Shown: positions 1 through 32,000 of the stretch, one piece after another
How positions within the stretch are numbered: position 1 is the stretch's first letter
Layout: every line of letters begins with the position of its first letter
Assembly (NCBI RefSeq): GCF_002197845.1
Contig: NZ_NIDE01000020.1
Location: forward strand, 139,460-171,459
Reading direction: 5' to 3'
DNA length: 32,000 bases
Origin: Fimbriiglobus ruber
GTDB lineage: Bacteria > Planctomycetota > Planctomycetia > Gemmatales > Gemmataceae
The notes under the pieces: generated by a model
Databases searched by the model: none
Told to the model about the DNA's origin: nothing
What the model saw: the letters and a program-made list of their open reading frames with translations, nothing else
Translations under genes and position numbers: made by a program

Positions 1-513
1 TGCCCCATGAGCCGGGACGGTCGGGGGTCCGGTGGGGGCGGGGGAACCGGGGCGGCCGGGGCGACCCCCAGGACGGCCCCGACCGGGCTCCACGCCGTCC
101 CCCGACCGGGCACGCCGGGGTGTCGGGGTGGACAGTCCCGGCCGCCACCCAGGCGGCCACATGGGCGACCGGGTACGGGCCGGTCGGGACCGGGCCGGTC
201 AGCAGCCAGAGCCCCGGGCCGGACTCGTTCGACGGGGTCATGGTCATCTCCGAGAGGGATCGAGCGATGGACCGGGTGACCGCTCCCTTCGGGGCGGCCG
301 GCGCCGGCCGGTGAGACCGGCCGCGGATCTCTCCGGGGTCCGGCGGCCGTCTGAGTTCGAGACGATGGTTCGGGATCGCAAGCCGGCCGGGCACACACCC
401 GCGCCGGCCGGGGCGTCAAGCGGCCCCGGTCGGAACGGGAACGGGGTTCCCGGCGAGCGGACATTCGGCGACCGCAAGCCGCCGTTGTGCGAATGGCACG
501 CAGGCATTGTCAT

Positions 514-534
514 TTGACACGCAACTAGTGTCAA
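514..534. promoter_or_regulatory. Perfect 7-bp inverted repeat TTGACAC-N7-GTGTCAA upstream of the XRE-type gene
   Basis: Read directly: ttgacac gcaacta gtgtcaa, 27 bp upstream of the 562 ORF start. Confidence 0.5.
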
Positions 535-561
535 GCGGGCCGCAGCGTATGTTCGCCCGGA

Positions 562-864
562 ATGGCCACCAAAGCCCAGCACGGGGACGATTACGCCCGC
601 CTGCCGGGGTTCCTCCGGGACCTCCGGGAGGCGGCCGGGCTGACCCAGCGGGATCTCGGGCGGGCCGTCGGCCGCCCCCAGAGCTGGGTGTATAACTGCG
701 AGACCGGGAACCGACGGGTGGACGTGACCGAGTTCGCCGCCTGGGCAACCGCGTGCGGGGCCGACCCGCGGGTCGCGTTCGCCCGGTTCCTGGACGCCGG
801 AACCCGCCGGCCGGCCCGGCCGTCGCCGGACACCGCCCCGGGCAGCGGACCCGATCCAGGCTAA
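562..864 (+). CDS. XRE-family helix-turn-helix transcriptional regulator
   Basis: LPGFLRDLREAAGLTQRDLGRAVGRPQSWVYNCETGNRRVDVTEFAAWATACG matches an HTH_3 pattern. Confidence 0.8.
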   Translation: MATKAQHGDDYARLPGFLRDLREAAGLTQRDLGRAVGRPQSWVYNCETGNRRVDVTEFAAWATACGADPRVAFARFLDAGTRRPARPSPDTAPGSGPDPG

Positions 865-906
865 CTCACGGGCCATCATGAGTTATGCCCGAAAAGCCGC
901 GAGAAT

Positions 907-1703
907 TTAGGCGCCCGAGGGGGTTCCACGCGCGGGGCTCGCGGGACGGCCGCCCAGGGCCTCCCGCACGAGATCGCGGATGTCGTCCAGGAACCCCTGC
1001 CCGAGCATCCAGTCGAGATACCCCGGGTCGGTGCGGGCGACAGCGGCCAGCGGCCGACCGGCGTGCTTGCCGAACGCGAACGTCACCCGCCCGGCCGCGT
1101 CCCGCCGGAACCGCCGGGCGACGTCGACCTCGACCAGGGTCGCGTGCAGGGCGGCCGGGTCCGGCGGCAGCCCGTACGCCCCGACCTGGACGTCCAGGAC
1201 GGCGGCCGCCGCCCGCACGTCGGCGGCCGCCGCGTGGGCCCGCGGGTGGGCGCGCCCGAGGTAGAACTTGACCGCCGCGGTCAAATCCCGGGGTTCCATC
1301 CGGTGGTACACGGTCAGGGCGTCAAGGACGGCCCGCCCGCCGACCCGGAACGAGACCCCGGCCCGGGCGAACTCGGCGGCCAGGACGGGCAGGTCGAACC
1401 CGGCGATCCGAACCCGGCCAGGTCGGCGTCAACCAGGAAGGCGGCCAGGCTCCGGGCGATCGCCCGGAACGGCGGGGCGGCGGCCACGGCCGCGTCGGTG
1501 ATCCCGTGGACGGCCGTCGCGGCCGGCGGAATCGGCACCCCGGGGCGGACCCGCTGGTGGCACAACTGGGACCGCCCGTCCGGGGCGATCTTGAGAACGG
1601 CGAACTCGACGATCCGGTCCCGGGCCGGGTCGACCCCGGTCGTCTCCAGGTCGAGCACTGCGAGCGGGCGGGCAAGGGTCAGGTGCGAGAACGGGAAATG
1701 CAA
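907..1703 (-). pseudogene. DnaQ-like 3'-5' exonuclease, reading frame disrupted near 1415-1425
   Basis: First half AVLDLETTGVDPARDRIVEFAVLKI...AVHGITD in one frame (ORF 1314..1703). The continuation FDLPVLAAEFARAG...MYHRMEPRDLTAAVKFYLGR... is in the 907..1311 frame. Confidence 0.65.
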
Positions 1704-1936
1704 TCGGATACTCCTGAAAGCCGTCCGGCGCGCACCCCTCCGACGGTGCGGACGAGTGACGAACGATGCCGGATTTCGGTGTGCGAGGCGGGCGGGTGAC
1801 GAAATTCACTCCGCTCCATTTCCCAGCATGGGAATGAGGGGCGCGGGGCGACGCAGTCCGCCGTCCCCGTTCGAACGGTATTCTTTCTGGGATCATGTCC
1901 CCGAACTCGCGGATCAGGGTGGTGTCGACACCCGTC

Positions 1937-3865
1937 TCAATCGGCCGGCGGTTCCTCCTTCGGTTTCCGTTTTCGGTCCCATCGCGACGCGACCGCGGGT
2001 CGCACCTTGAGTTCGCGGTACGGGTCGGTCAAGCCTTCGGCCGCCATCAGCCGAGCGTACGCGTACGCCCGTTTCACGGTCATCCGGTTGATGTCCAGTT
2101 CGGCGGCGATCTCGTTGAGGCTCGCGTCCGGGCGGGCCGCCTTGGCCGCCAGGCACGCCGGCAGGTGACGGACGTGGACGGGCGGTTGGAACAGGTCGAG
2201 CGTCGTCGACGCCTCGAACGGCGGCTCCCCGGGGGCCGCCCAGGCGTCGAACCGGAGGGTGATCGTGGCCCGGGGCCGGATCGCCGGGCGGTCGAGTTGT
2301 TGGACCGGGCGGATGACGAAGACCGGGAGCAACCGCCGCAGGATCTCGGCGAACTCCGCGGAGGTCTCGGCCATTCGCTCGATCGCTTCGTCCAGGCGGG
2401 CGGCCACGTCGGCGGCCGAGGTGAATTCCCCGGCCGCATCGTGCTCCTCGGCCACCCGGGACCGCTCGCCGCGAGCGGCTTGGAGGGCGTCCTGAACCTC
2501 TTTCAACTCGGTCACCAGCGCCTCGAGTTCCCCGCCCAGGCCGATCGCGGTCGCGAGTCGCTTCGCCCGGACCTCGAGATCCGCGATCTGCCCGTCGAGG
2601 GTGTTCCCGGACTTCTGGCGGCGGCGGCGGTGCCGCCCGAACTCGGCCCAGGCGGCGGCCGCGAGGGTCTCCCGAAACCCCGCCTGGTCGCCGATGATGC
2701 TCATGACCCACGGGATCACGACGGCCCGAACCGTAGCGATGTCGACCTGGACGTGATTCCAGCAACTCCGGGTGCTCCCGGCGAGCGTGTTCTGGCAACG
2801 GAGCAACGTGCCGTACTGATACATCCGGCCGCCGCAACACCCGCACGTCGCGCTCTGGCCCGGCCACCGCGTCCGTTTCCGCGGCTGCCGCCAGAGCGGG
2901 TTCTCTTTGCCCGCCCGCTGCCGCTTCGCCGACGCGGTCCGGCGGGCCTCCACGACCTCCAGGACCGCCGCGTGCTCGTCGGGCGTCAGGTGGCCCAATT
3001 CGGGGTACTCTTTCTCCTCGGGCGGGGCCGGGTTCGGGCACGACCGGTGTTTCCCGGTCCCGTACACCATTTTCGTGATGGTCGTCCGGAACCGCCGCCG
3101 CCCGCTCAGGATCGGGTCGCGGAGCAAGTCCTTGACCGTCCGCCCGGTCCACTGCTCGCGGTCCACGTACGCGCCCGGCGAAACCCCGTCCTGGTTCAAC
3201 CGGTCGGCGACCCGCACGTAACTCCACCCCGCGACCACCCACGCGGCCATCTGGCGGATTGTAGCCGTACAGTCCGGCCGCTTGGCGATCCGCAGGCCGA
3301 CCGGACCGAAGGTCCCGCCGGCCGCCTCCTCCCGGGTCAACTTACGGTACCCGTACTTGATCTTGAGGACCATTCCGCCGTGGGCGAACGACGACGTCGC
3401 CTTCCGCCGCACCCGCTGCCGCGCCTCCGGCACCGTCATCCCGTGCCGCAGCGACGCCGTGTGCATCATGACTTCCCAGTTCACGTCGGCCGTGTCAATG
3501 TTGTCGGCGAGCGACACGAACCGGACATCGGCGTCCAGGCACGCCTGGACGAAGCCCCACTGCATGCGGGGGTTCCGGTAGATCTCCCGCAGCTCGGTCA
3601 CGAGGACCAGGTCCCAGTCTCCGGACGTGACGAGTTCGTCGGCCTCGACCATCGTCTGCCGGTCGACGACCCAGCCACTGGCCTGCTCGCCCAACCGCCG
3701 GATCTCGGTCGGACCCGCGTACACCCGCTGTAACCACCGCTCCGCGTCCTCGTGTTGCGAGGTGATACTCGCCATGTCTTGACCGGGGGTCGAGATGCGG
3801 CCCGGGATGATCACCCGTAGGACTTTGTCGGTGCCCCGGGGGACGAGAGGTGTTCCGAGATTCAT
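1937..3865 (-). CDS. Large serine recombinase (resolvase N-terminus, recombinase domain, zinc ribbon, C-terminal HTH-like segment)
   Basis: Starts MNLGTPLVPRG... at ATG 3865 with GAAAGGAGGT ribosome-binding site just upstream. Contains VIIPGRISTPGQDMASITSQ, GYRKLTREE...ADRLNQDGVSP, CGCCGGRMYQYGTLLRCQNT..C and SLNEIAAELDINRMTVKRAY. Confidence 0.88.
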   Translation of the reverse strand: MNLGTPLVPRGTDKVLRVIIPGRISTPGQDMASITSQHEDAERWLQRVYAGPTEIRRLGEQASGWVVDRQTMVEADELVTSGDWDLVLVTELREIYRNPRMQWGFVQACLDADVRFVSLADNIDTADVNWEVMMHTASLRHGMTVPEARQRVRRKATSSFAHGGMVLKIKYGYRKLTREEAAGGTFGPVGLRIAKRPDCTATIRQMAAWVVAGWSYVRVADRLNQDGVSPGAYVDREQWTGRTVKDLLRDPILSGRRRFRTTITKMVYGTGKHRSCPNPAPPEEKEYPELGHLTPDEHAAVLEVVEARRTASAKRQRAGKENPLWRQPRKRTRWPGQSATCGCCGGRMYQYGTLLRCQNTLAGSTRSCWNHVQVDIATVRAVVIPWVMSIIGDQAGFRETLAAAAWAEFGRHRRRRQKSGNTLDGQIADLEVRAKRLATAIGLGGELEALVTELKEVQDALQAARGERSRVAEEHDAAGEFTSAADVAARLDEAIERMAETSAEFAEILRRLLPVFVIRPVQQLDRPAIRPRATITLRFDAWAAPGEPPFEASTTLDLFQPPVHVRHLPACLAAKAARPDASLNEIAAELDINRMTVKRAYAYARLMAAEGLTDPYRELKVRPAVASRWDRKRKPKEEPPAD

Positions 3866-5217
3866 CGGGCACCTCCTTTCGCGACCCCGGCGGCCCAGGC
3901 GAGCGACGCCGGCCACCGCCGCAGGGCGGCCTCGATCTGCCCCCGCTGGGTCTCCGGTCGGGTGTGCGTGTAATTCGCCGTCATCCCCAGCCCCCCGCCC
4001 GGCGGCCGGTGGCCGAGGGTAATCTGGCGGACCAGGGGGTCGACGTTGGCGTCCTGTAGGAGCGTCGCGAACGTGTGCCGCCACGATTTCGGGCACGTCG
4101 CGTCGGGGCGGCCGAGGGCGGCCATCGTTCGTACGAACGACGCGCGGACATCGTCCGCCCGGACCGCCCCCGCGTCCTTCCAGACAGATCGCGCGACCCG
4201 CAGGGCGTCCGCCCGGGACGCCCCCGATCCGCTGCCCTCTTGCCGCTGGAGGCAGACCCGTTCCAGCTCGCGGTGGTCGCCGCTCAGAGCCGGGGTGGTC
4301 CCGCGCTCGAACGACTCCCGGAGGAAGACCGGACCGGACCGCCGGGGGCCGATCACCCGCCGGAGGACGGCCACCCCCTCGGGGAGAACCGGGACGGACC
4401 GCTCCGACCCCGTCTTGATCCGCCACCCGAGGGCGGTTTTGTTCCGGACGTGCAACCACCCGGCCGCAAGGTCCAGGTCCTCAATGAGCAAGTGGGTCAA
4501 CTCGCCGACCCGGAGCCCGGTCTTGGCCAGCGTGAAATGAATCGGCCCGGCCCACGGGGACGCGGACATCAGGAACGCCAACTCAGTGGCCGCATCGAAC
4601 ACGAAAATCGGTTTCGCATCGGTGATCGTCATCCGGTCGAGCGGGAGTTCGGCGAATGGGTTGCCGGCATACGGCGGCAGGTGCCGCCGCTTGGCCGCGA
4701 ACGCGTACATCGCTCGGCACGTTTCCAGAATAAATTGGACGCCCTTGTCGCGGAGTCGCCTTCGGGCGGTGTTCGGGTGCCCGTTCGGGGCAACCTCGAC
4801 CACCCGCAGGTGGGCGACGAAGCGGTCGGGGTTGACATCGTGGGCCAGCGGCGGGCGGGGTTGGCGGGCGGCGAAGTCGGCCAGGTGACGGGTGGCCGCG
4901 CGATACCGGGTGACGGTCGCCAGCGAGGAGTTGAGAACGTGTTCGTGGTAGATGAGGAATTCGTCCCGCAGCGCCGCCACGCTGACCGGGGTGAACGCCA
5001 ACAGGGTCGGGGCGCCGGCCGCCAACTGGGCGTTGACCTGGGCGGCCACCCGGACGGCCTCGTCCTTCGTCGCGGCGACTTTCCGGCGGACCGGCCGCCC
5101 GGCGTCGCGGTAGTACACCCACCACGCGCCGTGGTGGAAATAGACGGACACCCGGCCGACGCGGTGCCGAGCCGGCCGACCCTTCTTGCGAGACGACACG
5201 ATCACACTCCCGTGCAC
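3862..5217 (-). CDS. Tyrosine recombinase/integrase (GTG start; an alternative GTG lies just downstream)
   Basis: TGLRVGELTHLLIEDLD, SWRHTFATLLQDANVDPLVRQITLGH, ANYTHTRPET. Stop TGA overlaps the ATG of the serine recombinase (ATGA). Confidence 0.9.
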   Translation of the reverse strand: MHGSVIVSSRKKGRPARHRVGRVSVYFHHGAWWVYYRDAGRPVRRKVAATKDEAVRVAAQVNAQLAAGAPTLLAFTPVSVAALRDEFLIYHEHVLNSSLATVTRYRAATRHLADFAARQPRPPLAHDVNPDRFVAHLRVVEVAPNGHPNTARRRLRDKGVQFILETCRAMYAFAAKRRHLPPYAGNPFAELPLDRMTITDAKPIFVFDAATELAFLMSASPWAGPIHFTLAKTGLRVGELTHLLIEDLDLAAGWLHVRNKTALGWRIKTGSERSVPVLPEGVAVLRRVIGPRRSGPVFLRESFERGTTPALSGDHRELERVCLQRQEGSGSGASRADALRVARSVWKDAGAVRADDVRASFVRTMAALGRPDATCPKSWRHTFATLLQDANVDPLVRQITLGHRPPGGGLGMTANYTHTRPETQRGQIEAALRRWPASLAWAAGVAKGGAR

Positions 5218-5240
5218 CGAATGTGCACCGAATGTGCACC
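5212..5240. repeat. 11-bp tandem direct repeat GTGCACCGAAT, 2.6 copies
   Basis: gtgcaccgaat|gtgcaccgaat|gtgcacc; each unit carries the palindrome GTGCAC. Confidence 0.9.
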
Positions 5241-5264
5241 AGAGACGTGTCGATGACGGAGGGA

Positions 5265-5276
5265 AAATGACGCAAG
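5265..5276. repeat. 12-bp AAATGACGCAAG, left arm of an inverted repeat flanking tRNA-Ser
   Basis: Exact reverse complement of 5437..5448 (CTTGCGTCATTT). Confidence 0.7.
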
Positions 5277-5320
5277 CGATTGGAATTTATCGGCTTACGT
5301 CACGCGAACAGAAAATGAAA

Positions 5321-5408
5321 CGGAGAGGGAGGGATTCGAACCCTCGGTAAGGACAAGCCCTACTCCGGTTTTCAAGACCGGCCCATTAAACCACTCTGGC
5401 ACCTCTCC
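5321..5408 (-). tRNA. tRNA-Ser(UGA)
   Basis: RC reads GGAGAGG TGCCAGAGTGG...GGTCTTGAAAACC...AGGGTTCGAATCCCT CCCTCTCC G. 7-bp acceptor stem, anticodon TGA, discriminator G, long variable arm, no encoded CCA. Confidence 0.93.
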
Positions 5409-5436
5409 AAATATTGATCTCCTTACGTGTCAACAT

Positions 5437-5448
5437 CTTGCGTCATTT
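5437..5448. repeat. 12-bp CTTGCGTCATTT, right arm of the inverted repeat flanking tRNA-Ser
   Basis: Exact reverse complement of 5265..5276; overlaps the stop codon of the second integrase. Confidence 0.7.
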
Positions 5449-6591
5449 GCTCGGATCCTCACTTGTTACTGTTTCGAACGTATGGCAAACCCGTGGCAAA
5501 CCGGAACTAATTGGCTCCACTGGGGCATTGTACATCCCCAGGAAGGCGTCGGTGAGACGGATCTGATCGTTTTGCAGGGCGTGACCGTAGACCCGCAGGA
5601 CCATCGACGGGTCGGAGTGCCCGAGGCGGCGGGCCACGCTCAGAACGTTGGCGCCGCTCGACATAAGGAGGGTGGCTCCTGTGTGGCGCAGTTCGCCCGG
5701 CACCCATCCCTTCAGGCCGGCGGCTGCGGCCAGCACCTTCCACTGCGAAACGAGTCCGTAGTAGGAGATGTGGCCGCGAGACGTACCGGGGAAGATCCAA
5801 TCGGTCGACTTGCAGACCTTGCGGTAGGTGTCCAAAGCCGTAATCGTCGGCATAGTCAGCGGGACGGTACGCCGGCTGAATTCGTTTTTCAGCCCCTTCA
5901 CCTCTCCAGTCTCGGGGCAGATGGCTCTCACGATTTTGATTTGCCGGCCGTCGTAGTCTTCCCAGCGGAGGGCGATCAGTTCTCGGGGTCGCGTACAGCA
6001 CTCCACCCCGAGCCGGACGATGATTCCGAAGTGCGGCCGTTTGGCGAAATCGTCGGCGACTTTCACGAGGCCGACGAACTGCTCCAATGTGAGCGATCGC
6101 CGTTTCGCCCGAACCACCTTCGGGGGCGTGATTTTATCGAGCGTCGAATTCGGTAACGTGGGATGGGAGCGGAGTATCTTCGAGAGCGTGGAGAACGCGC
6201 GGTGCCGCTGGTCGGCGGACTTGCCGGCCTTCATCATGCTCGTCAGCCACTTGCGTACCTTCGCGGCCAGCTCGACATGATCAGCGACGAGACACTTCGC
6301 CAGGTCGGGACGTATCAGCGACTCAATCACTTCCTTGTCTCGGCCGACCGTCTTGGCCTCTACCTGCGTCTCTTGAATCGCAATCCATTCGTCCAGCCAT
6401 TCCCCGAGCGTACCCGAATCCTTTGGCCGGTCGACGTGCTCGCGGATCCACGCCAGGGCATCCGTCTTCCGGTCGAATACCTTGGATCGGCCTGGACCGT
6501 TCGGCCCCGGGAGTTTCGCGCGGAACTGGCCGTCGCCATGCGGTAGGGCAGACCCTTCACCTTGCCCGCGGGAGCCTTTTTTTTTGGCCAC
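5443..6591 (-). CDS. Phage-type tyrosine integrase
   Basis: CCTRPRELIALRWEDYDG, GELRHTGATLLMSSGANVLSVARRLGHSDPSMVLRVYGH; located 35 bp from tRNA-Ser. Confidence 0.93.
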   Translation of the reverse strand: MAKKKGSRGQGEGSALPHGDGQFRAKLPGPNGPGRSKVFDRKTDALAWIREHVDRPKDSGTLGEWLDEWIAIQETQVEAKTVGRDKEVIESLIRPDLAKCLVADHVELAAKVRKWLTSMMKAGKSADQRHRAFSTLSKILRSHPTLPNSTLDKITPPKVVRAKRRSLTLEQFVGLVKVADDFAKRPHFGIIVRLGVECCTRPRELIALRWEDYDGRQIKIVRAICPETGEVKGLKNEFSRRTVPLTMPTITALDTYRKVCKSTDWIFPGTSRGHISYYGLVSQWKVLAAAAGLKGWVPGELRHTGATLLMSSGANVLSVARRLGHSDPSMVLRVYGHALQNDQIRLTDAFLGMYNAPVEPISSGLPRVCHTFETVTSEDPSK

Positions 6592-6708
6592 GGCGACAGC
6601 TCCTTCGGGGAGTTATTTCGCGGAATCTGATTCAACCGTCTTTGCGAATCCCGGTCAGGCAAGTTTTACTTAAATCACCACTCCATTCCACCCCAGAGAT
6701 TTCGCACC

Positions 6709-6927
6709 GTGAACGCCCAGACCATCCTCATCCGCTGCATCGACGTCGGTTGCGGCACCAACACCGCGACCGTCCGCGATGCCCGCACTGGGCAGACGGT
6801 CAAGATCCGAGACGCGCGACTCGTCACGGGACCGAACGGGTGGTTGTGCGTGGAAGCGGAGATCATGACCGCCGTGGCGAAATCGGCTCTGGTGAAATTG
6901 TCCGACGGTCAAACCATCTGGATCTGA
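6709..6927 (+). CDS. Small hypothetical protein
   Basis: Coherent 72-aa ORF in the strand block after the integrase. Confidence 0.5.
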   Translation: MNAQTILIRCIDVGCGTNTATVRDARTGQTVKIRDARLVTGPNGWLCVEAEIMTAVAKSALVKLSDGQTIWI

Positions 6928-7134
6928 AGCCATGTTCAAAGATAAACCACGGCATCTGAAGCTCTTCGTCGCCTCATCCCCGCGTCTCCACCCCATCCTC
7001 CTCTCCGCCCTCCGCGACCTGCTCCTCTCGGGCGACGTGGCCGCCCCGACGGTGTGGGCCGCGATGACGGGGGAGAGTCCGCCGCCAGGGGCGAGACTAG
7101 TGAACCAGGTGAAAAGAATTTCGCGAGAATCGTA

Positions 7135-7163
7135 TTGACACCTGTTTTATAGGGAGCTAATAT
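7135..7163 (+). promoter_or_regulatory. Candidate promoter TTGACA-N17-TAATAT
   Basis: ttgaca 7135..7140, taatat 7158..7163; same extended motif (TTGACAC-N15-CTAATAT) as at 11712..11740. Confidence 0.6.
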
Positions 7164-7208
7164 TACATGTGTGATGTATGTGGATAACCTTAACCACGGA
7201 GACGAGCC

Positions 7209-7484
7209 ATGACGACCAAGACGACCGCCGCGAACTTGGAAGCCGCCAGCCTGCGGGCAAAACTTTTCGCGATGGTGAACGAGTTCAAGGATTTGGCGTC
7301 TCAGATCAGCAATTCCGAGGCGGGCGATTTTGACTCGCGTTTCGAGGCGGGAAATCAGGCCGATGCGGTGGCCTGCCTGCTGGCAGACGTTCACGGGAAA
7401 ATCAGCGGGTCCGGCCCGAAATACGACCTTTTCATTGACGCGCACCGTGACGATAAGGACCAATCGTTCGCGTTCCAAATCTAA
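7209..7484 (+). CDS. Hypothetical protein
   Basis: MTTKTTAANLEAASLRAKLFAMVNEFKDL...; GGAG ribosome-binding site upstream. Confidence 0.65.
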   Translation: MTTKTTAANLEAASLRAKLFAMVNEFKDLASQISNSEAGDFDSRFEAGNQADAVACLLADVHGKISGSGPKYDLFIDAHRDDKDQSFAFQI

Positions 7485-7503
7485 CCTTGAACCAAGTGAT
7501 CCT

Positions 7504-7905
7504 GTGCCTGATATCCCCCACACCCCCGAGAAGCGTGGCCGCGGTCGCCCCCGGACCCGGCCGGAAGGTGCCAAAGAGCGGAAGGTCTGGCTGACGGACG
7601 AAGAATTTGCGGGCGTACAAAAAGATGCGGCGGCCTTCCGCCTATCAGTCGAGGAACTGGCGAGACGGCGTCTATTGAAGATCCCCGAACTTGACCCCGA
7701 GACACCCATGATTCTCCAAACCTTTCGTCACGGTCGAATCATTGACACCGAGATAGTCGGCTCAACTTGGCAAGCCGCGATACTCGTTCGTCAGCGGATA
7801 CCACCCGCTTCGACGGCGAATGCGGGTTGTGATTTCATTCTGGTGGATGGCAACCAGAAACATTACTGGGCACCCGTCGGCGAATGGGCACCGTTGCCGG
7901 GGTAA
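7504..7905 (+). CDS. Hypothetical protein with AT-hook-like GRGRPRTRP and RHH-like N-terminus (GTG start)
   Basis: RGRGRPRTRPEGAKERKVWLTDEEFAGVQKDAAAFRLSVEELARRRLL. Confidence 0.55.
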   Translation: MPDIPHTPEKRGRGRPRTRPEGAKERKVWLTDEEFAGVQKDAAAFRLSVEELARRRLLKIPELDPETPMILQTFRHGRIIDTEIVGSTWQAAILVRQRIPPASTANAGCDFILVDGNQKHYWAPVGEWAPLPG

Positions 7906-7908
7906 TCT

Positions 7909-8322
7909 GTGAGCGCGCGTCAATCCGCCAACTACACCCACCAACCCGGCGACACCCGCCCGCCCTTCCACGTCGCCGTCATGGCCGAGCCAGGTCTCAC
8001 GATCGATGCAGGCACGCTCTACCGGCGACTCATAATTCTCCTCCGTGACAAGCGACAGACGCACCGGATCAACTTCCACACGATCTTCGGCGAGCCCCTG
8101 AGTGCCACATTGAGCGAGGTAGCTGAGCGGTTCAACGACCGCCCCTCAGCCACGGCGTGCGCGGCCCGCGGCTACTGGCCCGGCCATATGAAGTCGGCCG
8201 TGCGGGTGCTGAGCCTGGTCAACGCGGCGGTGTGGTTCTGCGAGGCAGAGACGGACGGGGCGCGGTGGCTGGTGGATGTGGGGAGGAGGGTTGGGGTGCC
8301 GGTGAGAATCGTGAGGCTATGA
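7909..8322 (+). CDS. Hypothetical protein
   Basis: Coherent ORF directly downstream of 7504..7905 on the same strand. Confidence 0.45.
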   Translation: MSARQSANYTHQPGDTRPPFHVAVMAEPGLTIDAGTLYRRLIILLRDKRQTHRINFHTIFGEPLSATLSEVAERFNDRPSATACAARGYWPGHMKSAVRVLSLVNAAVWFCEAETDGARWLVDVGRRVGVPVRIVRL

Positions 8323-8402
8323 AATGGCCGGGGCGTCGTGCCAGAGGTTTTTCAGGCCTCCGACACACCGCCCCGTCTTGTCGCAGTCTGAGCAAAGAGA
8401 TC

Positions 8403-8771
8403 TTACTCGGCGGCCGGCGGGGATGTCAACGACTCCCGTCGCTTCGCCCGCTTTCTCTCCAAATACCGCATTAGCCGCTCTGCGTCTTCGGCGGCGGCTT
8501 GTTGGACGGCCACGAGCCGAGCAGAGCAGGCGGCCACCTCGTCCAATTCATCGTCGCACGGTTCTGGGTAGACGGCATCGCGGTCGGCCTCGGCCAATTC
8601 CGCACGGGCTGCTTTATCGCCCAAGTAGGCCACCGACACGCGGACCGCGTCCGAGACCAGTTGGTGCAAACAGAACAAGTCGCGGTGCTTGATCGTTAGC
8701 GTCCACGCGGTCTCGATTATCCGCCGGGCACTTTTCTTTACGTCGGCATCAGTTTCCATTGTCGTGGTCAC
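8403..8771 (-). CDS. Hypothetical protein (GTG start)
   Basis: 122-aa ORF; start overlaps the upstream stop (GTGA at 8768..8771). Confidence 0.6.
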   Translation of the reverse strand: MTTTMETDADVKKSARRIIETAWTLTIKHRDLFCLHQLVSDAVRVSVAYLGDKAARAELAEADRDAVYPEPCDDELDEVAACSARLVAVQQAAAEDAERLMRYLERKRAKRRESLTSPPAAE

Positions 8772-9109
8772 TCCTTGGTGTAAATGGCCTCATCTCGCCC
8801 CAGCTTTACTGCTGCCGCCAGCCACCCCTTCAGCGTTGCGACCCGGTTTTCTTCCGCGGCCAGACTCGCTTCGGCTCGCTCAATGGCTTCCCGCGCGGTG
8901 GGGATCGCGTTTGCTTCGAGGAACCTGATGGCGGACTCGACCGCTTCCTTCGGCGATGCGGACAGGTGCCTCCGCGCCAACGGAACCACCCCGCCGTGTC
9001 CACGCCGTCGGACGAGCACTCGCCTTGTGTCGATGGTGCAGGGGCCGACGTAGTCGTACTCCTCGATGTCGAGAGAGTCGCGGTCGCACCAGTAGAGTTT
9101 CGGGTTCAT
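8768..9109 (-). CDS. Hypothetical protein
   Basis: Internal ATG at 9109: MNPKLYWCDRDSLDIEEYDYVGPCTIDTRR...; upstream part of the called ORF looks non-coding. Confidence 0.65.
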   Translation of the reverse strand: MNPKLYWCDRDSLDIEEYDYVGPCTIDTRRVLVRRRGHGGVVPLARRHLSASPKEAVESAIRFLEANAIPTAREAIERAEASLAAEENRVATLKGWLAAAVKLGRDEAIYTKE

Positions 9110-9117
9110 CGTCGCGA

Positions 9118-9570
9118 TCACTCCTTCGGAGCCAACAATTCCGCCGCCCGCTCGAACGCCGGCAGCATCTTGACGCTGATATTCACGATCGCGTCCGCCA
9201 TAATCTGAGTGCTCCCGGTCACCGTGACGGGCACCATGACGGCATGTTGTGTCGGCCAACCTAGACGGTGCCGGTCGGCGAACGGCCGGAGGGCGGCTTC
9301 CAACTCCGCGACCCGCTTCTTCATCGCCCGGTTCTCGAATAACTTCTGAGCGTCGTATACCAGCCGATCCAAACTCTCCTCGATCGCGTCCCAATCCGCG
9401 TCCCGACCGTTGAACGGTTGGAGCGGGGTGTGGTACTGCTCGATGCCCTTGATCCGACGTTTCTGCATCCAGTCGATCACGACGAGCCACAGGTCGGGGC
9501 CGTCGTTGGGGACGGGCGGGGGTTGCTCACTCACCGGCTCACCGCCTGCCCGCATCTGTGACACGTCCAT
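9118..9570 (-). CDS. Hypothetical phage-type protein
   Basis: MDVSQMRAGGEP...KGIEQYHTPLQPFNGRDADWDAIEESLDRLVYDAQKL. Confidence 0.6.
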   Translation of the reverse strand: MDVSQMRAGGEPVSEQPPPVPNDGPDLWLVVIDWMQKRRIKGIEQYHTPLQPFNGRDADWDAIEESLDRLVYDAQKLFENRAMKKRVAELEAALRPFADRHRLGWPTQHAVMVPVTVTGSTQIMADAIVNISVKMLPAFERAAELLAPKE

Positions 9571-9743
9571 CGGTTCATCCAATTCGGGGTAGGGTCGGAT
9601 TTGACAACACCAATGCGACAGGCGGGGCACCTGAGAAACCCATTACACTCGCCGCGGCAGCACCAGCCGTCCACCAGGACGCCGCTCGGTTGCTTGCAGC
9701 GGGCGCAGATCATTGGGGTGTAGGGCGGGGGCTGGTCAGGCAT
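9531..9743 (-). CDS. Small zinc-ribbon-like protein
   Basis: MPDQPPPYTPMICARCKQPSGVLVDGWCCRGECNGFLRCPACR...CHRCG. Confidence 0.55.
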   Translation of the reverse strand: MPDQPPPYTPMICARCKQPSGVLVDGWCCRGECNGFLRCPACRIGVVKSDPTPNWMNRWTCHRCGQAVSR

Positions 9744-10428
9744 GGGCGGCGGTCTCCGCGGGGGCGGGCAAGGGGGGAAGGCCGGCGGCATCGCGGGCGA
9801 ATGAGACAAACGCGCCCCGGATCGCCACGACTAGCCGCGATAAGTTGGCCGATTCCATTGACTCGGGAGACATCCGCTCCAACAGACACGGTGGCAGGCT
9901 AGAGGAAATCGCCCACCTCGACGTTGTCGGTTCCCACCTTATAAAAGAGAGGGCATTATCAATCTCAATCGTTTCGATTGGATGGCGGCTGAAAATCCGG
10001 TCAGCATTCAGGATCAACGCTACAAGAGAACCACTGATATACCAGACAAACCCTCGTTCCCATTTCTGGACCCCTGGTGTGTCGTAAGGCTGCCAAAAAC
10101 CATTTAGCGACATCCTCGACCCGAACCACGAACCGTCAATTTTTTGCACAGGGCACCACGAAAAATTGCGACCATCGGTTTCGCTCATCGGTGAAGCCCA
10201 TTTCTTCCGATTTCTGCGAAAAAGCTGACTGACACTCTTCCTGATGGAGATCCGGCGGAAGTCATTCAATCCTGAGGCTGATGATTCGATTTGATAACGA
10301 ATCAGCCTCGCTCTGTCCACGCTCTCCCGATCCCCCTGTTCCTCCAGCCAATCCGCCATCACGAGCCGCGGCAGGTCGTCGGCCGGGGTCTCCAGGATCG
10401 CGCGGAGGAGGGATTCGCCGGCGGTCAT
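9736..10428 (-). CDS. TIGR02996-like domain protein
   Basis: ESLLRAILETPADDLPRLVMADWLEEQGDRESVDRARLIRYQI. Confidence 0.75.
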   Translation of the reverse strand: MTAGESLLRAILETPADDLPRLVMADWLEEQGDRESVDRARLIRYQIESSASGLNDFRRISIRKSVSQLFRRNRKKWASPMSETDGRNFSWCPVQKIDGSWFGSRMSLNGFWQPYDTPGVQKWERGFVWYISGSLVALILNADRIFSRHPIETIEIDNALSFIRWEPTTSRWAISSSLPPCLLERMSPESMESANLSRLVVAIRGAFVSFARDAAGLPPLPAPAETAAHA

Positions 10429-10619
10429 ACGCTCACGCCCTCATCTGTCCCTGTGTCACCCGACATATCTCCCCCGATTGCCCACTTCTGACGATAGTCG
10501 CAGTCGGGGCATACCCACCCTTTGCGAGTCGGCACCAACAGGCCGTGCCGAGAATCGTTTCCGCATGTGTATCAGCACCGCGGCCAGGAACGCCCGGGTG
10601 CGGGCGGCGATGCCGTAGT

Positions 10620-10898
10620 CTAGACAAGACGATCCGGTGTTATTCGGTCGTGAAACACCTGCTTCGCCCACGCCCCGGCACCCTGGTAAGCGACGACCAG
10701 TGCGGGTCGGCCGGTGTGATCGCAGAACAGGTAGCCCTTCACTTCGCCGTCTTCCGCCTTGCGAAGTCCAGTCGGGCGGAACCGTACTTTGGTGCCGATC
10801 GGGTACAGTCGTTTCAAGATTCGCTGCACGTTCTTGTTGATGCGCCCGACGTTATTGCACCGCTCGATTATGTCTGCGCGTGAGGCAGTGTGGGTCAT
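10620..10898 (-). CDS. Hypothetical protein
   Basis: MTHTASRADIIERCNNVGRINKNVQ...; ATGA overlap with the upstream gene. Confidence 0.65.
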   Translation of the reverse strand: MTHTASRADIIERCNNVGRINKNVQRILKRLYPIGTKVRFRPTGLRKAEDGEVKGYLFCDHTGRPALVVAYQGAGAWAKQVFHDRITPDRLV

Positions 10899-11368
10899 TT
10901 CTTACCCTTCTTTGCAGGTGACGACTCGTCACCTACCGGCCTTGGTGGGTCGAGTAAGCTACAGATCGGCAACCGGAGGGCTTCTTCGATTCGCAACAGC
11001 GAAAGAATGCTCACCAAATGTCGGCCCCGCTCCATCCTTGAAAGGTGCGTGTTCCTGATCCCCACGACAGCAGCCAAGTCCTTTTGGGCAACGCCTGCCG
11101 CTGAGCGAGCAGCACGCACCGCGGCGCCGACATCCCGAGCCAATCCGGAAACATCTCCCCGCGGGGATCGCGTCGCAGACCCGTGGCACTTCCGACATAG
11201 CGTTTCACAGACGCCGGGTGCCAAACTGTATCCACTCCCCGGCACCGTCCGGTGAACATCCAGCCCACGGCCTTCTGTGGCCCGGTGGTCGTCTTGAGAT
11301 ACCCCGCACTTCAGACACCGATGGCCATCACGTTTGCGAACCGCTTCTTTCACGTCGGATTCGGTCAT
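10895..11368 (-). CDS. Fusion: HNH-like Cys/His module plus XRE HTH
   Basis: VRKRDGHRCLKCG...LDVHRTVPGSGYSL...CETLCRKCHGS, then GAAVRAARSAAGVAQKDLAAVVGIRNTHLSRMERGRHLVSILSLLRIEEAL. Confidence 0.75.
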   Translation of the reverse strand: MTESDVKEAVRKRDGHRCLKCGVSQDDHRATEGRGLDVHRTVPGSGYSLAPGVCETLCRKCHGSATRSPRGDVSGLARDVGAAVRAARSAAGVAQKDLAAVVGIRNTHLSRMERGRHLVSILSLLRIEEALRLPICSLLDPPRPVGDESSPAKKGKK

Positions 11369-11604
11369 GTGCCGTCCTTCGGGGGCCAGTACCCCCGCTT
11401 GTTCAGGTACTCCTCGAGCGCGTCCCGCAATACCGACGATTCGGTCGGCTGCGGGCGAGTCTCATCCACATACTTGTCCAGCGCCTGAAACAGCTTCGGG
11501 TCGGCGTGAAACGCCTTCCGCGGCTGCTTGTGGCGGTCTTCGCCCTTGGACCGTTTGCTGTCGGGGTTTACGCGGGGGCCGGGCTTCTTTTTGTTCGGTG
11601 GCAT
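11365..11604 (-). CDS. Small RHH-like basic protein, first gene of the minus-strand block (alternative ATG at 11616)
   Basis: MPPNKKKPGPRVNPDSKRSKGEDRHKQPRKAFHADPKLFQALDKYVDETRPQPTESSVLRDALEEYLNKR; ATGA overlap with the next gene. Confidence 0.6.
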   Translation of the reverse strand: MPPNKKKPGPRVNPDSKRSKGEDRHKQPRKAFHADPKLFQALDKYVDETRPQPTESSVLRDALEEYLNKRGYWPPKDGT

Positions 11605-11657
11605 AGTGCCGCGCATTTTACGACTGCCCCCGTGTACCAACAACTACGCTCACCACT

Positions 11658-11686
11658 ATACTACCGGGTATGTGGTGTTTGTGCAA
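11658..11686 (-). promoter_or_regulatory. Candidate leftward promoter TTGCAC-N17-TAGTAT
   Basis: gtgcaa 11681..11686 and atacta 11658..11663 on the plus strand. Confidence 0.4.
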
Positions 11687-11711
11687 GTGCGAATTAATTT
11701 GCAACGTGGTG

Positions 11712-11740
11712 TTGACACGCCGGACAACGCCGACTAATAT
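11712..11740 (+). promoter_or_regulatory. Candidate rightward promoter TTGACA-N17-TAATAT
   Basis: ttgaca 11712..11717, taatat 11735..11740; same design as 7135..7163. Confidence 0.65.
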
Positions 11741-11786
11741 ACGTCCATCGGCCTGAGACGCGACGACCGCCACCCCGGAGACGACC

Positions 11787-12047
11787 ATGACGACCGCGAC
11801 CAAACGGGAAGCCTCCTTGGGGATCACGCTCCGGACTTGGCGGCTATACGATGTGGCCCGCCGGTGCGTGTTCAACGAGTCTGGAGGGGCGTTAGAGATC
11901 GGTGGGATTGCGGTCGGCTACGATGACACGGAAGGCCAGTATGCGATTGTGCTAAGCCGCAAAGATGGCAAGAGGCCGACCAAGGGCGACGTGTCGTGGG
12001 CAAAAGTATTTATCAACGGCGTGGCCGCTGCTTTTCAAACACTGTGA
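11787..12047 (+). CDS. Hypothetical protein
   Basis: MTTATKREASLGITLRTWRLYDVARR...; GGAGACGACC ribosome-binding context. Confidence 0.65.
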   Translation: MTTATKREASLGITLRTWRLYDVARRCVFNESGGALEIGGIAVGYDDTEGQYAIVLSRKDGKRPTKGDVSWAKVFINGVAAAFQTL

Positions 12048-12056
12048 GGGGCTGAA

Positions 12057-12320
12057 GTGGCACGCACAGCGTATGCAATCTGTGACACAAATTCAGACGA
12101 ATTGATGGAGCGGTACAACAAGGACGATCCGTTTAATCCGGGGTATTGGACAGGCGAGTCATCGCCAGAGGATCTGGTTGTGTTCGAAACCAAGGAGGCG
12201 GCCGAAAAAGTAGTGGCGTCACTGGTCGAATCTCTGAACAAGACGGGCGAAGACACCACGGGACTTGAGATCATTGAAGTTGAGCGGGTGATGACATGGG
12301 CGTACCAACGAGTAGCCTGA
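12057..12320 (+). CDS. Hypothetical acidic protein
   Basis: MARTAYAICDTNSDELMERYNKDDPFNPGYWTGESSPEDLVVFETKEAAEKVV. Confidence 0.65.
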   Translation: MARTAYAICDTNSDELMERYNKDDPFNPGYWTGESSPEDLVVFETKEAAEKVVASLVESLNKTGEDTTGLEIIEVERVMTWAYQRVA

Positions 12321-12380
12321 CCTCGCGGCCCCGCCCCCTGACCGCCGCGAGCCCGCCGGGAACCCGAAGGAGAATGAGGG

Positions 12381-12617
12381 ATGACGACCGACGCACAGCG
12401 TCGACCAGACGTGCTACTCGTGATGAAACAGGTCGACGGCGGCCGGGCCGCAATCGGGCTGATCGAATGCCCACACTGCGGCGAGACGCACTACACGACG
12501 CACATCGAGTGCGGGGAGCGGACCGTGTATTGTGGCGTCAAAGCGGCTGAAGTAGACCAGTACAGGACTATTCGGCCGGACGGGTACGGCACCGTGGTTG
12601 TGAAACAAATTATTTAG
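12381..12617 (+). CDS. Small Cys-rich protein
   Basis: IECPHCGETHYTTHIECGERTVYCG. Confidence 0.6.
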   Translation: MTTDAQRRPDVLLVMKQVDGGRAAIGLIECPHCGETHYTTHIECGERTVYCGVKAAEVDQYRTIRPDGYGTVVVKQII

Positions 12618-12628
12618 GAGCCTGACCC

Positions 12629-12928
12629 ATGAATCTCTCAACCGCCGTCCGCTCCCACCTCATCCAACACATGCCAACCGCCGCTGTCGCCTCCGGACTC
12701 GCCAGCCAGGTCGACCACTCGGCATGGGCCGCCGAGATGACCCAGAGGTTCCCGCTGGCCGTGCGGCCGGTGGACCACAGCGTGCCGGGGCTGACGCGGT
12801 GGTTGGGGGAGCGGGGCGTTGCCGCCGGCCCCGAGTGGGTGAAGGCACTCCGGGGTGAGTGGATGAAGGAGCGAATGCGGGCGATGCTGGATGCGGAGTG
12901 GGTGAGGCGGACACAGGTGGAGGGTTGA
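12629..12928 (+). CDS. Hypothetical protein
   Basis: MNLSTAVRSHLIQHMPTAAVASGLASQVDHSAWAAEMTQRF. Confidence 0.55.
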   Translation: MNLSTAVRSHLIQHMPTAAVASGLASQVDHSAWAAEMTQRFPLAVRPVDHSVPGLTRWLGERGVAAGPEWVKALRGEWMKERMRAMLDAEWVRRTQVEG

Positions 12929-12929
12929 T

Positions 12930-13664
12930 ATGCGACTGCGGTACGTGACACTGACCGGGGCCGACGAATCGGTGCCCCCGGCCGACCTGTACAGACTGTC
13001 TGCGGAATACCCATTCGTAGAGTGGGGTATCCTGTTCTCGCGGAAGCGGACCGGGTACGAGGCCCGTTACCCCGGGTGGCCGTGGGTGCGGTCGTTAGCG
13101 TCGTTATTGCACCAATATCCCAAGGTAGATTCTCGATTAAACTTGTCCGCCCACTTATGCGGGGGGTGGGTCGACTATGCCGCCAGCGGCCTTCTGTCGG
13201 CATTCACAGGGCACATGGAGGCGGAGACGTTCCGGCGGTTTCAACTGAATCTCGGCGACAAGGTCGCCGACGCCTTACAGAACAGGAAGTTATTCGAAGG
13301 GATCGGCAAAATCCGGCGGAACGCCAAGATTATTTTCGGGGGTGACTATTCCGGGGTGCCGCCAGACAACGACTATCTGCTCGACGGCGATATTTACCCG
13401 CTCGTTGATGCTTCGGGCGGCCGGGGGATTTCTCCGGAAGAGGGGCCGGCGCCCATCGCCCGATCGACGGGGTACGCCGGTGGCATCGGCCCTGCCAACG
13501 TGGCCGGTGTTCTCCACAAATTGAAGCAAGTTGTCGGCATTACGGACACGATCTGGATCGACATGGAGTCGAGTTTGCGGACGAAAACCAGCAATGGTGA
13601 CGTGTTCGACCTAGATAAGTGTGAAGCGGTCTTGGAAGCCTGCAAACCGTTCGTGGGAGCGTAA
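12930..13664 (+). CDS. Phosphoribosylanthranilate-isomerase-like (TIM-barrel) protein, tentative
   Basis: MRLRYVTLTGADESVPPADLYRLSAEYPFVEWGILFSRKRTG...NLSAHLCGGWVDYA...YAGGIGPANVAGVLHKL...IWIDMESSLRT. Confidence 0.55.
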   Translation: MRLRYVTLTGADESVPPADLYRLSAEYPFVEWGILFSRKRTGYEARYPGWPWVRSLASLLHQYPKVDSRLNLSAHLCGGWVDYAASGLLSAFTGHMEAETFRRFQLNLGDKVADALQNRKLFEGIGKIRRNAKIIFGGDYSGVPPDNDYLLDGDIYPLVDASGGRGISPEEGPAPIARSTGYAGGIGPANVAGVLHKLKQVVGITDTIWIDMESSLRTKTSNGDVFDLDKCEAVLEACKPFVGA

Positions 13665-13668
13665 CGCG

Positions 13669-14013
13669 ATGCCAACCAGTCATACAGGCGGCGTCTGGGA
13701 AGCGGCCATCGACCCGGACGACGACATTGGGCAGAACATCCCGATCGAGGCGAACGGGGCACCGATTGCCGAAGTATTAGGGTCCGACAACTTCCCATGC
13801 TTGGACCCTGACGAAGATGACTTTGAAGCAATCCACGCGGAAGCCGCTGCCACAGCCCGGCTCATCGCCACCGACGGACTCTTCCTCGCCGAAGAGATCC
13901 TGCAAGCCTTGGGGCACCGCAACGGCCGCGAGGTGTCGGACGTGACGCGGCAGGAGATGGAGCCGATCCGCAAGTTGGCGGCGGCCCTGGTGGCGAAGGG
14001 TAAGGGGGAGTGA
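13669..14013 (+). CDS. Hypothetical acidic protein
   Basis: Internal ATG: MPTSHTGGVWEAAIDPDDDIGQNIPIEANGAP... Confidence 0.55.
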   Translation: MPTSHTGGVWEAAIDPDDDIGQNIPIEANGAPIAEVLGSDNFPCLDPDEDDFEAIHAEAAATARLIATDGLFLAEEILQALGHRNGREVSDVTRQEMEPIRKLAAALVAKGKGE

Positions 14014-14019
14014 CCGACG

Positions 14020-14268
14020 ATGATCGAACTGACATGCCGCCACTGCCTCCGTGAGCGGGTGACGCGACCCCGCGGGCTCTGCTGGGTTTGCTACTACACC
14101 CCGGGCGTCAGGGATCGATATGACCCCAAGAATCACCGGCCCGAGAACGATCGGCCCCTAGGTGAGCCAACAGCGACACAGCCCGGGACACCAGAGCGGA
14201 TGGCGGTCTTGGAGGAGCGGGCGAACAAGGGTTTGAGGCTGTACCATCCGGACGACGCGAAGGAGTAA
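14020..14268 (+). CDS. Small Cys-rich protein
   Basis: MIELTCRHCLRERVTRPRGLCWVCYYTPGVRDRYDP. Confidence 0.65.
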   Translation: MIELTCRHCLRERVTRPRGLCWVCYYTPGVRDRYDPKNHRPENDRPLGEPTATQPGTPERMAVLEERANKGLRLYHPDDAKE

Positions 14269-14273
14269 CCGAC

Positions 14274-14525
14274 ATGGCCCGCGAAGGTGTCTGTATTGAG
14301 TGCCATAAAGAGAAGTTGTTGGTCCGTGGCACCTGTCTGGATTGCTGGCCGGAACGCCGGCGGCAGAACGTCGCGTATGAGCAAGGCACGCAGGCCGCTC
14401 ACGACGACACAATGAACAACCCCTACGACCAAGAGACGGATTACAACGTCTTTTACTCTTGGGAGTTCGGGTATTCGGACGAGAGGGAGCGGATGGAGCG
14501 GCAGAGACTTCAGGAGAAGCACTGA
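14274..14525 (+). CDS. Small Cys-rich protein
   Basis: GVCIECHKEKLLVRGTCLDCWPERR. Confidence 0.6.
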   Translation: MAREGVCIECHKEKLLVRGTCLDCWPERRRQNVAYEQGTQAAHDDTMNNPYDQETDYNVFYSWEFGYSDERERMERQRLQEKH

Positions 14526-14704
14526 TGCCCCCGACTGTCGCCCAGATCGACGTCCTCGCCCAATGGCTCAGTGTGGCCGCCGGCACACCGAGTTCCAAAC
14601 GTGAGCCGTATATTCGTCAGGCCCAAGCGTTGCTGACCGACCCACCGGCCGTGATGGTGGAAGCGATCCGGGCGCGAGTAACACAGATCAAGGAGTCCCA
14701 ATGA
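14525..14704 (+). CDS. Small hypothetical protein
   Basis: MPPTVAQIDVLAQWLSVAAGTPSSKREPYIRQAQALLTDPP; TGATG junction with the upstream gene. Confidence 0.5.
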   Translation: MPPTVAQIDVLAQWLSVAAGTPSSKREPYIRQAQALLTDPPAVMVEAIRARVTQIKESQ

Positions 14705-15138
14705 TCGACGCTGACAGACTCGACGACACCAGACGCGGGATCGAGAACCTGATCGACCACGCGGCCCGGCTCGGGAACGAGTTCACAGGGCCTCACGAGG
14801 GCGAGCCGGCCGAAGTGGCGAACATTTATTGGGCTTTGGACCGGGCGCGGAAGGAACTCCTCACGGCGTTTAACGGTTGCCACTCGCTGATGGTCGAAGC
14901 GCTGGCTCGTTCCGAGGCCGAGGCCCTGGCCGAGATCTCCCGACTGTGGTGTACGCGGCCAGGGCGCGAGCCGCTGCTCAGGAAAATCACGGACGGAGCA
15001 TACCCACGGTGCATGGTTGGATACACGCTCGCACCGGACGACCCGCACGTAGGCAATCATACCGAGCGGTGGCTCGGGTTCGGTGCTCGGACTTATATGG
15101 GGGCGGTCGCCGAAGCTGTTCGACAAGGTCTTAAGTAA
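14701..15138 (+). CDS. Hypothetical protein
   Basis: MIDADRLDDTRRGIENLIDHAARLGNEF...; ATGA overlap with the upstream gene. Confidence 0.6.
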   Translation: MIDADRLDDTRRGIENLIDHAARLGNEFTGPHEGEPAEVANIYWALDRARKELLTAFNGCHSLMVEALARSEAEALAEISRLWCTRPGREPLLRKITDGAYPRCMVGYTLAPDDPHVGNHTERWLGFGARTYMGAVAEAVRQGLK

Positions 15139-15209
15139 ACCGAAAATGTCGGGGCGGCTTCGCAGCGTGCGTGGCCGCAGTTACAGGGTGATAGCGAGGG
15201 GATCTGACG

Positions 15210-15653
15210 ATGCCGATCGATCCTGAAGAACTGAGCCGTGGTCTGGCCGAGATGGGCCAAAATCTCCAACGGGAGATGTCCGACGCTCGGGGAGCCAAAA
15301 AGCATACCCAGCGTGCATTACTCGCAACCGACGTCAGCGGCGGGGCGGTCGTGCTGGCCACCGACGGGCAGGGGATCGCGTTGATGTGCCACGAGGAAGG
15401 CACGAACGCGGAGGGTTGGGGGCTCGTCAGGGGTCGCGATACTCCTACGCCCGGACTCTACTTGTGGGAAGGGTACTCGCGGGTCATTGGTGGCCGCCCA
15501 CCGAATGATTTTGAGTACGAAACGTATTGGTACGGCACTTGTCGACCGGTCGCCCCTGAAGAAATCGCTGCGCTGTACGCGATGATGCCACCGCCCGAAA
15601 CAGAAATCGACGGTCCGGACGGTCCGGACGATACGGACAAGAACGGCTATTGA
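15210..15653 (+). CDS. Hypothetical protein
   Basis: MPIDPEELSRGLAEMGQNLQREMSDARGAKK... Confidence 0.6.
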   Translation: MPIDPEELSRGLAEMGQNLQREMSDARGAKKHTQRALLATDVSGGAVVLATDGQGIALMCHEEGTNAEGWGLVRGRDTPTPGLYLWEGYSRVIGGRPPNDFEYETYWYGTCRPVAPEEIAALYAMMPPPETEIDGPDGPDDTDKNGY

Positions 15654-15656
15654 GGA

Positions 15657-15944
15657 ATGACGATGCCAACCGAAGCGACTGATTGGGAAGGGCGGCCGGT
15701 GCCCGCAGATGAGTCGCCGGACACGCGAATCAATGTGTGGCAAATTAGCCCCCATCCGACCGACCCCGCCTACGATTTTTATGTGGAGCGGAGTTGGCAA
15801 GCCATGCTCAAGTACATGAGAAGCGGTTTCGAAGGGCTATTAGAGCGGCACGAATTCGTTGATGGCAAGAATGACGCGCTCGATATTAAGGTCGAGCTTG
15901 TGGAAATGACGTTGAGCGAATACGACGACATTATTAACGCTTAG
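15657..15944 (+). CDS. Hypothetical protein
   Basis: MTMPTEATDWEGRPVPADESPDTRINVWQISPHP... Confidence 0.55.
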   Translation: MTMPTEATDWEGRPVPADESPDTRINVWQISPHPTDPAYDFYVERSWQAMLKYMRSGFEGLLERHEFVDGKNDALDIKVELVEMTLSEYDDIINA

Positions 15945-16186
15945 CAATCCTTTACCCCTTACCTTATCGCCCGACCCGCGCCCACGCCCCGGGCCTAACC
16001 CTCAGACGGCTTGTGTCATGAAGACGACTTTGGCTTCGACTGCGGTAGTATCCATACTCGGGGCCAGCTCCGAGTTGGCCAAGATGCTGAACGAGCCATC
16101 GGGGCATGGAAGGCCGCGATGGTAGGGGTGTTCCTGATCGTGTGCGTGATGTGCGAGAGACGGGCGGGGAAAGGGACAGTGCCATC

Positions 16187-16639
16187 GTGAACGAAGAGGC
16201 CGCGTTCAACGCGTGGCTCGACGCCAACCCGCACGACTCGGTGGCCCGGGGCGCGTACGCCGACTGGCTCCGGGAACAGGATGACCCGAGATGCGACTGG
16301 TACGAGCTGGCAAGTCGGACAGGGCGGGTGCCGACAAACAGCGGGCACAAACCTTCCGTTTGGTTTCGCTGGTATTGGTTGGAAATCATGGCAGAGTCGC
16401 CACTGTTTAAATTCGTTGAACACTGCAGGCTGCCTTGGGAATTTCTGCAAAATGACCAAATTCATCTGAGCACTTTTATTTCTCGTCAAGCCGCGGAAGA
16501 CGCCTGTGCCAACGCCTTCGCCTCCCTCCCCGCCGAGGGCCAGGCCGCCGTGGAAGCGGAGATTCGGGGTATTGGGAGCGGACGCGGGGAACTCAGGGGG
16601 TGCAGACGTGAGCGAATAGGAGCGGCTACCACTGACTGA
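16187..16639 (+). CDS. TIGR02996-like domain protein (GTG start)
   Basis: NEEAAFNAWLDANPHDSVARGAYADWLREQDDPR; 3' end converges on and overlaps the phoH-like gene by 14 bp. Confidence 0.6.
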   Translation: MNEEAAFNAWLDANPHDSVARGAYADWLREQDDPRCDWYELASRTGRVPTNSGHKPSVWFRWYWLEIMAESPLFKFVEHCRLPWEFLQNDQIHLSTFISRQAAEDACANAFASLPAEGQAAVEAEIRGIGSGRGELRGCRRERIGAATTD

Positions 16640-17357
16640 CCACCTGCTGGACCAGCGGGCTCCGCACGATGTCCGCCGGTCCCAACCGCACGTGACCCAT
16701 GAGGCCGCCCCGCAGACGCTCCACGGCCCGCGGGAGGCCCGGCAACAACCTCGCGGGCAAGTCGGTTTGTTCCAGATCCCCGGTAACAATAACCCGCGTG
16801 CCGTCGCCGGGTCGCGTGAGCAGCATGAACATCTGCTGCTCCGTCGCGTTCTGCCCCTCGTCCAGAATCACGCACGCACCTCGCAGCGTCGACCCCCGCA
16901 GGTATTGGAGCGGGGAGATTATCACCTGCCGCGACTCAATCAGCCGGTCCATTGCCGCCCCCGTCTCATCTCCCAGATACTCGCAGAGGGCGTCGAGGAG
17001 CGGGGCGAAGTACGGGCCGACCTTCTCGCCGAGATCCCCCTTGTGGTAGCCCAATTCGCCGCCACACGTCACAGTTGGGCGGACGAGTACGATGCGGCGA
17101 ATCTCGCCCCGTTGGAGTTGCTGGAGGGCGTGCGATGCCGCAAGGAACGTCTTGCCCGTGCCGGCCGGTCCGGTGACGAATAGGAGTTGATAATCGGGGT
17201 TGCGGAGGGCGGCTAAATAGGGCCGTTGGCCGGGGGTTCGGGCCGTCAATTGCGGAAGTGGCTTTGGCTGAGCTGCGGGGGCGATTTTAGGGGCTTTTGA
17301 CTTCCGCGGTGGGCGGGGCATGGGTGGTCGCCGTGGGGTGGGCGGGACTCTCGACAC
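16626..17357 (-). CDS. PhoH-like ATPase
   Basis: YQLLFVTGPAGTGKTFLAASHAL (Walker A), CVILDEGQNATEQQMFMLLTRPGDGTRVIVTGDLEQTDLP. Confidence 0.9.
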   Translation of the reverse strand: MSRVPPTPRRPPMPRPPRKSKAPKIAPAAQPKPLPQLTARTPGQRPYLAALRNPDYQLLFVTGPAGTGKTFLAASHALQQLQRGEIRRIVLVRPTVTCGGELGYHKGDLGEKVGPYFAPLLDALCEYLGDETGAAMDRLIESRQVIISPLQYLRGSTLRGACVILDEGQNATEQQMFMLLTRPGDGTRVIVTGDLEQTDLPARLLPGLPRAVERLRGGLMGHVRLGPADIVRSPLVQQVVSQW

Positions 17358-17373
17358 GTCCGGCGGAGCGACG

Positions 17374-17592
17374 TCACTCTCTCCGATAAGCTGCTGCCGG
17401 CCCGCTCCACACCTCGCGGTACACCTTGACGCTCCCGCCCCGCCCGTTAACCCGCGAAGCCACGTATTCGGCCTGAGCCTTCGTGGGGCTCAGGCTCTCG
17501 GGGAAGCGGTCGTCTGGGCCGGGGCAGGTGAACGGCTCGCCGTGCTTGTCGGTGCCTTCGACGACCCACCGTTCGGCCGATTTCGGTCTCAT
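17374..17592 (-). CDS. Small hypothetical protein
   Basis: MRPKSAERWVVEGTDKHGEPFTCPGPDDRFPESLSPTKAQAEYVASRV; ATGA overlap with the upstream gene. Confidence 0.5.
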   Translation of the reverse strand: MRPKSAERWVVEGTDKHGEPFTCPGPDDRFPESLSPTKAQAEYVASRVNGRGGSVKVYREVWSGPAAAYRRE

Positions 17593-17897
17593 GACTGTGA
17601 CCCCTCCCCACTCGTATCCTTTGCTGGCCCCGGCACCTCCGGCGGTCCGTCCATCCCGCTGATCCCGCCGCCCTGGACGAGCGTGCCGTCGTTGAAGTCC
17701 GCACTGGCGTTGCTGACGACGGGGAACGGTCCGTCGCCCGGCTGCTGAATGTCCGTGCCGATGCCGCCGATGGGAGGTGCCCAACCCCTCATGTCGAGCA
17801 TCTTCACGCCGGGCAGCAGCTTGTCGTCGTCAGCCGTGGCGACTGGCGTCAGGGTGATGACGGCGTGGCAGTGGGGGCAGCGGATGGAGTTGGGCAT
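17589..17897 (-). CDS. Small Cys-rich protein
   Basis: MPNSIRCPHCHAVITLTPVATADDDKLL... Confidence 0.5.
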   Translation of the reverse strand: MPNSIRCPHCHAVITLTPVATADDDKLLPGVKMLDMRGWAPPIGGIGTDIQQPGDGPFPVVSNASADFNDGTLVQGGGISGMDGPPEVPGPAKDTSGEGSQS

Positions 17898-17907
17898 GGC
17901 GGGCACC

Positions 17908-18069
17908 TCACTTGACCCCAAGAATAGACGTCACGCCCCGAACTAAGATCCAACACGTACCAATGAAAGTGCCGATCACCAACGCCGTCAGGGTCAACGA
18001 ACCCAGCAAGGCCACTAAGCACCCATGCGTACCATTGTGCTCGTAGATCTCGGCTGGCGTCTGGTCCAT
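17908..18069 (-). CDS. Small single-pass membrane protein
   Basis: Hand-translated MDQTPAEIYEHNGTHGCLVALLGSLTLTALVIGTFIGTCWILVSGRDVYSWVK; ends 10 bp before the next start. Confidence 0.4.
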   Translation of the reverse strand: MDQTPAEIYEHNGTHGCLVALLGSLTLTALVIGTFIGTCWILVRGVTSILGVK

Positions 18070-18079
18070 CCGCACCGGT

Positions 18080-18307
18080 CTACCCTCGCGCCAAGAACCC
18101 CTTCACCGCGACATTGATCGGCATCACTATCCCGTTTAATCGGCACGGCTCGTTGCCATCTCGCTGGCCGCCGAACTCCAGGGTCTTCACCGTGGCGCCG
18201 TCGATCCCGGGGCGGTGCGTGATCGTGAACGAGTCCTCGCCGTAGTAGCCGAGGTCGTTGGCCGCGGTGACGAAGGCGGTCAGCGGGACGATGAGGCGGT
18301 CTTCCAT
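18080..18307 (-). CDS. Small hypothetical protein
   Basis: MEDRLIVPLTAFVTAANDLGYYGEDSFTITHRPG... Confidence 0.5.
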   Translation of the reverse strand: MEDRLIVPLTAFVTAANDLGYYGEDSFTITHRPGIDGATVKTLEFGGQRDGNEPCRLNGIVMPINVAVKGFLARG

Positions 18308-18325
18308 CGGAGGAGTCCTGTGGGG

Positions 18326-18988
18326 TTACGCGGCGGAGGTATCCATCGCGTTGACAATGGTCATCCCGTCCGGCCGAATCCGGATCACTTGGCCACGGAT
18401 CATGGTTCCGGATTCTCTGAACCCGTCGGCACGACTGTAAGTGATGCTCAGTACGTCGTCTTGCGCCTTGCCGAGCATTCCCATGATTTGGCCGTAATCC
18501 AGGAACAGGCTGTTCCATTTCACAAGGCGGCCGTTGAGCCGGATTTCATATTCTTGGGGCTTCGGAACGGCGGCCTGCATCACGGCACCCGGCATGGCGA
18601 CGCCTTCCAGTTTCGCGCTCAGCGACTGTCCGATGTCTGACCAGTCCACATATGGTCGCTTCCCGACAGCGTGAACTAGTGGGCACCCGTAAGCCGCATC
18701 GTCGATGTAAACTTGTGCGTACGCCTTCGGTGAGTCGGTCCAGGACTTTTGCAGCGGATTCACGTTGACCGCCCAGAACTCCAGGCCTTGTGACCGACAG
18801 TATTCGACTGCATCGCTAAGCGGGTTCGTACCGTCATCGCGACCGTCGCTCCGCATCGTCCACAAGATCAACGTGGCGCCCAGACTCTGGAGATGTAGGA
18901 GTGTTTCGATCGCCTTGGGAACGGGAGCCCCGACTCTTGGGAATTCGTGTTCCACGATTGTGCCGTCGAAATCAACGCAAATGATCAC
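18326..18988 (-). CDS. HAD-like phosphatase fused to a C-terminal multiubiquitin-like beta-grasp domain (GTG start likely)
   Basis: HAD: IICVDFDGTIVEHEFPRVGAPVPKAIETLLHLQSLGATLILWTMRSD...YIDDAAYGCPL. C-terminal: YEIRLNGRLVKWNSLFLDYGQIMGMLGKAQDDVLSITYSRADGFRESGTMIRGQVIRIRPDGMTIVNAMDTSAA. Confidence 0.65.
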   Translation of the reverse strand: MIICVDFDGTIVEHEFPRVGAPVPKAIETLLHLQSLGATLILWTMRSDGRDDGTNPLSDAVEYCRSQGLEFWAVNVNPLQKSWTDSPKAYAQVYIDDAAYGCPLVHAVGKRPYVDWSDIGQSLSAKLEGVAMPGAVMQAAVPKPQEYEIRLNGRLVKWNSLFLDYGQIMGMLGKAQDDVLSITYSRADGFRESGTMIRGQVIRIRPDGMTIVNAMDTSAA

Positions 18989-19079
18989 GGGGTATTCCGG
19001 TAAGAGGTAAGGGGCAAGTTTGGGGAGCCTCCGTGCTCCCCGGGTCCGCGCCCCGGGCGACAAAGGGCGCGGGAGCGAA

Positions 19080-19391
19080 TCAGCTGCCTTCGAGTGCTTG
19101 GAAGTCGGCCAGCACCTTTGCGGCGTTGGCCCCTTCGGTGCCGATCGTTGCGAGGATCTGGGCCACGTTTTGCGACGTGATCGCCCCGTACACGGCTATC
19201 CCACCACCGATCAGTGCGGACACGTCGGCGGGAAGCGGGCTATCGCCGAGTTTCGTCAGGTCTGCCACGATCAGAGCGAACAGGCCGGCCGGGTCCGAAG
19301 CGTACTGACTGATGAGGGCCAGGACCGCCGACCAATTGAAGGTCGGGATGGTAAAGACGGTCAGGCTCGCGGGTAAAGCGGTCAGAGTCAC
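19080..19391 (-). CDS. Hypothetical hydrophobic protein
   Basis: MTLTALPASLTVFTIPTFNWSAVLALISQYASDPAGLFALIVADLTKL...ADVSALIGGGIAVYGAITSQNVAQILATIG. Confidence 0.5.
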   Translation of the reverse strand: MTLTALPASLTVFTIPTFNWSAVLALISQYASDPAGLFALIVADLTKLGDSPLPADVSALIGGGIAVYGAITSQNVAQILATIGTEGANAAKVLADFQALEGS

Positions 19392-19460
19392 AGGTCAAGT
19401 CTCCGTTGAGTGAGTCGGGGTCAGGGGAGGAGGTGGCCCCCACGCAGGGGGCCGGGGATG

Positions 19461-20651
19461 CTACGGCTTCAGGACCGGGGTGTACCCGCCCGGGACGGTC
19501 ACGGTTTTCTTGTCGAGGTCGATGGTGATGGACCCGGCGGCCGGGGTCGGCGGATTGGGAGCCGGGGGCACGGGTGGAACCGGCGGGGTAGGGCCGGGCG
19601 GCACAGGAGCCGTCCCGTTAATCTTCGCCCACGCCGCCGCGTAACCGATCTGGGCCGAGTTGCGGGCGATCCGCATGCAACCCTTCTCGCCCCAGGACTC
19701 GTTCCAATGGTTTTGCATGATCCAGCACGGAGGGGAAGTCGTATCGTCCCATCCGAGCAGGTTGACGGCGTGGTCCACGTCGCCAGCGGTCAGCGGCGGG
19801 CCGGTGAAAATCCCACTGGAGTAGGCCATGAAATTATCGTCTGCCGCCACGCAGACCGAGATTTGCCCATAGGCCAGAATCGCATCCTTGACGCTCTGCT
19901 CATCCGGAATCGTGGAATCGCTGCCGACGTACCCATGCGCATCGATCTTGTGGGTTCCTGCCGCCCCGCTGCACTGGCCGACCGCGCCGTTGTAGGGCGA
20001 CTGGGTCGCGTCGTTGTCGGTGTTCCCGAGCAACCATTCCATTACGTCGGACGGGAACCCACCGTCGCAACCGCCCGTGTTCGAACACGCCAGCGTGTGG
20101 GCGTAGGACCATGTCACCGTGTTCTTGACTCCGGCCTTCTTCTCAGCCGACATACAGGCCTTGTCTGCCGAGAAGTTGTAGCAGTCGCCGCACTGCATCT
20201 GATCATCAACATCTGTCGCAAAGCCGAGCGGCCGAATGTCGTATTGGGCTTGCGTGGCTCGCGGCAGGACGGGCCGGTAAGGGGCTTTCGCCTTGATCCG
20301 CTCGTGCAAGTTCGCGGGCAGTTTCAAGCCCTTGACGGACCTGGAAGCGGCCTTGAACGACTCCTTGCCGATCTGGTGGTTTGTGAACCCGGCCTTCAGG
20401 TGAATCTCGTGGCTCAGGGCTTCGAGCTGGGCCACCTTGTCGAACACGGGCGACCGCTTCGTCTTGAATTTGTGGCCGTTGGACTTCAGGTGGGCGTCGA
20501 TCGCCGCGAGGCGGGCATCGGCCGGATGAGTCTTCGCAGCGGCGGCCACGGCCGGAGGAGTCACCAGGTTGCTCACAGTCGCTGCGGACACCGCCGCAAT
20601 GACGACCGCGATCGCGCTGATGCCGATCAATAGGTAGGAAACTTTTCGCAA
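19461..20651 (-). CDS. Papain-like (C1A) cysteine protease with N-terminal membrane segment (TTG start proposed)
   Basis: DVDDQMQCGDCYNFSADKACMS (Cys), DVDHAVNLLGWDD (His), CWIMQNHWNESWGEKGCMRIAR (Asn); YLLIGISAIAVVIAAVSAATV near the N-terminus. Confidence 0.85.
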   Translation of the reverse strand: MRKVSYLLIGISAIAVVIAAVSAATVSNLVTPPAVAAAAKTHPADARLAAIDAHLKSNGHKFKTKRSPVFDKVAQLEALSHEIHLKAGFTNHQIGKESFKAASRSVKGLKLPANLHERIKAKAPYRPVLPRATQAQYDIRPLGFATDVDDQMQCGDCYNFSADKACMSAEKKAGVKNTVTWSYAHTLACSNTGGCDGGFPSDVMEWLLGNTDNDATQSPYNGAVGQCSGAAGTHKIDAHGYVGSDSTIPDEQSVKDAILAYGQISVCVAADDNFMAYSSGIFTGPPLTAGDVDHAVNLLGWDDTTSPPCWIMQNHWNESWGEKGCMRIARNSAQIGYAAAWAKINGTAPVPPGPTPPVPPVPPAPNPPTPAAGSITIDLDKKTVTVPGGYTPVLKP

Positions 20652-20680
20652 AGTCGCACTCCGAACAGGTAAAGGGTCTC

Positions 20681-21127
20681 TCACTTTTTCGCCACCAACC
20701 GCGGCTTCCGCCGCTCCAACTCGTTCGGCACGTCGCTCGCGTATAGCGGCATGATCTGCCACAGTGGGATCTCGTCGGGGGTCAGCATCCCCGCCGCCCG
20801 CAACTCATCCTCAAGAACCCGCCGCCGGTCGCACGCATCCCAGAACCGCGTCGCATGTTCCGGGAGCCGTTCCCGCCCGCACATCGCCATCCATGCCGAC
20901 AACCGCACCCCGCCGTCTACGAGCCACGGGCACCGACCTGCCGCGATCCGCCCCGCCCGGTAGGCCCGCTCCGGGTCGTCGCTCACGTCCAACGCCGCGG
21001 CCAGGGTGCCCAGCGGGGAGGAGCGGAGGCGGGCGTCGGCCCGGTCCCTGACGGTCCAGTTGGGGGACGCGAGGGCGGAGAGGCTGGGGCCGTAGAGGAT
21101 GGCGAGGAGGAGGCGGGCGAGGATCAC
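20681..21127 (-). CDS. Putative exported hypothetical protein
   Basis: MILARLLLAILYGPSLSALASPNWTVRDRADARLRSSPLG... Confidence 0.55.
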   Translation of the reverse strand: MILARLLLAILYGPSLSALASPNWTVRDRADARLRSSPLGTLAAALDVSDDPERAYRAGRIAAGRCPWLVDGGVRLSAWMAMCGRERLPEHATRFWDACDRRRVLEDELRAAGMLTPDEIPLWQIMPLYASDVPNELERRKPRLVAKK

Positions 21128-21519
21128 GCAACATCCCCCATGGCGTGAGACGGCCGGGTGGTTGCCCCGTACGCCGACGGTTGCCCCTCGCTCTTAACTT
21201 CGTAAAAGGCGAACGGCAGCCTGCCGGTGTGCTTAACGCTCTTGTCGGCGGTGCCCAGAATTATGGCCGAGCAGTCCCAAAAAGTCGGCCCGTGGTGCGG
21301 ACTCGTTGGGTCGTCATGGGCTGGGTCGTAGGCCAATCCCGCACCGCACGAGCAACGGCTGTGCGCCGCGTAGACGAGGCGATCCGCGAGGGGCTTCGCC
21401 TTCGTCTCGGCTTCCCGAATCGCAGTCGCCTTCTTCCGCAGTTCGGCAGCCTCAGCTTCCAACCCCTCGGCTGAAGCGATAAGAAATTCGTACCCTTGTT
21501 GCGGGCCAAGTTTTCCCAT
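21124..21519 (-). CDS. Hypothetical Cys-containing protein
   Basis: MGKLGPQQGYEFLIASAEGLEAEAAELRKKA...CSCGAGLAYDPAHDD. Confidence 0.55.
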   Translation of the reverse strand: MGKLGPQQGYEFLIASAEGLEAEAAELRKKATAIREAETKAKPLADRLVYAAHSRCSCGAGLAYDPAHDDPTSPHHGPTFWDCSAIILGTADKSVKHTGRLPFAFYEVKSEGQPSAYGATTRPSHAMGDVA

Positions 21520-21521
21520 GT

Positions 21522-21722
21522 CTATCGCTCCTGTTGGACGGCCCTGTAGAGGTTCGGCAGAGCCCTCCGGTAACCGACACACTCGTCGCAGTCTCTCGTA
21601 AACGTGTCGGCGTCGAAAGTTCCCGGCTCACCGCAAGACGGGCAGATGTCGTCACGGCCCGATTTGGACACCCAAATCCTGTTGCCGAAACAGTCGTCGA
21701 TTTGCTCGATGTCGCTGCTCAT
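21522..21722 (-). CDS. Small zinc-ribbon-like protein
   Basis: DICPSCGEPGTFDADTFTRDCDECVGYRRA; ATGA overlap with the upstream gene. Confidence 0.55.
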   Translation of the reverse strand: MSSDIEQIDDCFGNRIWVSKSGRDDICPSCGEPGTFDADTFTRDCDECVGYRRALPNLYRAVQQER

Positions 21723-21976
21723 TTGTACCCCTTCGCCTTACGCCGTTTGGCCACCCGCTTCTCGAACGCCCGGCGATCCGACGCGTTGTGCGGCCGTCGC
21801 CTCAGTTCGAGCCGATCCCGAGCGTCCTGTTCGGCTTGCGTCTTGAGCGTCTGAAACTCCTCGAACCACCGCGGCCGGCAAACGAGATGCAGCGAACGTA
21901 TCCCGGCCTCGCTGTGAGGTGGGACACAGTCGGCACGGCCGCACAACGGGCAATACGTGACGGTCGTGCCTACCAT
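21719..21976 (-). CDS. Small Cys-rich basic protein
   Basis: MVGTTVTYCPLCGRADCVPPHSEAG...; GGAGGT ribosome-binding site before ATG 21976. Confidence 0.5.
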   Translation of the reverse strand: MVGTTVTYCPLCGRADCVPPHSEAGIRSLHLVCRPRWFEEFQTLKTQAEQDARDRLELRRRPHNASDRRAFEKRVAKRRKAKGYK

Positions 21977-22065
21977 CGTCGCCACCTCCGCCAGACCCAC
22001 CGCGCCCCGCACATCGCGAGGACGGTCAGAGCCCACACCGACGTCAGGGTGAGGAACAGGGTCAC
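21970..22065 (-). CDS. Very small membrane protein
   Basis: VTLFLTLTSVWALTVLAMCGARWVWRRWRRW; GTGA overlap with the upstream gene. Confidence 0.35.
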   Translation of the reverse strand: MTLFLTLTSVWALTVLAMCGARWVWRRWRRW

Positions 22066-22334
22066 CCGAAGCACACCGCGAGGTACGCGAGACAGCCGAG
22101 TACGATCGCCCAGACAAATGCCGGCCAGAAGTCTCGCCAAGGGAACGGCTCGGGGGCCGTGTCTCGCTGCGATTGCCGGGCCGATATCGCCATGAACCAG
22201 GCATCTAGCCTCTGCTGGCAGGCGGCGCACGTTCTGTCGAAATGGATGCCGCTAGCGTGGTGATCCCGGTGGCAACCACAGGGGTAATCCTCCGAGCGAA
22301 CGACCGCCCCCGGTGAAATTAGGACTGCCATCAC
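22062..22334 (-). CDS. Small protein with Cys/His cluster and C-terminal membrane segment
   Basis: CGCHRDHHASGIHFDRTCAACQQRL...FWPAFVWAIVLGCLAYLAVCFG. Confidence 0.55.
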   Translation of the reverse strand: MMAVLISPGAVVRSEDYPCGCHRDHHASGIHFDRTCAACQQRLDAWFMAISARQSQRDTAPEPFPWRDFWPAFVWAIVLGCLAYLAVCFG

Positions 22335-22399
22335 TTCCCTCCGAGTCGTGCCCGCAACTCCGCGATTTGCTCGCCCTGCGAGACCGTGGCCGCCGTTTC

Positions 22400-22847
22400 T
22401 TAGGGTCGCGGAATCATCACAGACCCCGCCCGCAACTCGCGGACGAGCGAGTCGATCGCGGCCCGCGTGTTGCCCATCTCGTGGACGATCTGGTCGTCCT
22501 TCACCTGGAGTGCCCGGGTGGCATCTGTCAGGGCTCGAATCTCCTCGCGGATGAGTTGCCGGTCCTCACGCGCGGCCGTCGACGCATCCCGCTGGTTCAT
22601 GAAGAACAAGCCGATGATCACCATCATCGCCGTGGCGTTCCCGATGGTCGCCATGAGTCCCTTCATGCCCATCCCGCCGAGTTCGCCGGCTACGCTTTTG
22701 GCCACGGCAACGCCCGTAGCGGTCCCCGTGGCAATCGCGGCCGTCATCGCGGTCCCCGGCTTAACTTGGTCGAGGGGTGGCCCGGTACGCCGGTCGGGGC
22801 CGCTGTACGGCTCGTGGGCGGCGGCGGTATCTGTGGCGGCACTCATT
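22400..22847 (-). CDS. Membrane protein with predicted coiled region
   Basis: Internal ATG 22847: MSAATDTAAAHEPYS...GLMATIGNATAMMVIIGLFFMNQRDASTAAREDRQLIREEIRALTDATRALQ. Confidence 0.5.
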
Positions 22848-22886
22848 GGTGGGGCTCCGTCGTGTCGGGGCGAACTGGGCGGGTGC

Positions 22887-23435
22887 TTACTCCGAAACGA
22901 AGTCGGCTTTGACCGCCGCCCCGTCCTTGTCGGCCCGCGGGTACAGCGTGACTTCCAGAGACCGGACCGCTTGTGCCCCGGCAACTTCCGCCCGGGTGGC
23001 GGGCTTGCCGTTGAGCGTGATCTTCGACTCCGGATCTTTGAAAACGACGGGGAACGTCACCCCCTGATCCTGGTAGCTGAGGGTGAGCAGCAGGGTCGAT
23101 TGAAATGCGAAGTCGTTGACCACGACCATGCTAACAACCGTACCGTGCTCCTTGGGGCGAGGCATGGCCTTCGGGGCCGGCGAGGGCTGCACTGCATCGT
23201 GGATGAACTCCCACCGCCGCAATTCCTGGTGGAATCGGTAATGGCCCGTCACGCCCTTCGGGGGCACCGGCAGGGTCGACACGGCGGGGGCGGCCGGGTA
23301 CGCGACCTGATGGAAGGCCGGGGCGGCTGAGGGTGCGAATTGCGGGGCCGGACACCCGAGCGGGCCACATTGGGCCGAGGCGAGTCCGGCCGACGTCAGG
23401 GCGAGAATCGACGTGAGTAAAAGCTTCTTCCGCAT
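22887..23435 (-). CDS. Secreted protein with signal peptide
   Basis: MRKKLLLTSILALTSAGLASAQCGPLGCPAPQ... Confidence 0.75.
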   Translation of the reverse strand: MRKKLLLTSILALTSAGLASAQCGPLGCPAPQFAPSAAPAFHQVAYPAAPAVSTLPVPPKGVTGHYRFHQELRRWEFIHDAVQPSPAPKAMPRPKEHGTVVSMVVVNDFAFQSTLLLTLSYQDQGVTFPVVFKDPESKITLNGKPATRAEVAGAQAVRSLEVTLYPRADKDGAAVKADFVSE

Positions 23436-23571
23436 CTCTGCCTCCCGTTAGGGTGTCTCATCGTGGGCGACACCACCGCACTCTACCGCGGCCCGTTGCC
23501 TGAGTGAGTGCTTCTCCCCCGGCAGATCGCACCGGAAGGGGCTAACGGAGAAGGTGCGATGCGGCGGGGAA

Positions 23572-23790
23572 CTAGCCTTCGAGATTCGCTTGCACGAAGC
23601 ACGGGGCACAGATCGGCCGACCGTGGGTAAACGTCCACAGGAGTCCCACGACATCCTCACAGCCATGAAGCCGCCGTTCGGAGTCGCGTGAGACGAGATC
23701 GCCGCAGACGTGACAATTGCAGACGAGCAGGGCATCGGGGAGGAGGTCGAGCATGTCACCGTCGGTCAGGTCGGGCGGGTCGGAAGTCAT
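23572..23790 (-). CDS. Small Cys-rich protein
   Basis: LLVCNCHVCGDLVSRDSERRLHGCEDVVG...CAPCFVQ; ATGA overlap with the upstream gene. Confidence 0.5.
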   Translation of the reverse strand: MTSDPPDLTDGDMLDLLPDALLVCNCHVCGDLVSRDSERRLHGCEDVVGLLWTFTHGRPICAPCFVQANLEG

Positions 23791-24032
23791 TGCTGCCCCA
23801 GCGGGAAGGGTTCGGTGCCGTCGTCCACAGGCGCGTCAGTCCGGAGCGTCTTGTAGATCCATCCATACCCGTTGAGATGTTCGAGGCTGAAATCCGAGAG
23901 AAGTGGGTCGTCAGTCTCGCCCTGGATCGCGATCGCCATCACCGCCGGGTCGCCACGCCACGCTTCCCAGAACCTGACGTACCGCCAGGACGCAATGCTC
24001 AGAACCATGCGGTGGAACGCGGCGAGAGTCAC
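23787..24032 (-). CDS. Hypothetical protein (GTG start)
   Basis: MTLAAFHRMVLSIASWRYVRFWEAWRGDPAVMAIAIQGETDDPLL; GTGA overlap with the upstream gene. Confidence 0.5.
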   Translation of the reverse strand: MTLAAFHRMVLSIASWRYVRFWEAWRGDPAVMAIAIQGETDDPLLSDFSLEHLNGYGWIYKTLRTDAPVDDGTEPFPLGQQ

Positions 24033-24145
24033 GGGTGGGCACCCCGGAGGAGGAACAGGACGTACAGACTGAGGCCCATGATGGCGGCCAGAGCGCCGCC
24101 GGAAGCGACGACACCAAGCCAGAAGGCGAAGCGGGCACCGGCCAT
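24029..24145 (-). CDS. Very small membrane protein
   Basis: MAGARFAFWLGVVASGGALAAIMGLSLYVLFLLRGAHP; ATGA overlap with the upstream gene. Confidence 0.45.
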   Translation of the reverse strand: MAGARFAFWLGVVASGGALAAIMGLSLYVLFLLRGAHP

Positions 24146-24366
24146 CAGGGGCACACGTGTTGAGGAATAAAAAAGTGCCCCGCCAAAGCGCCCATCGCGA
24201 ACACGAACGTAATGAGCAGCCACAGTTTGCGACTACTCCAAGCCATGATCTGGTAGGAAATCGTTGCGTTGTTCCCCCAGATCCGGTACGCGAGGTAGTC
24301 GTACAGGAGGATCGCGGGGGCCGCGAGGACGATCAGGATTAGGGTCAGAGTTTCGCCGGTGTTCAT
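24145..24366 (-). CDS. Small membrane protein, holin-like by size and hydrophobicity only
   Basis: ETLTLILIVLAAPAILLYDYLAY...LWLLITFVFAMGALAGHFF (two hydrophobic segments). Confidence 0.55.
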   Translation of the reverse strand: MNTGETLTLILIVLAAPAILLYDYLAYRIWGNNATISYQIMAWSSRKLWLLITFVFAMGALAGHFFIPQHVCP

Positions 24367-24376
24367 GTGATACCTC

Positions 24377-24904
24377 TCATGTCGTCAGGGGATCGCCTGC
24401 CCCGGCCGCCAACAGCCCGAGCGTGGTGGTGACGATCGTGGCCTGGTCGAGCCTTGCTCCGCACTGAGCGGCCACGGTCGCGGGGTCGGTCGCACCGGCG
24501 ATGCCGCCCGGTCCGCGGTTCGCTGCAATTTGGGCGGTGATCGCAGCGGCAGTGGGCATGGCCACGTTGGCCGCCGCCGCGATCAATTGGAGGGTCGCCC
24601 AGAGCCCTTCGGCCACGTCGTTCACCCGGTAGTGGAGGGCCGCGTCCCCGGCCCTGGCCCCCGTTGCGGTCGGTGAGACGCCGCCGAGCATGTCCGCCTG
24701 GGCCGACTGCGTTAGCCACGTCGTCGTTGCCGCGGTCAAGTCGCCGACCGTGTCCGGCAGCGGTCCGCCGATCTGGGGCGGCGGCCCCGACCAATAAAAT
24801 ACCTGATACCCGGGGTACAAAGCCGGGTTAACGGTGGTGTCATCGTGAGTCGCAAATATGCTCCCCGTAACGCCGTCCGCGTTGATGGACGCGACAATTT
24901 GCAT
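24377..24904 (-). CDS. Phage-structural-like hypothetical protein
   Basis: MQIVASINADGVTGSIFATHDDTTVNPALYPGYQVFYW...; TGATG junction with the beta-helix gene. Confidence 0.55.
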   Translation of the reverse strand: MQIVASINADGVTGSIFATHDDTTVNPALYPGYQVFYWSGPPPQIGGPLPDTVGDLTAATTTWLTQSAQADMLGGVSPTATGARAGDAALHYRVNDVAEGLWATLQLIAAAANVAMPTAAAITAQIAANRGPGGIAGATDPATVAAQCGARLDQATIVTTTLGLLAAGAGDPLTT

Positions 24905-26604
24905 CACAGTGCCCGGAAGTTCGTGAGTTTCGGGTAAGCCGTGTACGACCCGCTGCCGAGGTAGTACCACCCGCACCCGGCCGACAGCAGCGTGTTCGCG
25001 TAGGTCGAGTCAGTGGCTGTTATGATCGTGGTCCCGTCGAGCTGGACCGTGATAGATGAACCCAACATGATCACGGTCAGAGTGTGTGTGGCGCTCGCGG
25101 CCCACGAGAAGGTGTAGGCGGTCCCGAGTACCGTCGCCGCGTTGGACACGAACTTTTGTAGGGTGACTTTCCCCGTGTTCGTGTCATAGGCCACCTGATA
25201 CCCGTTCTGGTTGATCGTGCCGGTCCCGAGGCGAGTCCAGATCTCGCCGGCCCAACTGCCCGACGCCGGGGCCGTAAAGTCGCATGAAATCGTGTAATCG
25301 CCCTTCCCCAGGTTCATGTAGCAGATCGTGTTGCCGCTACTCGCCCCGGCTTGAATCAGAGCGTTACCACTAATCTGTCCAGTCCCGCCGACGATTGACC
25401 ACGCCGGCCCCCACGTAGGGGTGTGAGCGGTGATATTCGTACTCGTGGTGTCGATAAAAGCGTCATACGCCGTCATCCCGTTGAACCCGGGACCAGACAC
25501 TAAAGCGCCATAGTTACTAACGATACCGAGCGGCGGACTGAACAGTGCCGTGTTGCCGACATTGACGGCGGTCAATGGGTAGGTACACGCTGCTACGGTG
25601 ACTTTGGCTCCCTGTTGCGACAATACGACCTGAGAATTCCCGTAGAACTGGACCGCTTGAAGTAACGCTTCCCCGCCATACGCCGCACTGACCGCGGCCG
25701 AGGTGCAGTAGGTAATGAGGCCGCCGAAAAGCTGGACGTGGCCCATGCCGGCCGTCAGGTCGATTCCAGCCCCGCAGGCGCTGATACTGAGTCCGGTATT
25801 TGATGAAAAAAAGAATCCGGGTCCATACGTCCGGACTCCGATCGTACACCCGGTGATAGAAATGGTCCCGGAGGTGTTGAGTTCGCCGTCCCCGATTTGG
25901 GCGCCGGTCGTGAGGTTTTCAATCGTGCATGCCGTTATTGTCGTTCGGGACCGTCCCGTCTGGTTGATGCCGGTCTGACCATTGATCGTCGTGCCGTTAA
26001 TTGTGAGATTGGAAACCGTCAATCTCACGTTGTCGGCCGCCACGGTGATGCAAGTGGCCGACGCCGCAACAGTCAATATTGTACTGCTGCCATTAATAAT
26101 CAGACTGCCGCTTTGCGGTCCATTGATCGTGACCGCCGTGTTGGCGAAAGTCTGACTCGCCAGAGCCAGCGTCACGCTATTCGTCGGCGCGACTTCGCAA
26201 TCTCGACAGAATAGTAACGCGTTGGCGATCGTCGTGAACCGGGACGACGTGCCGACCGCCAGGGATACGTTGGCCGCGACGAACCACAGTTTCCAGTACG
26301 TGTAGGCGTCGGTCGTCGGGTCGTTACCCGTGGTCGAGGCGATGCACTGGTAGTAGTTCCCGTCACTCCCGATGACGACGGCTCCGGCCCCGTAGGTCGT
26401 CGTTGACAAGTAAGTTGCTAGACCGTCTTGCAACAGTGCGAACGTCCCGGCCTTGTCCGGGAGCGTAAATGTGCGAGCAGCCGTCAACCCTGTGGGGTCC
26501 ACCACAGCGAGCCCGAGTTCCAAAGCATCGGTGCCCGACTGGAACTCGTCCGACGCGAGAGTCGACGAGTCTCGGTAGAGCGGGCTGCGAGGGGTGCCGG
26601 CCAC
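24904..26604 (-). CDS. Beta-helix-type phage tail fibre/spike-like protein with C-terminal jelly-roll-like part (GTG start)
   Basis: Repeating NVRLTVSNLTINGTTI...TITACTIENLTTGAQIGDG...SISITGCTIG strands; C-terminal GDYTISCDFTAPASGSWAGEIWTRLG...HTLTVIMLGSSITVQLDGTTI. Confidence 0.75.
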   Translation of the reverse strand: MAGTPRSPLYRDSSTLASDEFQSGTDALELGLAVVDPTGLTAARTFTLPDKAGTFALLQDGLATYLSTTTYGAGAVVIGSDGNYYQCIASTTGNDPTTDAYTYWKLWFVAANVSLAVGTSSRFTTIANALLFCRDCEVAPTNSVTLALASQTFANTAVTINGPQSGSLIINGSSTILTVAASATCITVAADNVRLTVSNLTINGTTINGQTGINQTGRSRTTITACTIENLTTGAQIGDGELNTSGTISITGCTIGVRTYGPGFFFSSNTGLSISACGAGIDLTAGMGHVQLFGGLITYCTSAAVSAAYGGEALLQAVQFYGNSQVVLSQQGAKVTVAACTYPLTAVNVGNTALFSPPLGIVSNYGALVSGPGFNGMTAYDAFIDTTSTNITAHTPTWGPAWSIVGGTGQISGNALIQAGASSGNTICYMNLGKGDYTISCDFTAPASGSWAGEIWTRLGTGTINQNGYQVAYDTNTGKVTLQKFVSNAATVLGTAYTFSWAASATHTLTVIMLGSSITVQLDGTTIITATDSTYANTLLSAGCGWYYLGSGSYTAYPKLTNFRAL

Positions 26605-26608
26605 TTAA

Positions 26609-27235
26609 TCACCCCGCCGTCTTGATCGGCGTTTGTGGCTGGAACTGGACCTGCGTTGCAGAGAGGGCCACGCCCAACACCTGGGCCGTCTGCCCCGCGG
26701 TGTACGTCGGGATCGTGGTGGTCCCCACCCCAGCCGTGGCATTCGAGAGGACAACCGTGCTCCCGGGCGTCATCCCGGACACGTTCGAGTTGATCCCGCT
26801 CATGTAGATCGTGTTGGCGGCCGGCGACGTCGACGCTGTAGTAACGTAGCCGTGTGCCCATTTCCCGTTCGTCGTCCCGTCCGCTTTCTGGATTGTCGCG
26901 ACCCCGGAATTGCTCCAGACATGAACCCACGCCCCGGCCGCCAGAGTGTCCGACGTGGGCAACGAAATCGTGTCCGGTCCGACGCCAGTCGGGAGGACGG
27001 TAACGTCGAGTTGGCCCCCGGAATTCAGTAACGGGATCTTTCCCGAACTCCCCGCGCCGGCACTGACAATCGTCGTGTTGAGCAGCGACGTGTCGACCTG
27101 GGCCGACGAATTTAGGGCGACGGGATTGCCAGCTACGGCCTGGGTGTCTGTCGACAATTGGGCCGGGCGAATGTCGTCCAAAATCCCGGTCGTCGGGTCT
27201 CGCCCGGCGAGCATGGTTGCCGTGGAGCTTGACAT
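26609..27235 (-). CDS. Phage minor structural/fibre-like protein
   Basis: SSAQVDTSLLNTTIVSAGAGSSGKIPLLNSGGQLDVTVLPTG... Confidence 0.65.
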   Translation of the reverse strand: MSSSTATMLAGRDPTTGILDDIRPAQLSTDTQAVAGNPVALNSSAQVDTSLLNTTIVSAGAGSSGKIPLLNSGGQLDVTVLPTGVGPDTISLPTSDTLAAGAWVHVWSNSGVATIQKADGTTNGKWAHGYVTTASTSPAANTIYMSGINSNVSGMTPGSTVVLSNATAGVGTTTIPTYTAGQTAQVLGVALSATQVQFQPQTPIKTAG

Positions 27236-27238
27236 TAT

Positions 27239-27799
27239 TTACACCGCGAGGGTTATTGGGGGTTGTGGGTCTATGAACACCGTCTGGGCACCGATTGCGT
27301 ATCCAACAACGAGCGAAAACACGGATGACGGAGCAGTCGGCGGGCTCTGGGTCAACGCCCCTGCCACACCCAGAAAGACTGGACCTAGAGACCAATTCCA
27401 ACTCGGCTCCGTGACAGGTCCGTAAGCCGTCACGTTCACGGTTTCTCCCATGGCCGCCGCACTCGCCGATAACCCGTATGCTTGCGAAAGACTCCCGGTC
27501 TGAGTCGCGTCGGCGTAGACCAAGCCGGTGGCAGTAAGCCGAACAACTCGTTGCCCCCCGATATCGACGGCCGCAATCGCGGTGTACCCGTTCGATCCAC
27601 CTTGCGGGCCGACGGGTCCCTGCTTCCCCTGCGGCCCCTGTCTCCCCGGAGCCAATACATACCTCGGGTCGCTGCGCACCACGACCGCCGGCCCGGCCAC
27701 AACAATCGCATTCTGCGGGGCAGCCGACTCGATCGACTCTTGCGCCACGCCCGCGATCACTTGCGGCTGCTCCTCCGCAATCAGTTCGGGGCCGCTCAT
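27239..27799 (-). CDS. Fibre-like protein with short collagen-like segment
   Basis: APGRQGPQGKQGPVGPQGG; ATGA overlap with the upstream gene. Confidence 0.65.
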   Translation of the reverse strand: MSGPELIAEEQPQVIAGVAQESIESAAPQNAIVVAGPAVVVRSDPRYVLAPGRQGPQGKQGPVGPQGGSNGYTAIAAVDIGGQRVVRLTATGLVYADATQTGSLSQAYGLSASAAAMGETVNVTAYGPVTEPSWNWSLGPVFLGVAGALTQSPPTAPSSVFSLVVGYAIGAQTVFIDPQPPITLAV

Positions 27800-28203
27800 G
27801 GGGGTGCGATCCTCCCCCGGAACGCCGTCATGGACCCATACGCCAACGGGGTCGCCGTCCCTAGCGGGTCAATCGTGTTGAGGGACGGGTTGTAGATGTT
27901 GAGTTGGTACGTCAGCACGACGCACGTCTGCCCAGCCGCCAAGAGCCCACCTGTCTGGATGCCCCACGTCGTGGCTTGCGCGACCGTCCAGTTAATCGCC
28001 CCCGTCGATCCGAGGGTCGCGATGGTCGGCGGGTCTGTTTCGGTCGACAGCGTGAATACGGTGCCACCGCCGCACGGGGCGATCGCCGTGAGGGTCGCCT
28101 TCCACCCCGTCAGGTCGATAGCATTGCCGTTCGGGTCGACGTAAATAACGCCGTCCTCGTACGTCCCGCCGCAAACGAACGAAGTGTCATACTCGACGGC
28201 CAC
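27796..28203 (-). CDS. Hypothetical virion-associated-like protein (GTG start)
   Basis: VAVEYDTSFVCGGTYEDGVIYVDPNGNAIDLTGWKATLTAIAPCGGGTVFTL; GAGG 8 nt upstream of GTG 28203. Confidence 0.55.
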   Translation of the reverse strand: MAVEYDTSFVCGGTYEDGVIYVDPNGNAIDLTGWKATLTAIAPCGGGTVFTLSTETDPPTIATLGSTGAINWTVAQATTWGIQTGGLLAAGQTCVVLTYQLNIYNPSLNTIDPLGTATPLAYGSMTAFRGRIAPP

Positions 28204-28249
28204 GGGCAACACCTCAGTTTGTGCCGGGAACGTGCCGCCCGTTCGGGAA

Positions 28250-28954
28250 CTACGCCGCCACCAACCGCCCCTCCTCCTCCACGTCAGCCGTCGAAGACGC
28301 GGCGCGACGATACACCAGCGGGGCGATCGGCTCGAATAGCCCCAGCCGGCGCCACACCGCGTAATGAGCCAATGCCGCTTCCTTGGAAATGAAGAGGCTG
28401 CACGGCACCGGCTGGACCGCGCGGGAATACCGCCCGTGCTCCCCCCGCGGGTGGTCCAACGGCTGATACCCCCGAGAGACGGGCGGCAGTACGACTTGCG
28501 GCACCCCCCAGACATGAGCCACCAGCCGGAAGCCCCGCTTCGCCAGAACCTTCCGGCCCCGCTCATTGCAAACCACAACATCCGGGTTACCCCGCACCCG
28601 TTGAATCTCGTAGGTGCAGATCTCCCGGCCCCGATACACGGCCACCCAGTTCGGCCCGTAGTGATACCGGCACCAAAGGACGAGGGCATTGACGGCCGCG
28701 ATAACGCTGGGGTAAGTGCCGAACTTCTTCTTGGTGAAAGGGTCGGCCACGCGGAAGGTGGTGCCCTCCGGACGCCGGTAGATGTGGTGGTATCCGATGT
28801 CCGCAATGGGATCTGAGTTGCGGAACTCGTCCCGCTCGGCCTGCGTGATGCGTGCGTTGCCTGAGTGAGCCAATGAATACGACGACACGTCCGCACCCCC
28901 GTGATAGAATTCACGTGAGGCGGTTGCGTTGGGCCGGGGGAACTTGTCCGGCAA
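28250..28954 (-). CDS. Hypothetical protein
   Basis: MPDKFPRPNATASREFYHGGADVSSYSLAHSGNARITQAERDEFRNSDPI... Confidence 0.65.
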   Translation of the reverse strand: MPDKFPRPNATASREFYHGGADVSSYSLAHSGNARITQAERDEFRNSDPIADIGYHHIYRRPEGTTFRVADPFTKKKFGTYPSVIAAVNALVLWCRYHYGPNWVAVYRGREICTYEIQRVRGNPDVVVCNERGRKVLAKRGFRLVAHVWGVPQVVLPPVSRGYQPLDHPRGEHGRYSRAVQPVPCSLFISKEAALAHYAVWRRLGLFEPIAPLVYRRAASSTADVEEEGRLVAA

Positions 28955-29008
28955 AGACTCTCCCCCGGCCTCTCTTCTTGTCCCGTGATTATGTTTGCGA
29001 GGTGGGAA

Positions 29009-29617
29009 CTACCGCTCCCCGTCGTCCGTCATGTGCTCCCTGAGCATCCCCACCGCCTCGCCCATCAACTGATCCACTCGCCCCTGCGTCAGTCCCATGA
29101 TCGTCGCCGTCGTCTTCTTGCTGGCCGGGTCGCCACCGATGCCGGCCCGCAGTTTCACGACCGTTCGATGCGGCTCCGGGAGATATCGAACTGCCTCGCG
29201 CAACTGAACCATCTCCCCCGCCGCGTCCAGCTCCGCTTCGCCGCTCGCCCGCTGGTCGGCTAGCCCTTCCCACCCGTCGTCGTCGTCCTTCGTCTCGACA
29301 AACTGTTTGCCTGTTCGATCGTAGAACCTGACCAGTTCGACGATGGCCCCGCGGATAAACTTTGCCGCGTAGGTGTCGACCGTCTCGCCCCACCCCGGCT
29401 GCCAAGTCGCCGCCGCCTCGCACACCGCCTGAAGCACCGCCGCATTGACTTCGTCCCGCCGAAAGTGCCAGTGCGGGGCGTAGACCATTGCCGCGACCTT
29501 GGGTGCCAGCATCTTCAGAATGGCCAGCGGCTCGGGATAGCGGCGGTAGAAGTCCAAGACGAGCTGTTGCTGGTGCTCGCTGAGGGTCGGCGTGGGGCGT
29601 GGCGGGGGCGTGTCCAC
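29009..29617 (-). CDS. Sigma-70-like / phage sigma-like protein
   Basis: FIRGAIVELVRFYDR (region 2-like), VRYLPEPHRTVVKLRAGIGG...TATIMGLTQGRVDQLMGEAVGMLREHM (region 4-like). Confidence 0.6.
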   Translation of the reverse strand: MDTPPPRPTPTLSEHQQQLVLDFYRRYPEPLAILKMLAPKVAAMVYAPHWHFRRDEVNAAVLQAVCEAAATWQPGWGETVDTYAAKFIRGAIVELVRFYDRTGKQFVETKDDDDGWEGLADQRASGEAELDAAGEMVQLREAVRYLPEPHRTVVKLRAGIGGDPASKKTTATIMGLTQGRVDQLMGEAVGMLREHMTDDGER

Positions 29618-29693
29618 CAGTGGGTGGGACTCCGGACGGGGATAGTTTCGCGTGTTGGTGGATTCTAGCGTGGGGCGTTGCCTGAGTGGCTAA

Positions 29694-30098
29694 TCAATCT
29701 TTCGTCCATCCTGCAATCTCGGCTTCGAGTCGCCTTGTTATCGCGTCCCGCTCACTCTCGGGCGTGACCATCTGGATTCGCAAAATCAGGTTCCGCGCGA
29801 CCCGCTCCTCCAACGTCGCCCCGGGGTAGTAGTTGTAAACCGAGTCCGGCACGGCCGGCGGGACGGCGTTGAGTAACCGCATTTCGCGGACGCCTTCCGC
29901 CAACGTCAGGTGCCCGGCGCGAACATCCTCGATCACTTTCGTCCGCGCGGGATCTTTGGCCACGAGCGGCGACGGCGGATGAGTGGGCTCTGTGTCGACC
30001 CCGTTGCCGCCGGGAGGAGGGCAGGAGTTCACGACCGCTACCAGAACGACGGCCACCACGATCAGTACGCTGGCCATCCTCACGCCGTTGGTAGTCAC
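29694..30098 (-). CDS. Small exported or lipoprotein-like hypothetical protein
   Basis: VTTNGVRMASVLIVVAVVLVAVVNSCPPPGGNG... Confidence 0.5.
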   Translation of the reverse strand: MTTNGVRMASVLIVVAVVLVAVVNSCPPPGGNGVDTEPTHPPSPLVAKDPARTKVIEDVRAGHLTLAEGVREMRLLNAVPPAVPDSVYNYYPGATLEERVARNLILRIQMVTPESERDAITRRLEAEIAGWTKD

Positions 30099-30180
30099 GT
30101 TCGGGCCTGCCGGGGCGAAACTACGGTGCAAACACACCCAGATATTCGCCGCCGGTAGGTGGACATTTGGATCTGCCAGT

Positions 30181-32000
30181 TTATGCCTTCCCCCATTTCC
30201 CCAGCGGGCAGGCTTCCTGCGGATACCACACCTTTCCCGGCTGGTCCTCCTTTTGCCCGGGTGCGAACCCCGCCGGCTTCACGTCGAGCGGACACCCGCA
30301 CTGTGAGCAGCGGTCGTCCTTCCCGCGGGCCGGGCAGATGAGACACAGCGAGTACCGCTCCTTCGCCTTATCCTCGCTGACGAAATGAGAGCCGCCCAAC
30401 CAGTGCCGCACCTTTGCGGCCCCGAAGTTCGCGATCTGCCGGGCGACGTTTGGAAGGTCCGGCTTGTCCTCGGGCCGACACCCGAGAACCATCAGCCCGT
30501 GATTGTTCTCGTACGATTCGAGGACCGTCCACTCCCGATGACTTTCCATGAACTTCGCGAGACCGGCCACGACACCAGGACCGCCGTCGTCCCCCTTGAC
30601 GCCGAACGTGTTGGCGTCCGTACAGTGGACGACGATGTACCGGGAGACCGCGCCGGCCAGTCGGTCAAGGGTCTGGTGGACGGCCGATGCCGTGTGGTGG
30701 GTGTCGAGGAACAGGAGGTCGGTCGGCTCAATCTTTGCCCGGTCGAGATTCGTCACGTCGACCGTCAGCCCCCGGAATCCCGCCTCCCCGCGTTCGGCTG
30801 TGGCACTCTGCCAGTCGGGCTTGACCGCCGTGAAGTAGCTGCAAAACCGCTTGGCCTTGCTCGCTGCGAGAGCCGCGAACGCAGGGGGCTTGAACCACGC
30901 CGATACCTCCGTCACGTGGTCGCACTTGTCGGCCAGTGCCTTCAGCCGCTCTACATGCTCGTGGAAGTCGCTCGGAGTCGCCTTTGCCACAGCGTACAGG
31001 TCCACCAGCGGGGGTGCCTTCGACGTCTGCCCGCACGGGACACACCCAGCGGCAGGCTCTGTCGCTTTCGGCTTCACTACCTCGGCCGGGAACCAGTTCG
31101 GCGCCGGCCCCCAGAACTTGTGATCCGTGATCGGTCGGCCGCTCAGTTGCCCGCTCTTGGCCTCGTAGCAGACGGCCGCGTGCCCTGTGAACACCCCGGG
31201 GGTGTTGACGTGGATGGATGGGGGGCAATTGGGATCAACGGTCAGGCGGACCCACTTCGAGCGGTCACCGTCGTGGTCCGGTTCGAGGATGACGGACCGG
31301 CCGCCCTCCCCCTCCTTGGCCGCCCGCTCCAGGTTCCGGAGGGCAACGCCGGTCCGCATCGTCAGTTGGTGCAACGGCTCGTGACGCTCCTTGACCGCGA
31401 GCCAACCGGTTTCGTTGAGTCCTTCGTAGTTCAGGTTGCTGATGACCGGAGATTCAGGGTTCCTCGCGAGGGCATCCCCGATCCGGTCGAAGTACCCAGG
31501 CGGGTAAAGGACATCGTGTTCGAGGAAGACAATGGCGTCGAACTCAATCGGCCCCTGAACAAGAATGGCCTGTTTGATCTGCTTGACGATGGTAGCGTGG
31601 GAGCGGGTTCGATCCTTCACATCCAAGGTCGTGTTGATAAACGGGTTGCCGGGAATTACCCCCCAATCGCACGTTGAAACAAAAACCTCGTGCCGCCCCC
31701 GCTCGTTGGACTCATCGGCCGCCCGCTTGATCGTCGCGAGGGACCGCTGAAGCAACGCGACCGGCTTCGTGTTGTCCGAGTACCAGACCCCCAGAAGCCG
31801 TTGCTTCTTGATTGGCAACGCCCGTTGGCCGAACGGCTGGATCTTCTCGGCCTGAACTGCAACTTGCTCGAACTGCAGCCGCGGGAACGCCGAATGATTG
31901 CCTGCTAGCAGCGACGGTGAGCCGCTGTTGACGTGCGCCGTCCAAACCTGCTCCGTCGCCTCGATCCCCAATTCCCGGTGCCCGATCAGGAGGTTCCTGA
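30181..32000 (-). CDS. Multidomain glycosyltransferase-like / class-I methyltransferase-like / zinc-ribbon fusion; open at the window edge
   Basis: GT-A-like LLGVWYSDNTKPVALLQRSLATI...FDAIVFLEHDVLYPPGYFDRI; methyltransferase-like CDHVTEVSAWF...DLLFLDTHHTASAVHQTLDRL; CLICPARGKDDRCSQCGCPL. Frame stays open upstream of 31971 (RNLLIGHRELGIEATE). Confidence 0.65.
   Translation of the reverse strand, partial: RNLLIGHRELGIEATEQVWTAHVNSGSPSLLAGNHSAFPRLQFEQVAVQAEKIQPFGQRALPIKKQRLLGVWYSDNTKPVALLQRSLATIKRAADESNERGRHEVFVSTCDWGVIPGNPFINTTLDVKDRTRSHATIVKQIKQAILVQGPIEFDAIVFLEHDVLYPPGYFDRIGDALARNPESPVISNLNYEGLNETGWLAVKERHEPLHQLTMRTGVALRNLERAAKEGEGGRSVILEPDHDGDRSKWVRLTVDPNCPPSIHVNTPGVFTGHAAVCYEAKSGQLSGRPITDHKFWGPAPNWFPAEVVKPKATEPAAGCVPCGQTSKAPPLVDLYAVAKATPSDFHEHVERLKALADKCDHVTEVSAWFKPPAFAALAASKAKRFCSYFTAVKPDWQSATAERGEAGFRGLTVDVTNLDRAKIEPTDLLFLDTHHTASAVHQTLDRLAGAVSRYIVVHCTDANTFGVKGDDGGPGVVAGLAKFMESHREWTVLESYENNHGLMVLGCRPEDKPDLPNVARQIANFGAAKVRHWLGGSHFVSEDKAKERYSLCLICPARGKDDRCSQCGCPLDVKPAGFAPGQKEDQPGKVWYPQEACPLGKWGKA

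Follow-up and report, generated by a model that had tools for sequence, protein, structure and literature searches.

A gene encoding a predicted phosphatase joined to a ubiquitin-like (Ubl) domain was identified in Fimbriiglobus ruber, in a 32-kb stretch of DNA that was analysed as a whole and is referred to here as the window. The HAD-Ubl gene (18326..18988, minus strand) encodes one polypeptide. It begins with an intact HAD phosphatase, capless and of the BT0820 kind, which a linker of about 18 residues connects to one beta-grasp domain. The beta-grasp domain is a homolog of the domain that is conjugated in type II BubA, the C-terminal one, and the gene lies on an integrated phage-like element. 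The favoured reading, to which a rough probability of 0.4 is given, is that the domain is an orphan BubA-like handle that would dock the phosphatase on, or jam, Bub-type machinery encoded in trans.

The complete gene starts with a GTG codon at 18988, continues through 220 codons and ends with a stop codon at 18326-18328. The list of open reading frames and the translation give a single uninterrupted frame of 220 aa on the minus strand. The longest alternative form of this frame starts at a TTG codon (19063), but GTG 18988 is the likely start because 36 homologs begin there, with the N-terminus MIIAVDFDGT. GC3 is high and GC2 is low throughout the frame (GC3/GC2 of 0.67/0.44 in the HAD part and 0.71/0.41 in the Ubl part), and this coding signature was not found in the overlapping alternative reading frames. 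The sequence between the two modules was inspected for a stop codon or a frameshift, and neither was found. Since the signature spans the frame and no stop separates the modules, both are read in one frame.

The public protein of Fimbriiglobus ruber that corresponds to this gene (FRUB_10230, 107 aa) is 100% identical to the C-terminal part and starts at Val114. This start lies within the HAD domain, so the public call represents a gene-calling truncation and is not evidence of a separate gene. The full-length product was not found in a collection of 5.8 billion protein clusters, in which the best full-length match is 67% identical. With a public call of just 107 aa and no full-length entry in the collection, the fusion is so far unannotated. 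As a practical point, searches of public protein sets will meet the 107-aa fragment and not the full-length gene.

The HAD module (residues 1-128; 18605..18988, minus strand) is supported by profile, PDB and fold matches. The motifs I, II, III and IV have the sequences DFDGT (residues 6-10; 18959-18973), WTMRS (residues 43-47; 18848-18862), SPKAY (residues 86-90; 18719-18733) and YIDDAA (residues 94-99; 18692-18709), respectively, all on the minus strand, and the catalytic set DxDxT, T/S, K and DD is thereby complete. The catalytic residues D6, D8, T10, T44, K88 and D96-D97 are invariant or nearly so in the 37 aligned sequences (the target and 36 homologs). A HAD module had been claimed in the first-pass annotation of this DNA, and every motif quoted for it is present at such a position. 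The NCBIfam profile NF046079 ("BT0820 family HAD-type phosphatase") matches the module with an E value of 4e-26 and 91.9 bits; the equivalog cut-off of this profile is 165 bits, which the module does not reach, and the module thus represents a related subfamily and not an equivalog. The phrog_1238 profile also matches (E 4e-28). The structure 2OBB (BT_0820) was matched by sequence (E 1e-17) and by fold in a Foldseek search (E 3e-9, TM-score on the target 0.79, 40% identity over the alignment). The Foldseek neighbours after 2OBB are HisB-N, GmhB, a phage arabinose-1,5-bisphosphate phosphatase and the T4 PNKP 3'-phosphatase, all of which are capless HAD enzymes. The AlphaFold pLDDT is above 90 over most of the module, with a low-confidence loop at residues ~82-86. 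By family, motifs and fold, the HAD module is a phosphatase with activity predicted from sequence and model.

The HAD module shares with the BT0820 family (NF046079, 2OBB, phrog_1238) the capless Rossmann-like core, the motifs I-IV and a wide distribution in phages. The family was found in 249 phage records, in which its members are usually labelled "hypothetical protein" and otherwise "phosphoheptose isomerase", a doubtful label, and other homologs of the module also lie in phage-like contexts. No paper on the substrate or function of the BT0820 family was found in the literature. The module has 4663 homologs. In contrast to the HAD-Ubl protein, the 120 matches listed are 128-187 aa long, mostly stand-alone and about 135 aa, and a second (Ubl) domain was found in none of these 120.

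The Ubl domain (residues 147-220; 18329..18550, minus strand) was assigned by Pfam, a custom profile, hhalign and AlphaFold/Foldseek. Its sole Pfam match is Multi_ubiq (PF14452), with an E value of 0.0024 and 18.4 bits over profile positions 1-61 of 69; this score falls below the gathering threshold of 24.5 bits, which counts against the handle reading. Genuine BubA proteins were collected for comparison from eight type II Bub operons on plasmids and from 80 genome loci located via the BubBD gene. A custom HMM was built from the last 80 residues of 77 genuine type II BubA proteins and run as an unfiltered search against all 1065 six-frame open reading frames of the window and of the loci L001-L004. 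It matched just two of them: the target (27.2 bits, E 2e-7) and the frame encoding P0123 (39.7 bits, E 2.5e-11), a homolog described below. A profile of these two Ubl sequences was aligned by hhalign with seven BubA C-terminal domains at a probability of 98.2% (E 4e-14). In a tblastn search of 7.3 Gb of plasmids, the Ubl domain gave only two matches at E values up to 10, and the better of them is a "multiubiquitin domain-containing protein" (BubA) from an Adhaeribacter operon of the WYL-multiubiquitin-ThiF-DUF6527 type. The best alignments of the Ubl domain are to the C-terminal, conjugated BubA domain.

The AlphaFold2 model of the Ubl domain, built with its one homolog, has a pLDDT of 81.8 and a beta-beta-alpha-beta-beta-beta-beta topology, and the same fold is reproduced in the full-length AlphaFold model at a pLDDT of 70-85. 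When the model was compared with the PDB by Foldseek, ranks 1-5, 7, 9 and 10 were occupied by the multi-ubiquitin and BubA structures 9cd2, 9d5a, 9d59, 9ea8_B (BubA 155-229), 9d5b and 8u38, with a probability of 1.00 and TM-scores on the query of 0.56-0.68. When the PDB was searched with a sequence profile, the sole full-domain match other than repeats was to beta-grasp domain 3 of 9cd2 (E 0.032). The top-ranked entries of this search, beta-trefoil designer proteins, were rejected, as they have in common with the domain just a short "GQ-LRI-PDG" word, repeated three times. The viral structure library BFVD gave no significant match, and PADLOC gave none for the HAD-Ubl protein or its neighbours. 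In sequence and in modelled structure, the Ubl domain belongs with the BubA / Multi_ubiq ubiquitin-like proteins, and the four independent tests agree. The resemblance to multiubiquitin-type beta-grasp repeats had been suggested from the letters of the DNA, and it survives, as both the profile searches and the structural model revealed similarity to a ubiquitin-like fold.

A free four-residue tail, TSAA (18329..18340, minus strand), follows the last strand of the domain and lines up exactly with the T-x-x-S at the end of type II BubA proteins. In the AlphaFold model the last strand is likewise followed by a tail of four residues, and the final residues have a low pLDDT. In a MAFFT alignment, the C-termini of the Ubl domain and of the BubA proteins are flush, and two columns are invariant: N11, which is the Asn of the "NG" motif at the N-terminal end, and the Thr in fourth place from the end (-3). 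The Asn in eighth place from the end (-7) is common to most BubA proteins, and the conserved tail N-x3-T-x-x-(last residue) is thus present at the extreme C-terminus of the Ubl domain. Type II BubA genes, extracted upstream of BubBD, encode a terminal Ser in 78 of the 80 loci (...TDKS in 55) and an almost invariant Thr at -3; the eight plasmid tails read TDKS, TSRS or TGES. The last residue of the Ubl domain is Ala, neither the Ser of type II nor the Gly of type I, and at -1 the domain lacks the basic residue of BubA, which is mostly Lys. In type I BubA, cleavage exposes Gly229 (PMC11601596). The first-pass annotation had noted the lack of a C-terminal GG, which is true of the Ubl domain but weighs less than was thought: since type II BubA proteins also lack GG, its absence is no argument against BubA kinship. 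With its flush register and the retained Thr and Asn, the domain thus preserves the geometry of a conjugatable BubA tail, while the terminal Ser is changed to Ala and the basic -1 residue is lost. A reading of TSAA as an "AA" degron of the ClpXP type was also considered; it leaves the BubA register unexplained.

The linker (residues 129-146, GVAMPGAVMQAAVPKPQE; 18551..18604, minus strand) is supported by pLDDT and by the ends of homologs. Its residues 135-142 have a pLDDT below 50 in the full-length model. The stand-alone HAD homologs terminate within or just before this stretch, and the linker contains two in-frame ATG codons (M132 and M137), the first of which is preceded 7 nt upstream by the Shine-Dalgarno-like sequence GGAAGG. 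These features bear on an accidental origin, in which separate HAD and small Ubl genes were joined by stop loss or a sequencing error, the fusion being functionless and the Ubl domain perhaps made from the internal start. The fusion has been seen once, the linker begins where the stand-alone homologs end, and the public annotation calls a C-terminal fragment only, all of which is in keeping with such an origin. The motif ahead of M132 makes a separate Ubl product possible, and a singleton could result from a stop codon that was lost recently and without selective effect; both points also count against the handle reading. However, the coding signature is uniform with no stop or frameshift in the sequence, every invariant residue of the HAD part has been kept, and the 107-aa call begins inside the HAD domain. 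Even if the two parts were separate genes, an orphan BubA-like Ubl domain on a phage-like element would still have to be accounted for. An accidental fusion is held to be quite improbable.

One true homolog of the Ubl domain, P0123, was found when 1.84 billion cluster representatives were searched exhaustively with phmmer and two word-indexed searches were added. The word-indexed searches covered 5.8 billion clusters and used the domain alone and the two-sequence profile; the libraries were built from about 15 billion proteins. The other real match of the Ubl searches, P0121, is the same gene. Four further phmmer matches were rejected as repeat proteins (Big_7, DUF1542, Tudor and TPR) matched via low-complexity stretches, and no further members emerged when IMG/VR, GTDB genomes and JGI metagenomes were scanned for the sequence pattern. 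P0123 is a protein of 131 aa in which an N-terminal hydrophobic (membrane) helix takes the place of the phosphatase and is followed by the Ubl domain. Its Ubl domain is 44-48% identical to that of HAD-Ubl, the last octet (NAMDTSAA) is identical in both, and it matches Pfam Multi_ubiq with 24.2 bits (E 3.9e-5). Fusion of HAD and Ubl was found in Fimbriiglobus ruber and nowhere else in the libraries from about 15 billion proteins.

The contig encoding P0123 is 58.8 kb long, and the 16 kb of it that were read are phage-like in content, with many small co-oriented genes. This locus encodes a DHH phosphoesterase (phrog_4771, E 2e-73), a DNA polymerase exonuclease subunit and Lar, and a MazG-like NTP pyrophosphohydrolase gene lies directly upstream of P0123. 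No Bub enzymes were found in the 16-kb stretch, and the window and the P0123 locus have nothing in common but the Ubl domain. The closest relative of the HAD module (67% identity, locus L002) is neighboured by a C1 (papain-like) peptidase and an integrase, as in the window, and lacks the Ubl domain, which is accordingly an addition of the HAD-Ubl lineage. A separate Ubl gene downstream of the stand-alone HAD genes was not found in the loci L002-L004.

The HAD-Ubl gene is located on an integrated phage-like element. The GC content falls from ~0.70-0.74 to ~0.61 at about 5 kb of the window, close to a tRNA-Ser gene (5320-5409) that is flanked by two tyrosine integrase genes and adjoins a large serine recombinase gene. 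To the right of the tRNA region lie genes encoding a PhoH protein (16626-17357), a membrane-anchored papain-family peptidase (19461-20762), an HTH_3 repressor-like protein and a sigma-70 region 4 protein, together with mostly orphan genes and weak matches to tail-fibre proteins and phrog families. The assignment to a phage-like element is based on the tRNA-Ser gene, the integrases, the HTH repressor, PhoH and the GC drop. A phage setting had already been proposed for the protein, and both this island and the phage-like contig of the sole Ubl homolog fit that proposal.

The genes of a conjugation system were sought in the same DNA. Pfam gave no match for ThiF, E2, JAB or DUF6527 in the 41 reading frames scanned, the target included, across the 32-kb window. 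Searches with BubBD and BubE by tblastn and HMMs against all reading frames of at least 40 aa in the window returned nothing below E 0.5. Both results bear out the earlier observation that E1, E2 and JAB genes are absent. A Bub operon is recognised by adjacent E1/E2 genes (BubBD, or BubAB with BubCD) together with the DUF6527 peptidase gene BubE, and this arrangement was not found in the window. Bub E2-E1 genes occur in the genomes of at least 568 species, Planctomycetaceae MAGs among them; the 80 BubBD loci listed include none from Gemmataceae.

Type II BubA and the HAD-Ubl protein share the beta-grasp fold, the NG hairpin, the (V/I)TY strand, the xxG loops and DGM, and they further agree in the extreme C-terminal position of the domain, the length of the tail, the Asn at -7 and the Thr at -3. 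BubA proteins carry variable N-terminal domains before a single beta-grasp domain (PMC11601603), and this known layout is also that of HAD-Ubl. The two differ in that HAD-Ubl ends in Ala and lacks the basic residue at -1, whereas BubA ends almost always in Ser, and in that the HAD-Ubl gene adjoins neither BubBD nor BubE. In addition, the N-terminal partner in HAD-Ubl is an enzyme, whereas those reported for BubA are N/G-rich tails, coiled coils and DUF1508, and HAD-Ubl is carried on a phage-like element, whereas BubA is encoded in a defence operon. Both domain families and the layout of an N-terminal domain plus one beta-grasp domain are already known; what is new is an enzyme as the N-terminal partner, the lack of operon partners, the phage-like carrier and the Ala terminus in both members.

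The C-terminal features could also be those of a genuine modifier, in which the terminal Ala would be adenylated by a Bub- or Cap2-like E1 acting in trans and the whole phosphatase would be attached covalently to targets. The position of the domain at the extreme C-terminus, a tail of exact BubA length with Thr at -3 and a small last residue, the identity of eight tail residues between homologs that are just ~45% identical, and the best alignments being to the conjugated BubA domain all argue for it. Diverse N-terminal domains are tolerated by BubA (PMC11601603), and a C-terminal Ala can be used by bacterial E1 enzymes (PMC10097602). On the other hand, no E1, E2 or peptidase was found in the 32-kb window or in the 16 kb read around the homolog, the terminal Ser and the basic -1 residue are both replaced, and the membrane anchoring of P0123 would be awkward for a diffusible modifier. 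Conjugation of the whole protein is regarded as unlikely. The nearest precedent for such an event is the conjugation of cGAS by Cap2 in type II CBASS, in which the enzyme itself is the E1-E2 substrate and a C-terminal Ala is possible (PMC10097602); unlike HAD-Ubl, the CD-NTases have no beta-grasp handle, and their operon also encodes Cap2 and Cap3, genes of a kind not found in the HAD-Ubl window.

The absence of conjugation genes nearby is also consistent with a general adaptor, in which the beta-grasp domain would bind a partner outside the Bub systems, for example its own phosphatase or a substrate protein of the phage or the host, as do the integral UBL domains of eukaryotic proteins. The Ubl domain follows an enzyme in one protein and an unrelated membrane helix in the other, a pattern typical of an adaptor module, and the low-confidence linker stretch suggests two independent domains. 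A precedent for the pairing of a UBL domain with a phosphatase is the eukaryotic UBLCP1, which resembles HAD-Ubl by analogy only, with no homology of the fusions implied. The FCP/SCP phosphatase of UBLCP1 belongs to the HAD superfamily and differs in subfamily from the BT0820-like module described here. The UBL domain of UBLCP1 is N-terminal, the reverse of the order in HAD-Ubl, and is of the ubiquitin-type lineage, whereas that of HAD-Ubl is of the BubA type. To our knowledge, HAD-Ubl would be the first reported prokaryotic case of this "Ubl plus HAD phosphatase" logic. A general adaptor is harder to reconcile with a place at the extreme C-terminus, which is unusual for integral UBL domains; it also leaves the exact BubA register and the perfectly conserved tail unexplained, and no candidate partner is evident. 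In UBLCP1, the UBL domain docks the phosphatase on a macromolecular target, the proteasome subunit Rpn1 (PMC5451543). An adaptor role of this kind in HAD-Ubl is considered doubtful.

In the favoured reading, the Ubl domain would be an orphan handle whose partner is Bub-type machinery (the BubBD E2-E1, the BubE peptidase or their targets), encoded elsewhere and probably by the host. The exact BubA register and the perfectly conserved tail suggest that the partner is an enzyme that reads BubA tails, at the E1 adenylation site or in BubE, and the two unrelated N-terminal partners point to the same kind of enzyme. The reading gains further support from the wide occurrence of Bub-type enzymes, from their frequent presence on mobile elements and from the variety of N-terminal domains in BubA proteins. 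The domain would dock the phosphatase, as an attached effector, onto the Bub machinery or its substrates; alternatively, it could occupy the E1 as a poor or non-transferable substrate. By either route, the mobile element may thereby modulate or weaken a host pathway of stress response or defence that resembles ubiquitination. A terminal Gly-to-Ala change in a Cap2 substrate raised the E1 thioester and lowered transfer (PMC10097602), which makes a decoy acting as a "sticky substrate" chemically plausible. Several points count against the handle reading. The 80 BubBD loci listed include none from Gemmataceae, the family of the host; a decoy has no obvious need of a phosphatase or a membrane anchor; and Bub enzymes might not recognise a tail that lacks the basic -1 residue. 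Moreover, no anti-phage phenotype has yet been demonstrated for Bub operons (PMC11601596).

A further reading, considered improbable, is that the protein is a BubA mimic of the phage-like element that would be loaded by host Bub-type E1-E2 enzymes and would either stall there because of its Ser-to-Ala end or deliver the phosphatase covalently. If the altered end of the mimic stalls the enzymes, the mimic would be the first viral protein to antagonise a ubiquitination-like pathway of bacteria; if the mimic is conjugated, the host conjugation system would be hijacked to place an enzyme (in the homolog, a membrane anchor) on targets. P0123, with its identical NAMDTSAA end, would then be the second member of a phage "orphan Ubl" family.

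Bub and Bil have been recognised only recently as bacterial counterparts of ubiquitination, and for Bub both the targets and the role in the cell have yet to be established (PMC11601596). No viral counter-measure to Bub or Bil was found in a limited literature search. An orphan BubA-like domain that phage-like elements carry, joined in one case to a phosphatase and in the other to a membrane anchor, and with a tail that agrees with BubA everywhere but at the reactive end, offers a concrete handle on the role of Bub. It is a testable way into the biology of Bub and into the possibility that viruses interfere with ubiquitin-like conjugation in bacteria. The Ubl domain could serve as bait for the E1, E2 or peptidase that recognises it, and its Ala end provides a direct test of the importance of the terminal Ser in oxyester chemistry. 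Genes for Bub-type enzymes are themselves often part of mobile elements, and a complete Bub operon is present on one IMG/VR contig.

The gene encoding HAD-Ubl, a HAD phosphatase joined by a linker to a BubA-type ubiquitin-like domain, occupies 18326-18988 on the minus strand. The public annotation FRUB_10230 (18326-18649) covers a 107-aa fragment of it, the start of which falls within the HAD domain. No full-length HAD-Ubl protein was found in a collection of 5.8 billion protein clusters. An SD-like GGAAGG is located 7 nt 5' of an in-frame ATG (M132) in the linker (18593-18608, minus strand). Judged from the sequence, separate translation of a ubiquitin-like domain of about 89 aa from M132 is conceivable.

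Linked to the HAD gene in the phage-like element is a minus-strand gene at 19461-20762, the product of which belongs to the papain family (Peptidase_C1) and has a membrane helix at its N-terminus and a C-terminal region rich in Pro. The HAD gene of the closest related contig likewise has a linked Peptidase_C1 gene (L002, 547-2379; 39% identity). A 75-aa open reading frame (18080-18307, minus strand) starts 18 nt 3' of the HAD-Ubl stop codon, has a very high GC3 (0.88) and showed no match in Pfam, PHROGs, NCBIfam or PADLOC. Two further minus-strand genes of the element encode a PhoH-like ATPase (16626-17357; Pfam E = 3.5e-61) and, at 29009-29617, a sigma-70 region 4 protein (phrog_351, RNA polymerase sigma factor).

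A tRNA-Ser(tga) gene (5320-5409) has a tyrosine integrase gene on either side (3862-5217 and 5443-6591), and this group is adjoined by a gene encoding an 840-aa serine recombinase (1937-4459), all on the minus strand. Near 5 kb, the GC content declines from roughly 0.70-0.74 to roughly 0.61. These features at 1937-6591 suggest that integrated elements lie in tandem, or nested, at a single tRNA.

P0123, the membrane-anchored homologue of the ubiquitin-like domain, is encoded by a gene (region L001, 4262-6252) that is itself flanked by genes for a MazG-like NTP pyrophosphohydrolase (phrog_4856) and a DUF4326/phrog_464 protein, with a DHH phosphoesterase gene shortly upstream. These neighbours suggest a nucleotide-metabolism setting.

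A complete BubA-BubBD-BubE operon was identified on the viral or proviral contig IMG/VR UViG_3300021477_000244 (L093, 4769-6490); thus, phage-like elements do serve as carriers of Bub systems.

The C-terminal tails of type II BubA were compared among the genes upstream of BubBD in loci L005-L092. Ser is the terminal residue at 78 of 80 genomic loci, 55 of which encode the tail TDKS, and Thr at position -3 is nearly invariant. The Bub preprints consulted mention only a conserved C-terminal Gly as a tail feature, which is valid for type I. The eight plasmid-encoded BubA proteins carry tails of the same kind as the genomic type II proteins.
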